Shown in pieces: positions 1 to 64,000 of a stretch of DNA of 64,000 bases. This DNA is from Ostreococcus lucimarinus. Its lineage: Eukaryota. A model generated the notes under the pieces. That model saw nothing but the letters and a program-made list of their open reading frames with translations, was not told the DNA's origin and ran no database searches. Made by a program: the position numbers and the translations under genes. The stretch is from the NCBI GenBank assembly GCA_000092065.1, contig CP000587.1; one strand, written 5' to 3'. Each line of letters starts with the position of its first letter. Position 1 is the first letter of the stretch.

Positions 1-31
1 CGGGACGAACGACGCGGGCGTGTTTAATCGA

Positions 32-1426
32 ATGGCGGGCGCGGCGGCGTCCGCCGCGGGCGGGTTTCGGGCGTTTAGTTCGCTCAGGGTTGGATCTAGG
101 GAAGGGTCGAGGCACGGGCAAAACGGTCTACCGAGCATGGAGGTGTTGTACGATAAGAATAAGCCGTTGTTTTTGTTCAGAGACGTACCCGTGAACGAAC
201 GAGCGGCGTTGTTTGGGAAAAAGTTACAGCTGTGTTCGTATTGTTTCGATTTCACCGATCCCGCGATCGACGCGAGGGAGAAGGAAATCAAGCGTCAGAC
301 GTTGATCGAGATCGTGGACTACGTCAATCAAGGCACGGGGCGGTTCACGGAGCAAGTGCTGGAACACATCAACTTCATGCTGGCGCAGAATTTGTTCCGC
401 ACGTTGCCGCCGACGAGCTCGGAGCAGACGGGACTGGTGAACGCGGCGATGTTCGACCCAGAAGAAGAAGAGCCGAGCCTCGAGCCGTCTTGGCCGCACT
501 TGCAAATCGTGTACGAATTCTTGTTGCGTTACGTCGTTTCCAACGACATTGACATTAAAAACGGGAAGACGTACATCGATCAATCCTTCGTGCTCAGGCT
601 TTTAGAGTTGTTTGACAGCGAAGACCCGCGGGAGCGCGATTACTTGAAGACGATTTTGCACAGAATTTACGGGAAATTCATGATCCATCGGCCGTTCATC
701 CGTCAGGCGATCAATAATATCTTCTTCCGCTTCATTTATGAGACGGAGAAACACAACGGAATCGCGGAGTTGCTCGAAATTTTGGGATCAATCATCAACG
801 GGTTCGCGCTGCCGCTCAAGGACGAACACAAAACGTTCTTAAAGCGCGCTTTGTTGCCGTTACACAAGCCGAAGTGCGTCGGAATGTATCACTCGCAACT
901 CGTTTACTGCGTGACCCAATTCGTCGAAAAGGATCCGCGCATGGCCGACGTCGTCATTCGCGGTTTGCTCAAGTACTGGCCCGTTACGAATTCCCAGAAA
1001 GAAGTGCTCATCTTGGGAGAGTTGGAAGAGGTGTTAGAGCTCACGCAAAGCGCGCAGTTTGCCAACGTCATGGTGCCGCTGTTCAAACAAATATCCTTCT
1101 GCATCAACTCCACGCACTTCCAAGTCGCCGAAAGAGCGCTGTTTTTGTGGAACAACGACTACATTGTCAACCTGGTGGCGCAACATCGCCACGCGTTGCT
1201 TCCCGTCTGCTTCGGTGCGCTCGAAAAGAACGCCGTCGGACATTGGAACCCAGTCGTGGGCGGATTAACCATAAACGTCCGCAAGATGCTTCAAGAGATG
1301 GACCCCGAGCTCTTCGCGCAGTGTCGCGAGCGTTGGTTGGCGGATCAAGAGCGTCTCGCTGAGGACGAAAAAGCTCGCCAAGCGCGCTGGTCTCGCGTCG
1401 AAAGACTCGCCGGCGCTTCTGCATGA
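32..1426 (+). CDS. Protein phosphatase 2A regulatory subunit B' (B56)
   Basis: ORF 20..1426 begins with GTG; the first ATG is at 32. It carries B56 hallmarks ([34 protein letters not shown]). The N-terminus may extend past the window edge. Confidence 0.85.
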
Positions 1427-1607
1427 AGTTGACATAGTGCATTTAGACTTAGACGCTCGCTCGCTTTCGTTTGTAATCGAGCGCGAGCGACCCGACGCCC
1501 GGAAAGCGCGCCCAAGGCTCCCCCCGCGTTGTCCTCACTCCCGCGCGTGCGCCTCCATCCTCGCGCCGAGCCCGTTCGTGAAGGACGCACGTGTAATTTC
1601 GAACGTT

Positions 1608-2642
1608 ATGCGCGCTTCGAGCGCGTCACCGCGCGCGCACCGCGCGTTTCCCTCGCACACCGCGCGAAAGACGTCGCGCGAAAAAGCGTCGTCTCGGTCT
1701 CGCGCGGTGGCGGCGGCGTCGACTTCGGACGCACCGGGGCCGTTCGGGGACGACCGAAACCTGCTCGTCGTCGGACCCGGTGTTTTGGGCTCGCGCATCG
1801 CGCGCGTGTGGCTGTCGAACTTCCCCGGGGCGGTGGTGGTCGGACAGACGAACACCGACGCCGCGCACGACGGCTTGCGAAGCGTCGGCGTGACGCCGCG
1901 AACGAAGGATTTCGGTGCGGACGATCCCACGGCGACGCGGCGGTTTCCCTACGTCGTTTTCAGCGCGCCACCGAGTGGCAGTGAGGATTACCCGGGCGAA
2001 GTCGCGGCGGCGTTGAAGTATTGGGACGGCTCGGGCGCGTTCGCGTTTACGAGCTCGAGCGCCGTGTACAAGAATGAAGCCGGCGAGGCGTGCGACGAGG
2101 AGAGTGAAGTTTATGAAATAGGCACCAATCCTCGTGTCGATCGGTTGCTGAAGGCGGAAAAAGTCGTGTTAGACGCTGGTGGTGTGGTGTGTCGATTAGC
2201 CGGGCTCTATCACTCCGAGCGAGGCGCGCACAAGTACTTCATCAAGACGTCCTCGCTCGATTCTCGCGCCGACGCCTTGGTGAATTTAATTCACTACGAA
2301 GACGCCGCCGATCTGTGCTTCGCCGCGATGACGAAAGGAGCAAAGTCTCACATTTATCTCGGCACCGACGGCGTCCCGATCACCCGCGAGGCGATCGCGC
2401 GCGTCTCCGTGGAGTCTGGCGTCTACGGCGCCGACGCCGCCGCGCCCGCCTTCACCAAAACCGACGGCCCGCTCGGTCGCGCCATGTCCAACTCCCGCAC
2501 CAAGACCGAGCTCGATTGGTCGCCTCGGTACGAATCTTTCGAATCTTTCGCGTTGCGTCAGGGCGCGCGCGACTCGTACGCGCCCTGGAACGCGCCGACG
2601 CGTTCGCGCGGGTGGACCCCCGCGGGCGCGCGTCACGTGTGA
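1608..2642 (+). CDS. NAD(P)-binding Rossmann-fold epimerase/dehydratase-like protein, probably plastid-targeted
   Basis: ORF 1437..2642 has a Rossmann motif (LLVVGPGVLGSRIA). I re-anchored the start to ATG 1608 (MRASSASPRAHR, an S/R-rich presequence). The 1437 start directly abuts the stop of the upstream gene. Confidence 0.5.
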   Translation: MRASSASPRAHRAFPSHTARKTSREKASSRSRAVAAASTSDAPGPFGDDRNLLVVGPGVLGSRIARVWLSNFPGAVVVGQTNTDAAHDGLRSVGVTPRTKDFGADDPTATRRFPYVVFSAPPSGSEDYPGEVAAALKYWDGSGAFAFTSSSAVYKNEAGEACDEESEVYEIGTNPRVDRLLKAEKVVLDAGGVVCRLAGLYHSERGAHKYFIKTSSLDSRADALVNLIHYEDAADLCFAAMTKGAKSHIYLGTDGVPITREAIARVSVESGVYGADAAAPAFTKTDGPLGRAMSNSRTKTELDWSPRYESFESFALRQGARDSYAPWNAPTRSRGWTPAGARHV

Positions 2643-2880
2643 CGCCACCTAGCCATATTATAGCCACCATTTATTCGATTAGACGACGGCTTCACACTAT
2701 TTCACCTCCCGAACTGTATGCGCACACGAATAAAAGCCGATCACGCACAGCCCCACGCGCGGCGTCGATCGCGCGCGCGCGCGTCATCGATTCCCGTCAC
2801 TTCACCGCACGCGCGACGCCTCACACGCGTTCGTCGCCTCACCGCCCGTCGACGTCAAAAGAACCCAAAAAATTCTCGCA

Positions 2881-5228
2881 ATGTCGTCCGCCGCCGCCCT
2901 GAGCCCGGCCGCGCTCGCGCTCCGCGCCAAGCTCACCGCCAAGGTCCAAAACCGTCGCTCGCGCATGAGCGCCAAGGTCGTCACGCGCGCCGCCGTCGCC
3001 GCGCCGCCGGGCGTCTCCGCGGACACGGTGAACGACGCGATCAACACCGTGCGATTTTTGGCGATCGACGCGATCAACAAGTCCAACTCCGGTCACCCCG
3101 GCTTGCCGATGGGCTGCGCGCCGATGGGCTACGTGATTTTCCGCGAAGCGATGACGCACAACCCGAAGAACACGAAGTGGTTCAACCGCGATCGATTCGT
3201 GCTGTCCGCGGGACACGGGTGCATGCTGCAGTACTCTTTGATGCATTTGACCGGTTACCCGAGCGTTTCGGTGCGTTCGTCGCGACGCGCGCGCGCGGGC
3301 GACGCGATTCTCGAACGCGCGCGCCGATCGTGTGGATAAAGCCTCAAGTTGGGGTTTTGGATAAGAGCCCGCGCGGACGCGCGAAGGATGGACGCGAACG
3401 CGCGAGAGCGTCGCTCTGGCGGACGCGCGAGCGATGATGGAGATAAAACTCGATGACTGACGATGAATGCGCGATGCACGCTCGACGCGCGTAGATTGAA
3501 GACATCAAGCAGTTCCGTCAGTGGGACTCCAAGACCCCGGGTCACCCGGAGAACTTCATCACCGACGGCATCGAAGTCACCACGGGCCCGCTCGGTATGG
3601 GTATTTGCAACGCCGTCGGTCTCGCGATGGTCGAGAAGCACCTCGCCGGTCGATTCAACAAGCCGGATTGCGAAATCGTCGATCACTACACGTACTGCGT
3701 CATGGGCGACGGCTGCAACATGGAGGGCATGTCCGGCGAAGGCGCGTCCCTCGCCGGTCACTGGGGCCTCGGCAAGTTGATTGTCTTCTATGACGACAAC
3801 CACATCTCCATCGATGGTCACACCGACATCTCCTTCACGGAAGACGTCGTCGCGCGCTTCAACGCGTACGGCTGGCACACGCAACACGTCGAGAACGGTA
3901 ACACCGACGTCGACTCGATTCGCGCCGCCGTCAACGCCGCCAAGGCTGACCCGCGCCCGTCGCTCATCAAGGTGACCACCTTGATTGGCTACGGTTCCCC
4001 GAACAAGTCCAACACCCACGACGTGCACGGCGCGCCGCTCGGTAAGGATGAAACCGCCGCGACTCGCGAAAACTTGAAGTGGAAGTACGGCGAATTCGAA
4101 GTTCCGGAAGCCGTCAAGGCGTACATGGATTGCTCCGAAAAGGGCACCGCCGCCGAAGCCGAATGGAACGCCAAGTGGGCCACCTACAAGAGCAAGTACG
4201 CCGAAGATGCGGCCGAGCTCGAGTCCATCATGTCCGGCAAGTTGCCGTCTGGCTGGGAAAAGTCTCTCCCGACGTTCACGCCGGAGGACAAGGGTGTCGC
4301 CACGCGCATCCACTCCCAAACCATGCTCAACGCCCTCGGTGGCGCGATCCCGGGTTTCATGGGTGGTTCCGCCGATCTTGCGCCGTCCAACATGACGTTG
4401 ATGAAGCAATTCGGTGACTTCCAAAAGGACACCCCGGCCGAGCGCAATGTTCGCTTCGGCGTCCGCGAGCACGGTATGGGTGCCATCGCCAACGGCATGA
4501 AGCTCCACTCCCCGGGTATCATTCCGTACTGCGCGACCTTCTTCATCTTCACCGACTACATGCGTTGCGCCATGCGCATCGCCGCGCTCTCCCAAGCCGG
4601 TACCATCTTCGTCATGACGCACGATTCCATCGGCGTCGGCGAGGACGGCCCGACTCACCAGCCGATTGAGCACGTCGCGTCCTTCCGCGCCATGCCGGGT
4701 ATGGACATGGCTCGCCCGGCCGACGGCAACGAGACCGCCGCCATGTACAAGATGGCTGTCGAAAACTCGATGAACGGTGCCCCGACTACGTTGGCGCTCT
4801 CCCGCCAAGTCGTGCCGAACCTTGCGGGTACCTCCATGGAAGGCGCCGCCAAGGGTGCGTACGTCGTCCAAGGCGCCGCCGCTGGCGAAGCGTGCGACGT
4901 GATCCTCATCGGTACCGGTACCGAACTCGAACTCGCGTGCCAAGCTGGTGCCGAGCTCGAATCTAAGGGTAAGAAGGTTCGCGTTGTCTCCATGCCGTGC
5001 TGGGAAGCCTTCGAGCGCCAACCGGCCGCCTACCAAGAGTCCGTCTTGCCGGCTGCCATGCGCGCGAAGACCGTCTCCATCGAGGCGGGCACCACGTTCG
5101 GCTGGGCTAAGTACGCCGGCGCTTCCATCGGACATGACGATTTCGGCGCTTCGGCACCGGCCCCGATTCTGTACAAGCAGTTCGGAATCACTGCCGATGC
5201 CATGGCCGCGAAGGCGATGTCGTTGTAA
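2881..5228 (+). CDS. Transketolase (plastid-type, N-terminal transit peptide), two exons: 2881..3270 and 3495..5228
   Basis: Exon 1 ends ...HLTGYPSVS and the intron begins GTGCGT. Exon 2 ([20 protein letters not shown]...[14 protein letters not shown]...) continues in frame into ORF 3597..5228. Thiamine-diphosphate-binding and transketolase C-terminal motifs are present throughout. The splice sites are chosen by frame and consensus, not verified. Confidence 0.9.
3271..3494 (+). repeat. Intron of the transketolase gene, introner-like element (GTGCGTTCG donor ... GACTGACGATGAATGCGCGATG ... TAG)
   Basis: A 224-nt intron. Its 5' end (gtgcgt cg) and its 3' branch-point module are shared with the introns at 8043..8190, 18397..18518, about 18280..18319 and the minus-strand intron ending at 29708. 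Confidence 0.6.
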
Positions 5229-5479
5229 GCGTAGGGACCGGATGTCGAAGCGTTGCGCTCGGGAAAATTCCCCGCAACGAGTCCCCGCAACGGACAGCCG
5301 CTCGTGCCACTTTAGTCGCGCACTTTTGATTGAAGTACTAATATAAATTCCTTCTCCTTTCCCGTCGTCGCCGTCCGTTCTCCTTTGCCGTCGTCGCCGT
5401 CCCGAGCTCCCGAGCTCCCGTCGCGCCGACGCCATCCCGAGCGTCGCGCCTCGCCGTCGCGACCGCACTCCGCGCCTCG

Positions 5480-6448
5480 ATGGGATGCGCGAGCTCGCGC
5501 GTCGACGTCGATCCCGCGTCGCATCGCGCGCTCGACCGGAGTTCGCCGCCGTCGACAAGCGCCGCGGTCGCGACGTCGCGGTCGAGACGCTCGCTCGACA
5601 TCTTTCACGACGCCCTGACGTCGTTTCGAGAACACTTTTCGAGCGCCTCGAAGACGCACTGGGACGCCGCGCCGTGCGAGTGGCTGCGCGTGCGCGCCGC
5701 GTCGTACTTCGTGGACGCTAAAAAGGCACCACCGCGCGAGAGACCGCTGCTGACGCTGCGACACGTCGATCTGTTCGATGGCTCGAGCCTGGCGAGCGAC
5801 GGCGACGACGCGCGCGTCGATTTTTGTCGAACGCGACCGGAGAGTTGGTTCAGGCGCGAGTTCGAGCGCGACGGAGGAGCGACGACGGCGTGGACGTTCG
5901 CGATGCACTTCGTAAATCCGGATGGGGCGAATTTGGTGTGCTATTTTCAGCCCGAGGGCGACGGCGCGGAGAGCGTTCGCGACGCGCGGCGGTTGTGCGA
6001 TTGGGTCGACGCGAATTCGTCGCCGTCGTTCGCCAAGACGTTGAGACGGTTCGTGGAGACCGATGATGACGCATATCGCGCGGCGAGAGTGAAGCTGTGC
6101 GCGAAACTTCATCCGCAGTCGCCGTTGATGTTGCGCAAGTGCGTGCCGACGAAACCGGTGCTCGTGGGAAAACGCGCGTCGACGCGCTTTTTTCGCGGCG
6201 CCGGCGATACCGAGGGGTACGAGGACCGTTATTTAGAGTGTTGCATCGAGTGCGGGACGAGCGCGTCTGCGAAATATCTGTACAACATGTTCTCCGGGCT
6301 CAGCGCGCGGAGCGACGAGGATTTGGCGATATGGATCGAGGGCGCGCGCGAAGACGAGTTGCCTGAGCGCGTGCTCGGCGCCGTGCGTCTGCGAAGGATT
6401 TCGCCGAAGTGCTTGACGAAGTTGACAAAACTACCTTTAGTTAGATGA
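5480..6448 (+). CDS. DUF1336 / EDR2 C-terminal-domain protein with an N-myristoylation-type start (MGCASS)
   Basis: ATG at 5480. The C-terminal motif [14 protein letters not shown] and preceding blocks ([24 protein letters not shown]) resemble the DUF1336 family. Confidence 0.5.
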
Positions 6449-6521
6449 TCTCTTTAGCGAATTATTGTATGTGTGTATTAACCGATAGCGGCGTAGTATT
6501 ATCGTCGTCACGAGACAGTCT

Positions 6522-7616
6522 CTACTCCTCCTCGTCCGGGAACAACGCGTCGACGAACCCGACCGCGTCGAACGACTGCAAGTCTTGCATCGACTCGCCG
6601 ACGCCAACGAACTTGACGGGAATCCCCAACTCATCCACCACGCTCACCACCGCGCCTCCTCGCGAGGTGCCGTCGAGCTTGGTCAAAATGATTCCCGTCA
6701 CGCCCACGGCTTCGTTGAAAACGCGCGCCTGGTTGAGCATGTTCAACCCGGTGGTGCCGTCCAAGACGAGTAAAACCTCGTGCGGCGCGCTCGGCAAGCG
6801 CTTGGAGATGGAATTCTTCACCCCGACTAATTCATCCATGAGCTGAGAGTTGTTGTGCAATCGCCCGGACGTGTCCGCGAGCACGACGTCGACGTCGCCC
6901 CGCGCGCACGCCTCGTCCACCGCCTTGTAACACACCGCCCCCGGTTTGGTGTTCGGCGGCGAGTCGCTCATCACCGCTCCCGTGCGTTCAGCCCACGTCG
7001 CGAGCTGTTCGGCCGCCGCCGCGCGAAACGTGTCTCCCGGCACCATCATCACCTTCGCCCCGCTCTCCGCGAATCGATGACTCAATTTTCCCAGCGTCGT
7101 CGTCTTCCCCCCCCCGTTCACGCCCACCACCAACACCACGCTCGGTTCGCCCGCCGTCTCGTTCAATCCAATCTTCATCGCGTCCCCCGCCTTGGTCAAC
7201 ACCTCCACGATCGACGCCTTCAGCGCTCGCCGCACGTCCCCCCCCGTCTTACACTCGCCTCGCTCCACGCGCGCGCGCACGCCGTCCGTCACCCGCGTCG
7301 CCGCCTTGGGCCCGAAATCCGCCCCCAGCAGCGTCTCCTCCAGCTCCTCCAGCGCGTCGTCGAAATCCTCCATGCGCCACAGCGCCAACACGTCGTTCAC
7401 CGCGCTCAATCGCTCCCGCGTCTTCGACGTCCCGTTGAACACGCGCTCGACATCCATCGCCGTCTTCTTTCGCAGCACCGACGCGAGTTTGCCGAGATCG
7501 AATCCCGCGCGCGTCGCGATTCGTCTCGAGCGCGCGTCGCGACGCGCGGTGCGCGACGACGTCGACGTCGACGTCGTCGCGCGCGCGGGCGTCGCGCGCG
7601 TCGCGACGCGCGTCAT
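6522..7616 (-). CDS. ftsY: Chloroplast SRP receptor cpFtsY (SRP54-type GTPase, NG domain)
   Basis: [40 protein letters not shown] and [12 protein letters not shown] are present. I re-anchored the start to ATG 7616 ([16 protein letters not shown], transit-peptide-like). The ORF extends to 7871 with no other ATG. Confidence 0.85.
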
Positions 7617-7898
7617 CGCGTCGCGGTGTGCCGCGCGCGGACGACGATCGGGCGATGGTTGTGGATAAGGTCCGTGTAGAGTCTCAAACAGCAACCGCCC
7701 GCCCGGCGGCGTCGCGACGACGCGCGGCGCGCGCACACGGCGACGCGGGCGCGAACGAGCGCGACGCGAGCGCACGACGCGTCGTTCGAACCGTCCGCGC
7801 AAGTCCGACGACCGCGCGAGAGTCCGACGACCGCGCGACGCGACGCGTTCGTAAAGCGAATCGCACGACATCGTTCGTAAGCGCGAGCTCGACGCGCG

Positions 7899-10800
7899 AT
7901 GATGACGACGGCGACGCGTCGACCGGCGACGACGGCGCGGTGGACGGCGACGCGGGATTTGGTGAAGAAGAATTCTTTGCGTCGAACGCGCGGGCGCGCG
8001 TGCGCGGCGCGCGTGCGGGCGAGCGCGCCGGAACCGCCGACGGTGCGTCGAGACATCGTCGCGCGACGACGCGAAACCCTGTGGATGGCGAGGGTGTGAC
8101 CTAGGAGACGCGCGCGACGGAGGGCGAGGAGCGACGGCGAGGGCGCGGAGACTGACGATGCGAGCGCGATCGGACGATTGATGCGATTAGGATCGAGCGA
8201 GCCCGTTCGGGTTCGAGCGCGAGATGGACGCGGTGGAGAAACAAATCGCGGCGCTGCCGACGGCGGCGCGGTTGGGGGCGTACGGCGCGCTCGTGGCGCT
8301 CGGCGCCGGATTGGGGAACGCGGTGGGCTCCGCGATGCCGGCGAACGTCAGGGGAGGGGCGAAAGCGGCGCTGACGGCGGTCGTCGGTGGTGGCGCCGCG
8401 TATGGGGTGTCGGTGGCGGATAAGAAGCGGTTCACGGCGGCGCCGAAGAGCTTGTGGAACTCGCTGCAGGGACGGGATCCGTTGAGCGTGACGGCTGAGG
8501 AAGTCAACGCGATGGGGGCGAAGTTTGGGATCGCGAACATGGGTCAATCGTGCGCGACGGCGATGACGGAGCTTTACGACGTCTACTTGATGTCTCTCGT
8601 GCCGCAAGGGTTGGATCCGGTGCAAGGTTGGGAAGCCGCGGCTTTGGCGCAGTTTCGCCAAACGCTCGGCATAGACGACGCCTCGGCGGCGCAGGCGCAC
8701 TTGGAGGCTGGTCGTCGCTTGTTCAGAAAGCGCATCGAACTCGGATCGACGGATAAGGAGACGGACTTGGAATCGCGCAAGGAGTTCCAAAAGCTCGTCT
8801 TCATCTCTACGCAAACCTTTGGCGAAGAGCAAGCGCGATTTTTGCTCCCGTGGAAGCGCGTGTTCCGCGTCTCGGACGCCCAAGTCGACTTGGCCAACAG
8901 AGACAACGCGAGCCAGCTGTTGCGCACGAGCTTGTCCAAATCTAACGCCATCGCTAACGTTGACGCCGCGGCGATCGCGTCGGCGGCTGACTACAAGGCG
9001 TCGCTGAATTTGGACGACGACGCCGCCGGTGAAATCGCCCAAGACCTCGCCACGGCGCACGTCGCCGGCATCGTCAACGGCACCATTACGTTGAACAAGG
9101 AACGTGGCTCTGCGCGTGACGTCGGTACGATTTGCAAGAACGTTGAACAAGTTTTGGCTTACAACGTCAAGCTCGAAGGCGCGCAAGGTTCTTTCCCGGG
9201 TGTTGGTCCGGTGACGCTGTTCGGCGGCGAGTTTGACTCGAAGATGACGGAACTCAAGGACGTGTTCAGAACCTACCTCGAGGAAGGCATCAAGGGTTAC
9301 TCCTTCAGTGCCGCGCTCAACGACAACCTCGGCAAGCTCCGTCTCGTGTTTGGCATGGGCAACAAGGAGGCAGACGACATTATTCTCGCCTCCACCACCG
9401 CCTCGTACCGCCTGGCGCTTCGCGACGCCGTCAAGAGCGGCTCGTTGGACAACGCCGAGTCTCCAGCCAAGGTGCTCCAAGGTTTGTGCGAAGGCCTCCG
9501 ATTCCCTCCGGAAGTGGCTGCGGGCATTCACGAAGAGAACTATCGCACCAAGCTCGAGTCCATCATCTCATCGAATAAAAAGCTCGAAGACGCCGACGTC
9601 GAAGCCTTGGCTCGCGTTCGCAAGCTCTTGTGCGTGCCGAAGGGCGTCGTTGAGAAGCTTCACTTTGAAATCTGCGGCGAAATTTACCGCACCGCGGTTC
9701 GCTCGGCGCTTTCCGTGCCGACCGAGTCCTTCACTCCGGCGCTTCGCGACCGATGCAAGGCTGCCAAGGCAAACGTTCGTCTCGACGACGAAACCGCGCT
9801 CAAGATTCTCGGCGCCGAGGCTCGCAAGCAAATGAGTGGTTTCATCCGCACGTCCAAGTCCATTAGAAACAAGACGGACGCGCAGAAGGAGATTCGCAAG
9901 ATGATCTTCTACAACCAAGGCGTCGTGACGCCGCTCGTGCAGGACGTGACCAAGGCAAAGGCTGAGGCGGCGGCGGAGGAGCTCGCCTCGCTCTTGAAGG
10001 AGGCGCAAGAGGCGGCGGCGAAGGAGGAAGCGGAAGAGAAGGCGAAAGCCGCCGCGGAGGCTACCGCGGCGGAGCCTGAAGCCGCCGCTGAGCCCACGGT
10101 GGATGATAGCCTTCGAAGTGCGGCGGAGGGTCAAGGCTTCGCCAGTGACACCCCCAAGAAGGTTGAGGAAGTGAAGGCTGAGGCGGCGACGGAGACCGCG
10201 GAGGAGGAAGAGAAAGAGGAAGAAGTCGTCGTCAAGGAGGAAGAAGTCCCGCACCAGAAGGAAGTCACGCTCGCCGAAGACATGGATGTGGTCACTCGCC
10301 AAGCGATGTACAGAGAATACCTCATGTTCTGCATGACTGGTGATCAAGTGAACGCCCCGATGGGCGTGCGCATCAACATCGAGCGCGACCAAAGCGAATT
10401 CAAGCGCTTGTCCCAGCTCGGCGATATCCTCGGCCTTAACATGATGGAAGTCGGTCAAGTGCACAAGGATCTGGCCGACAAGGCGTTCCGGACGCAAGCT
10501 GAGCAAATGCTCGGCGACGGCCGCGGCCTCACCGCCGATCGCGCCGAGAAGCTCAAGGAAATTCAGACGCAGCTCAACTTGCCCGAGGACGAGGCGCAAA
10601 AGATCATCAAGGGCATCACCTCGCAACGCATGATGTCCAACGTTCAGCAGCAAATTGCTTCTGGTACGCTCGATGCGGCTGAGGTGAGAAAGATGATCGA
10701 AGCTGGCGTCGAAATCGAGCGCATGATTCCGGAAGACAAGCGCATGAACTTGTTCCGCAAAAACGCCGAGCGCCGTTTGGGCGACGGAAGCGGAAGCGCC

Positions 10801-11202
10801 GACATCGAAGCGCTCACGGGTACCTTGGTCGAAGATCTCAAGATTGATGGTGAGAAGGCCAAGACTGAGCTCAAGAACATCGCTGCCGAGAAGAAGCGCT
10901 CTCAAATGATTCAAGGCGTCGCTGTCTTGCGTCAAAAGAAGGCTGCCGACGTCCTCCTGTGCTGCCGCAACTTGGTCGCGTGCCAAGCCGTGGCGCCCGA
11001 GGCCAAGTTGGAGTGGAAGGTGGAATCTGAGGTGTTCGACATGTACTCTGTCTTCGTCCAAGAGTGCTCAGACGTGGAAGAGCGCAAGGTTCTTCAATCT
11101 GCTTTGAGCATTAGCGACGAAAGCGCCCGCAAGCTTGAACAAGTCGTCGCCGACGGCGCGTTCAAGTTTTCCGAAGACTCGTTAGACGAGGCCCTCTTCT
11201 AG
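7899..11202 (+). CDS. TIC110: Tic110 (chloroplast inner-envelope translocon), two exons: 7899..8042 (transit peptide) and 8191..11202
   Basis: The C-terminal 300 aa align with plant Tic110 (MYREYLMFCMTGDQV..., AVLRQKKAADVLLCCRNLVACQAVAPEAKLEW...). The mature N-terminus matches VEKxxxPVRLATSAVVLAASLATG. The predicted exon 1 is S/T/R-rich (MMTTATRRPATTARW...) and is joined across an intron with a GTGCGTCG donor and ...ACTGACGA...GATGCGATTAG 3' end; the frame is continuous. Confidence 0.85.
8043..8190 (+). repeat. Tic110 intron 1, introner-like element
   Basis: A 148-nt intron with a gtgcgtcgag donor and gagactgacgatgcgagcgcgatcggacgattgatgcgattag at its 3' end. It is the same family as 3271..3494. 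Confidence 0.55.
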
Positions 11203-11339
11203 TTTCTCGATCTAGATTGAGAAACGATCCACCGTAGCAAAGAATTGATTGATTCGAAACTTAAAGCTTTATTGTTGTCATTACGCATGTGGCACGAACA
11301 AAAGTCATCTAGATGCTAACGCTACTCTTCGCTCCGCGC

Positions 11340-12464
11340 TCAACTCGCGCCGATGCCTCGAAACGCGCCAGCGGCGTCGAGAGCTTTGACGCTGCACGCG
11401 GCGACCACACCGACGGAAGTCGCCGCGCACGCCCCGACGACGAACGGCGCCACACCGACGCCGCTAAGCGCCGACGCGCTCATGCATAAACCGACCGCCG
11501 CCATGGATGTCGGCAAAACCACGTTGGACGCGAAATCCCCCGTCGCCTTGTGGAAACGCTTCCACCGCGCGTCGTCGCGAACGGATTCCGTGGCGTCCCC
11601 GAGCGAACGCAGCGCCGCCATCGCGACGAACGCGATCAAAAACCCCGGCACGAGCGCCGGACGCTTCGCCGCCGCGCCCGCGCCCGCGTCCGCGCTCCTG
11701 AACGCGTACGCGAGATACGGAATCGCCAACGCCAGGGTGAGATTTCTCGTCAACTTTGTCACCGTCGCCGCCTTAAACGCCATCTCATCCTCGAACGCGT
11801 CTCGAAACGTCATCCCTGCCCCGACGACCTGCGCCGTATCGTGCACGCTGAGCCCCAAAAACACCCCCGCCGGGACGCCGCCCTCCGGAAACAACCGCTT
11901 CGCCGCCCACGGATACGCCAGCATCCCGAGCGTCCCGTACGCCGCCACGTTCGCCACCGCCACCCCAATCTCCCGCTGACTCGCCCCGATCGCCGGCGCC
12001 AGTCCCCCGATCGCCGTCACGCCGCACACGCTCGTTCCCGCCGCCAGCAGCGCGCCCACCTTTCGCGTCAGCCCGCTCGCCGGTCCGAACCTTTCGCTCG
12101 CCGCCCTTCGCAGCGCCGGCGTCGCCGCGAGCCCGGTCGTCACCGTCGCCGCGATCGCCGGCGCCGCCGCCGTCGCCGTCTCCCCGATCTCGCGCAACGA
12201 AAGCTTCGCCCCCAGCGCGGCGATCCCGAGTTTCAGCCCTCGATCCGCGCACGCCCGCGCGCCCGGCTCGAAGATTCTCGCGAACGCGGCCTCGCGCGTT
12301 CGAAATCTTCGTCGCAGCAGCGCCCCCCCGGCGATCGCGAGCGGCGCCGCGGGCGCGGGCGACGCCCCGTCGCGGTTCGCGACGCGTCCGATCGCGCCCG
12401 ACGTCGCCGTCGCGAGCGCGCACGTCGCGAGCGCGAGCGCGACGCCCGCGGCTTTCGTCGCCAT
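11340..12464 (-). CDS. YeiH/UPF0324-family integral membrane protein
   Basis: Blocks KLGIAALGAKLSL, LLAAGTSVCGVTAIGGLAPAI and GVFLGLSVHDTAQVVGAG resemble YeiH. The ORF start at 12686 is GTG, so I re-anchored to ATG 12464 (MATKAAGVALALA). Confidence 0.6.
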   Translation of the reverse strand: MATKAAGVALALATCALATATSGAIGRVANRDGASPAPAAPLAIAGGALLRRRFRTREAAFARIFEPGARACADRGLKLGIAALGAKLSLREIGETATAAAPAIAATVTTGLAATPALRRAASERFGPASGLTRKVGALLAAGTSVCGVTAIGGLAPAIGASQREIGVAVANVAAYGTLGMLAYPWAAKRLFPEGGVPAGVFLGLSVHDTAQVVGAGMTFRDAFEDEMAFKAATVTKLTRNLTLALAIPYLAYAFRSADAGAGAAAKRPALVPGFLIAFVAMAALRSLGDATESVRDDARWKRFHKATGDFASNVVLPTSMAAVGLCMSASALSGVGVAPFVVGACAATSVGVVAACSVKALDAAGAFRGIGAS

Positions 12465-12642
12465 CGCGTCGGCAACCGCCGCGACAGAGCGACGCGGAGT
12501 GACGACGCGCGACGGCGCGACGGCGCGCGCGTTCGGGCGCGGGCGCGAAGAAAAAATCGACTCGCTCGACGGCGCGGTCGACGGGACGAGGCGCGACGGC
12601 GGCGAGCGACGGCGCGACGAAGACGCGAAGACGGACGACGAA

Positions 12643-14418
12643 ATGACGGCGGGCGCGCGGACGACGACGACGCTGGAGCGGTACACGCCGCGGGACGCGG
12701 ACCCGGACGAGGTGTTCGAGGAGATGATTTTGGATTGGCGCGCGAATCCGCGGGTGAAGCTGCGGCGAAGGCGCGAGTGGGGGTGGGACGCGAGGGACGC
12801 GGCGACGACGGCGGCGCTGAGCGCGGCGTGGACGCTGGGACCGGCGACGCTGGCGTGGACGGCGGCGAAGGCGTACGTGAATCGGGGAAGCGCGATGGAG
12901 CGAAGGAAGAAAAAGTGGGGGGTCGTGATGGCGCTCGCGGCGAGCGAATTGGGGTGGTACGCGCACAGGCGAGGGGTCGGGAAGCGATTCGACGACGACG
13001 AAAATATGAAGGCGACGCCGACGCGACGGGATTTCGATCGGTTCTTGCAGCTTCGCTACGACGGAGTGTTGGATTTTAACGCGTACATCAGGGGATGGAT
13101 GAAGACGTGGAAGAGTTTCGCGTTCGGTGAACGCGAGAATCCGTTTCGGGCGACGCCGTCGAGCCCGCCCTTGTCCAGGGCGTCGACGCCCGGGATCGAT
13201 CGCGCCGAGTCGCCGGCGTTTCACCGAGAGACGGCGCTGGATTTTTTACGTTTCGGCTTTCACGACGCGCTGAGCGCGGAAGAGATCGGCGAGCGCAAAG
13301 AGCGGGAGCTGAGGACATTCATGGAGGAAATTGAGGCGCACTGGAACTTGAAATTCGACGACAACGCGGCGAGGGAATCGTTCGAGTTTATGTTTCACAC
13401 AAAGGAAAAGCTCGGGGCGTTGCATCAACCGCTGTTGTTCACCGCGTGGGTGAACGGTGTGGCGGGCGTGACCGGGCTGGCGTTACACGCGTTGGGATTT
13501 AAATTGTATCACGGCGCCAACGGGTGTTCGTACTGGGCGAACTGCGAAATCGTCGAGAATAATTGGAAGCGACGACGCGCGAGGACGGCGACGCGAGAGA
13601 CGAGGCACGGCCGAGGCGTCGAGACGAGACCGGTGTTGTGCGGAGACGCGGGCGACGCGAGCGACGGCGATACGAAGCCAATCATTTTCGTCCACGGCCT
13701 GGGCGTCGGACTCGCGCCGTATGTTCCGCACATCGCGCAACTCTTGCGCAGCAGACCGAATCGCAAAATCGCCATGCTGACGCTTCCTCACATTAGCATG
13801 CGAGCGGTGCCGAAGGTGCCTGAACTCGACGACATGGTGGACACGGTGGTGGAAATCACGAAGAAGCACGCATTTCGCGCGCCAGCGCTGTACGGACACA
13901 GTTTCGGCACCTTTGTCGTGGCGAGGACGTGTCAAAGGTTTTGCGTGAGTTCAATCGTGCTCCTCGATCCGGTTTGCGTGTGCTTGTGCTTACCGCAAAC
14001 TGTAGGTATTTTATACCAGCTCAATAAGAGCTGGGTCGACTTCAGGAATAGACTCATGGAAGGTCCGCGAACGCTCGCGACCGCGTCGTTTTGGCGCGAT
14101 GGAAATGCATTGTTGTACTTTTTGTTGCGCGACTACTTTCTTCTTCGAGAAATCGGCGTCATGACGGCGCTTCGAAGAAAGTTTTGGTGGGCTCGTTATA
14201 ACTTGTGGGCGGACGATTTGCCGGTGGACTCACTCATCGTGCTCGAATCGAATGATCTATTGCTCGACACGGACGCCATCTGCAGGCACGTGTTGAGGCA
14301 ATCAAAGGCGCGAATTATTTGGCAAGAGAAATTCGCGCACGGCGAATTTTGCATGCCGTGGGGATACGGCTTGCGAAGCGACGTTGTCGACTTCTTAGAC
14401 GCGTTAAAGAACGCGTAA
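12643..14418 (+). CDS. Alpha/beta-hydrolase fold protein (GHSFG nucleophile elbow)
   Basis: IIFVHGLGVGLAPY and YGHSFGTFVVAR are present. The ORF start at 12499 is GTG; the first ATG is at 12643. Confidence 0.5.
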   Translation: MTAGARTTTTLERYTPRDADPDEVFEEMILDWRANPRVKLRRRREWGWDARDAATTAALSAAWTLGPATLAWTAAKAYVNRGSAMERRKKKWGVVMALAASELGWYAHRRGVGKRFDDDENMKATPTRRDFDRFLQLRYDGVLDFNAYIRGWMKTWKSFAFGERENPFRATPSSPPLSRASTPGIDRAESPAFHRETALDFLRFGFHDALSAEEIGERKERELRTFMEEIEAHWNLKFDDNAARESFEFMFHTKEKLGALHQPLLFTAWVNGVAGVTGLALHALGFKLYHGANGCSYWANCEIVENNWKRRRARTATRETRHGRGVETRPVLCGDAGDASDGDTKPIIFVHGLGVGLAPYVPHIAQLLRSRPNRKIAMLTLPHISMRAVPKVPELDDMVDTVVEITKKHAFRAPALYGHSFGTFVVARTCQRFCVSSIVLLDPVCVCLCLPQTVGILYQLNKSWVDFRNRLMEGPRTLATASFWRDGNALLYFLLRDYFLLREIGVMTALRRKFWWARYNLWADDLPVDSLIVLESNDLLLDTDAICRHVLRQSKARIIWQEKFAHGEFCMPWGYGLRSDVVDFLDALKNA

Positions 14419-14520
14419 TAGGCGCTCATGCCGTGATATTGGTGTAATAATGAGAATAGCTAATTGATCTTCGCTCTTTTACACGCAAGCGAGCTAATGG
14501 TACATTTGTTTCACATTTTT

Positions 14521-17500
14521 CTAGCGCCACTCGACGAAGTGTTGGCGCAGTTGCTTTGGTCGACAAGAGCGACCTTCTTCGAGGTTGAACTTGTAGCAAA
14601 CTCCTTGACGCAGTTCCATCGGGAACAAATCCGGATGGAGAATTCGAGCTAAAGTCTCCACACCATCAACGAGTTGTGGACCGGCTTGACAAATCATTTC
14701 GTGGGAGAGAACGAAGACGCGGCGATCGCGCACGGCAGGAATCACCCACCAACCCGGCTGACTCGCCAAATGTTCTAGCTGTTCGAGCGTCCTCTCCATG
14801 GTTTCTTCGGATGATTTACCTATGTAGCAAGGCACGAGAAGTAACACATCTGGGCCGTACGACAGCACTTGCTCCCATCGCATGCGCTCAGCTGAAACGC
14901 CCGGTTCGTGAAGTTCGTCGATACCGCCGGCGATTGATTTCATCTCGGGCAGCCAGTGTCCGCCGGCGACGAGAGGTTTGATGCCTTCCAAAGACATGAC
15001 CTTCGGCCTTTCGTCAGCCGTGGCGACGACACGAGCGATAGTACGCAAACGTGATCGAAGCTGCGTCAGCAAAGTCACCGCCTTTTCCTTTACACCGCAC
15101 AAAATCCCGATTTGAAGAATCACGTCCAAGACGTCGCTCAGCGTCTTTGGAGCGACGGGGAAGATTGACGGCCGCGACGCGTCGACTTCCAAGGAATCTT
15201 CGTCCGAATCAAACTCTGCGTTCGTCAAGAAAACTTCGGCTTCGTGTAGAAACTTGGCGGTGCCAAAACGCACATCGGTGCACTGTGAGCACACGTCTGG
15301 GGTGAAGATGAGTCGAGCCTCTGCGTGGCGCACAAAGTTGACGTCGAAGAAACACCATTTGTCGAGCGCGCTCACGTGCGACGACGAGCTATGCCTGGCC
15401 TCCAAACGAGTCAGCGAGTTGTAGCTCGACCCGTGATGAGTTCCACCAAAAAATTCGAAATCGCCATTCAAAGAGTTCGAAGACTTCTTTCGATTGTCAG
15501 CGAGACCAGCGCTCGATTGCGGCAAAGCGAGAGAGTGCAAGTGTCTGGCGACGATTTTTGGGTAATCCGTGATGTCCTCTGGAAGCACGCACGCCTCCGT
15601 GATGCCGACGATTCGATCGCCGACGCCAAGTGCATAGAGGATAGATGTCGCAGTCGTGGAAAGGGAAATTATCGACCCCACCGATTGCGGCAACGGAAGC
15701 TGCAGCTGCGAAGGCGCGTGGAGATGATCCGCCATGACTTGCGGCGCGGCGCCAAAGTATAAGTGCAGAGCCACATCGAGCTCGGGTTGCGTCGTTGACT
15801 TACGAGGCATTCCCGAGAGTTTCGATATTTGCGCACCCAGTGACTGCATCGACGCCGATGAGCGCGAGCGGAACATTCCTAATCCCTCCGCCGAGTCCAA
15901 GTCAACCGAGTACTCGCGGAAGTCGCGAGACATCGCACGAGCGCGCCGCGGCGGCAAAACCTGTTTGACTTTTTCTGGTGAATCCGACTGCGCTGACCGC
16001 GCGAGCATCTCTTCCTCGCTCATACTCCTGCTTCGTTCGAGAGCCTTGTCGAACTTTCTCGAACTGATTGGCGTCAGAGGTCCGAAGCTCTTGCTCATCG
16101 TCCTTCGTGAAACCATCGCCGCGCGCGCCGCGGCTTCCGCCGCGCCCGGCGGCACGCTTCTGCACGACTCAACGAACGAGGAAGCCAAAGATGGATTAGC
16201 GCCAAAGTGAAGGTGTAACTGCGATACCAGCACATTGTTCCACGCGAAACCGTCGAGATTGATCGAGTTTTTGCCCTTGCCGAATTTTCGTTCCTGCTTC
16301 ACCTCGTACGTCGCGCCCCAGCCGATGGCGACTTTATCCTCCGTCACGCGCATCTTGCTCGGTCTATCGCCGTGTATTTCGCTGTATCGAAACGTCTGAC
16401 CTCGAACGACTTCACCCTCGTTGAACAAAGGATTTCCGGGCGCAATAGTGATCTCGGCGTATCCCGTCTTCACCGAACTCGTGAGTCGCGTCGCGAAGGG
16501 CGCGACGCCGCACATGGATCGAGGCGAGCTCCCATCCGGCGCTGAGAGCGACTGCGAAAGGAACATCAATCCACCGCATTCGGCGTACACCACGCCTCCT
16601 GCTGTGGCAAACGCCGTCACCGCCGATCGTAAAGGCCGATTCTTGAACAAGGCCTGCGCGTGAAACTCGGGATAACCTCCGCCAAAGATGACGCCTTGGA
16701 CGTCGCTCGGCAATCCTTCGCCGGCTATCGGACTAAAGTAGACTAATTCCGCCCCCGCGTCTTCCAACTTGGCTAAATTTTCGGGATAGTAGAAGCAAAA
16801 CGCTTCGTCTCGAGCGACAGCGATGCGCACTTTCGGCTTTGACGGCCCCGCCTCGAGTTCCTCTCGCATGGCGCGTTCGAGCGCCAAATCGCGCGCGACG
16901 CGCGGCGAAATTTCGTACGCCGGCATCGCTTCGAACAACGCGTCGAGATCGACGTTTTGCTCGAGCAACATCGCCATGTGCTGAATTTTCTGCTCCATGG
17001 CGTCGTCACTCGTCGTCGCCGCGCTCGTTGGATCAAACGTGGGCCCGTTGGTGTCCTTGGGAATCCCCCCGAAGACGTCCACGTGCGCCATCGCCGCCAA
17101 GAGACTTTCTCGCAAGTACTCCGTGTGCGCCTCACCACCGGTTTTGTTGAAAACCACCCCCACCAAATTCAACTCCGCGTCGAATTCTCTGTACCCCTTG
17201 ATCACCGCCGCCACCGAGCGCGCCATGGCGTTACAATCCACCACCAGCAGCACCCCCGCCTCGAGCCACTTTGCCATCTGCGCCGTCGATCCGTCCTCGC
17301 TCATCCCATCTCTCCCATCGTACAGCCCCATCACCCCGTCCACGATCGCCACGTCGCACGTCTCCGCGTGTTTCGCCACCACCCTCGCCACCGCTCCCGC
17401 GCTCATCATGTACCCATCCAGATTTTCGCTCTCCCGCGCGTCCCCGCTCTGGCTCCGCAGCGCCGATCGGTGCGCCATGGGATCCACGAAATCGCACCCA

Positions 17501-17613
17501 ACCTTGAACGCTCGCACTCGCAGTCCCCGTCTCGCGTACGCCAGCATCAACGCCGTCGCGATCGTCGTCTTCCCCACCCCCGAGTGCGTTCCCGCGACGA
17601 CCACCACCTTCAT
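14521..17613 (-). CDS. Fusion protein: CbiA/CobB-type cobyrinic-acid a,c-diamide synthase (P-loop plus glutamine amidotransferase) with a C-terminal class-III periplasmic-binding-protein (BtuF-like) domain
   Basis: The N-terminus is MKVVVVAGTHSGVGKTTIATALMLAYARRGLRVRAFKVGCDFVDP (CbiA signature). The GATase Cys motif is VYAECGGLMFL. The C-terminus has IISLSTTATSILYALGVGDRIVGITEACVLPEDITDYPKIV ... PDVLLLVPC ... ARILHPDL, typical of BtuF/FhuD-type binding proteins. Start re-anchored to ATG 17613; the upstream ORF extension to 18378 is low-complexity. Confidence 0.7.
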   Translation of the reverse strand: MKVVVVAGTHSGVGKTTIATALMLAYARRGLRVRAFKVGCDFVDPMAHRSALRSQSGDARESENLDGYMMSAGAVARVVAKHAETCDVAIVDGVMGLYDGRDGMSEDGSTAQMAKWLEAGVLLVVDCNAMARSVAAVIKGYREFDAELNLVGVVFNKTGGEAHTEYLRESLLAAMAHVDVFGGIPKDTNGPTFDPTSAATTSDDAMEQKIQHMAMLLEQNVDLDALFEAMPAYEISPRVARDLALERAMREELEAGPSKPKVRIAVARDEAFCFYYPENLAKLEDAGAELVYFSPIAGEGLPSDVQGVIFGGGYPEFHAQALFKNRPLRSAVTAFATAGGVVYAECGGLMFLSQSLSAPDGSSPRSMCGVAPFATRLTSSVKTGYAEITIAPGNPLFNEGEVVRGQTFRYSEIHGDRPSKMRVTEDKVAIGWGATYEVKQERKFGKGKNSINLDGFAWNNVLVSQLHLHFGANPSLASSFVESCRSVPPGAAEAAARAAMVSRRTMSKSFGPLTPISSRKFDKALERSRSMSEEEMLARSAQSDSPEKVKQVLPPRRARAMSRDFREYSVDLDSAEGLGMFRSRSSASMQSLGAQISKLSGMPRKSTTQPELDVALHLYFGAAPQVMADHLHAPSQLQLPLPQSVGSIISLSTTATSILYALGVGDRIVGITEACVLPEDITDYPKIVARHLHSLALPQSSAGLADNRKKSSNSLNGDFEFFGGTHHGSSYNSLTRLEARHSSSSHVSALDKWCFFDVNFVRHAEARLIFTPDVCSQCTDVRFGTAKFLHEAEVFLTNAEFDSDEDSLEVDASRPSIFPVAPKTLSDVLDVILQIGILCGVKEKAVTLLTQLRSRLRTIARVVATADERPKVMSLEGIKPLVAGGHWLPEMKSIAGGIDELHEPGVSAERMRWEQVLSYGPDVLLLVPCYIGKSSEETMERTLEQLEHLASQPGWWVIPAVRDRRVFVLSHEMICQAGPQLVDGVETLARILHPDLFPMELRQGVCYKFNLEEGRSCRPKQLRQHFVEWR

Positions 17614-17812
17614 CGCGCTCGATCGTTCGCGCGCGCTCGAGCTCTCGACGTCTCGTCCCTCTCGCGCGTCGTCGCGCGCGTCGTCGCGCTCGATCCGTCC
17701 CGCGCGCTTCCGCTCGACGCTGACGCTCGACGCGCGTTCGCTCGCGCGCGCTCGCGCGTTCGCGCGTCCCCGCGTCTCGCGCGCGTCGCGCCGTGCGGCG
17801 CCGGCGCCAACG

Positions 17813-17844
17813 GGTCGGTCGGTCGGTCGGTCGGTCGGTCGGTC
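17813..17844. repeat. (GGTC)8 microsatellite in the 5' region of the CbiA-like gene
   Basis: ggtcggtcggtcggtcggtcggtcggtcggtc is read directly from the sequence. Confidence 0.9.
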
Positions 17845-18342
17845 CGTGTTTGTAAAACGGTCGGTCGCCGCGGCGCAAGCCCTAAGCCGGCGACGGCGCG
17901 CGACACACGGCGACGCGACGATGAACGCGCTCACGCACGCGATGCTCACGTCGAGGGCGACGATTAGAGGGAACGGCTTAGCCACGTCGGTGACGACGAC
18001 GCCGAGGAGAGGTGCGCGCGCGAGACGCGAAGACCGAAGACCGAAGACGCGCGAGGAGACGCGAGGGAACGCGATGGGGGGGCGACGACGGGACGCGCGC
18101 GAAGCGCGCGCGATGGGAGTGGACGCGCGAGGGCGCGCGAATGGAGGGTAGAAATGCGCGGGCGTCGAGCGGGACGCGCGAACGCGCGCGACGGGGGTCG
18201 CGGCGCGGGAAGTCGGCGCGACGCGAATGGGGCGCGGAAACCCCGAGGGTTGGGGAAACCCTGGAGCGAGGGTCGGCGAGCGAGGACTGACGAATGATGC
18301 GCGATTCTCGCGAGCGCAGCCGCCGTGGTGACTTCGGCGAAG

Positions 18343-18836
18343 ATGACGCCCAAGGAAGCGAAGCGTCAGCAGCGACACCGCAAGATTCGATCCAAGGTGC
18401 GTCGATGGATCGAGAGTCGCGAAGACGCGAGCGACGACGGACGCCCCCTCGCGAAGACGCGAGGCGAGACGAGCGCGAGAGACTGACGAGCGATGCGATC
18501 GTCCGTTTCCATCGATAGATTTCCGGATCGTCCGAACGCCCGCGCATTTCCGTGTACAGATCGAACCAGCACGTCTACGTCCAAGTCATCGATGACGAAA
18601 ACCAAAAAACCATCGCCGCGCTCGGGACGATGAGCGCGTCCGTCAAGGCCGTCATCGGGAGCGAGGAGTGGAAGGGCAAGACCGTGGAGTCTGCGGAGCA
18701 AGTCGGGAAGATGCTCGGTGCCGTGTGCGTCGAAAAGGGCATCACGCAGGCTGTGTTCGACCGCGGTGGATTCCTCTACCACGGCCGCGTCAAGGCCATC
18801 GCCGACGGCGCTCGCGCCGCCGGCGTCGCGATGTGA
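18343..18836 (+). CDS. Organellar bacterial-type ribosomal protein uL18, exons 18343..18396 and 18519..18836 (possible further 5' exon)
   Basis: Exon 2 reads MTPKEAKRQQRHRKIRSK. Exon 3 reads ISGSSERPRISVYRSNQHVYVQVIDD...VFDRGGFLYHGRVKAIADGARAAGV, a strong L18 match. The joining intron starts GTGCGTCGATGG and ends ...GACTGACGAGCGATGCGATCG...ATCGATAG. Another introner-like 3' end lies at about 18283..18319, so an additional upstream exon (targeting peptide) is likely. Confidence 0.75.
18397..18518 (+). repeat. uL18 intron, introner-like element
   Basis: A 122-nt intron with a gtgcgtcgatgg donor and gagagactgacgagcgatgcgatcgtccgtttccatcgatag at its 3' end. Confidence 0.6.
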
Positions 18837-19148
18837 GCGCGCTCCGCGAATGCGACGCTCGCGCTCGTCTCGATCGCCGCGCCTCGCGCGCGCGTCTCGA
18901 TCGAGCGCGTCGTTGTTGTTTAGATCATATTCATCTTCACTTTGTAATCGTGAACTGTTAGCAGCAAAAACACTCGCCTCGCCGCCGCCTCGGCCTCGCC
19001 GCGCCTTGGATAAGGGGATAAGTGACGTCAGCCATCGAACGCGGTCGCGAGCCATCGCGTCGCGGCACACGCCGGCGCGTCGAGACCCGCGTCTTGACGC
19101 TCGATCGCTCGCGCGCTCGACGCACGAACACTTCGCGCGCGCGCACCG

Positions 19149-20186
19149 ATGCACGCCCAAGCGCGCACCGCGCGCGCCGTCGACGTCGCGCGAACGACGT
19201 CCAAAAAGCAAAAGCATCACAGCCAACGCGCGGTGTCCGCGCGCGCGGCGGCGACGAGCGAGACGACGACGAGCGTCGGAGTGAGGATAGGAAGCGCGAG
19301 CGTCAAAGGGACGGTTCGTAAGCAAAACGAGGATCGATTCTCGACGTACGCGCCGAAGACGAAACCCGAAGACGGGACGCCGAGCTTGATCGCGAGCGTC
19401 TTCGACGGTCACGGAGGCAAAGCGGTGAGCGAATGGCTGCGAGAAAACTTGAACGAGTTCATTCTGGGGGAGTGGAAGCAGGCTGATTTTCCACTCGACG
19501 CGCTGCGAACGGCGTGCTTGAAGGCGGACCAGGTTTTGGTGGCGCCGCAGGAGGGATTTTTCGCGTCGTTTGGCGAGCGAGGCGTCGGCGGGTCCAAGTG
19601 CGGGAGCACGGCGGTCATCGTGGCGTTGTATGAGGAGGGCGGTTCCAAGCGCTTGGCCACGGCGAACGTTGGCGATGCGCGTATTTTGTTGGTCCGCGAT
19701 GGGAAGGCGTTGCAGTTGAGCGTTGATCACGTGCCGGATGACGAAGCCGAGCGCAAGCGCATCGATCGCGGCAACCCGAACTTGCGCCAGTCGCTCGTGA
19801 AGTTTACCGAAGGTTCTTGGCGAGTCGGTGGTGTCTTGGCGCTTTCGCGCGCGTTCGGTGATTCCTTCTTGAAGGAAAGCGGTCGCTTCGAAGGCATCGG
19901 CGAGAAGAACGCGGATTATGGCAGTGGATTTGGCTTGAACGCCGAGCCGGATTGCTACATTGAGCAAATCACGGCGGCCGACTCGTGGGTCATGCTTTCC
20001 TCCGATGGTTTGTTCGAGAACCCCGAACGCGGTGGTGGTGGCGGTTGGACGAACCAAGAGATCGCCGATTTCTTGACCTCGGCGCCCGCGGACGCGGAGC
20101 CGGAGACGCTCGCGAAGGAGCTCATCGCGCAAGCCGTCGCCAAGGGTAGCACGGATGACGTGACGGTTCAACTTTTGCGCCTCTGA
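19149..20186 (+). CDS. Protein phosphatase 2C (PP2C)
   Basis: ATG at 19149. PP2C motifs are present (SVFDGHGG, GSTAVIVAL, GDARILLVRDG, LALSRAFGD, LSSDGLF, TDDVTV). Confidence 0.8.
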   Translation: MHAQARTARAVDVARTTSKKQKHHSQRAVSARAAATSETTTSVGVRIGSASVKGTVRKQNEDRFSTYAPKTKPEDGTPSLIASVFDGHGGKAVSEWLRENLNEFILGEWKQADFPLDALRTACLKADQVLVAPQEGFFASFGERGVGGSKCGSTAVIVALYEEGGSKRLATANVGDARILLVRDGKALQLSVDHVPDDEAERKRIDRGNPNLRQSLVKFTEGSWRVGGVLALSRAFGDSFLKESGRFEGIGEKNADYGSGFGLNAEPDCYIEQITAADSWVMLSSDGLFENPERGGGGGWTNQEIADFLTSAPADAEPETLAKELIAQAVAKGSTDDVTVQLLRL

Positions 20187-20376
20187 GCGCGTTCGCGCGA
20201 GCGACGATCACAGTAGGAACCCCATCGACGATCTCGACGAGTTGTTTTGCAATAACGATAACAAGGAAAAAGCTGCCTCTTTCATTTCAAAGTACGTGCG
20301 CGCGAAATTCCATTGCGAGAAGACTAGTTTACATATTAAGCGCCGTCGGGAAATCGCCCGACCGCCGCGTGGAGTA

Positions 20377-20943
20377 TTAATCCATCAAGTATCCCGCGAT
20401 GAAGCACAAGAAGAAGAACGCCAGCGCACCGTAAATCAACTGCGACTTCTCGCCCTCTGTCATCGCGTTCGTCCCGAGCCCGTAGCCTTGGTTTTGCTCA
20501 AACCCCGCGACTTGCTTCCCGAGCGACTTGAACTTGACCTTCTCCGCCCCGCACGTCGGACAACGCCAGTCATCCGGCAAGTCCTTAAACTGCGTTCCCG
20601 CGCTCACGGGATAGAAATCGTCCCCAACTTTGGGCTTGTATTCGTACATGCAGCTCTGACACTGCCAGTCGCCCTGCCCGATGACGGCGAACTTTTCCAC
20701 CAAATCTGGGTTATCGCGGTTCAGCGCCCCCTTAGCCTCGCTCTGGTTCGCGAACATGTACTCATCGTCCTCTTCTCCCGCCTTCACCGCGACCGAGCGC
20801 GCCGCGCGCGCGTCCAGCGTCGCGCTTCGCGGCGCGATCGCGACCGCGCGCGCGAGGGATGACGTCGACGTGACTTTTCGCGCGTTCGCGGGCGCGAGAC
20901 GGGCGACTCGCGCGCAGCGCGCGCGCGCCATCGTGAGCGTCAT
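20377..20943 (-). CDS. Membrane-anchored rubredoxin (RBD1/RubA-like, plastid)
   Basis: ATG at 20943. A transit-peptide-like N-terminus is followed by a rubredoxin fold (WQCQSCMYEYKP...DLPDDWRCPTCGA) and a C-terminal hydrophobic anchor (LIYGALAFFFLCFIAGYL). Confidence 0.7.
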   Translation of the reverse strand: MTLTMARARCARVARLAPANARKVTSTSSLARAVAIAPRSATLDARAARSVAVKAGEEDDEYMFANQSEAKGALNRDNPDLVEKFAVIGQGDWQCQSCMYEYKPKVGDDFYPVSAGTQFKDLPDDWRCPTCGAEKVKFKSLGKQVAGFEQNQGYGLGTNAMTEGEKSQLIYGALAFFFLCFIAGYLMD

Positions 20944-21224
20944 TACGTTTGTTTCGTTCGCGCGCGAGCGGGGCGACGCGCTCGGGCGTGCGCGACGGCG
21001 TTTGCGGCCGAGACGCGCGACGCGGGCGGTGTCGATGAAGCGGCGCGCGCGGCGCGCGATGACATTTCGTCACAGCGCGACGCGTCGAGCGGTCGCGACG
21101 CGACGCGCGTCGACGAGGCGCGAAAACGACGCGCGCGCGATCGATCGCGCGGGTTCGACGGGCGCGCGATCGCGTCGTGCGAAAGAAACGCGCGATCGCG
21201 CGCGGGGGGAGATAACCGAAAGCC

Positions 21225-21908
21225 ATGCCGGGACGGACGTGGACGCGCGGTGACGCGACGACGACGGCGAAGGAGGCGGTGAAAACGAAACCGGCGGTGA
21301 AATCATCGCCCGCGCAAACTAAAAAGCGTCAAGCCACGTGGTCGCGCGAGGATGGTGAGGCGAAAAGAGGTGGAAATGGGAAAGAGGGGACGCAAGCGCG
21401 TCTGCGCGCGAGCGCGGCGGCGTTCGAACCGGCGAGCGCCAAGGCGCAGCGCGAGGCGCTGGAGGCGAAGATGAAAGCGGTGGAGGCGGAGAAGGCTAAG
21501 TTAAAGGCGGCTTTAGAGGCGGCGGCGGCGAAGAAGGCTCAGGACGCGCGAGAGAAGAAGGAAAAGGAAGAAGCCGCCAAGGCGGACGCGGCGAGGCGCC
21601 AGCGCGCCGCCGGGAACCTACTGAGCGGGTTTCGCGGCGTTCGCAAGCAGTGCGAAGAGCGCGTGGACGAGATCGCGAAGCCGGTGGAAAATTTATCGCA
21701 AGAAGAGATCGAGCGGCGCGCCGTGCAGCGCGTGGTGCTCGCCGGGACGGATTGGCAAGTCTTAGACTTGCCGCCGGGCTCGCAAAAGAAGTGGGTGACG
21801 AAGAGCTATCGCGAGCTCGCGAAAATTCTACATCCCGACAAGTGCGCCGCGCCCGGGGCGAAGGAGGCGTTTCAAAAGCTCAACAAAGCGTACAAGGCGC
21901 TGTCGTAG
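21225..21908 (+). CDS. J-domain (DnaJ-like) protein with an N-terminal K/A/E-rich coiled region
   Basis: ATG at 21225. The C-terminal J domain reads KSYRELAKILHPDKCAAPGAKEAFQKLNKAYKAL (HPD motif). Confidence 0.6.
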   Translation: MPGRTWTRGDATTTAKEAVKTKPAVKSSPAQTKKRQATWSREDGEAKRGGNGKEGTQARLRASAAAFEPASAKAQREALEAKMKAVEAEKAKLKAALEAAAAKKAQDAREKKEKEEAAKADAARRQRAAGNLLSGFRGVRKQCEERVDEIAKPVENLSQEEIERRAVQRVVLAGTDWQVLDLPPGSQKKWVTKSYRELAKILHPDKCAAPGAKEAFQKLNKAYKALS

Positions 21909-22004
21909 CGCGTCGACGAATGACGACGACGTTGTATTATTAACATAGAATCTCCGCAACTGTCGCGTCGCCGAGCGCCACTTCACCGCGCGCGTCGATC
22001 ACCG

Positions 22005-22616
22005 ATGTCGTCGCGCGCGCGCTCGAGCGACGACGATTTAGCGTCGCGGTTCGACGCTTCCGTGCGCGTGCGCGACGGCGCGCACGGTGACGCGATAGAG
22101 CGCGCTTTCAGCGTGCCCAAAGACTTCAATCAAGAATTAGAAACAAAGTCCAACGTCGAGTTGCGCGCGCTCATGACGGACGACGACGCCTTCGACGCGC
22201 TCTTAGCGTCCACGACGTGCGTGCGCGAGAGCGTGGCGTTCGTGAAGGAGTTGAAGGCGGAGATATCGCGCGCGTGCGATGATAACGAGGCGTTGGCGGG
22301 TGAAGTCAGAGCGGCGCAGACGCAACGCGCGCTGTTAGAGTCCACGGATCTACGTCGCGCCGAAGAGGCGTACGAGCTCGCGCGCGAAAACGTGTCGACG
22401 AGACGCGCAAACTACCCCACGCTCGCGCTCGCGATCGATCGCGCGCGGGAACGGGCGAGATCTCTAGAGGAGTCGTGTCGCGCGAGCGCCGCCGCGTTGG
22501 CGTCGACGCGCGGTCGCGTCGATCGAGACGATCTCGACGATTTCGTCCGCGCCTACGTCGAGCAAAAGACGACACAGCATAGATTAGACCTCACAGCCGA
22601 TATCGCGCAGGAATAG
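22005..22616 (+). CDS. VPS37-like (Mod(r) domain) ESCRT-I subunit, tentative
   Basis: ATG at 22005. The pattern ELRALMTDDDAFDALL...VKELKAEI...NEALAGE...DFVRAYVEQKTTQHRLDL resembles the Mod_r / VPS37 C-terminal domain. This is similarity by eye only. Confidence 0.35.
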   Translation: MSSRARSSDDDLASRFDASVRVRDGAHGDAIERAFSVPKDFNQELETKSNVELRALMTDDDAFDALLASTTCVRESVAFVKELKAEISRACDDNEALAGEVRAAQTQRALLESTDLRRAEEAYELARENVSTRRANYPTLALAIDRARERARSLEESCRASAAALASTRGRVDRDDLDDFVRAYVEQKTTQHRLDLTADIAQE

Positions 22617-22705
22617 CTCGCGGATGTAACCCGACGATCGACGCTTCGCGCTCGCGAATTGCCTGGCGCGCCGCACACGCCGCCGCTCCATCGCCACCGC
22701 GCGTC

Positions 22706-23647
22706 ATGTCGCTCGACTGTCGCGCCGGCGCGCCGAGCGCGACGATCGCGTCGCGCGCGGCCGCGCGCGCGAGCCTGTCGCGCGCGTCGCGCGCACCGCG
22801 AGGCCGATTCTCGTCGCCGCCGACGGATAAGCATCGTCCTTTTTCGACGCCGCACCGCGCGTCGCGTCGCGCGCGCGCGATCGCGAACGACGAGGACGTC
22901 GCCGGGAACCCTTTTGAGCAGAGCTCGTCCGCGGCGGGCGAACGCAGGGCGCTTTTCAACGACATCGCGCCCGTGTACGATCGATTGAACGATGGGTTGT
23001 CGCTCGGGCTGCATCGCGCGTGGAAGCGCGCGGCGGTGAAATGGATCGATTGCTCGCCGGGCATGGAGGCCCTGGACGTGTGCTGCGGGTCGGGGGACGT
23101 GGCTATTAAAATGTCGACGTTCGTGGGCGCGACGGGACGGGTGACGGGGTTGGATTTCGCGGCGAATCAATTAAAGTACGCGGCGGAGAAGGAGCGAGAT
23201 TTGCGCGCGGCGAGCGCGGACGCGAGCGCTCGCATGGGGAAGATTACGTGGATCGAGGGTGACGCGCTGAATTTGCCTTTTGACGATGAGTCGTTTGATT
23301 GCGCGACGATCGCTTACGGATTGAGGAACGTGAGCGATATTCCACGGGCGATGGGGGAGTTGAGACGAGTGTTGCGTCGAGGCGCCAAGCTCGCGGTTTT
23401 GGATTTCAACAACCCGGAGGATCCCACGACGGCGGCGGTGCAAGGATTTATGCTGGATAACGTCGTCGTCCCGATCGCAGATCTCAATGGCGTCGCCGCG
23501 GAGTATAGGTACTTGCGTCCGAGCATCGAACGCTTCCCGCGAGGGCGCGAGCAGGTGAATTTGGCGCGAGACGCGGGTTTCAGAGAGGCTAAGTTTTACG
23601 AACTCGCTCCGGGCGGTTTGATGGGGTGCTTGGTGTGCACGAAGTAG
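22706..23647 (+). CDS. UbiE/MenG-family methyltransferase (demethylphylloquinone/menaquinone methyltransferase-like), plastid presequence
   Basis: ATG at 22706. Motifs: LFNDIAPVYDRLNDGLSLGLHRAWKR, LDVCCGSGD, GLRNV. Confidence 0.7.
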   Translation: MSLDCRAGAPSATIASRAAARASLSRASRAPRGRFSSPPTDKHRPFSTPHRASRRARAIANDEDVAGNPFEQSSSAAGERRALFNDIAPVYDRLNDGLSLGLHRAWKRAAVKWIDCSPGMEALDVCCGSGDVAIKMSTFVGATGRVTGLDFAANQLKYAAEKERDLRAASADASARMGKITWIEGDALNLPFDDESFDCATIAYGLRNVSDIPRAMGELRRVLRRGAKLAVLDFNNPEDPTTAAVQGFMLDNVVVPIADLNGVAAEYRYLRPSIERFPRGREQVNLARDAGFREAKFYELAPGGLMGCLVCTK

Positions 23648-23705
23648 TGGAATCTCGAGTACAGTAGAATGTTATTACGAGTATTATTGATTAGTCTACA
23701 ACATC

Positions 23706-25214
23706 TCACGGCGCGACGAGCGCGGCAAAATACAGAGGCAACACAAAATTGTCCGACACGCCCTCGACGGAGAGCTCAAAGAGCGCCGTGGCGACGCACG
23801 CGCCCGCGAGTTTCGACGCGGAAATATCGACGCCGACGTAGGACGCGGCGACGAAAGTACTCACTGCGAACGCAATCGCGCCTTCGAGCGTCTTGGACGA
23901 GCGCTCACCGAACACTTTGCGGCGTCCAATCGCGCCGCCGACGATGGAGGCGAAGCTGTCGCCGACGCCGAGCGTGAGCACGCCCGCCCACGGTACGAGA
24001 GATTTCGAGTCGCCGCTGAGCCACACCGGGACGGCGATGCCGAGGAGCAATGAAAAGTGATCCAAAATGATGAGCGACACCACGCCGTCGCCGACGAATT
24101 GCGCGAGAAGCACGCTGAGCTTCCAGCCGAAGAGCCCGTGGCCGTAGTAGGCGTCGAAGACGCGAGCGCACTCGACGCAGGCGAAGAGCGCGAAGGCGAC
24201 GGCAAAGGCGACGCGAATCAACTCACCGAGTCCGCTGTTCGGCATCAACGTTGGCGCGAACATGACGATGGCGAGGAAATGAAACGCCTTCCTGCGCATC
24301 GTGAGCGGCATCGCTCGCGCGTTGTACGCCACGCCGAGGGCGACGGCGAGACCCGTGCACCAGAGCTTCGTCAACGACGTCAAGGTCTCCATGTTCGTCT
24401 TCATCGTGTATCGCACCACACCGAGGATCATGTTACTCTTACCAGGATTACTCACGCGATAAAACCACTCGGGAACCGACAGCGCGAGGCTCAGAACGCC
24501 GAATTGCGTCGCCTTGCTCGCCGGCGTCGGCCAGCACACGAGCCGAGCGCTCGCGAGCAAAAGTCCGACGCCCGCGATCGCGAACGCGCCCGCCAACGCG
24601 CTCGACTCGGACGCGCGCGCTCTCGTCCCGACGTCGCGATAAATCCCCACGCACATCTCCATCACGCTCGCCGCACCGACGGACAGCAGCGTCGTCTCGC
24701 TCGGCGCCGCCGCCCCCGCGAGCCCCCACGCGCACGCGCGCGCGAACGCCACCATCACCGCATCCATCGCGAACGCCCCGCTCATCAAGCGCATGGCCAA
24801 CATCCACACCAAGGCACTTATAAACGTCTTCTTCTCGCTCGACGGCGTCCACGCGTCGACGTACGCGACGCTTCCCGCAGCGCTAAACGCCGTCGCCGTC
24901 GCTCGTCCCAGTCGCGTCCCCGCATTCGTCCCGGACACCGCACACAGCGCCCACACGGGCGCCATCGTCGCGTACGCGCTGAACGTGGACACTTCGGTCG
25001 ACGACGCGTCGCGCATCGTCCGTCGCATCGCGCCGAGCGCGGCGAATAGCATCAATCCGAGCGACATTGCGGCGTTCACAAAGTCGCCGCCATCCTTCAA
25101 TTCGACGCGTGACAGGTGCGCGTGCGCGACGATGAGCGTCGTGACGCCGACCACGATCGACGTGCACGACGCGTGTGCGTTTTGCGCGGCGTTCGCGCGC
25201 TTGGATGGGGGCAT
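23706..25214 (-). CDS. Dolichol kinase (CTP-dependent polyprenol kinase family), multi-pass membrane protein
   Basis: ATG at 25214. The protein is about 500 aa and highly hydrophobic, with the C-terminal catalytic motif GVGDSFASIVGGAIGRRKV...SKTLEGAIAFAVSTF. Confidence 0.6.
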   Translation of the reverse strand: MPPSKRANAAQNAHASCTSIVVGVTTLIVAHAHLSRVELKDGGDFVNAAMSLGLMLFAALGAMRRTMRDASSTEVSTFSAYATMAPVWALCAVSGTNAGTRLGRATATAFSAAGSVAYVDAWTPSSEKKTFISALVWMLAMRLMSGAFAMDAVMVAFARACAWGLAGAAAPSETTLLSVGAASVMEMCVGIYRDVGTRARASESSALAGAFAIAGVGLLLASARLVCWPTPASKATQFGVLSLALSVPEWFYRVSNPGKSNMILGVVRYTMKTNMETLTSLTKLWCTGLAVALGVAYNARAMPLTMRRKAFHFLAIVMFAPTLMPNSGLGELIRVAFAVAFALFACVECARVFDAYYGHGLFGWKLSVLLAQFVGDGVVSLIILDHFSLLLGIAVPVWLSGDSKSLVPWAGVLTLGVGDSFASIVGGAIGRRKVFGERSSKTLEGAIAFAVSTFVAASYVGVDISASKLAGACVATALFELSVEGVSDNFVLPLYFAALVAP

Positions 25215-25292
25215 GATGGCGAGCGAGAGGCGCGCAGTGAAGGCGAGTCGGTTGGTTGGCGGAGGCGTCGTATTTCAAGGCGGCGGCGAGTA

Positions 25293-26270
25293 CTAGCGAT
25301 TCAATCGTAACGAAGCGTGGAACTTTCGAACAGCTTCATAGTGCGCTTTGCGGTAAAACATTCTGTGCTCTGCCCATAACGGCAGGAATTCGCGCATGGA
25401 GATCTCGCCGCTTCGATGGAACACGAGCGCGACTTCGACGACGAATCGCTCGTCGGCGTCTGGTAAAACGACTTCTTTCAGCGCCTTGGCGTAAGGAGCT
25501 GAGTCTGGACATCCATGAGTGCACGCGTACTTCAAACACTCCAAATGTCCATTCGAGGCGGCATTATAGCACGTCAACGTGTTCCAAGGACACCCTTGCT
25601 CGTGCGCGTACTTCAAACACTCCAAATGTCCTCTCTTGGCGGCAGATGAGCACGTATTCTCGTCCCAAGGACACCCGTTCTCGTGCGCATACTTCAACAT
25701 CTCCAAATGTCCATTACGGGCGGCTCCCGTGCACGTCCACCGGTCCCAATGATGCCCGTGTTCGCGCAAATACTTCAAACATTCCAAAAATCCAAACTCG
25801 GCGGCGGTTGTGCACGCGTGGTTGCTGAATTTGCACCCATGCTTGAGAAGATATTTCATGCATTCCGTACTACCGTGCTCAGCGCAGACGTACAGTATCT
25901 TCAAACTCGTCGCTTCAAATCTACACTTACCCCAGGGGCACTCACACTCGTGCAAAAACTTCAAACGCTCAATCGAATCGTTTTTCACAGCATCCTGGCA
26001 CGCGTTCGCGCTCCAACGCTTCCACGCCTCTTTCGACACCACATCGCGACAAAGTCCCATCACTTCGGCGTCTCGTCGATCCAACGCGATGTCCGGCCCT
26101 CGCTGATTAAACTCCGAATCCACACGCTTCAACGCGTTCCGCACCTTCGCTTTCGCCCCCGGCGCGCCGCGATCGCTCGTCATCAACTCGCGCATCTTTC
26201 CGTACAGTTTTGCATCTCGCTTGTCTCGGAGGTGCCGAGATTTTCGCGTCGCGTCGTCGCCGTCCTTCAT
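25293..26270 (-). CDS. Ankyrin-like repeat protein (GHLECLKYAHExGCPW repeats)
   Basis: ATG at 26270. It has five or more tandem 33-aa repeats. The repeats are also visible as near-identical 99-bp units at the DNA level at about 25540..25900. Confidence 0.6.
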   Translation of the reverse strand: MKDGDDATRKSRHLRDKRDAKLYGKMRELMTSDRGAPGAKAKVRNALKRVDSEFNQRGPDIALDRRDAEVMGLCRDVVSKEAWKRWSANACQDAVKNDSIERLKFLHECECPWGKCRFEATSLKILYVCAEHGSTECMKYLLKHGCKFSNHACTTAAEFGFLECLKYLREHGHHWDRWTCTGAARNGHLEMLKYAHENGCPWDENTCSSAAKRGHLECLKYAHEQGCPWNTLTCYNAASNGHLECLKYACTHGCPDSAPYAKALKEVVLPDADERFVVEVALVFHRSGEISMREFLPLWAEHRMFYRKAHYEAVRKFHASLRLNR

Positions 26271-26390
26271 CGCGCCGTGCGCGTCCGCGCGTCCGCGCGC
26301 GTCGCGACGGCGTGCGTTCGCGTCGCGCGCGTCGTCGTCGTTCGCGCGCCGCGGACTCGTTCCGTCGCGTCGCGTCGCGTCGCGGAATGC

Positions 26391-26427
26391 CGTCTCGTCT
26401 CGTCTCGTCTCGTCTCGTCTCGTCTCT
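26391..26427. repeat. (TCTCG)7 microsatellite
   Basis: cgtctcgtctcgtctcgtctcgtctcgtctcgtctc is read directly. It lies in the region upstream of the ankyrin gene. Confidence 0.9.
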
Positions 26428-26884
26428 CGGTCGCGCGCGCACCGGCGAAACGACGTTCACACTTCCCGGCGCACCGGCGCGCGCCGGCGACGATGGACCT
26501 CGCGCGCGCGCGCGCGAGCGCGTACGAACGGTTACGATCGGTCGGGGCGTTTCGCGGCGACGACGCGACGCGTCGGGCGACGCGGGACGCGGACGACGCG
26601 ATCGAGTGGATTCAAAAGTCATTCAGACAGCTCGAGACTTTGAGCGACGACGACGAGGAGGAGGAGGAAGACGATGGACGCGCGGTGCGTCGCGCGTCGA
26701 ACGCGTCGCGCGTCGCGCGGTTCGCGTTGGTGTTTTGGTACGAGAGCGTGCGCGTGCGAAAGGGAGCGCGCGCGAGGACGCGCGAGGGGTGACGTCGGGA
26801 CGCCTTCGGGACGACAAACGTCGAGGACGAGGACGCGCTCGCGTCAGTGCGCGACGACTCGCGATTTTCGTCGAGCGGGCTTCG

Positions 26885-27403
26885 ATGATCGTTGATGTGC
26901 CTCGCGACGCGCGCGCGAAGACGCGCGCGTGGGCGGTGGTGATCGTCGCGTTCGTCTTCGCGTCGAGCGCGGCGGCGGGCGTTCGCGCGTCCGAGAGCGG
27001 CGTCGGCGGCGCGCCTTCGGCGCGACGGAGTCTCGTCGACGTCACGGGGGCCGCGTTCTTCGACGTGTTCGGCTTCGAGCTCAGCGCGAGCGCGGCGTTC
27101 GATCCGATTTGCGAGTTTCTGAATCCGTTCCTGCATCCAGACTATCGGTTATCGGCGTGCGCCGAAGAGCAAGCCGCCGCGGCGGAATACGAGGACGAAT
27201 ACGAGGCGTACGGCGAAGGACGCGATCGCATCGTGATGGATCCAGAGGGCACGTTCGTGAATGGGGTCACCGGGAACGTCGCCGGCGGTATCGGCGGCGG
27301 CGGTATCGGCGGCGTCGCGGGCGGATCCGCGGGCTTCATCGGCGGAGGTCTCGGCGGCGTCGGCGGCGGCGTCGGCGCCGGACCGATCGGACGCCGACTT
27401 TAG
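26885..27403 (+). CDS. Hypothetical secreted or membrane protein with a Gly-rich C-terminus
   Basis: The in-frame ATG at 26885 is followed by a hydrophobic signal-like stretch (AWAVVIVAFVFASSAAAG) and then GGIGGGGIGGVAGGSAGFIGGGLGG repeats. The upstream ORF portion from 26210 is R-rich low complexity. This is a weak call. Confidence 0.3.
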   Translation: MIVDVPRDARAKTRAWAVVIVAFVFASSAAAGVRASESGVGGAPSARRSLVDVTGAAFFDVFGFELSASAAFDPICEFLNPFLHPDYRLSACAEEQAAAAEYEDEYEAYGEGRDRIVMDPEGTFVNGVTGNVAGGIGGGGIGGVAGGSAGFIGGGLGGVGGGVGAGPIGRRL

Positions 27404-27553
27404 GACGGCGCGCGAAAAATTGTAAAACAGTGATTCTTTGTGTCATCAGCGCCGCGAACTTCGCCAAACGAAAATGTTAATCAGTTATTACACGAATGAA
27501 TGTTGAGCTAAAAGCGAAGACGCAAGCGCGGGTGAAGCGGAAAAGGAAGTCTT

Positions 27554-29707
27554 TTACTTCGCTTCTTTTTCCTTTCTACTCGCGGCAAGCTCCGTTTGAA
27601 TGGCCATGGGGACGGGCTCGTAGCGCGCAAGCTTCATGGAGTAGTTGGCGCGACCCTTGGTCATGCCGCGCAACTTGGAGACGTAGTTGAACATTTCCGC
27701 GAGCGGCACGAACGCCTTGACCGTCTTCATGCCACCCGGCTTGTCGCCGAGCTCGTTGACGGCACCACGACGAGAGTTCAAGTCACCGATAACGTCACCC
27801 ATGGATTCTTCCGGGGTGATGACATCAACCTCCATGACGGGCTCCAAAAGCTTCGGGGCGCACTTGGAGATGCCTTCTCTGAACGCGCCCTTGGCGGCGA
27901 TTTCGAAAGCCATGACGGAGGAATCGACGTCGTGGTAAGAACCATCGAACAAGGTGGCGCGCAAGTCCACGACAGGGAAACCGGCGATGATACCAGAGCC
28001 CATCATTTGTTCCAAACCGCTCGCGACGCCCGGAATGTATTCCTTCGGCACGGTGCCACCCTTGATGTCGGTGGTGAACTCGAAACCGGAACCCGGTTCG
28101 AGCGGTTCAAACTTGATTTTAACCTCGGCGTATTGACCGGAACCACCAGACTGCTTCTTGTGCGTGTACTTGACTTCACCCGGCTTGGAGATAGATTCAC
28201 GGTAGTTGACTTGCGGCGCGCCGACGTTGGCTTCAACCTTGAATTCGCGCTTGAGGCGATCGACGATGATGTCGAGGTGAAGCTCACCCATACCTTCGAT
28301 GACGGTTTGGTTGGTTTCTTCGTCACGCGTGAAGTGGAAAGACGGATCTTCCTGCGCGAGCTTGATCAAACCGGTGGACATCTTTTCGACGTCAGCCTTG
28401 GTCTTCGGCTCGATGGCAACCTTGATAACGGGATCGGGGAACTCCATGCGTTCGAGGATAATTTGCTTTCCTTGGTCGCACAACGTGTCACCGGTGGTGG
28501 TGTCCTTGAGACCAGCGATGGCGACGATGTCACCAGTGCGCGCCACTTTGACGTCCTCACGCTCGTTCGCGTGCATCTCGAGGAGGCGACCGATGCGTTC
28601 CTTCTTACCCTTGACGGAGTTGTACGCGTAAGAGCCGGATTCGATGATGCCAGAGTACACGCGGGTGAAGGTGAGCGAACCGACGAACGGATCAGTCATG
28701 ACCTTGAACGCCAACGCAGAGAGCGCTTCATCGTCATCCGCCTTGCGGGTGAGCTTCTTTTCGGCGTCATCGACGTCGGTACCTTGGACATCCGGGACAT
28801 CCGTCGGCGCCGGCAAGTACGCGAGGACGGCGTCGAGCATCGGTTGGACACCCTTGTTCTTGAACGCGGAGCCGCACAACACCGGGACGAAGGAGAGAGA
28901 GCACGTGCCCTTACGGATGCACTTGACAATCTCTTCCTCGGTCGGTTCTTCACCTTCGAGGTACTTTTCCATGACGTCGTCGTCTTGCTCGACGGCCATT
29001 TCAATCATGTTGGCGCGCATCTCTTCAGCCTTCTCCTTGAGGTCGTCCGGAATTTCGACAACGTCCCAAGACGCGCCGAGCTCTTCACCCTTCCAGACGA
29101 GCGCCTTCATGGTGATGAGATCGACGACGCCGGCGAAGTCTTCTTCGGCGCCGATCGGGATTTGGAGCGGGCACGGACGCGCGCCGAGGTTCTTGACAAT
29201 CATGTCGATGGTGCGGAAGTAGTTGGCACCCATGCGATCCATCTTGTTCACGAAGCACAAACGTGGAACGTGGTACTTGTCGGCTTGGCGCCAGACGGTT
29301 TCGGATTGCGGTTCGACACCGGCGACGGAGTCGAAGAGGCAAATGGCGCCGTCGAGCACGCGAAGCGCGCGTTCAACTTCCAACGTGAAATCGACGTGAC
29401 CAGGGGTATCGATGATGTTGATACGGTGATCGTTCCACGCGCACGTGGTCGCGGCGGACGTAATCGTGATACCGCGCTCTTGTTCTTGTTCCATCCAGTC
29501 CATCGTCGCCGCGCCTTCGTGCACTTCGCCGATTTTGTGCGAGCGACCGGTGTAGTACAACACGCGTTCCGTCGTCGTCGTCTTACCCGCATCGATGTGG
29601 GCCATGATACCGATGTTGCGGTACTTGTTCAACGGAATCTTCCGTGCTTCGGCTTCTTCGCCCTTGGCCGCGCGAACGACGTGGGTGCGTCGTTGCTGCT
29701 TTTGGTT
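27554..29707 (-). CDS. fusA: Elongation factor G, plastid-type (main 3' exon; one or more 5' exons unresolved)
   Basis: [26 protein letters not shown] and a full EF-G domain series are present. There is no ATG between the conserved start and the upstream stop at 29729. On the minus strand the branch-site module ACTGACGACGCGCGCGAT lies at plus coordinates 29743..29756 and a CAG acceptor ends at plus 29708. The peptide upstream of the GTP-binding core ([17 protein letters not shown]) matches plant plastid EF-G (VFAAAEGEAKRAVPL). Confidence 0.9.
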
Positions 29708-30656
29708 CTGCGTTCGGGACGAGCGTAATCAATCGCGCGCGTCGTCAGTCGTCTCGTCCCTCGCGCGCCGTCCTCGCGCGCCGTCCTCGCGCGCGTAAAT
29801 TTCCCTCAACCATTTCCCCGCATCTCCGTCCCTCGCGCGCCGTCCTCGCGCGCCGCATCGCGCGACGCCTCCCCCGACGCGCGAAGGGATAAGGCGGCCG
29901 CCGCCAGGGTGACGTCGAACGTCGCGCCCGTCCCCTCGCGCATCGCGCGCGCCCGCCCCCCTCCGCCGCCGCGCATCGCGCGCTCAAAATTATCCCGCCC
30001 CGTTTCGCCGCGCGCGCGCGCCGCCGCGCGTTCGCCGCGCCCGCGAAGCCCCCGCGCGCGCGCCGTCGAGGGTGACGTCGCATTCCCATCGTCGTCGTCG
30101 TCGCGCGTCGCGCGCGTCGTCGTCGCGTCGCGCGCGCGCGCGTCGCGCGTCGCGCGTCCGAAAATCGCCGCGCGCAAAACTCGCGCACCTCGGTGGATCG
30201 ACGCACCGGCGAGGCGGCGTACGCGCATCGCGCGGTGGTCACGGAAGACGCCACGGAAGACATCATTCGTTCGGTGCGGGGAGTGCGGCGCGCGGCGTCG
30301 CGCGCGCGCGCGGGCGGTCGGCGACCGACCGCGTCGTCGATAAAAAAGCATCGCGCGTCGTCGGCATCGTATTCGAGCGATGGTATCGTCACGATGCGTC
30401 GACCACGCGCGAGGTAAAAAAAGCGGCACATCTCCATAAGAAAATGACGTGCCTACGTCACGTTCGTATTCAAGCGCGCGCCGACCCAGTTCGCGTACGC
30501 GACCGCGCGTCGCGTACGGGTCGTCGGCCCGCAGAGCGCGCGTTCGCGGCGCGACGACGACGACGGGCGACGCGCGCGCGCGACGCTCGACGCACGCGCG
30601 ACGCGCGCGCGGCGCGACGGCGCGCGCGGTGATCGCGGTGATCGCGGCGGTGTGCG

Positions 30657-30688
<32 letters not shown>

Positions 30689-30826
30689 GCGACGGCGATC
30701 GGCGCGGCGCGCGCGGCGTCGACGCGGGCGGTTCGGTACGGCGCGCGACGCGACGTCGGGGGTGAGGGACGACTCGGGACGACGCGCGCGCGCGCGAGCT
30801 CGAGCTCGGTGGACGACGCGCGCGCG

Positions 30827-31507
30827 ATGGCGTCGTACCCGGCGCCGATCGTCGTCGAACCGCGGGGAGGCGACGCGAACGCGGCGATGATTCTGTTGCA
30901 CGGATTGGGCGACACCGGACGCGGATGGGCGGGCGCGGCGGGGCAGATTCCCACGCCAGCGGGCGCGCACGTGCGATGGGTGTTTCCGACGGCGAAAACG
31001 ATGCCGGTGACGCTGAACGGAGGGATGCGCATGACGGCGTGGTTCGATTTGAACGCGTTGGACGAACGCTCCATCGTGGACGACAGAGGCGAAATCGACG
31101 CGTCGGTTGAATATTTGAACGCGTTGGTGCGAGAGCAGATGGATAAAGGAATTCCGAGCGAGAAAATTATGATCGGCGGGTTCTCGCAGGGCGGCGCGAT
31201 CGCGCTGACGGCGGCGTTGCGGTCGGAGGTGAAGCTCGCGGGGTGCGTGGCGATGTCGACGTATCTTCCGTTGCGCGCCGATTACCCGGACAGGTTCGGC
31301 GCGCACGCCAAGAGTTTGAAGATTTTTCAAGCGCACGGAACGAGCGACATGGTGTTGCAATACTCGTACGGAAAAATGTCCGCGGAATTGATGCAAGCGG
31401 CGGGCGTCGATGTTGATTTTAAGACGTACAACGGGATGGCGCACAGCGCGTGCGCCGAGGAATTCGACGACGTCGCCGACTTCTTGAAAGCCAGGCTGGC
31501 TGGATGA
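30827..31507 (+). CDS. Acyl-protein thioesterase / lysophospholipase-like carboxylesterase (alpha/beta hydrolase)
   Basis: Re-anchored to ATG 30827 (MASYPAPIVVEP). Motifs: ILLHGLGDTG, GFSQGGA, HGTSDMVL. The ORF upstream from 30449 is low-complexity. Confidence 0.7.
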   Translation: MASYPAPIVVEPRGGDANAAMILLHGLGDTGRGWAGAAGQIPTPAGAHVRWVFPTAKTMPVTLNGGMRMTAWFDLNALDERSIVDDRGEIDASVEYLNALVREQMDKGIPSEKIMIGGFSQGGAIALTAALRSEVKLAGCVAMSTYLPLRADYPDRFGAHAKSLKIFQAHGTSDMVLQYSYGKMSAELMQAAGVDVDFKTYNGMAHSACAEEFDDVADFLKARLAG

Positions 31508-31602
31508 TGTTTTTCTTCTAACTTTTGTGAAATATTCATGATCAATGGCATGAGCTACTACGTCTATCACGTCCTAATCTGTTTCTAATCTAGTGCGCCG
31601 CG

Positions 31603-33246
31603 CTATTTTTTCTCCTCCGCCTTGACCGACTCCTCGATCGAGCCGCTCCTGTCGTCGTGCATGCACCAATCCGGAATGAGCACGTAAATGAGCGGTATGG
31701 AGAAGAGTGGTAAGATGATACCGCATACGATCAACAAAGGGATGAGTTGGTCGAAGTTGCAGTGGCCGTGCACCAAGTCGGTGTGGATTCCCACAAACGT
31801 CATCGACGCCGACCCGAGCGTGAGCGCCACGCCCGAGGCGACGTTCACCACCCCGGCGAGCAGGGTGTACATCGTACACGATACTTCTTTGTCTACGATC
31901 TTCGACAGCACCGCATTCGCTGGCATGTACGTCAAAACATACGCGATTCCCTCGATGATGCCCTCGCCCATGACGTACGCGCTGCGATCGTCGATGCCCA
32001 TGGCGATGTTCCAGCGCAAGATGATCCATATATCCCCCAGCTTGGCGATCACCTTCGTGAGCGCGCACGCGAGAAATACGCTGCGTATTTTCGAACGACT
32101 CAAATATTTCTGAAAGAGCCAGATGCCGATCATTTGCGCCCCGAGGGAGAAAAGAAAGGTGGTGACGCTGTAAAACACGTAGCTAAAGTGCGGGCCATCG
32201 GGCACGCACTTGGCGCCTTCGGTGTACCAGTACGTCTTTGCCTGCCTCACGTTCACGCCGAGAACGCGATCGACGGCGACATAAATGAGTAAGCAAGCCT
32301 CATCCCGCTCCAAATGCGCGTACACGACTCCCGTCATGATGAGCAAGATGCCGAAACAAGTCGAGACGCAAAGCGCGAGATCCGTCTCAAACGCGTCTAC
32401 GAGTTGCATGCTGACCACCCCGACGGAAGCGAGGGTGATGGTAACGGTCACGACGAACACGTTCCAATACTTCTTCGCGAGCGCGTGCGCGTTGAAATCA
32501 CTCCCCACGCGCTCTTCCGGTAACAACCCGTACGCGGTGGTGAACGCAAACTGCGCCACGAAAGGCGTCACGAGCCAAAATATAAGCTTATAATCGCCTC
32601 GCGACAACCCGATGTACGCCAACAGCGTCCCGAAGATGCTCCCCACAGTAGCCACGGTCCAGCTATACGTCATTAAATCCCCACCGATCCGTTGCACCTC
32701 GGACATCGCCTCGAACACCCTCGCTCCCGCGAGCGAGTCCCCAAACGCCAACAGCATGTTCGTCGCCAACACAAATACTGTGTACCACGTCGCGTCGTCG
32801 GACGAGAACGTCTTCGTCGCAAGAACTATGATCGCAACTAGCCCCGTGACGGCGAACGTGGCGAGATAGTACCTCTTGCGATACCCAAATACCGGCGTCG
32901 TGTCCGTCACCATGCCCATGAATGGCTTCAACATCCAAGGAAAGCTCACGAGAACTTCGAAGCGCTGGAACGCCTGCGCGGAGAATTTCAGGTACCGCTG
33001 CGCGTACGGCAGCGAAGTGGTGCTGATCATGTGCTTCGCCGCGCCCTTGACGAAGAAATCGGCGGAGAACACGAACGCGAGGAGTTGCCAGCCGAACACC
33101 CCGCGCAGGCGCTCGTGAAAGGCGACGACGTCGGACAGCGGTGCGCACGACGCTCGCGCGCTCGCGGACGCCGCCGACGATGGATCATCGTCGTCGGCAC
33201 GTACACGCGCGCCGCGCGCGTCGTCGTCGCGCTTGGACGTCGCCAT
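31603..33246 (-). CDS. Folate-biopterin transporter (BT1/FBT) family protein, paralog 1
   Basis: ATG at 33246. FBT signature blocks are present (LPYAQRYLKFSAQAFQRFEVLVSFPWMLKPFMGMVTDTTPVFGYRKRYY) in a 12-TM topology. Confidence 0.7.
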   Translation of the reverse strand: MATSKRDDDARGARVRADDDDPSSAASASARASCAPLSDVVAFHERLRGVFGWQLLAFVFSADFFVKGAAKHMISTTSLPYAQRYLKFSAQAFQRFEVLVSFPWMLKPFMGMVTDTTPVFGYRKRYYLATFAVTGLVAIIVLATKTFSSDDATWYTVFVLATNMLLAFGDSLAGARVFEAMSEVQRIGGDLMTYSWTVATVGSIFGTLLAYIGLSRGDYKLIFWLVTPFVAQFAFTTAYGLLPEERVGSDFNAHALAKKYWNVFVVTVTITLASVGVVSMQLVDAFETDLALCVSTCFGILLIMTGVVYAHLERDEACLLIYVAVDRVLGVNVRQAKTYWYTEGAKCVPDGPHFSYVFYSVTTFLFSLGAQMIGIWLFQKYLSRSKIRSVFLACALTKVIAKLGDIWIILRWNIAMGIDDRSAYVMGEGIIEGIAYVLTYMPANAVLSKIVDKEVSCTMYTLLAGVVNVASGVALTLGSASMTFVGIHTDLVHGHCNFDQLIPLLIVCGIILPLFSIPLIYVLIPDWCMHDDRSGSIEESVKAEEKK

Positions 33247-33358
33247 CGCGCGTCGATGACTGCGGGCGCGATGGTGTTGGAGCGTCGGTCGACGCGCGGG
33301 CGCGGACTCTAGACTTGGTACGACTATCTAATGTTATCCATTAATCCGATCTATGTGT

Positions 33359-35059
33359 CTAAGTGGATTTCGCTAAGAGTGGTACGCGCTCGGTGGGCGC
33401 TTCGTTGGCGTCGTCGGCCGAGCTCGCGACGGCTTTACCCGTGTCCAGGTCGACGACGTCCTGCATATTAATGTTCGGGACGAAGACGAAGGTGAGGGGG
33501 ATGGAAACCAACGGAAGGAGCATGCCGCAGTAAAACACCAGGCTGGGTAAGCCTGAGAAGTCGCACGCACCGCCTTCGCCCGAGGTGAGGTCGGTTTTAA
33601 TCCCCGCTACGTCCATGGCGAAGACGCCGAGCGCGCTCGAGAGCGAGTAGCCGAGGTTGTTGAAGCTCGCCAAGATGGCAAACATCGTCGCCTCCATATT
33701 CTCTGGACACATCTTCGACATCAAAACCATGCTCGGCATGGATGCCATCATCCCAACCATCGGTTCCAACACGGTGTCGCCGATCAAGTAGAACGCCTTG
33801 TCCGATAATCCGACGCGAAGGTTCCAGCGCTTGACGATGCAGTAATCGGAGATGCTCGCCATGGAGCTCAAAATCGCCGACACCCAAAACGTCACTCGCA
33901 CGTTGGCGTTTGAAAAGAACACTTGAAATAAGTACACACCAATGGCGGTACAAATGCGCGCGATGATTGACGTGTACACGGAGAAAAAGAGATAATCAAA
34001 GTGCGGCCCGCCCGGGTTGCACTTTTCATCCACCGTGAACCAGTAACTCATCGCGCTTCCGAACGACACGCTCAGCACGCTGGTGAGAAACAGAAAGAAT
34101 GTGACGTTGGCGATGGATCTCGGCAACGCGACGTAAATCGACACGCTCAACACGAGGGTAATCCCGAACGAAATGGCTAAATCTACATACTTGTTCTCTG
34201 GCTGCAAAAATTGCACGACGCCGAGAAGCAAACACATCGACGCCATGAAAATCGACATCACGAACACCCTCCAGTTCTCGTTCCACAGCTCTTTCCCATA
34301 CACCTTCCTCGATCCACTCTCAGCCTCGTTTTCCGCGCGCTCGTCTCTTGGCACGACCTTTTCCTCCGGAAGCCATCCCGCGAGCGACGTGTACACCGCC
34401 TGCCCGCTCAGCGGCACCGCGATCCACATCAACGACCGATACGCCTCGTACTTGATGGAAAAAAAGCTACACGCCGTGGCGAAAACGGACCCAAACGTGA
34501 TGCACATCCACACGTAACTCACCATATCGCTCGACTTCGTCGGGTGCTCCCGCATGCGCTCGGTGTACTTGCCCTCCGTCAGCAAATCCGCCGTCGCCAC
34601 TTGAAAATTAATCGCCACCAAGCCGAGGACGTACCACGCCCCCATCCCCGGTTTGAATTCAACGACGGCCAAGTACACCAGCGCCGCGCATCCGAGCGCG
34701 CTGGAGATGGCGATGTAATATCGCTTGTGATACCCTCCGATTGGAAACAAATCCGAAATCATCCCCACGAGCGGTTTCACCGTCCACGGAAACATCGCCA
34801 CGATGCCGTATCGCTGCATCTCCTCCGCGGTGAACTTCAGGTACTTTTGCGAGTACGGCAGCGCCGCCGTGCTGACGAGCTGCATGAGCGCGCCCTTGAG
34901 TCCGAACGCGACGGAGAATATGAACACCAAAAGATTTCGTCCGTACGTCGCGCGAAGCGTGCGCAGCAGCGTCGCGGGATTACCGACGCCGCGCGCCGCG
35001 CGCGCCGTCGTCGACGGTTTCGCGTCGTCGTTTTCACCGCTCTCGCCCGGCGTCGCCAT
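33359..35059 (-). CDS. Folate-biopterin transporter (BT1/FBT) family protein, paralog 2 (tandem duplicate)
   Basis: ATG at 35059. The same blocks are present (LPYSQKYLKFTAEEMQRYGIVAMFPWTVKPLVGMISDLFPIGGYHKRYY). It sits head-to-tail with paralog 1. Confidence 0.7.
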   Translation of the reverse strand: MATPGESGENDDAKPSTTARAARGVGNPATLLRTLRATYGRNLLVFIFSVAFGLKGALMQLVSTAALPYSQKYLKFTAEEMQRYGIVAMFPWTVKPLVGMISDLFPIGGYHKRYYIAISSALGCAALVYLAVVEFKPGMGAWYVLGLVAINFQVATADLLTEGKYTERMREHPTKSSDMVSYVWMCITFGSVFATACSFFSIKYEAYRSLMWIAVPLSGQAVYTSLAGWLPEEKVVPRDERAENEAESGSRKVYGKELWNENWRVFVMSIFMASMCLLLGVVQFLQPENKYVDLAISFGITLVLSVSIYVALPRSIANVTFFLFLTSVLSVSFGSAMSYWFTVDEKCNPGGPHFDYLFFSVYTSIIARICTAIGVYLFQVFFSNANVRVTFWVSAILSSMASISDYCIVKRWNLRVGLSDKAFYLIGDTVLEPMVGMMASMPSMVLMSKMCPENMEATMFAILASFNNLGYSLSSALGVFAMDVAGIKTDLTSGEGGACDFSGLPSLVFYCGMLLPLVSIPLTFVFVPNINMQDVVDLDTGKAVASSADDANEAPTERVPLLAKST

Positions 35060-35264
35060 GACGACCGCGCGCGGCGAGCGCGTCCCGATGTGATGACGCC
35101 CGCGTGCGGGGTGTTGCGCGCGCGCTTCGCGCGCCGAGTCGAGGTCGACGGCGAGAAGGCACGATTCGGCGCGGCGCGATTCGACGCGGCGCGGTGTTGA
35201 TGATAAAACTACGTCGCGCGAACGTTCGCGCGAGGACGCGACGGCGCCGTCGCGCCGGACTAGA

Positions 35265-36023
35265 CTAGACGGTGAAGAAGAGCCGCGCCAAGCCGCGCAG
35301 GTAGTCGACGATTTCGCTCGCCCCGAGCTTGCTCTCGCCGTACACGCGATCGACGAACGCGATCGGGACCTCGCCCACGGTGTACCCCGCCTTCTTCGCC
35401 CTGTATATGATCTCCATCTGAAACGCGTACCCCCGCGACGTCGACCGCGCGACCAAATCCTCGAACGCGTCTCGTCGATAGCACCGAAAGCTCCCCGTCA
35501 AGTCGCTCGCGCCCGGATTCAGCGCCGCCTTGGCGATGTAATTCGCCACCATCGACGTCAACTTTCGCCTTAAATCCCACCCGCACACCCCCCCCCCGAG
35601 CGCGTACCGCGTCCCGCTCACGACGTCCAACTTTTCTCTTCGCCTCTTCGTCAACATCTCGGAAATGTACTTTGGATGATGGCTCAAATCCGCATCCATG
35701 ACGACCACCTCGCGTCCTCGCGCGCGTCGCAGCCCGTGCGCGTACGCCGTCCCGAGCCCTAATTTCCGCCCCCGTTCGCACAGCACCAAAAACGCGTCCT
35801 CGTGCGCGTCTCGCAGCGCGCGCACGACGTCCGCCGTCCCATCCGGCGACCCATCGTCGACGACGACGATCTCCCATCGCCCGCGGTCGTCGTCGAACGC
35901 GGCCTCGGCTTCGCGCGCGAGGTGGTACAGCGTCGCGATGTTCATGCGCTCGTCGTACGTCGGGACGATGATGGACACGGCGACGGCGTCGGCGCGGGGT
36001 CGCGTCGTCGTCGAGCGCGCCAT
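35265..36023 (-). CDS. DPM1: Dolichol-phosphate mannosyltransferase catalytic subunit (DPM1, GT2)
   Basis: Motifs: VSIIVPTYDERMNI, VVVMDADLSHHPKYI, SGTRY, SDLTGSFRCYRR. The ORF start at 36140 is GTG. ATGs occur at 36080, 36074 and 36023; I chose 36023 (MARSTTTRPR...) on size grounds, about 252 aa. Confidence 0.75.
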   Translation of the reverse strand: MARSTTTRPRADAVAVSIIVPTYDERMNIATLYHLAREAEAAFDDDRGRWEIVVVDDGSPDGTADVVRALRDAHEDAFLVLCERGRKLGLGTAYAHGLRRARGREVVVMDADLSHHPKYISEMLTKRRREKLDVVSGTRYALGGGVCGWDLRRKLTSMVANYIAKAALNPGASDLTGSFRCYRRDAFEDLVARSTSRGYAFQMEIIYRAKKAGYTVGEVPIAFVDRVYGESKLGASEIVDYLRGLARLFFTV

Positions 36024-36105
36024 CGGTGTATCGTCGACGCGTCGACGCGTCGTGGATTCATCATTTCGCGTCATCAGCATCCGTCCCGGGCAGTCACGGG
36101 GAGTG

Positions 36106-36119
36106 TAGGGTTTAGGGTT
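36106..36119 (-). promoter_or_regulatory. Interstitial telomere-like / telo-box motif (AAACCCTAAACCCTA on the minus strand) in the DPM1 / BRCT-PB1 intergenic region
   Basis: The plus strand reads tagggtttagggtt, about 30 to 90 bp upstream of the candidate DPM1 ATGs. This is the plant telo-box core AAACCCTA. Confidence 0.5.
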
Positions 36120-36337
36120 GACGCGCGCGGGTGTTTTCACACGCCACCAGATGCGTGTTTCGCGCTAAGTAGTTTGGGTCCGCTTTAGTGGTATTTGGAT
36201 CCGTTATAGTGCCATCTTGGGTCCGCCCTCAGTGGTCGTCCGCGACTCCCGCGCAGGGGACGGAGCGCGCGGGACGTTCGACGCACGCAATGGCCGCGGG
36301 ACGTTGACGCATTCATTCGCGCGCGCGTCACACCGCG

Positions 36338-38455
36338 ATGGTGGCGCTGCCGCCGAGACCGACGTTCAGCGACGACGCGACGTCGGACGACGTCACCTCG
36401 AGCGACGCGTCGAGCGCTGAACGTCGAGCGGACGCGAACGCGCGCGAGACGGCGACGCGCGACGACGCGACGTCGCGGGACGACGACGTCGCGAGACGCG
36501 GGACGCGCGACGCGCGAGGGCGACGAGGACGTGCGGGACGAACGAGGGAAGAGGCGAGCGACGACGACGACGCGAACGACGGGGCGTCGTACTGGGCGAA
36601 CGCGCGAATCGCGGTGACGGAGTACGCGAGAGAGGATGCGATTGAAATCGCGCGAGAATTGCGCGCGCTGGGGGCGACGGCGACGGAACGGTACGACGAG
36701 GCGTGCACGCACGTGGTGACGCCGTTTCAGCGAGGCGAGGGGTACGAGCGCGGGATGATGGACGGGAAAATCGTCGTGTCGTACGCGTGGATCGAGGATT
36801 GCGCGACGCAAAAGAAGATTGTGGACCGAGACGCCAAGGCGCTGTACGCGCCGCTGCGAAGCGCCGAAGGCGTGGACGGATTCGGGACGCTGTGCGTCGT
36901 CGTGGACGGGTACGAAGGGCAGGAGAAGTTAGATATCGTGGAACTGATCGAAGCCGCGGGGGGGAGGGCGGACGAGGACGTGAGCGCGCAGACGACGCAC
37001 TTGGTGTGCCGTCGCGCGGGGTCGCCGGCGTACGCGCAAGCCGTGCTCGCGGGACGCGCGCGAGTCGTCAATCACGTCTGGGTGGAGGATTGCATTCGGC
37101 AGTGGACGCTGTTGCCGACGCGCGCGGGCGATCGGTACACCAAGCCCGGGGTGGAGATCGATTACGAGCTCGCGCTCGAGCGCGAGCGACGCGCGCGCGC
37201 CGAGGCGGAACGCGAGCTCGACGAGGAGGAGCGTCGAACGCAGAGCTTGCAAGAGCTGCTCGACGCCGAGGAGCGCGAGCGAGACGATTTGCAGCGACAG
37301 TTGGACGACAGCGAGTCGCAGCGCATGGCGCTTCGCGAGATGCTCGAGGGCGAGGCGGACAATCGCGAGGGCGTGTACGAACAATTTCTTCGTCAACGCG
37401 GCGACGTCGAAGAGTTGCAAAAGCTGCTGCGTCAATCCGAGGCGAGCCGGGCGGAGCAAGAGTCGCGAATCGTGCAGGGCGAGGAAGAAAGACGCTCGTT
37501 GCTTCGCCAACTCGAGCAAACGCGCGGGTTGCAGACGAATTTACAAACGCAATTCACGCACTCGCGTCAAGACTTGCTCACGCAGCTCGAACAACGCTTG
37601 CAACAAATCGAAGAGACGCGCTCGGAGCTCGCCGAGGAGCGCCGCGCGCACGCCGAGACGCGACAATTGTTGGAAGACGAACGCAAGGTGCAATTCACCG
37701 CGCACGAAAAGATTCGAGTCGCGGAGAAGGAGGCGAAGCAGGCGCGGGATCAGCTCAACGGCGAAGCGCGCGAAAAGACGGCGTTGCAAAAGCAATTGGA
37801 CGCCGAGCGTAAATCTCGTTTGCACATTCTCAGCGACTTTGACAACGAGCGCAAGCAACGCGAGCACTTGATTAAGCAGCTCGAGGCCGAGCAAAAGCTT
37901 CGTCAAAGTTTACAACAAGCCGTGAGCGCAAAGGAAGAGTTGCGCGTGCGCGCCGAGGAAGAGATTCAACGCCTCAACGAAGACATTCAAGAGATGATGG
38001 ACGAAATCGATCGCCTGAAGACGTTTGAACCGCCCGAGGTGGACGAAACGGAAAAGATTCAAGTGAAACTCTTCTTGGACGAGGACATTCGATTCCTCGA
38101 GCTCGAACGAGACGTGTCGTTCGAAGAGCTCGTCATCGCCGTGGGCAAGGTGTTCATCGAGTCGTACTCGATCAAGTTTGAAGACGCAGACAAGCACCAC
38201 ATCACGCTGCGATCGACGGACGACGTGCGCATCGCGTGTCGTCAACACGAAAAATCAGAAGCCTCGTATTTAAAGCTTCTTTTGGACAGAGCGATCAAAG
38301 AAAAGGGAGGCTTGTTCTCGATGCGTCGTAAAAAGTCACAGAGTCTCGGCGGCGACGCCGACGCGAAAAAGAAGGGCGGCTTGATGGATAAAATCTTGTT
38401 CTTCCGCAAGTCGAAAAAGTCGGGCGACGACGACGACGACGACGACGACGCGTGA
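36338..38455 (+). CDS. Tandem-BRCT, coiled-coil, PB1 domain protein
   Basis: ATG at 36338. There are two BRCT-like units (…VVSYAWIEDC and …VVNHVWVEDC), a roughly 250-aa E/R/Q-rich coiled coil, a C-terminal PB1-like fold (IQVKLFLDEDIRFLELERDVSFEELVIAVGKVFIESYSIKFEDADKHHITL) and a poly-D tail. Confidence 0.55.
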   Translation: MVALPPRPTFSDDATSDDVTSSDASSAERRADANARETATRDDATSRDDDVARRGTRDARGRRGRAGRTREEASDDDDANDGASYWANARIAVTEYAREDAIEIARELRALGATATERYDEACTHVVTPFQRGEGYERGMMDGKIVVSYAWIEDCATQKKIVDRDAKALYAPLRSAEGVDGFGTLCVVVDGYEGQEKLDIVELIEAAGGRADEDVSAQTTHLVCRRAGSPAYAQAVLAGRARVVNHVWVEDCIRQWTLLPTRAGDRYTKPGVEIDYELALERERRARAEAERELDEEERRTQSLQELLDAEERERDDLQRQLDDSESQRMALREMLEGEADNREGVYEQFLRQRGDVEELQKLLRQSEASRAEQESRIVQGEEERRSLLRQLEQTRGLQTNLQTQFTHSRQDLLTQLEQRLQQIEETRSELAEERRAHAETRQLLEDERKVQFTAHEKIRVAEKEAKQARDQLNGEAREKTALQKQLDAERKSRLHILSDFDNERKQREHLIKQLEAEQKLRQSLQQAVSAKEELRVRAEEEIQRLNEDIQEMMDEIDRLKTFEPPEVDETEKIQVKLFLDEDIRFLELERDVSFEELVIAVGKVFIESYSIKFEDADKHHITLRSTDDVRIACRQHEKSEASYLKLLLDRAIKEKGGLFSMRRKKSQSLGGDADAKKKGGLMDKILFFRKSKKSGDDDDDDDDA

Positions 38456-38579
38456 GGACGCAGACGCGTCGTCTCGCTTGTAACAACCAATCGAATTGAA
38501 TCAACATCTTCGTAGAATTTCAAACAAAAGGACACCGCGCGTTATCAATCGGTATCAAACAATTACAGTCTCAAACAAT

Positions 38580-39419
38580 CTACCACGCCTTGCGAGCGTT
38601 TCTGGCTAAAAAGTCGTCGTCTTTATCGTCCGCGGGATCGGCGGAGGACGTGAAGAGCGACGCGTACACCGCGGCGTCGGCATTTTTTGGCGCCTGAGCG
38701 ACAAACTTTTTACGCTTTGCGGCGTTTTCGCCGGCGTCGCCGCGCGTCGCGTCCGACTTGCCTCTTTTCGCCTTCTTCTTGCTGTCTTTCTTCGCTTTCT
38801 CTTCGTCTAAAATAGCCTTCAAAAGCTCGAGCTCTTCGCCACGAGGATTCACGGGAATGGGCGGCGGCGCGTCGGCGAGTTTCAATCCGTCGTTCATTTC
38901 CTCCACCGCCGCCTTGGCCTCGCGAAGCGCTTTGTCCGCGACGACCACGCCGCTCGGACGCATGACGACGAATTTCGTCTTCCCGTTGAAATCTAGCCCC
39001 GTGATCGGGCACGCGAACACCGCTTCGGCGTTGCCGCATCGAAAGTTTCTCGCGTTCACCGACGACGACTCAACCTTGGACGACTTGTCCGCGCGCCGCT
39101 TCTCAAATTTGCACGTCACGAGCGCCTTCATCCCGGTGATGTGCTCGATGCGTTTCGGCAGCGCGACGCCGTCGATGGCTTTATCGCGCAACGCCTTCAG
39201 CACGGGCTCTTTGTTATACAGCGCCCCGACGCGATCGACGACGACGCCGTTTTCCCCGCTCTCGAGCGGTTCCTCCGTCAACGCGCACGTGAACCATCGC
39301 GCCAAATCCTCCTCCGCCTCGTCCCTATCGCGCACGGTACTTTGCGCGGAATACCGCACGAACCCGCCGAGACTTTCCTTCTTCCGACTGAACGTCGTCC
39401 CCCCGTTCCACGCGTACAT
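38580..39419 (-). CDS. Rtf2 (replication termination factor 2, RING-like DUF602) homolog
   Basis: Motifs: FTCALTEEPLE...VVDRVGALYNKEPVLKAL, FACPITGLDFNGKTKFVVMRPSGVVVADKALRE, VYASLFTSS. I chose ATG 39419 (MYAWNGGTTFSRKKE, which matches the conserved N-terminus MGxDGGTIPKRHE). The ORF extends in frame to ATG 39869. Confidence 0.75.
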   Translation of the reverse strand: MYAWNGGTTFSRKKESLGGFVRYSAQSTVRDRDEAEEDLARWFTCALTEEPLESGENGVVVDRVGALYNKEPVLKALRDKAIDGVALPKRIEHITGMKALVTCKFEKRRADKSSKVESSSVNARNFRCGNAEAVFACPITGLDFNGKTKFVVMRPSGVVVADKALREAKAAVEEMNDGLKLADAPPPIPVNPRGEELELLKAILDEEKAKKDSKKKAKRGKSDATRGDAGENAAKRKKFVAQAPKNADAAVYASLFTSSADPADDKDDDFLARNARKAW

Positions 39420-39978
39420 CTCCAAATACGCCGAACGCGACTCCGCGCCCGTGGCGCCGCCGTCGCCGCCCCCCCCCAGCAATCCCAGCGTCATCGCCCG
39501 TCCGTCCCCCCCGCGTCGCCGAACGATCTCGTACACATCGCTCGCGCCCCTCGACGTCGCGTCGGCGTCGATCACGTCGTCGTCCGCGTACTCCGCGCGC
39601 GCCGCCGTCTCGCCCGGCCGCCGCCGCCGCGTCAGCGCCAATCCTCGCACGTCCTCGCGCTCGCTCGCGCGCAGCGCCCGCGCCAGCACCTCGCGCGCCG
39701 TCGTCGCGTTCGGCACGACGTCCACGCCTCGAGCGCGCCCCGTCGCGGACGCGCGCGCGTCGCGAACGAAGATTTGTTTCGCGCGCGTCCCGACGTCCGT
39801 GGAACTTTTCGTCCCGTCTTCACCGCTCGCGCGCGCCGTCGCGCGCGCGCGCCGCGCGTCGACGCGCATCGTAGGTTCTCGCGTTCGCGCGCGCGTCGCG
39901 CGTCGCTCGACGGTCGACGCGTCGCGACGTGCGGCGACGCGCGTTCGTCACTCGTCGCCGCGCCGAAAAGTTTGCGTC

Positions 39979-41424
39979 ATGGACGACGACCTCGTCGCCG
40001 CGTTCAGCGCGAACCTGCTGAGCAAATCGTACGTGAACCAGGGCGCGCAGAGCCTGCGGGCGCACGACAAGGTGTTCGCCAGGTTGCTCGCGAATCGACG
40101 GATGCTCGGCAGAGGATTGAACGACGTCGCGATTGAATTCTTGGTGCACAAACTGAGCGTGATGGATTCGAATAATTTTATCGATAACGTCGGCGTGGGC
40201 GAGCGAGAGGGACGAGTGTTCAGCGACATGGTGCGACGACGGTGCTACTCGATGACGCACGGGATCGGGCGGTCGGGAGACATCACGGCGGAACAGCCAA
40301 AGGCGTGCGGGAGCTCGGCGGCGCACGCGTTGGCGCAGTGCATGGCGAGAGACGCGTTGAGATTGGCGGGAATGCGAGACCTGGGGAAGCGCGCGTTGGT
40401 GCTGCCGCTCGCGACTGGGATGACGCTGACGTTGGTGCTCAGCTCGTTGCGGTTGATGGTTAGAAATAGCGCGGATGGGGGGGTTGACGCGGCGGCGCCG
40501 AACGTCGTGATTTGGTGTCGCTTGGATCAAAAGACGTGCGTCAAGGCGGCTACGTGCGCCGGTCTCGAGATCGTCGTCATCGAGCCCGTGTTGAACGGTG
40601 ATCAATTAGATACGAACGTGCACGCGATCGAGCGCGCGATCGAGGACGTCGGTGTCGACCGACTCGTGGCTGTGGTGACGAGCACGAGTTGTTTCGCGCC
40701 GCGCGCGTGCGACGACGTCGAGACGGTGGCCAAGTTGTGCGAAAAGAAGAACGTCGCACACGTCATCAATAACGCCTACGGCGTGCAGAGTAGGGTGTTA
40801 TGCGAGCGTGTGAGCAAGGCGTGGACCGTCGGGCGCGTCGACGCGGTGGTGCAGTCGACGGATAAAAACTTCATGGTGCCCGTGGGCGGCGCCGTCGTGT
40901 GTTGCGGCAAGCGAAACGAGGCGTTGGTGGAAGCTGTGGCGCGCAACTACCCCGGACGTGCCTCGGCGTCGGCTAGCATGGATATGTTCATCACGCTGCT
41001 ATCCATGGGAGAGGAGCATTGGTTGCGTCTGCTCGACGAGCGAGAAAAGTTGTACGATTACATGCACGCAGAGCTGAGCAAAGTCGCCGAAGAGGAGGGC
41101 GAACGAATGTTGCGCACGCCCGGAAATCCCATATCGATGGCGATGACGCTTTCATGCGCTCGAGGCATTTCTCCGACTATGTTCGGCTCTATGCTGTTCT
41201 CGCGATGCGTCTCGGGCACGCGCGTCGTGGCGCCTGGAGAAGTCAAAACCGTCGGCGGCATCGAGTTTCACGGCTTCGGCGCGTCGCATTCGGCGTACCC
41301 GGAGACGTACTTTACCGCGGCCGCGGCGATCGGGACCACGCGCGCCGACGTCGATCGCTTCGCGTCAGTCTTGCGCAAGACTTTCAAGGATTTCAAGAAA
41401 AAGTCTCAGCCAGCTGCCGCATAG
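39979..41424 (+). CDS. SEPSECS: O-phosphoseryl-tRNA(Sec) selenium transferase (SepSecS)
   Basis: Strong family blocks: MDSNNFIDNVGVGEREGRV, HGIGRSGDITAEQPKACGSS, TSTSCFAPR, INNAYGVQS, QSTDKNFMVPVGGA, YPGRASASASMD, MLFSRCVSGTRVV. Start at ATG 39979 (MDDDLVAAF). The ORF upstream to 38758 is antisense of Rtf2. Confidence 0.9.
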   Translation: MDDDLVAAFSANLLSKSYVNQGAQSLRAHDKVFARLLANRRMLGRGLNDVAIEFLVHKLSVMDSNNFIDNVGVGEREGRVFSDMVRRRCYSMTHGIGRSGDITAEQPKACGSSAAHALAQCMARDALRLAGMRDLGKRALVLPLATGMTLTLVLSSLRLMVRNSADGGVDAAAPNVVIWCRLDQKTCVKAATCAGLEIVVIEPVLNGDQLDTNVHAIERAIEDVGVDRLVAVVTSTSCFAPRACDDVETVAKLCEKKNVAHVINNAYGVQSRVLCERVSKAWTVGRVDAVVQSTDKNFMVPVGGAVVCCGKRNEALVEAVARNYPGRASASASMDMFITLLSMGEEHWLRLLDEREKLYDYMHAELSKVAEEEGERMLRTPGNPISMAMTLSCARGISPTMFGSMLFSRCVSGTRVVAPGEVKTVGGIEFHGFGASHSAYPETYFTAAAAIGTTRADVDRFASVLRKTFKDFKKKSQPAAA

Positions 41425-41443
41425 ATTCTAGAATTTGCTATTT

Positions 41444-43234
41444 CTATTCGATTTCGTCGCGACTGCGCTTGCCCGACCCGTAGGACGCGAGGAGGACGTC
41501 AACACGCGCGAGCGCCGACTGCATGATCCCAATTTGCCCGGAAAGATACCAACGCGTCGCGTTAGCGACTGAGTGGGTGCTTTCGTGGTGCACCGTGCTC
41601 AGGCGGTGACTGAGCGAACCCTCTGATGCTTGCCGCTCCGCCACTAAATGGCACAGATGCGACCGCAGCTCGCAGAGAACTTTGTACTCGAGTTCGCCGT
41701 CGACGACGGTGTACGGATGGTATCCATCTATCCGTTCACACCACTCCATAAAACGTTGCGGAGCGCTCATGATCCTCATTTGCGTCAATACGCGATCGAG
41801 CGAACCATCGAGCGCGATGCACGCGGGAAGCTCCGTCAAATCGACTCCGCACATTTCCGAAGCGCGCGCGAGCGCTGCTGTTTGTTCCTCGTTCGCTTGG
41901 GACGCGAGCGATGAAAGCACCACGCGATCGTACGGGTTGCTCGGCAGAGTGAACCCGTAATACGCCATTAAGTCGGCGTTGTCTAAACGACCGTACGATA
42001 TAGTGATCGCGTCGCCCGGGCGCGCGCCGCGCGCGAGTTCTAGTCGAAACGCGCGCGTTCCGCGCTCCAATGACGTGTATCGCACGGAGTGCGCGTACAA
42101 CGCGTGATTACACAAAAACACGCCGGGAACGATAACCTCGTAAATTTGCAAAGTCTGAGGATCCTGCACCTTCATGGCGTACGACGTCCAAATGTCGTAC
42201 GCTAAAGCGAATCGCGAGTAATCGCCGAATACGCTCGCGGGAAACGCCTCCGGCACTTGTTCGCACAACGCCGGGAACAACGCGTCGTACTGCACTCGTA
42301 CTTTTCGCTGGTAATCGATCAATCGTTCGACTTGATCGTGGTCCATGACGAGTCGCATGGTGTCCACATCCCACGCCAACGCGGTGCACGGCGCGCGCGG
42401 AAGCGCGCGCAGCGTCGGCGCCCACGCTTCGTACAGGCGCGAGTCCTGGCCGCTCATCGCCGCCGCGAGCCATATCGTCATGATGATTTGATCGCCCATC
42501 GCCGTGAGTTGTTTCAAAACCTCACAAATCGGCGCGGACGATGAAAGCACCGCCTGCTCGACGCCGAGCAACGCGTCCCAAGGCACGCGCGCCGCCGCGT
42601 CGCCCGCGTCGACGGCGGCGCTCGCGCGCGCCTCTCGCATCCCCCCTTCGCTGACGTTCGCCACGAACTTAAACATCGCCCCTCGTTGCGTCGCCCAGAG
42701 AAACATCTCATCGCACGCGTCGTCACGCGCGGCGTTCGTCGTCGACGCAGCGCCCGCGAGCCCAGACAACGCGCGCGTCGCCTCCATTTTAAGCGTCTCA
42801 AGCGCGATTTCCGCCGCGCGGCGTCCATCCTCACCGATCGCCGATCCCGCGATCGCGTCGGCCAGCGCGCGCATCGCCAGCGCGTACGCCGCCGTGTCTC
42901 GTCCCGGCGACGCGCGCGCGTCGAGCGTCGCGTCTCCAGGATCCACGCCCTCGCGCGTCCTCGCGAACGCCTCGTCCGCCGCTCGCAGCGCGCGCGTCGC
43001 GTCCTCGATCGTCGCGCCGCGATGTTCGCGCGCGCCTCCCGCGCTCGCGCACCGCGCGATCGTCATCAACGCGCGCACTTTCTCCGCGATCCACCGTTCG
43101 CCGTCGTCCCTCGAGCTCGCTCGCGCGTCGTCTCGCGCGTCGAACGTCACCGCATTCGTCGCGAGCGTCGCGCGCGCGAGCTCGAGCGCGAACGCGTCGT
43201 CGACGCCGACGGCGATCTCGCACGCGACGGGCAT
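41444..43234 (-). CDS. SET-domain lysine methyltransferase (Rubisco LSMT / SETD3-like)
   Basis: ATG at 43234. SET C-terminal motifs are present (VFLCNHALYAHSVRYT, ITISYGRLDNADLMAYYGF) with a substrate-binding-like tail. Its stop lies 19 bp from the SepSecS stop. Confidence 0.55.
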   Translation of the reverse strand: MPVACEIAVGVDDAFALELARATLATNAVTFDARDDARASSRDDGERWIAEKVRALMTIARCASAGGAREHRGATIEDATRALRAADEAFARTREGVDPGDATLDARASPGRDTAAYALAMRALADAIAGSAIGEDGRRAAEIALETLKMEATRALSGLAGAASTTNAARDDACDEMFLWATQRGAMFKFVANVSEGGMREARASAAVDAGDAAARVPWDALLGVEQAVLSSSAPICEVLKQLTAMGDQIIMTIWLAAAMSGQDSRLYEAWAPTLRALPRAPCTALAWDVDTMRLVMDHDQVERLIDYQRKVRVQYDALFPALCEQVPEAFPASVFGDYSRFALAYDIWTSYAMKVQDPQTLQIYEVIVPGVFLCNHALYAHSVRYTSLERGTRAFRLELARGARPGDAITISYGRLDNADLMAYYGFTLPSNPYDRVVLSSLASQANEEQTAALARASEMCGVDLTELPACIALDGSLDRVLTQMRIMSAPQRFMEWCERIDGYHPYTVVDGELEYKVLCELRSHLCHLVAERQASEGSLSHRLSTVHHESTHSVANATRWYLSGQIGIMQSALARVDVLLASYGSGKRSRDEIE

Positions 43235-43515
43235 CGGCGCGTCGCGCGTCGTTCGTCGAGTCCCGGTCGCGTCGCGCGCGCGTCGCGGCGGGCCGCCTCG
43301 CGCGCGCGCCGCCGTGCGACGTCGCGCCGCCGTCGCGCGTCGGCGGGTCGGCGGCGCGCGCGTCCCGCGACGTTTCGCCTCCCCGCGACGATGGCGCGAT
43401 CGCGGCGTGCGCGGTGACGCCGGAAGGGCGCGCTCGGACGACGCGCGCCACCTCGCGACGACCCGCGTCGTTCGCGTCGCCGCGCGTCGTCCATCGACGT
43501 CGCGGCGCGACGCGG

Positions 43516-44082
43516 ATGACGCGCGAGACGCGCGAGACGCGCGAGACGCGCGCGAGACGCGCGAAGACGCGCGCGAACGACGGTTCGACCAAGGCTGGCG
43601 ACGCGAGCGCGAACGCGCGGACGCTCGTGACGTTCGGGTTCGGGTCGATGTCGCGAAAATACGCCGAGCGCGCGCGCGCGTCGCCGTCGTCGTCGCCGTC
43701 GCCGTCGTCGACGCGGGACGGGCGTCGCGCGGCGTCGAGCGAAGACGCGCGCGCGCGCGGCGTCGCGTGTCGCGTGTGCCTCGAGCCGGGCGACGACGAC
43801 GACAAGGGTCCGCTCGAATCGCTCGGGTGCGACTGCGCCGCGGACGTTAGATTCGCGCACGAATCGTGCGCCGCGCGTTGGTTCGCGCCCAAGACTCGCG
43901 GCGTGGCCGTCGGACGCGCCTTGGCGCGCGAGTGGTCGTTGACGTGGTCGTGCGCGTGCGAAATCTGCGGCGCCGCGCTCTCGCGCGACGTCACGCGTCG
44001 CGTCGTGCGCTTCGCGAAGCGCGCCGTTCGCGAGTTCGACGTTCGCTCGTCCTCGTCGTCGGATCGACGCCCGTCGGATTGA
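43516..44082 (+). CDS. RING-CH (MARCH-type C4HC3) zinc-finger protein, tentative
   Basis: CRVCLEPGDDDDKGPLESLGCDCAADVRFAHESCAARWF...WSCACEICGA. The ORF start at 43414 is GTG; the first ATG is at 43516 (MTRETRETRETR, encoded by a 9-mer tandem repeat). Confidence 0.4.
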   Translation: MTRETRETRETRARRAKTRANDGSTKAGDASANARTLVTFGFGSMSRKYAERARASPSSSPSPSSTRDGRRAASSEDARARGVACRVCLEPGDDDDKGPLESLGCDCAADVRFAHESCAARWFAPKTRGVAVGRALAREWSLTWSCACEICGAALSRDVTRRVVRFAKRAVREFDVRSSSSSDRRPSD

Positions 44083-44122
44083 CGACGCGATTGATGACGC
44101 GCGCGTCGTCATTCAATCAACG

Positions 44123-44142
44123 CAATCAATCAATCAATCAAT
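44123..44142. repeat. (CAAT)5 microsatellite upstream of the UBA1 gene
   Basis: caatcaatcaatcaatcaat lies about 105 bp upstream of ATG 44248. Confidence 0.9.
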
Positions 44143-44247
44143 CGACGCACCCATCGAATCGAACGACGAAACCCATCGCGCGCGCCTCGACGGCGATCTC
44201 TCTCGAGCGCGCGTCACTCGCCGACGCGACGCGCCGAGCGGTCGTAC

Positions 44248-47200
44248 ATGCCGTTGAAAGAGAACGCATCGACGACGCGCACCGACGACGCGACGCACGC
44301 CGACGAGGACGCGAAACGCTTGAAAAAGTCGCGCGCGCGAGACGCGAGCGCGGTCGAGGCGCGATCGATGACGACCGAAGATGCCGCCGTGACGGCGATG
44401 GAGATCGACGAGGACCTGCACTCGCGACAGCTCGCGGTGTACGGACGAGAGAGCTTTCGAAAACTCGCGAGCGCGCGGGTGTTGGTGATCGGGGCGCGAG
44501 GTTTAGGGTGCGAGATCGCGAAGAATGTCGTCTTGGCGGGCGTGCGCGCGGTGAGCGTGTGCGACTCGGGGGCGTGCGAGGCGGCGGACGCGAGCGCGCA
44601 GTTTTACGTGGACGAAGCGAGCGTGAAGGCAAACGTGACGCGCGCGCGGGCGAGCGTGGGGAAGTTGCAGGAGCTGAATCCGGCGGTGGAGGTGAACTGC
44701 GTGGAGACTTGCGACGAAGACGCCGTCAAGGCGCACTCCGTGGTGGTGTGCGCCGGGGAGACGTCCGAGGCGGAGGCGGTGGCGATTAACGCCATGTGCC
44801 GGGCGAATAACGTGGCGTTTATTAAGACGGACGTGCGAGGGGTGTTCGGAAACGTGTTTTGCGACTTTGGTGACGCGTTCAACGTCTTGGACGTGGACGG
44901 CGAGGAGGCGCTGTCGTGCATCGTGGCGAGCGTGTCAAACGATTCTCCGGCGCTCGTCACGTGCATCGAAGACGAACGCGTGGAGTTGCAAGACGGCCAG
45001 CGAGTGACGTTTAGCGAGGTGCGAGGGATGACTGAACTGAACGGGCTGTCGGTCGTGGTTAAAAACGTGAAGAAGCATTCGTTTGAGCTCGACTTGGACA
45101 CGAGCGCGTTTTCGCCCTACGTCGGCGGCGGCATCGCGACGCAAGTCAAAGAAACGAAGACGCTCAAGTTTGCCTCGTACGCGGACTCGCTCGAGTCCCC
45201 AGGGGACTTTTTGTTGAGCGATTTCGCCAAGATGGAACGCTCGCCCCAGTTGCACTTGGCCTTCGGCGCGCTCGACGCGTACGTCGCCAAGCACGGCGCG
45301 TCGCCGACGCCGGGTTCCGACTCGGATGCTGAAAAATTCGTCGCCGAAGCGGAAGCGTTGAACGCGACGCGTAAAGCGGTGGATGAAGTTGACAAGGACT
45401 TGTTAAAGACGTTTTCGAAGACGTGCCGAGGTCACGTCTCGCCCATGGCGGCGATGTTTGGCGGCATCGTCGGCCAAGAAGTCGTCAAGGCGTGCACGGG
45501 CAAGTTCCACCCGTTGTTCCAATGGTTTTACTTTGATTCCGTCGAAAGCTTGCCCGAGACGTTGACCGAAGAAGACCTCGCGCCGCGAGGTGATCGCTAC
45601 GACGGTCAAGTCATGTGCTTCGGGACGAAGATGCAGGACAAAATTCTCAGTCAAAAGATTTTCCTCGTCGGCGCCGGCGCGCTCGGTTGCGAGTTTTTGA
45701 AAAACTTTGCGTGCATGGGGTTGTCGTGCGGTCCGAGCGGTGGTGTGACGGTGACGGACGACGACGTTATTGAGAAGTCAAACTTGTCCCGTCAATTCTT
45801 GTTCCGCGACTGGAACATCGGTCAAGGCAAGAGCGTGTGCGCCTCGAACGCGGCCAAGGTGATCAATCCGAACCTCAACGTCACCGCGCTCGAGAACCGC
45901 GTGAGCCCGGACACGGAGGACGTTTTCGACGATGGATTCTGGGAAGGCCTGGATGTGGTCGTGAACGCTCTGGATAACGTAAACGCGCGGTTGTACGTAG
46001 ACAGTCGATGCGTGTACTTCCAAAAGCCGCTGCTCGAGAGCGGGACTCTCGGCACGAAGTGCAACACTCAAATGGTCATTCCGAACATGACAGAGAACTA
46101 TGGTGCTTCTCGTGACCCTCCGGAGAAGAGCGCGCCGATGTGCACGCTGCACTCGTTCCCGCACAACATCGATCACTGCTTGACGTGGGCGCGAAGCGAA
46201 TTCGAAGGTGCATTCGAGAAGGCTCCCGCCGAGGCCAACTCTTATTTGTCCAAGCCAGAGGAATACGCCGCGGCGGCGCTGTCGAACCCCGATGCTTCCG
46301 CGCGAGAGAATGTCGAAAAGGTTGCGCAAGTGTTGTTGAAGACGGCATGCTCCACGTATGACGAATGCATCGCTTGGGCGCGCACGCAGTTCCAAGAGCA
46401 ATTCCACGACAAGATTTTACAGCTCACGTTTACGTTTCCCGAAGACGCCGTCACGTCGACGGGTTCACCTTTCTGGAGCGCACCGAAGCGTTTCCCGCGA
46501 CCAGTCATATTTTCCACCTCGGACGCTTCGCACATGACGCTCATCCGCGCCATGGCGAACCTCAAAGCGGAGCTCTCTGGGATCGCGCGACCGGCGGCGG
46601 GAGTCAACGACGACGCCGCGCTCGTGCAGCTCGTCGACAAGGTGGCCGTCGCTCCTTTCGAACCGAAGAAGGGCATCAAGATCGAGACCGACCCCAAGGC
46701 GAACACCGCCGCTTCGAGCATTCCTGAAGGTATCGACGACGAGGCTGTGATCAAGGACGTGTTGGCCAAGCTCGAAACGAAGCGAGCGGGCTTGGGAGGA
46801 GATTACAGACTCAACGTCATCGAGTTTGAGAAGGACGACGACACAAACTTTCACATGGACGCCATCGCTGGTCTTTCCAACATGCGTGCGCGCAACTATG
46901 ACATCGGTGAGGTCGATAAACTCAAAGCAAAGTTTATCGCGGGGAGAATTATTCCAGCCATCGCGACGACGACGGCGATGGCGACGGGTTTGGTGTGCCT
47001 CGAATTGTACAAGGTGTTCAAAGGCGCGAAGATTGAGGCGTATCGCAACACGTTCGCCAACCTCGCGCTCCCGCTGTTCGCCATGGCGGAGCCCATCGCG
47101 GCCAAGCAAGACAAATTCAAAGACTTGTCGTGGAGCATGTGGGACCGATGGATCTTGGAGGGCGATTTCACGGTTCAACAAGTCTTGGACCACTTCGAGG

Positions 47201-47427
47201 CCAAGGGCCTGATCGCGTACTCCATGTCCGTCGGCGCGAGTTTGGTTTATAACAATATTTTCCCCAAACACAAGGAGCGTTTGAACCAAAAACTCAGCGA
47301 GTTGGTGCAAACCGTGGCGAAGATGGAAATTCCCGCCAAGCGTCGACACTTCGACATCGTCGTCGCGTGCGAAGACGACGAAGGCGAAGACGTCGACATC
47401 CCGATGGTGTCCATTCGCTTTAGATGA
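44248..47427 (+). CDS. UBA1: Ubiquitin-activating enzyme E1 (UBA1)
   Basis: ATG at 44248. About 1059 aa, with two ThiF/MoeB repeats (VLVIGARGLGCEIAKNVVLAGV, IFLVGAGALGCEFLKNFACMG), a catalytic Cys region and a C-terminal ubiquitin-fold domain. Confidence 0.9.
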   Translation: MPLKENASTTRTDDATHADEDAKRLKKSRARDASAVEARSMTTEDAAVTAMEIDEDLHSRQLAVYGRESFRKLASARVLVIGARGLGCEIAKNVVLAGVRAVSVCDSGACEAADASAQFYVDEASVKANVTRARASVGKLQELNPAVEVNCVETCDEDAVKAHSVVVCAGETSEAEAVAINAMCRANNVAFIKTDVRGVFGNVFCDFGDAFNVLDVDGEEALSCIVASVSNDSPALVTCIEDERVELQDGQRVTFSEVRGMTELNGLSVVVKNVKKHSFELDLDTSAFSPYVGGGIATQVKETKTLKFASYADSLESPGDFLLSDFAKMERSPQLHLAFGALDAYVAKHGASPTPGSDSDAEKFVAEAEALNATRKAVDEVDKDLLKTFSKTCRGHVSPMAAMFGGIVGQEVVKACTGKFHPLFQWFYFDSVESLPETLTEEDLAPRGDRYDGQVMCFGTKMQDKILSQKIFLVGAGALGCEFLKNFACMGLSCGPSGGVTVTDDDVIEKSNLSRQFLFRDWNIGQGKSVCASNAAKVINPNLNVTALENRVSPDTEDVFDDGFWEGLDVVVNALDNVNARLYVDSRCVYFQKPLLESGTLGTKCNTQMVIPNMTENYGASRDPPEKSAPMCTLHSFPHNIDHCLTWARSEFEGAFEKAPAEANSYLSKPEEYAAAALSNPDASARENVEKVAQVLLKTACSTYDECIAWARTQFQEQFHDKILQLTFTFPEDAVTSTGSPFWSAPKRFPRPVIFSTSDASHMTLIRAMANLKAELSGIARPAAGVNDDAALVQLVDKVAVAPFEPKKGIKIETDPKANTAASSIPEGIDDEAVIKDVLAKLETKRAGLGGDYRLNVIEFEKDDDTNFHMDAIAGLSNMRARNYDIGEVDKLKAKFIAGRIIPAIATTTAMATGLVCLELYKVFKGAKIEAYRNTFANLALPLFAMAEPIAAKQDKFKDLSWSMWDRWILEGDFTVQQVLDHFEAKGLIAYSMSVGASLVYNNIFPKHKERLNQKLSELVQTVAKMEIPAKRRHFDIVVACEDDEGEDVDIPMVSIRFR

Positions 47428-47679
47428 GAATACGTTTGATTTCCCGCAAACGTGACGACGACGACTATGACGACTATTACGACGACCACGACGATTTGTT
47501 ATGATACGTTTACACGCACAGACGATGTCGCGCGCGTCGTTTCCGTTCATACGCCGTGATCGATCGTCGCGTCCGCGCGTCTCGCCGCGTCCTACAGCCT
47601 CGCGGAGAGCGACGAAAAAGTGCCCGATCGTCGACCGTCGATCGTCACTGCGAGTCGGTGCCGTCGTCGCGAAGACGCG

Positions 47680-48819
47680 ATGCCGACGGTGTCGATGACG
47701 ACGCACGCGCGATTCGCGTCCAACGCGCATGCGGCGCGCGCGCCGCGACGGCCGCGCGCGCGCGCGAACCCGCGCGCGCGTCGACAGGGGAACGGCGGCG
47801 ATTCGGCGCGACGCGCGGTGAGCGATGGCGGCTTAGATGCGGCGAGAGAGGCGGCGAGAGAGCGCGACGTGGCGGCGAAGTGGGCGGGCGGCGCGTCCAA
47901 GGCGTCCTCGTCGTCGTCGCCGTCGCCGTCGCTCGTGGACCGAGCGAAACGTGCCGCGGGACGGGCAAAGACTGGGGAAGACGCGTCGACCTCGAGCGGG
48001 GAAGGATTCGAGGGCGAGAGCTGTTTGCTTGGCGATGGGATTTGGGAACGACTGCGCGAAGAGGCGAAAACGGATCTCGAAGGTGAACCCGCGCTGGCGA
48101 GTTATTTGTATTCCACCGTGTTGGCGCACAAGAGCATCGAGGACGTCTTGGCGTTTGTGCTCGCGAACAAGCTGCGAAACAACGTGTTGTTGGATTCGCA
48201 ATTGCTCGAGCTCTTCAGTTCACAGTATAAAAAGTACCCCGAGCTCGGCAAAAAGTGTTTAGCGGACATGCAAGCGGTGTACGAACGCGATCCCGCGTGC
48301 GATAGGTATTTGGCCATCGTGCTGTTCTTCAAAGGGTTCCAAGCCATTCAGGCGCAACGCGTGGCGCACTCGCTCTGGCTGGAAGACCGCAAAGCGTTGA
48401 GTTTTTTGCTACAGAATCGAATCTCGGAAGTTTTCCACGTCGACATTCACCCGGGCGCGGTGTTGGGTCAAGGGATGATGATGGATCACGCCACGGGCGT
48501 CGTCATCGGTGAGACGGCCGTGGTCGGAGAAAACGTCTCCATTCTCCACGGCGTCACTTTGGGCGGGACCGGTACGTCACAGGGCGATCGACACCCTAAA
48601 GTTGGAGACGGCGTCGTTATCGGCGCGAACGTCACGATTTTAGGGAATATCAACGTAGGCGCCGACACAAAAATCGGCGCCGGCTCGGTGGTGCTCGACG
48701 ACATACCCGAAGGGTCCACCGCCGTGGGTATTCCTGCTAAAGTCATCAACCGCGGCGCACCGCAGCAACCATCGCTGTCGATGGACCAAACGTCCTACAT
48801 CACGGACTACTTTATCTGA
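47680..48819 (+). CDS. Serine O-acetyltransferase (SAT/CysE), organelle-targeted
   Basis: The ORF start at 47620 is GTG; ATG is at 47680 (MPTVSMTT..., R-rich presequence). The SAT N-domain and hexapeptide repeats are present (DIHPGAVLGQGMMMDHATGVVIGETAVVGENVSILHGVTLGGTG...GDRHPKVGDGVVIGANVTILGNINVG). Confidence 0.85.
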   Translation: MPTVSMTTHARFASNAHAARAPRRPRARANPRARRQGNGGDSARRAVSDGGLDAAREAARERDVAAKWAGGASKASSSSSPSPSLVDRAKRAAGRAKTGEDASTSSGEGFEGESCLLGDGIWERLREEAKTDLEGEPALASYLYSTVLAHKSIEDVLAFVLANKLRNNVLLDSQLLELFSSQYKKYPELGKKCLADMQAVYERDPACDRYLAIVLFFKGFQAIQAQRVAHSLWLEDRKALSFLLQNRISEVFHVDIHPGAVLGQGMMMDHATGVVIGETAVVGENVSILHGVTLGGTGTSQGDRHPKVGDGVVIGANVTILGNINVGADTKIGAGSVVLDDIPEGSTAVGIPAKVINRGAPQQPSLSMDQTSYITDYFI

Positions 48820-49052
48820 GCCGAACGAAGCGCCTAGGCGTCCTTTTGTAATTTTTCACAGCAAAAACAACAAAAAATAACGCTTCGAATATGCCGATAC
48901 CGCCTTCCGCACACCGCGTCTGTCGTCCTCGCGCGCGCAAGACCGCGCGCGCGACGCGCGCGCGAGGACGCAGATCGCGCGCGTGACGCGCGGCGTGTTA
49001 CTTCCGCCGCGCAGCCCTCGCGCGCGCCCCGCGCGTTCTCGTGAGCCCGTGG

Positions 49053-51780
<2,728 letters not shown>

Positions 51781-51840
51781 TTGATTCGCGAATTAACACA
51801 GCACCGTGTAATCGTGTACTTACAACAACATATAGCTTAC

Positions 51841-53139
51841 TTACTTTTTCACCCCGCGAATCATGCCGTATTGCATGAGTTCTTCCCCGAACGCTCGGCG
51901 CATGCGTTCGAGACAAATGATGTCGCGAAGAGTCTTGTACCAAATCTTCGGACGCGTGAATACGGGCAACGGATCGTACACGCCCGCCCAGATCGAGTGT
52001 CTCCAGCTCACAATCGTCTGCTTGGTCCAATCGTCGCCATCGACGTTCTTCATCGCGCCCGTGCCTTCGGCTAACTCGCAATAGTCTTGGATGGAGATGA
52101 AGTACGGATGCGCCCACTCGTCGTAAAGGAACTGCAGCTTGGACTTTTCCTCCTTTGTGAGCGCCGGCGGTGTGTGTCGCTGGCACCACGTCGCGATCAC
52201 GAGCGTGCCTCCGGGCTTCAACACGCGCACCATCTCTTCCACGTACTTTTTCTTATCGGGCATGTGCTCGCCGCTCTCGCACGCCCACACCATGTCAAAC
52301 GTGTCGTCGTCGAACTCCATCGCCAAGGCATCCATGACTTCAAACTTGGCGTTTGGGATGTTTTGCGCCGCCGCCAACGCCGTCGCTCGAGCGGCTTGCT
52401 TCGTCGAAAGCGTGATTCCAGTGACTTCTGCGGTCGCCCCCGCGCACTTTGACGCCAAGCGACGCGTCGCGCCGCCGATGCCGCAACCGACGTCTAAAAT
52501 CTTCCGCGGCTTGGCGCCGCCGTTGTTCGCCTCCGCCTTGCTCCACGCGTACATTTCATCAACAAAGTCCTCTTTCGCTTCGATGAAATCCTTCACGCGA
52601 TGTCCAAAAAGCGTCCCCGCGCCTCGTTTCAAGTCTTCGTCCTTGTAATATCCCAAATGAATGTGTTCGCCCCAATAATACTCTAAAATTTCTTCCTCCG
52701 TCCACGCGTCGTACTCCGCGCCCACGGTGTTCTCTCCCGGCACGTACGTTCGACTCGGGGTGTCTAAGATGGCCTTCGCCTTGGCGACGCCGTACGCCAG
52801 CCCCAATCCCAACCCCGCGGCGCCCAACTGCGCGACGTAATCCACATCCGTCCGTCGCGTGTACGGCGGTCGCAGCGGTCGCGCCGGCGTCGCCGCCACC
52901 GCCACTTGCGCGACGACGTTCGTCGCGTCTCGTCGCGCCGGCATCAACGCCTGCATCTTCGTCGTCGTCGCAATTTTCGCACCCATCGCGAGCGATTCGC
53001 CAGAAATAGCATCGTCGCCGCCGTCCCCGACCGCGGCTCTGCGCGTCGACGCGCCGCGCGCTGAGATCGTCGCGCGCGTCGTCGCGCGCGTCGTCGCGCG
53101 CGTCGTCGCGCGCGTCGTCGTCGTCTTCATCGCGCGCAT
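51841..53139 (-). CDS. Gamma-tocopherol methyltransferase (VTE4)-like SAM-dependent methyltransferase, plastid presequence
   Basis: Motifs: LEYYWGEHIHLGYY, ILDVGCGIGGATRRLASK, DMVWACESGEHMPDKKKYVEEMVRVLKPGGTLVIATWCQR. The ORF start at 53208 is GTG; ATG is at 53139 (MRAMKTTTTRATTRATTRAT, encoded by a 12-mer tandem repeat). Confidence 0.7.
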   Translation of the reverse strand: MRAMKTTTTRATTRATTRATTRATISARGASTRRAAVGDGGDDAISGESLAMGAKIATTTKMQALMPARRDATNVVAQVAVAATPARPLRPPYTRRTDVDYVAQLGAAGLGLGLAYGVAKAKAILDTPSRTYVPGENTVGAEYDAWTEEEILEYYWGEHIHLGYYKDEDLKRGAGTLFGHRVKDFIEAKEDFVDEMYAWSKAEANNGGAKPRKILDVGCGIGGATRRLASKCAGATAEVTGITLSTKQAARATALAAAQNIPNAKFEVMDALAMEFDDDTFDMVWACESGEHMPDKKKYVEEMVRVLKPGGTLVIATWCQRHTPPALTKEEKSKLQFLYDEWAHPYFISIQDYCELAEGTGAMKNVDGDDWTKQTIVSWRHSIWAGVYDPLPVFTRPKIWYKTLRDIICLERMRRAFGEELMQYGMIRGVKK

Positions 53140-53223
53140 CGTCGTCGTCGTCGTCGAGTGTCGTCGCGCGCATCGTTCGACGATCGCTTTTTCGCGCAGC
53201 CGCACCACGTCAGCGCGGGGTCG

Positions 53224-53239
53224 ATTGATTGATTGATTC
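53224..53239. repeat. (GATT)4 microsatellite in the divergent VTE4-like / FKBP promoter
   Basis: gattgattgattgatt. This is the same repeat unit (reverse complement) as the (CAAT)5 at 44123. Confidence 0.9.
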
Positions 53240-53328
53240 GTGCGCGACCGCGATTCCGCGACGCGTCCGAGCGCGCGGTCTCGCGGATCGGTATCCGCGC
53301 CGAAGCGTTCTCAGTCTCCGCTCGAGCG

Positions 53329-53931
53329 ATGCTTCGCGCGCCGTCGCGCGCGACGCCCTCGCGCGTCGTCGCGGCGCGCTCGAATCGTCACCGACGCCGA
53401 CACCGTGTCGGCGCGCGCGCGTCGGCGCGCGAGACGCCGAAGAACGGCGAGCGAGTGACGCTGCACTATAAGATGACGCTCAACGACGGCACCGTGATCG
53501 ACGACACGCGAAGCGACGCGAGACAGGGACAGCCCGTGACGATCACGCTCGGGGACGATTCGCTCTTCGCGCGCATCGGCGAAGAGTTGGCGACGATGAC
53601 GCCGGGAGACGTGCGAGAGAACGTGACGCTCGCGGCGAAAGACGCGTTCGGCGAGCGAGACGACGCGAAAGTGCAGCGGTTTCCGCTGTCGCCGGAAGAG
53701 GCGCAATCGATGGCGTCGCAAGTCCAAGTGGGACAACTCGTGCAACTGCCGGACGGCGCGCGCGCGCTGTGCCTGGGGCTCGACGGAGAGAGCGTGACGC
53801 TCGATCTCAATCACCCGCTCGCGGGGCAAGATTTATGCTTCGAGCTCGAGCTCGTGTCCATCGCCGAGGGCTTGAACATTTTCGGCACGCCCATGGTGTC
53901 GTTCACCCCGCCTCAGCCCGCGTCGCGTTGA
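53329..53931 (+). CDS. FKBP-type peptidyl-prolyl isomerase (SlyD-like FKBP domain), organelle presequence
   Basis: The ORF start at 53233 is TTG; ATG is at 53329 (MLRAPSRATPSR). Motifs: GERVTLHYKMTLNDGTVIDDT, GQPVTITLG, TLDLNHPLAGQDLCFELELV. Confidence 0.6.
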   Translation: MLRAPSRATPSRVVAARSNRHRRRHRVGARASARETPKNGERVTLHYKMTLNDGTVIDDTRSDARQGQPVTITLGDDSLFARIGEELATMTPGDVRENVTLAAKDAFGERDDAKVQRFPLSPEEAQSMASQVQVGQLVQLPDGARALCLGLDGESVTLDLNHPLAGQDLCFELELVSIAEGLNIFGTPMVSFTPPQPASR

Positions 53932-53995
53932 CGTAGTATGGCGCGTCGCGTTGTGATAAACACGCTCCACTCGTTGACTCGCGCGCGCTCGATCG

Positions 53996-54709
53996 ATGTC
54001 GAGCTCGTTCGCGCGCGCGGCGTTACGACGCGCATCGCTCGCCGCGTTTCGTCCCGCGCGCGATCGCGCGTCGTTTTCCGCCGCCGCGACGTCGTCGCCG
54101 CACGCCACGACGGTGCTGTGCGTGCGCAAGGATGGCGAGACGGTGATCATGGCGGACGGTCAAGTCACCATGGGGAGCGAAATCGTGAAGCCAAACGTGA
54201 AAAAAGTGAGAATCATCGAGCCGGGCGTCGTCGGTGGGTTCGCGGGCGCCACCGCGGACGCGTTCACGCTGTTTGAACGACTTGAACAACAGCTCGAGCA
54301 GCACCCGGGGCAATTGACGAGGGCGTGCGTGGAGCTGGCGAAACAGTGGCGCACGGATAAGTTTTTGAGAAAACTCGAAGCGACGATGATCGTGGCGGAC
54401 AAAGAATCGAGCTTTCAAATCACCGGTTCGGGAGACGTGCTGGAACCGCACGATGGGGTGATTGGAATCGGAAGCGGAGGGTCGTACGCCTTGGCGGCGG
54501 CGCGAGCGTTGGTGGACGTCCCGGGGATGAAGGCTTTCGATATCGCGAAAAAGGCGATGACGATCGCGGCGGATACGTGCGTGTACACGAACCATAACTT
54601 CACCCATCAAATCATCGGAGGACCGGACGCGACGACGAAGGCGGAGGAGAAATCGGACAAGGGCAAGGAGACGAAGGCGTCGACGAAGGCGTCGACGAGC
54701 GGCGAGTGA
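53996..54709 (+). CDS. hslV: ATP-dependent protease subunit HslV (ClpQ), mitochondrial-type presequence
   Basis: ATG at 53996. After an R/S-rich presequence the mature part begins with Thr ([23 protein letters not shown]). It is near-colinear with bacterial HslV ([52 protein letters not shown]). Confidence 0.9.
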
Positions 54710-54814
54710 AGTCATCCTCGTGCGGCTATGCGCTCGTTTACTTTTTACAGCATTTGCGTCTCGTCTATCGCTATTTTAGGAAGTATTTTACTCGTGTAAC
54801 CAGTGTAACCATTG

Positions 54815-55325
54815 CTAGAATCCAACCGACCAAAAGTCTTCGCCGCCGGACGCGTTCATCAGCTTGGCCGCGTTTGGGTCGTCGAGAAACGAAGGACCTT
54901 TGATCGCGGGCAAAACGCGTTCACCATCGTCGTCGTACAGAACTTCATCTTCGGAAGGAACGTCTTCGATCCAAACTTTCGGATCCGCCTTCATCGCCGT
55001 GCGCTTTGCCGCCTTGGACGTCTTATTTTCTTTCTTCTTCGCGTGCGCGGCGGCGGCGGACCAAGGTCTCTTCGCGCGCGTCGCCTCTTTCCGCGCGCGC
55101 CGTTTTTCCTCAAACTTGGCTCGTCGCTCGTCTTTTCGACGGCGCTTCGCCATCTCCTCGTCCTCGTCGTCGCGGGCACCGCCGACGTTCGCGGCGTATT
55201 CGGCTAATAACTTTTTCTTAATCTCGCGCTTGCGCTTTCTCGCCGCCGCGCGCTTCGCCTCTTCTTCTTCACTCAAAACCACATTCGCGTCGCCGACGTC
55301 GTCTGCTACCGCTTCCGGCTCGCCT

Positions 55326-55357
<32 letters not shown>

Positions 55358-56089
55358 ATCTTCGTCGTCGCTCGCGTCGCTGTCTTTCTTCGCGTCGTCT
55401 TTAACGACTCGCGTCGGCGCCGGCTCGTCGACGTCGCCCGCGCGCTTGAAATGCGACCCAGCGCGCAGTTCTTCCAAGCGCGCCTCATCACCGACCAACT
55501 CCGCCGCCGCCATTGCGGTGTTGATGCTCACCGCGTCCACGTCCATGTTCTGCCCCACCATCTCGTCGAAAAGTTTCAACGCGCGCGCGCCGTCGCCCGC
55601 GCGCGCGCACGCCCCCATGGCGACGTTGAAAGATATCACGCTCGGCTCGTGCCCGATCTCGCGCATCTCTTCGAACAACTTCAACGCCTCTTCAGGTTTC
55701 TCCGCCTTGACGTTCGCCACCATGGCGGCGTTGTAATTCACCGCGTTTCGCTCGACGCCGAGCGCCTTTTGCGCCGCGAAGACGTCCAACGCCGCGTCGA
55801 AGCGTTTCCCTCGATTCAATCGCGAGATGAACGTCGTGAACGCCCGCGGGTCCGCGCGCAGCGGTCGCGGATTATCGTCCGCGCTCATCGCGCGCGCCAG
55901 CGCATCGAAAATCGCGCGGCGCCGCTCGTTCGCGTCGAGCGCGCTTTCAGCGATTCGCGACAGCGCCTCCGTCGTCTCGTACACCACGGACCCGTGCGGC
56001 TTGTACCCGGCGCGCTTACCCGACGACGGCTTCTTCTTCGCCTCGCGCGGCGTCTTCGCGCCCGCGGCGCGACGCGGGTGCGGCGCCAT
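54815..56089 (-). CDS. Pentatricopeptide-repeat (PPR) protein with an acidic/basic C-terminal tail
   Basis: ATG at 56089. Three to four PPR-like units (YNAAMVANVKAEKPEEALKLFEEMREIGHEPSVISFNVAMGACARAGDGARALKLFDEM) are followed by a DE-rich and then a KR-rich region. Confidence 0.5.
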
Positions 56090-56208
56090 GGCGTCGACGC
56101 GCGTCGTTGCGGCGTCGCGCTGTGCCGCACACGCGCGCGCGCGGGCGAACGACGCGCGCGCGCGACGCGACGCCGGAACGCGCGCGATCGGAGCGAACGC
56201 GACACGCC

Positions 56209-57057
56209 ATGGACATCTTCGGCAGCCGTCTGCGCGCGCAGGAAGGGGCGTTCTTCAAGAGCGAAGCCGAGCGAGACATTGAAAAGTTGGCTGCGAGACG
56301 ACGCGCGCGAAACGCGGACGGCGCGGAGGCGCTGCTCGCGAGCGGGGACGATGAGAAAGACGCGCGCGCGAGTTCGTCGTCGTCGGCGAGTGGGAACGAC
56401 TACGCCAAGGCTGGGAGCGCCGCGCGCGGCGGGGTGGACAAGCTCGGCAGCGTGTACGCCGAGGAGCTGCGGTTGCCGGGGACGACGACGAACGCGCGCG
56501 CGACGCACTTGCGTCGAACGGTGGGGCGAGGTGATGAAACCAAACGCGATGGCTTGCGTCGCGCGGCTAGCGACGGCAGAGACTCGATATTCGCCGCGCA
56601 GACGTTGGGAAGTAAGCTCAATAGACGCGACTGGATGCGCGAGGTGAGCGCGGATTTACGACGCGCCGCGGCGGAGCGCAAAGCTTTGAGTCCGATGGAA
56701 ATCAAAGCTCTCGAAACGTCGCAAATGGCGCAAAGACACGCGATGGTGGGAGGATTGCGCGCGCTCGCGTATGGAACTGTTTTGGCGTTCGTCGGCGTCG
56801 TCGGCGGCAGCGTCGCGGCGAGTTCGTTGTTCCAGATAGATTCGCACGGCGATTTCGAACGCAAATTTCGAGCGACGTTCGAGCCACACGTGCAAGCCGC
56901 GCGCGCATCAGCGGAGCCGTATAAAAGGTGGATCGCCGCCGACGGCGGCGAGGGCGTTGCGAGTCGCGTCTCGCTACTGGAGAACAGCGCTATGGTTTCT
57001 CGACTGCGCGCGAAACTCGGTCGACGGAAAGACGACGGACATTCGGGGCCGTTCTGA
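56209..57057 (+). CDS. Hypothetical protein with one predicted transmembrane helix
   Basis: The ORF start at 56107 is TTG; ATG is at 56209 (MDIFGSRL). A hydrophobic segment reads MVGGLRALAYGTVLAFVGVVGGSVAASSLF. I recognise no family. Confidence 0.35.
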   Translation: MDIFGSRLRAQEGAFFKSEAERDIEKLAARRRARNADGAEALLASGDDEKDARASSSSSASGNDYAKAGSAARGGVDKLGSVYAEELRLPGTTTNARATHLRRTVGRGDETKRDGLRRAASDGRDSIFAAQTLGSKLNRRDWMREVSADLRRAAAERKALSPMEIKALETSQMAQRHAMVGGLRALAYGTVLAFVGVVGGSVAASSLFQIDSHGDFERKFRATFEPHVQAARASAEPYKRWIAADGGEGVASRVSLLENSAMVSRLRAKLGRRKDDGHSGPF

Positions 57058-57256
57058 GACGGTTTAGCGTCGTTAGCTCAATTAGTTTATACACCTAGCG
57101 GAAATTAAAGGAGACGCCCGTCATCGATTTCATTTCGTGCCATCGCCACGACGGTCGCCGGAAATCGCTCGATGGCGCGACGACTGTCGTTTCATTGGTG
57201 TGCGCTATTCACTTACATCCTATTCATTCTACATCACGTCGTTTCATTCATGGCTC

Positions 57257-59179
57257 CTATTCCATATCGTCGAACACGTCTAAATCGGGCGGGCTCACCA
57301 AGGCCTCTTCTTCCCCGTCCTCCGTCTTGACGACGTCCACCAACACGGCAAACGAAGGCTGGGACTGTGGACGTTCGGGAAGCGATGCGGAGACGCGTAG
57401 CGGCGAGGGAGCCTTAGCCGCGCCCTCGTCGGCCGCCAATCGTGGTCGTGCACTTCTGTCTTGCGCTGCGTTCAGACCGAATCGCGCGGCGAAATCGCAC
57501 GCCGAGGCTTCGGCGACTCCTAGCGCTAAAGATGGTCTCCTTTTTAGAGACGCTTGCGCGCCGAGCGCTCGCGCCTCGAACAAGTCTCGATATGCGCGCA
57601 AAGTCGGATTGAGCGACTCCCAGGGCATCGTCGTCGCGCGTCGATCGCCGTCGAGAGAGTTCGCCCTGACGAATTCGCGAGCGTCGACCAAGCGCGGGTC
57701 CTCCGCATCGACGCGTGCGCTCGCCGGGACCGACGGTAAAGAGTACTCGTTGTAGTCTTCTTTGAACGGCAACGGCGTGTAGAGCAAAAAGTCTCCTGCA
57801 TCCGTGAGCCGCGGCGTAAGGGCGCCGATGTGGATTGAAGTCGTGCCTTCCGTGAACGCGCCGCGAACGAGTAGCGCAAGCTTTGCGTCATCCAGAGCCC
57901 TTGCGAGCGCGCTAAGTGCCGTCGCGTCCGCCGCCGCGCGCTCTTGGCTCAAACCAGTCGTCTTCGTACTCGGCTGCGGTACGCACACCGATGGCTCGCC
58001 AACGCTGAGCCACAACGGGCATTCATCCATGCTGATTGAACCGATTACTTTCATGCTCTTTTCGAATCGCATCGACAAGCGGCTTTCGGTCTCGGCATCA
58101 ATCGGTATGTGCTGCTTGCCGTACCGAAACGCCTTCACGTGGCGCTCTGGCGGCACGAATTCGCCGTCAAGATCGTTGACATTCCTGTACGTAGTCTCCA
58201 CAAGCGTCTGATGCGACTCCTCCGGACGATCCGCGAGCTCCTCGCTGTATCTATTGAGCTTCACCGGCACCGCTTCCGTGTTCAGCTTGTAAAGCGCCAC
58301 GTTCACACCCGCGTTGAAACCGAAGGATAGAAAACCGCGATAGCCAGACGTCGGTCGCACGCGCTTAATCTGCAAATCTAAAAGAAGCGCGCTCGCGCCG
58401 ACGACGGCGCTATCGTTACCGGCGTCGGCAGCGGCGAGAACATCGCACGCCTGACGCAAAGCCTCGAAATCCGGTTCGCGAAACGTTGCCGACGCAGTCA
58501 CGCGAACGCCTGCGTCGCCGCGCGCTCGAGACATCTCGCACGCGTCGACGACGCCGACTTTTAATCGAACGTTTTGCGCTTTCATACCATCTAATAGCGT
58601 CGCCACAAACTCGTCATCTACCGCACTTTGCATCGTCGCCGCGCCCGTGGCATCGGTGATCAAAACAATATCCTTCACGCAACCAGCCAATCGCTTCTTC
58701 GTCGCCGCGTTGACGCCTTCCGGCGAGTACTGGCGTATGAGCGAATCACACGCTACGGCGAGCGCCTCAGGAACGTCCGCGGCGCCGTCAACCGCCGCCG
58801 CCGTCTCTAAAATATCCCTCTCGTACTCCAACCCCGTCTTGCTCTCCGGCGGTCGCAGCTGTCGCGCCGTGACGATGCCGGCGTATTCGTCGCCCTCACC
58901 GTCGTCGTCGAGCGCCGCCGCCGCAACATCGTTCGACGTGTCTCGCGCGCCGAAGAGCGTCAACCCGAAACAATGGTCGCGTTGCGATGGCGTACGTAGC
59001 TGCGTTTTCGCGTTAACGCACCCGCGAATACAAGACGCGACGATGGCTCGTGCAGACGTCGTCGCGACGTGCCCGTTTCGACGCGCTTCGTCTTCGTCGT
59101 CGCCCGCGCACGCGACGACGCAGCGATCGAGCGCGGAGACGTCGACGACGAACATCACCGCATGATCGCGCGCCGACAT
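57257..59179 (-). CDS. KU80: Ku80 (XRCC5) DNA end-binding protein
   Basis: ATG at 59179. There is an N-terminal vWA-like domain (MFVVDVS...) and a Ku core with GFRYGKQHIPIDAETESRL and ALSALARALDDAKLALLVRGAF, which matches Ku80 (GFRYGSDIVPF / [20 protein letters not shown]). Confidence 0.7.
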   Translation of the reverse strand: MSARDHAVMFVVDVSALDRCVVACAGDDEDEARRNGHVATTSARAIVASCIRGCVNAKTQLRTPSQRDHCFGLTLFGARDTSNDVAAAALDDDGEGDEYAGIVTARQLRPPESKTGLEYERDILETAAAVDGAADVPEALAVACDSLIRQYSPEGVNAATKKRLAGCVKDIVLITDATGAATMQSAVDDEFVATLLDGMKAQNVRLKVGVVDACEMSRARGDAGVRVTASATFREPDFEALRQACDVLAAADAGNDSAVVGASALLLDLQIKRVRPTSGYRGFLSFGFNAGVNVALYKLNTEAVPVKLNRYSEELADRPEESHQTLVETTYRNVNDLDGEFVPPERHVKAFRYGKQHIPIDAETESRLSMRFEKSMKVIGSISMDECPLWLSVGEPSVCVPQPSTKTTGLSQERAAADATALSALARALDDAKLALLVRGAFTEGTTSIHIGALTPRLTDAGDFLLYTPLPFKEDYNEYSLPSVPASARVDAEDPRLVDAREFVRANSLDGDRRATTMPWESLNPTLRAYRDLFEARALGAQASLKRRPSLALGVAEASACDFAARFGLNAAQDRSARPRLAADEGAAKAPSPLRVSASLPERPQSQPSFAVLVDVVKTEDGEEEALVSPPDLDVFDDME

Positions 59180-59269
59180 CGCGCGAGCGAGTTCCCCGTG
59201 CGCACGAGTCGAGCTGTGTCGTACACACAGATTTCTGTTAATACACGCGACGCACGCGGCGGTGCGGTG

Positions 59270-59935
59270 CTATGATTCCTTAGTCGAGGCGGCGATGATG
59301 GCGTCCACGCTCAACACCGGAGGCGCGAGTCCTGAAAAGTCTTCCCATGCAGTGTCGTCTACGCTTGTTCGGCGCCAGTACTTGCGACTAGAGTCGTTCA
59401 AATCCAAAACATCAACCTCCAGCGGGACGAGAAGACCGACGCAAAACGATTCAGGAACCGCACCGCGAGACTCGATCAACGCTTTCGTGGCGCGCTCGTA
59501 GACGGCATCTTGACGGTCTTTCGCGAGCACGTCCGGTGGGTAGAAGAATTGCGCTCGATCACCGAGATCGAGCTGCTCCCAAAGCGCGTTTCGACTCCCG
59601 CTCTGGGCACTGGTTTCGAAGCGCATCGGTCCTCGAAATCGAAACTGGACGCGCGCGCTCGAGAACCACCAGCAAATCTCGACTTCGTCACTCGCGCGCT
59701 TGGCGAACTTGTTGCTGTTGGAACTGAGCTTGCACGAGAGCGCAAAGCGGTCGTCGATGTCCACGGCGAAGCCTTCAAAGACAACCGTTCTCGCGCGCGG
59801 TGTCACCCCCCTTGGCCCGTGCTCGACGGTTGAAAGCGTAAAGTAGGACGCGCATGACGGATCACGCATCATCGTGTCTTGCAGTGGTTTCACGTACGGC
59901 GCGGACGCGCCCGAGACGCTCACATGAGCGCTCAT
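59270..59935 (-). CDS. Pyridoxamine-5'-phosphate-oxidase-like FMN-binding split-barrel protein
   Basis: ARTVVFEGF...EICWWFSSARVQFRFRG resembles the PNPOx-like family. The ORF reaches ATG 60040, but that would overlap the fibrillin gene by 68 nt, so I chose the internal ATG 59935 (MSAHVSV). This start is uncertain. Confidence 0.45.
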   Translation of the reverse strand: MSAHVSVSGASAPYVKPLQDTMMRDPSCASYFTLSTVEHGPRGVTPRARTVVFEGFAVDIDDRFALSCKLSSNSNKFAKRASDEVEICWWFSSARVQFRFRGPMRFETSAQSGSRNALWEQLDLGDRAQFFYPPDVLAKDRQDAVYERATKALIESRGAVPESFCVGLLVPLEVDVLDLNDSSRKYWRRTSVDDTAWEDFSGLAPPVLSVDAIIAASTKES

Positions 59936-59972
59936 GTGAGTGATGAGTCGCGTTATGAAGCAAAGCGCTGCG

Positions 59973-60803
59973 TCATCCGTGAAGTCGAGTGAGAATGAAG
60001 ACGCCGCCGCGCCCTCCGCGACTGATTCGCATGGAATCATCGCAAAACGTCGTGTTCAACGACCCTCGCGGACGCGGAAGCGGAATGGAAACTTTGGGAG
60101 TTTTCGCCTCCCCGCGCGCGAACCGCAGTTGTACGTCGAAGCTCGTAAACGTGACAAACGCGCGTCGCGCGAGCGCATCCTCGGTTTCGATCTCGCCGTC
60201 GACGCCGATTGTCAGCGTCGACATCGGCAGCGTGGGAAGACTGGCTACGTCCAACTCGACCTCGTTTCTAACTACGCCCGCGTCGACGTCGACGACCTGT
60301 ACGTTTCGAGCGCCCGTGCGATTCGTCTCCGCCGATCCGGCGAGCCATGGTGCAAACTTAAAGAAGACACTGTAAAGCGTTTTCGTCACCTCTTGCACAA
60401 TCTCGTCGCTAACGCCGAGGGATTCGAGTGGGCTCGCCGAGGCTTTGACGTTGCTGTCGTCGTCGAGATTCGCGCTGTAGGCCAAAGTCCAACGTCCTCG
60501 CGCGTCGCCGTTGGACTCGAACGATTCAACGCGTTTGATTGCGCTCGCGACGTCGCGCGCGCTCGCGTTTCCTCGCCGCAAAGCCGCTACCGCTCGCAAT
60601 AACTCACGCTTTGCGTCATCTTTATCGTCGGTCGTCGCAGCGCTCACGCTCGCGCTCGCGCGCGACGACGACGACGACGAAGACGCACGCCCCCTGACTC
60701 GCTGACGCGAGCGGCACCGACTCTGCGCGTCGACGACGATCGAGGCGCGATGCGTCGCCGTCGCGGTCGCCATGCGGCGACGACGACTGAGGCCGGTCCT
60801 CAT
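59973..60803 (-). CDS. Fibrillin / plastid-lipid-associated protein (PAP-fibrillin domain), plastid presequence
   Basis: The C-terminal region (WTLAYSANLDD..., TKTLYSVFFKFAP, VTFTSFDVQL, LNTTFCDDSMRISRGGRGGVFILTRL) matches the fibrillin family end motif (TTYLDEDLRISRG..G..FVL). The ORF start at 61193 is TTG; ATGs are at 60803 and 60773. The upstream R-rich extension is not credible. Confidence 0.55.
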   Translation of the reverse strand: MRTGLSRRRRMATATATHRASIVVDAQSRCRSRQRVRGRASSSSSSSRASASVSAATTDDKDDAKRELLRAVAALRRGNASARDVASAIKRVESFESNGDARGRWTLAYSANLDDDSNVKASASPLESLGVSDEIVQEVTKTLYSVFFKFAPWLAGSAETNRTGARNVQVVDVDAGVVRNEVELDVASLPTLPMSTLTIGVDGEIETEDALARRAFVTFTSFDVQLRFARGEAKTPKVSIPLPRPRGSLNTTFCDDSMRISRGGRGGVFILTRLHG

Positions 60804-60823
60804 TCGTCGCCGCACGGTGCGCC

Positions 60824-61666
60824 ATGGACGCGACGACGACCACCGGCGCGACCGCGTCGCGCGCGAGCGCCAAGGCGCGCGAGCTCGCCATCGCGCGCGC
60901 GCTCGCGGCGTGCGAAAGAACGGCACCGGACTCGAGCGTGAACGAGCGAAAGCGGCAGCAGATTCTCGAATCGTTGAGGGACGGGTTGAAAAGCATCGAG
61001 GGTGACGTCGATGCGGCGATATGGAAGGCTTACGCGACGAGAATTGACAGATTAGATGTTCTTCACTCGACGACTCGAGGTGAGGTCGCGTCGACGAGCG
61101 GTGCGCCGCTGAACGAGACGTCGGTCGACGCACCGCCGCCGACAGCCGGCGCCGCGGCGACGACGCGACGCGCGTATCGACCGTCGTTTGCAAAGACGAC
61201 GACGCCGCGAGGCGTCGTCGCTTGCATTACGGAAGTAGTTAGCAAAGACGACGATGAATGCGCCGCGTCGAGCGCGGCGAGACGAAGTCTCCACGGACCG
61301 CCGTCGACGAAGACGCTCACGGCGGAGGACGAAGTCGAGTTGAGAAGGCAACGCGCTATACAGGACGGATTAACGGATGAGATGTCCGAGCTCGCGAGTG
61401 GATTAAAAGCTAACGCACTCGCGCTCGAACGTGGGCTTGGTCGTTCGTCTGCGGCGGTCGCGGAGTTAGAGTCGCGATTAGGCGCCAACGTTCACGGCGT
61501 GAAGTCGAGCGCGAAGCGGCAAGACGCCGCGTTTCGGGCGAACCGGCGCGGCTCCTGTTGGACGTGGCTCATACTCGCTTTAGTCGGCGTTTTATTCGCG
61601 TGGACATACGTCGTCATCAAAGTTTCTAGCGATAGGACGAAGCGTTCACGCGCCAAGGCGCTGTAA
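60824..61666 (+). CDS. Tail-anchored SNARE-like protein (Use1/Slt1-like), tentative
   Basis: ATG at 60824. A coiled coil (LTDEMSELASGLKANALALERGLGRSSAAVAELESRL) precedes a C-terminal TM (SCWTWLILALVGVLFAWTYVVIKV). Confidence 0.4.
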   Translation: MDATTTTGATASRASAKARELAIARALAACERTAPDSSVNERKRQQILESLRDGLKSIEGDVDAAIWKAYATRIDRLDVLHSTTRGEVASTSGAPLNETSVDAPPPTAGAAATTRRAYRPSFAKTTTPRGVVACITEVVSKDDDECAASSAARRSLHGPPSTKTLTAEDEVELRRQRAIQDGLTDEMSELASGLKANALALERGLGRSSAAVAELESRLGANVHGVKSSAKRQDAAFRANRRGSCWTWLILALVGVLFAWTYVVIKVSSDRTKRSRAKAL

Positions 61667-61739
61667 CAGAACATTTCTAATAAGAAAAGTAGAAAAGGTT
61701 CGAGTTCGTTCACTCGTCACTCCGCGCGCGAGCGACGCG

Positions 61740-63194
61740 ATGCGTGACGCTCATCCCGCGAAACGCATCGCCATCGTCGGCGGAGGTATTTCCGGGCTCG
61801 CGCTCGCTAAGTTCCTTCGCGACGTAGACAGCGATAGGCGACGATTCGAGTTGCATCTGTTCGACACCGGCGAGCGAGCGTGCGGCGGACGAGCGTCGAG
61901 TAAGGCTCTCGCCGGCGTCGACGTCGATCACGGGTTGCAGTACTTTACGCTGTCCTCGGACGTCGCGCGCGAGTCGTTCGCGAGGTCCCTCGTCGACGCC
62001 GGCGCGCTGACGAGATGGTCGGACGATGTCGTCGGCACTCTGGACGCGGCGAGCGGTCGTTTTACGTCGTTCAGCGACGGCGCGGAGCGCTTCGTCGGCG
62101 TCGATGGGTTTAGAGGAATGTCCGAAGAATTGGTCAAGCATTGCGATGTCGTGCATCGTCCGCAATGGGTCGGGGCGATGCATCCTGTGCGCCGCGACGA
62201 CGACGGAAACGTCGTGGAGTGGGCGTTGGCCTCAAACGAAAGCGACAGGGCGAAACAGTTGGGAACGTACGATTTCGTCGTCGTTGCACATAATGGTAAG
62301 TGTGCCCATAGATTGGCGTCGACGGCGAAGGATGAAGATGGACGCAGCGCGTGTGAGAAGGTGAAATCGTCGCTCCGATGCGGCTTCGGCGTAAAGCCGC
62401 GCGACGAGCTCTCTCGCGAAAACAAACTCGTGCTTAGCAGCGTGTGGTCGGTCATGGTAGTTTTCGACGGAGTGCACGAGTTTGGCGATGGCTTTGAAGG
62501 CGCACACGTCGTAGATGGCGGGCCTTTGTCGTGGGTTTCTAATATTTCCGCGAAACGCGGCGCGTTGTTGAAGGAGGGCGCAAAGGAAACGCGTGTCGTG
62601 TTACAATCTACCGCGGAGTACGCACGTGAAAACAAAGTACCACAAGAGGCGGTGCCGAGAACAAAGTCCAAAGAGGTGATGGAGACGCTCGTCGGAGCGC
62701 TGGAGAAGTCGCTGAAGCTTGAGCCGAACGCAATGTTGTCAAAGGTGGCGTTGTACAAAACGCAGCTCTGGGGCGCGGCGAACCCGTTGAACGTTTGCAA
62801 CGTTCCATGCGTGCTCGATTTACGAACGTCGACGGCTGCGATAGGGGACTGGTGCACGAGCGGACCCGCGTGCGTTGAATCCGCAGTTTTGAGTGCCAAC
62901 GCGTTGGCTCAGGCGTTGGACGATTATTTTCCCGACGCGACCCCCGGCGCGGCGACGAAGGCGTTGAACGCCGCGCGTCCGCGATGGACGCTTCCGAACG
63001 GCGCAACGTCTGCTCAGGGAGGGTTTCCAGGCACGAGCGTTCCCGAGATGCGCGAAGCGTCTCCAGTTCCTGAGCGAAGGCGCGGAGGAGGCCGCGGCCG
63101 CGGCCCGAGAGGCCGCGGCGGAGGTCGAGGTGGGCGAGGGCGAGGTCGCGGCGCGCATGAATCTACGGCACGCCTCGTTCGGATGGCTTTGTAG
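61740..63194 (+). CDS. FAD/NAD(P)-binding oxidoreductase (amine-oxidase / renalase-like Rossmann fold) with a C-terminal RGG-rich tail
   Basis: ATG at 61740. It has the dinucleotide-binding motif RIAIVGGGISGLALAKFL. The C-terminus is ERRRGGGRGRGPRGRGGGRGGRGRGRG. Confidence 0.5.
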   Translation: MRDAHPAKRIAIVGGGISGLALAKFLRDVDSDRRRFELHLFDTGERACGGRASSKALAGVDVDHGLQYFTLSSDVARESFARSLVDAGALTRWSDDVVGTLDAASGRFTSFSDGAERFVGVDGFRGMSEELVKHCDVVHRPQWVGAMHPVRRDDDGNVVEWALASNESDRAKQLGTYDFVVVAHNGKCAHRLASTAKDEDGRSACEKVKSSLRCGFGVKPRDELSRENKLVLSSVWSVMVVFDGVHEFGDGFEGAHVVDGGPLSWVSNISAKRGALLKEGAKETRVVLQSTAEYARENKVPQEAVPRTKSKEVMETLVGALEKSLKLEPNAMLSKVALYKTQLWGAANPLNVCNVPCVLDLRTSTAAIGDWCTSGPACVESAVLSANALAQALDDYFPDATPGAATKALNAARPRWTLPNGATSAQGGFPGTSVPEMREASPVPERRRGGGRGRGPRGRGGGRGGRGRGRGAHESTARLVRMAL

Positions 63195-63799
63195 CGGGCA
63201 CTGTGTGTAAGAATGGCATGTTAGCCCATGGATTCGCGTGACGCCGGCGCCGCAGTCGTCGTCCCTGCGTCTAGGATTTTTAGGCGTTTTCTCGTTTGCG
63301 CGATGTGACATACGCGAGCGCGCGCGCGTGAAGATACAACTGTGCGAACCACACGGGGATCGCAAACGAACGATCGCGGGCTAGAAATAGAAGAAATAGG
63401 AATGCAAAACGATTCACCCACGTCGCCGTCGCGCCCCTCGAACGCGCCTCCCTGAAACTAGGGTTAGAAACTCGGGCTGAAAACTAGGGTTAGCAGTGTC
63501 TCTGGAACATGACGCTTTTGCCGCCCTGAAAGTTGCGCGAGTAAAGGGGTCACCAAAACCACTACACTGGCGGTCGACGACGCTGGAATTTTGCATACAC
63601 GCATGAAACACGCATTTGCATCTGTGTACGCGCGCGTTTTGCGGCACTCTGGGTGCCGGCGGCGACCCGGACCTTTACGTCGTCGCGGGCGTAGGCCGCG
63701 GTTTGGGTTTTTTGGAAATGTGTGATACTGGTTTTGGGTGGAGGACTACGTCAGGTGGGGCGGGGTGAACTAGGGTTTGGAGGGCTAGGGTTCGATTTG

Positions 63800-64000: not shown

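Follow-up and report, generated by a model that had tools for sequence, protein, structure and literature searches.

Why should a green alga carry, in one nuclear gene, a CobB-type amidoligase joined to a class-III periplasmic-binding-protein domain? As far as is understood, eukaryotes do no more with B12 than import and traffic it, apart from a few algae that re-tail it, and we know of no eukaryotic enzyme that acts on the side chains of the corrin ring. Nor are eukaryotes known to make corrins (PMC4057078). The gene lies in a window of 64,000 nucleotides from Ostreococcus lucimarinus (contig CP000587.1) as a single uninterrupted minus-strand ORF, with its ATG at 17613 and its stop at 14521-14523, that encodes 1030 aa; a longer mechanical ORF reaches 18378, with no in-frame ATG upstream of 17613. 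The encoded protein is 100% identical to metagenome protein P0001, and the O. lucimarinus entry XP_001419027.1, a partial NCBI model of 468 aa, falls in the 90% cluster of P0001.

14521..17613, (-): CobB/Peripla_BP_2 fusion, complete CDS (1030 codons plus stop), from the ORF and its translation
15700..16092, (-): Ser/Arg-rich disordered linker, aa 508-638, pLDDT 27-48 in the full-length model

From its N terminus, the protein is built of an ATP-binding domain of CobB/CbiA type, a GATase_3 domain that has the catalytic Cys, a linker of ~130 aa that is disordered, and a class-III Peripla_BP_2 domain. The domain calls of the original prediction (CbiA/CobB, glutaminase and periplasmic binding protein) are borne out by HMM search, with Pfam matches for CbiA, GATase_3 and Peripla_BP_2 that all exceed gathering scores and with support from NCBIfam; every motif it quoted occurs in the translation, and its view of a single gene agrees with the continuous reading frame.

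Locus, distribution and selection

Neighbours in the window include Tic110, an SRP54-type GTPase, a transketolase, a PP2C and a UbiE-type methyltransferase. The flanks had been described as eukaryotic and within 0.3 kb; they are eukaryotic, but the distance holds on the downstream side only, where a convergent ORF ends 103 nt away, and the nearest upstream gene, for an L18p-type ribosomal protein, lies at about 0.9 kb, followed by PP2C at 1.5 kb. Similarly, a composition said to match the neighbours (GC3 0.76-0.83) was found in the CobB half (0.74) and not in the binding-domain half, which is lower (0.61). The flanking abhydrolase, L18p and PP2C genes are common to contigs of two other Ostreococcus lineages, and this synteny, together with a whole-gene dN/dS of 0.12 (against a 98%-identical Ostreococcus orthologue) and plastid-related nuclear flanking genes, upholds the earlier judgement that contamination is unlikely. 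The fusion gene is nuclear, and its eukaryotic context is confirmed. Among seven neighbouring genes examined we found no cob or cbi genes, and hence no co-occurrence with the corrin pathway there, and no transporter gene was seen among the neighbours examined.

Rather than the oddity of one alga that it had seemed, the fusion is a conserved family that extends from green algae to oomycetes, dinoflagellates and bolidophytes. It is present in chlorophytes, streptophyte algae, liverworts, mosses, one lycophyte and one haptophyte, with plant and algal orthologues placed on scaffolds of chromosome scale (20-100 Mb), and it occurs with extra Kelch and DUF5522 domains in oomycetes, dinoflagellates and one bolidophyte. 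Seed plants are absent among the matches. The moss and lycophyte carriers are Physcomitrium, Ceratodon and Diphasiastrum, and mosses and lycophytes are reported to be without B12-dependent metabolism (Dorrell et al., 10.1101/2023.06.07.544158). The retention of the fusion in plants thought to lack B12 enzymes and the loss of the catalytic Cys in some lineages are weak points of the function proposed below. A literature search found no functional study of a CobB/Peripla_BP_2 fusion.

Linker length ranges from 0 to 382 aa among homologues, the stramenopile and dinoflagellate versions being without a linker. Purifying selection acts on the linker despite its disorder (dN/dS about 0.12-0.16) and, between close Ostreococcus relatives, on the CobB half (dN/dS 0.07-0.18). 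Constraint in these comparisons is stronger on the binding domain, with 0 non-synonymous against 20 synonymous changes in the C-lobe.

The CobB-type half

17047..17604, (-): ATP-binding synthetase domain, CbiA/DTBS-like, aa 4-189 (PF01656, 2.2e-19; PF13500, 7.6e-14)
17563-17592, (-): P-loop GTHSGVGKTT, aa 8-17, seen in the translation
17479-17499, (-): D-F-V-D-P motif, within GCDFVDP, aa 39-45, seen in the translation
16195..16827, (-): GATase_3 glutaminase domain, aa 263-473 (PF07685, 4.5e-27)
16576-16578, (-): nucleophile Cys346, in YAECGG, aa 343-348, by motif
16207-16215, (-): H-L-H motif (His467 and His469, in HLHF), by motif

This half passes the NCBIfam cutoffs of the CobB equivalog NF002204 (391.4 bits, cutoff 254) and of TIGR00379 (346.6 bits, cutoff 261.4), and fails that of the CfbB model NF033195 (335.1 bits, cutoff 560). 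It shares with CobB/CbiA the synthetase plus GATase_3 layout, the P-loop, DxxD, the Cys nucleophile and HxH, all of which are intact in the Ostreococcus gene; it differs in standing in eukaryotic nuclei without the remaining pathway and in its C-terminal binding domain. The nearest solved analogue of the synthetase domain is that of CTP synthase, and the glutaminase domain is structurally like GatD and the CTP synthase glutaminase domain. The P-loop was detected by regex in 90 of the 120 top homologues, many of the remaining ones being fragments, and the glutaminase Cys is present in 96 of the 120; G or S stands in its place in O. mediterraneus, Bathycoccus, Riccia and Diphasiastrum.

In a neighbour-joining (NJ) tree, the eukaryotic CobB domains form one clade, and the sampled bacterial sequences that lie closest to it are CobB proteins with a fused CbiC, CbiD or CobT. 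These bacterial fusions are genuine B12-pathway enzymes. The fusion partners of bacterial CobB are CbiC, CbiD, CbiX, CobC or CobT.

The binding domain and its prokaryotic relatives

14524..15693, (-): class-III PBP-like domain without signal peptide, aa 641-1030
15589..15591, (-): Cys675, the family's invariant 'C-x-x-P' cysteine (invariant in alignments A1, A2 and A3)
15364..15534, (-): Ostreococcus-specific low-complexity N-lobe insertion, aa 694-750, pLDDT below 50
15280..15291, (-): C-S-Q-C (Cys775, Cys778) of the T-Q-D-x-C-x-x-C motif, in an N-lobe loop facing the cleft
14941..14964, (-): G-G-H-W-L-P-E-M (His886, Trp887), in a C-lobe loop

The Pfam Peripla_BP_2 match spans aa 824-969 plus an N-terminal stretch (6.5e-15), and the domain has the corresponding fold, with two alpha/beta lobes and a single long rigid connecting helix; ILYALGVGDRIVGITEACVLPED is found from ~aa 657, and VPC929 and ARILHPDL are likewise present. 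The domain is not placed as an extracytoplasmic protein would be: it begins at aa ~641, the N terminus of the protein is the P-loop strand, and an N-terminal extension is absent in most homologues, the Ostreococcus protein included. At the N-lobe insertion site most homologues have 25 residues and Ostreococcus about 60, and a second insertion covers aa 797-810.

The best structural matches in a fold search are the tetrapyrrole binders PhuT, IsdE, ShuT, HutB and BtuF, with haem-binding proteins scoring as high as BtuF, siderophore binders below both, and sequence identity peaking at 24% (Vibrio BtuF). The fusion domain differs from BtuF, PhuT, ShuT and IsdE in being internal to a predicted cytosolic protein without a signal peptide, in its extra conserved cysteines (C..P, CxxC, PC) and in its conserved C-terminal tail, which includes Cys1017; no ABC transporter partner like that of BtuF is apparent. 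Cys675 aligns at 'EYS' of Vibrio BtuF (5ysc), one residue after the corrin-stacking Tyr; Tyr50 of BtuF reportedly has this stacking role. The aligned counterpart of GGHWLPEM in Vibrio BtuF is 'QGHWPSEV'. These positions, Cys675 beside that of Tyr50 and a GHW as in Vibrio BtuF, hint that cobalamin may be bound in the cleft.

The closest relatives of the domain form an unnamed prokaryotic Peripla_BP_2 family of about 305 aa without signal peptide ('MRICSLLPSATE...'), with the motifs C-[DE]-[YF]-P, TQ[DE]xCxxC, GHW[VL]PEM, PC and SRPGPR[LI]V[DE]G. The Ostreococcus domain belongs to it by its C675, C775/C778, GGHWLPEM and VPC929, while its SRPGPR has degenerated to CQAGPQ, with both Arg gone. The CxxC motif is kept in most fusions and in the stand-alone family ('Q[DE]LCxVCA' is invariant in A3) and is lost in Marchantia, Diphasiastrum and P0070; of the GHW motif, all three residues never vary among the stand-alone proteins, and G and W never vary among the fusions. 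Independent evidence comes from the stand-alone proteins, which score 245-340 bits against the fusion-domain profile; the 409 bits of P0002, the 98% orthologue, are not independent, as the 12 rows of the profile are fusion domains that include the Ostreococcus one. Sharing motifs and profile scores with the fusions, the family differs in being stand-alone and prokaryotic, and its members form a clade apart from the eukaryotic fusions in the NJ tree. We found neither an NCBIfam model nor a published study for it.

The suggested resemblance to algal B12-acquisition proteins appears, for CBA1, to be one of fold only; the domain is a bona fide Peripla_BP_2 of a specific, signal-peptide-less family. 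CBA1 too is algal, has a predicted BtuF-like fold and is implicated in B12 handling, but is described as having a signal peptide, ER localisation, little sequence similarity to BtuF and no enzyme domain (PMC10828217).

Genomic context offers clues to what the prokaryotic family does. In Nitrospirota, Ignavibacteriales, Acidobacteriota and proteobacterial MAGs (labelled Deltaproteobacteria or 'proteobacterium'), the signal-peptide-less protein is encoded in operons that have a cobalamin riboswitch at their head (78-121 bits) and also encode a TonB receptor, a second BtuF with a signal peptide, FecCD and an ABC ATPase. At locus L040 its gene overlaps the cobQ stop, downstream of a PduO adenosyltransferase gene, and at five loci it adjoins a DUF71 protein with ENGEFH, the DUF71-B12 signature; the DUF71-B12 subgroup is predicted to function in B12 salvage (PMC3541065). 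DUF71-B12 and CobQ, too, are carboxylate-amidating enzymes linked to B12 salvage, and like the CobB domain of the fusion they are teamed with a putative corrinoid binder, in prokaryotes as adjacent genes that are not fused; they are unlike CobB in fold or specificity, DUF71 being a PP-loop ATPase and CobQ amidating the b, d, e and g side chains. Most contexts are uninformative: a riboswitch occurs at only 6 of 67 scanned prokaryotic loci, any B12-related neighbour was seen at about 11 of 80, and no haem or sirohaem genes occur among 145 neighbours. B12 uptake and salvage is the only coherent context of the family, and because some of its members sit in riboswitch-controlled B12 operons, the signal-peptide-less proteins are candidate intracellular corrinoid carriers.

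None of the 80 prokaryotic loci pairs CobB with the signal-peptide-less protein and none has the fusion architecture, in keeping with the original view that the arrangement is not bacterial. One apparent exception, P0120, was rejected as a bacterial fusion, being an in-frame juxtaposition of cobB with a signal-peptide-bearing btuF. In a bacterial riboswitch-cobU-cobT-cobS-cobC-cobB-btuF-cobA operon, cobB directly adjoins btuF.

Proposed function and alternatives

Among the roles listed in the original prediction, the new genomic context favours corrinoid salvage or remodelling, still as an inference. The reading we prefer, with confidence a little short of even, is corrinoid salvage or repair by a cytosolic binding module that hands its ligand to a CobB-type amidoligase. 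The BtuF-like domain would take an imported corrinoid (cobalamin, or one that is deamidated or not fully amidated) into its inter-lobe cleft, where conserved Cys, His and Trp might serve as ligands of the cobalt-corrin or stack against it. The CobB-type module would then amidate acetate-side-chain carboxylates after activating them with ATP (those at a and c in the case of canonical CobB), with ammonia drawn from glutamine by the Cys346 glutaminase, or taken up free where the Cys is lost. The net role would be corrinoid salvage or repair in organisms dependent on scarce external B12. Canonical CobB substrates are cobyrinic or hydrogenobyrinic acid; no other cob gene is known or was seen in the window, so these acids would be dead ends in this alga. 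To our knowledge, activity of the CobB family on complete cobalamins has never been shown. Also counting against this reading are the uninformative context of most prokaryotic loci, the lack of any pairing with CobB among the 80 loci of the signal-peptide-less protein, the loss of CxxC in some plants and of both SRPGPR Arg in Ostreococcus, and the fold-search scores of haem binders, which equal those of BtuF.

One alternative, which we consider unlikely, is that the enzyme amidates a non-corrin tetrapyrrole of the host (sirohydrochlorin or sirohaem to 'siroamide', or a metallo-isobacteriochlorin as with CfbB), with the binding domain as a carrier. Mosses and a lycophyte reported to be without B12 enzymes are among the carriers of the gene, and these plants make sirohaem. 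CfbB (the Ni-sirohydrochlorin a,c-diamide synthase) and DsrN (a sirohaem amidase with 'siroamide' as its proposed product) are homologous amidoligases of tetrapyrrole acetate side chains, known from archaeal or sulfur-metabolism contexts and without a binding domain; they are examples of recruitment of this enzyme family to tetrapyrroles other than corrins, and an origin from archaeal CbiA is reported for both (PMC7617358). The 335 bits obtained with the CfbB model point the same way, but are far under its cutoff of 560, whereas the CobB cutoffs are passed; unlike DsrN and CfbB, the algal domain fits the bacterial CobB model best and groups with bacterial CobB fusions, and the only coherent context of the binding-domain family is B12, with none of its 145 neighbours a haem or sirohaem gene. 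Seed plants, which use sirohaem but lack the gene among the matches, also speak against this alternative.

It is likewise improbable that the protein is a corrinoid carrier, chaperone or sensor that delivers or sequesters B12, its CobB-like half serving as a nucleotide-dependent switch rather than an amidating enzyme. The CbiA domain is a member of the MinD/ParA-like P-loop superfamily, the binding domain is the more constrained half, with no non-synonymous change in its C-lobe, and several lineages have lost the glutaminase nucleophile while keeping the binding-domain motifs. Against this, Cys346, HxH, DxxD and the P-loop are intact in the Ostreococcus gene and in 96 of 120 homologues, and purifying selection extends over the entire CobB half. 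CbiA mutants that lack the Cys reportedly keep ammonia-dependent activity, and loss of the Cys therefore need not mean loss of catalysis.

We also doubt that the substrate lies outside the tetrapyrroles, with a CobB-like amidoligase and a binder of siderophores or metal chelates acting on another polycarboxylate such as a metallophore. Class-III PBPs bind siderophores or metal chelates as often as tetrapyrroles, B12 genes are absent from most loci of the signal-peptide-less family, and the conserved Cys-rich cleft could hold a metal or cluster; yet the equivalog-level CobB score favours a corrin substrate, siderophore binders rank under the haem and B12 binders, and the riboswitch, DUF71-B12, CobQ and PduO contexts are corrinoid-specific. 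An origin as bacterial contamination, or as a functionless, decaying relic of horizontal transfer, would suit the prokaryotic type of both domains, the 468-aa NCBI fragment and a 3' half with GC3 under the neighbours' values, but is largely refuted and highly improbable given an intact ORF under a dN/dS of about 0.1, flanks conserved in two other Ostreococcus lineages, orthologues on 20-100 Mb chromosome-scale scaffolds, and Tic110 and other plastid-related nuclear genes in the window.

Returning to salvage by a binding module and a CobB-type amidoligase, the proposal lends itself to direct testing, since Ostreococcus tauri can be manipulated genetically and each half of the protein can be produced and assayed. 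The analysis also brings to light a large and so far unstudied family of BtuF paralogues in prokaryotes that have no signal peptide. With a conserved cytosolic CobB-type amidoligase tethered to a domain that binds corrinoids or tetrapyrroles, eukaryotic B12 metabolism would gain a step of salvage or repair. Such a step would matter for the question of what forms of corrinoid phytoplankton and oomycetes can use from seawater and soil, and for the debate over what is left of B12 metabolism in early land plants. More speculatively, many eukaryotes, among them B12-auxotrophic picoalgae, oomycetes, dinoflagellates and even bryophytes, may re-amidate or finish imperfect environmental corrinoids, fed by a hitherto unrecognised class of intracellular BtuF-like carriers that would also work in prokaryotic salvage operons. 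If so, eukaryotes would chemically repair or upgrade B12, beyond importing and decorating it, and part of the marine corrinoid pool regarded as 'non-bioavailable' would be usable.

A CobB-type amidoligase joined to a BtuF-like domain

The gene is a single intact open reading frame on the minus strand, and its product carries three Pfam domains, each exceeding its gathering score:

14521-17613, minus strand: fusion CDS, 1030 codons, ATG at 17613 and stop at 14521-14523 (ORF and translation)
aa 4-189 of the minus-strand fusion protein: CbiA (Pfam)
aa 263-473 of the minus-strand fusion protein: GATase_3 (Pfam)
aa 824-969 of the minus-strand fusion protein: Peripla_BP_2, best stretch, with a further N-terminal stretch (Pfam)

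This confirms the original prediction, made from sequence alone, of a CbiA/CobB enzyme fused to a BtuF-like binding domain, and the HMM search bore out all three domains. Mechanical extension of the reading frame up to 18378 contains no in-frame ATG upstream of 17613, so the protein opens with its first strand and the P-loop (MKVVVVAGTHSGVGKTT), with no space ahead of them for a transit or signal peptide. The start codon is closely preceded, on its 5' side, by imperfect tandem repeats rich in GC (17653-17791) and by (GGTC)x8, a perfect microsatellite (17813-17844) that encodes TDRPTDRP in the spurious upstream extension.

Residues 1-483 match the NCBIfam CobB equivalog NF002204 with 391 bits (cutoff 254) and also fall within TIGR00379 (347 bits, cutoff 261). 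Both halves are confident in a full-length structure model (pTM 0.53), with residues 508-638 disordered. A sequence search of the PDB returned no solved CobB or CbiA, and fold searches with the N-terminal half brought up only two analogues, CTP synthase and GatD, both amidoligases that depend on ATP and carry a glutaminase.

At 100% identity, the protein matches a metagenome cluster (90% cluster) that also holds XP_001419027.1 from Ostreococcus lucimarinus CCE9901. In NCBI this entry is a partial protein of 468 aa, compared with 1030 aa for the ORF in the window, and the reference annotation appears truncated. Other genes in the window are:

3597-5228: transketolase
6522-7871: SRP54/FtsY-type GTPase
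8224-11202: Tic110
12499-14418: alpha/beta hydrolase
~18534-18782, plus strand: L18p-type ribosomal protein, by homology to the syntenic gene in L083 (a homologous locus; 88% identity)
19149-20186: PP2C
22706-23647: UbiE/COQ5-type methyltransferase

The match to the L18p-type gene, which sits between the fusion gene and PP2C, covers only residues 47-129, which may point to an intron or else to a presequence that has diverged. Across the window, Rfam yielded no family at or above its gathering score.

Two contigs bearing orthologues 98% and 75% identical to the fusion have the same neighbours, with a convergent hydrolase downstream and the L18p-type gene and PP2C upstream. Comparison with the 98% orthologue gives a Nei-Gojobori dN/dS of 0.12, from 48.5 synonymous changes against 19.5 non-synonymous ones; in the C-lobe of the binding domain all 20 changes are synonymous. 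For the 75% orthologue the ratio is 0.085, with dS saturated. Shared synteny and low dN/dS thus mark it as a functional nuclear gene and not a contaminant, in line with the earlier view that contamination was unlikely. GC3 stands at 0.74 for the CobB half (16144-17613) and 0.76-0.83 for the neighbours, at 0.61 for the binding-domain half (14524-15693) and at 0.59 for its C-lobe; the lowest-GC bin of the window is 14-16 kb (0.537).

Distribution across eukaryotes

The gene is not peculiar to this alga, as the same fusion occurs across chlorophytes, streptophytes, a haptophyte, oomycetes, dinoflagellates and a bolidophyte; the domain assignments and the non-bacterial character of the architecture stand. 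Among Mamiellales, CbiA/GATase_3/Peripla_BP_2 is present in O. mediterraneus and Bathycoccus, and other chlorophyte carriers are Chloropicon, Cymbomonas, Tetraselmis and trebouxiophytes including Myrmecia, Elliptochloris and Micractinium. In Auxenochlorella and the non-photosynthetic Prototheca, the precomputed Pfam annotation covers the CobB half alone, as it does for the match in the streptophyte alga Mesostigma. Streptophyte algae with the fusion are Chlorokybus, whose orthologue is compact (850 aa), and the source of a sequence provisionally assigned to Spirogloea, and land-plant carriers comprise the liverworts Marchantia and Riccia, the mosses Physcomitrium and Ceratodon, and the lycophyte Diphasiastrum, with several copies on chromosome-scale scaffolds of 20-100 Mb. 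In Chara braunii, the binding-domain and CobB parts are two neighbouring gene models (P0229 and P0110; CBR_g32415 and CBR_g32417), probably a split model of a single fusion gene.

The haptophyte carrier is Pavlova. A variant in saprolegnialean oomycetes, in the dinoflagellates Prorocentrum and Polarella and in the bolidophyte Triparma has no linker between CobB and the binding domain and bears two C-terminal additions, a Kelch propeller and DUF5522 (proteins P0051, P0066, P0084, P0089, P0104 and others). The homologue matches include none from seed plants, animals or fungi, and no diatom or Phytophthora names. We rejected the longer profile matches P0229-P0250 as new architectures, as they are pieces or variant forms of the eukaryotic fusion.

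In neighbour-joining trees computed with no support values, whose groupings are only indicative, the eukaryotic binding domains group in a single clade that excludes the prokaryotic stand-alone proteins, and all named eukaryotic CobB domains likewise form one clade. Among the bacterial sequences sampled, the latter are closest to fusions of CobB with CbiC, CbiD or CobT. As midpoint rooting was uninformative, the CobB tree was re-rooted on an actinobacterial sequence.

The sole bacterial look-alike is P0120, a predicted protein encoded at 3302-5584 of locus L085 (760 aa, cobB and a signal-peptide btuF called as one protein). We rejected it as a bacterial fusion: its second half starts at an internal Met with a hydrophobic signal sequence, has none of the Cys motifs and reaches only 80 bits, and on these features we treat it as cobB adjoining an ordinary btuF. 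The two genes share a reading frame in an operon of order riboswitch-cobU-cobT-cobS-cobC-cobB-btuF-cobA, and the single ORF is due either to the lack of a stop codon or to a merge of the two in gene calling. This locus places cobB beside a B12 binder within a salvage-type operon. Similarly, P0382, a predicted metagenome protein of 1067 aa with CbiA/GATase_3 and TonB-receptor Plug and barrel domains, is probably cobB merged with a neighbouring btuB-like gene.

Stand-alone relatives of the binding domain and their genomic context

Searching a profile of the binding domain against 1.84 billion cluster representatives gave 1795 matches below 1e-30. Those outside the fusion are mostly proteins of 297-330 aa that match from residue 2, have no signal peptide and typically start with 'MRICSLLPSATE...'; NCBIfam has no model for this stand-alone family. 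They have in common with the fusion domain the motifs C-[DE]-[YF]-P, TQ[DE]LCxVC, GHW[VL]PEM, MPCGF and SRPGPR[LI]V[DE]G, which fall on ligand-cleft loops when aligned to BtuF. The 'GHW' is also found in Vibrio BtuF, and Cys675 aligns adjacent to the position of the corrin-stacking Tyr of E. coli BtuF. The BtuF contact residues are those reportedly described by Borths and colleagues in 2002.

We examined 80 prokaryotic loci of this family, from Nitrospirota, Binatia, Acidobacteriota, Chloroflexota, Thermoproteota and others. A cobalamin riboswitch (RF00174, 78-121 bits) was found in 6 of the 67 scanned, spanning several phyla, with two copies in L040. In four of these loci (L038, L040, L044 and L074) the riboswitch leads an operon, all on one strand, that extends from a TonB-dependent receptor to the signal-peptide-less binding protein; in L076 and L079 it precedes a divergent TonB-receptor gene adjoining the binding-protein gene. 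Five of the six also encode a second Peripla_BP_2 protein with a signal peptide, directly beside FecCD or ABC ATPase genes in L038, L040 and L044 and near them in L076; neither gene type was found in L079. Given this separate BtuF, the signal-peptide-less protein is an additional paralogue, presumably cytoplasmic. Its gene starts 28 nt (L038) or 14 nt (L048) after the receptor gene, or overlaps the preceding gene by 4 nt (L040), which leaves no room for an overlooked signal peptide.

Genes for a PduO-type adenosyltransferase and CobQ (NF001989, 617 bits) precede the binding-protein gene in L040, and L038 carries both too. Five loci, drawn from four groups, have as neighbour a DUF71 protein with ENGEFH, the signature of the DUF71-B12 subgroup, for which De Crécy-Lagard et al. 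predicted a role in B12 salvage from gene clustering (PMC3541065). In total, about 11 of the 80 loci have a B12-linked neighbour of any kind, and no other recurrent theme emerged when the Pfam domains of 145 near neighbours were tallied. We discounted the neighbours conserved in Nitrospira (squalene/phytoene synthase-like, HAD, amine oxidase, RNR), which we attribute to lineage synteny. None of the 80 loci pairs CobB with the signal-peptide-less protein.

In riboswitch-controlled operons, the gene of a conserved protein of ~500 aa with no Pfam or NCBIfam match (L044 3884-5389, L074 2124-3602, also L070 30-1223) separates that of the TonB receptor from that of the signal-peptide-less binding protein; the protein is a possible further component of B12 salvage. 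Downstream of the gene of P0237, a bacterial stand-alone relative whose C-terminal tail resembles the eukaryotic one, comes a Flavin_Reduct gene (PF01613; L081 9188-9673), of the family of the corrinoid reductase CobR; this may be coincidence.

Possible roles of the fusion protein

Each half separately indicates corrinoids, the first as an equivalog-grade CobB and the second as a member of a BtuF-like family whose sole coherent prokaryotic context is B12 uptake and salvage, where it repeatedly adjoins corrinoid-amidating or -adenosylating enzymes. Because both point the same way, we propose that the protein binds and amidates corrinoids: the C-terminal domain would bind a corrinoid in the cytosol and present it to the CobB module, which would amidate free acetate carboxylates at the expense of ATP and glutamine-derived ammonia. 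As the host has no rest of the pathway, the substrates would be complete or nearly complete corrinoids short of an amide, and the process salvage or repair, not biosynthesis. We hold this reading tentatively, as plausible but somewhat short of an even chance.

Several observations about the fusion count against this reading. Mosses and a lycophyte, groups reported to lack B12 enzymes (Dorrell et al., 10.1101/2023.06.07.544158), retain it, and among named carriers B12 dependence and fusion presence point both ways. The glutaminase Cys is substituted in Bathycoccus, O. mediterraneus, Riccia and Diphasiastrum, the CxxC motif is absent from the fusions of some plants, both Arg of SRPGPR are missing in Ostreococcus, and haem binders equal BtuF in fold-search score on the binding domain. 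Amidation of another tetrapyrrole, as by DsrN or CfbB, seems unlikely, the model of the F430 enzyme CfbB scoring 335 bits, below its cutoff of 560. Loss of the glutaminase Cys in those lineages would fit a carrier, chaperone or sensor without catalysis, a role we consider improbable for a protein that here keeps P-loop Lys15, Asp41 and Asp44 of GCDFVDP, Cys346 of YAECGG, and His467 and His469. A substrate other than a tetrapyrrole is equally unlikely beside the B12 contexts of the stand-alone family. A relic or contaminant is largely refuted by synteny and selection, and very improbable.

Full-text literature yielded no functional characterisation of the fusion, only passing mentions of an algal 'CobB-like' transcript or sequence (PMC4057078; bioRxiv 10.1101/2020.07.01.177865). 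It is best described as an uncharacterised CobB-type amidoligase with a cytosolic BtuF-like module, conserved across eukaryotes.
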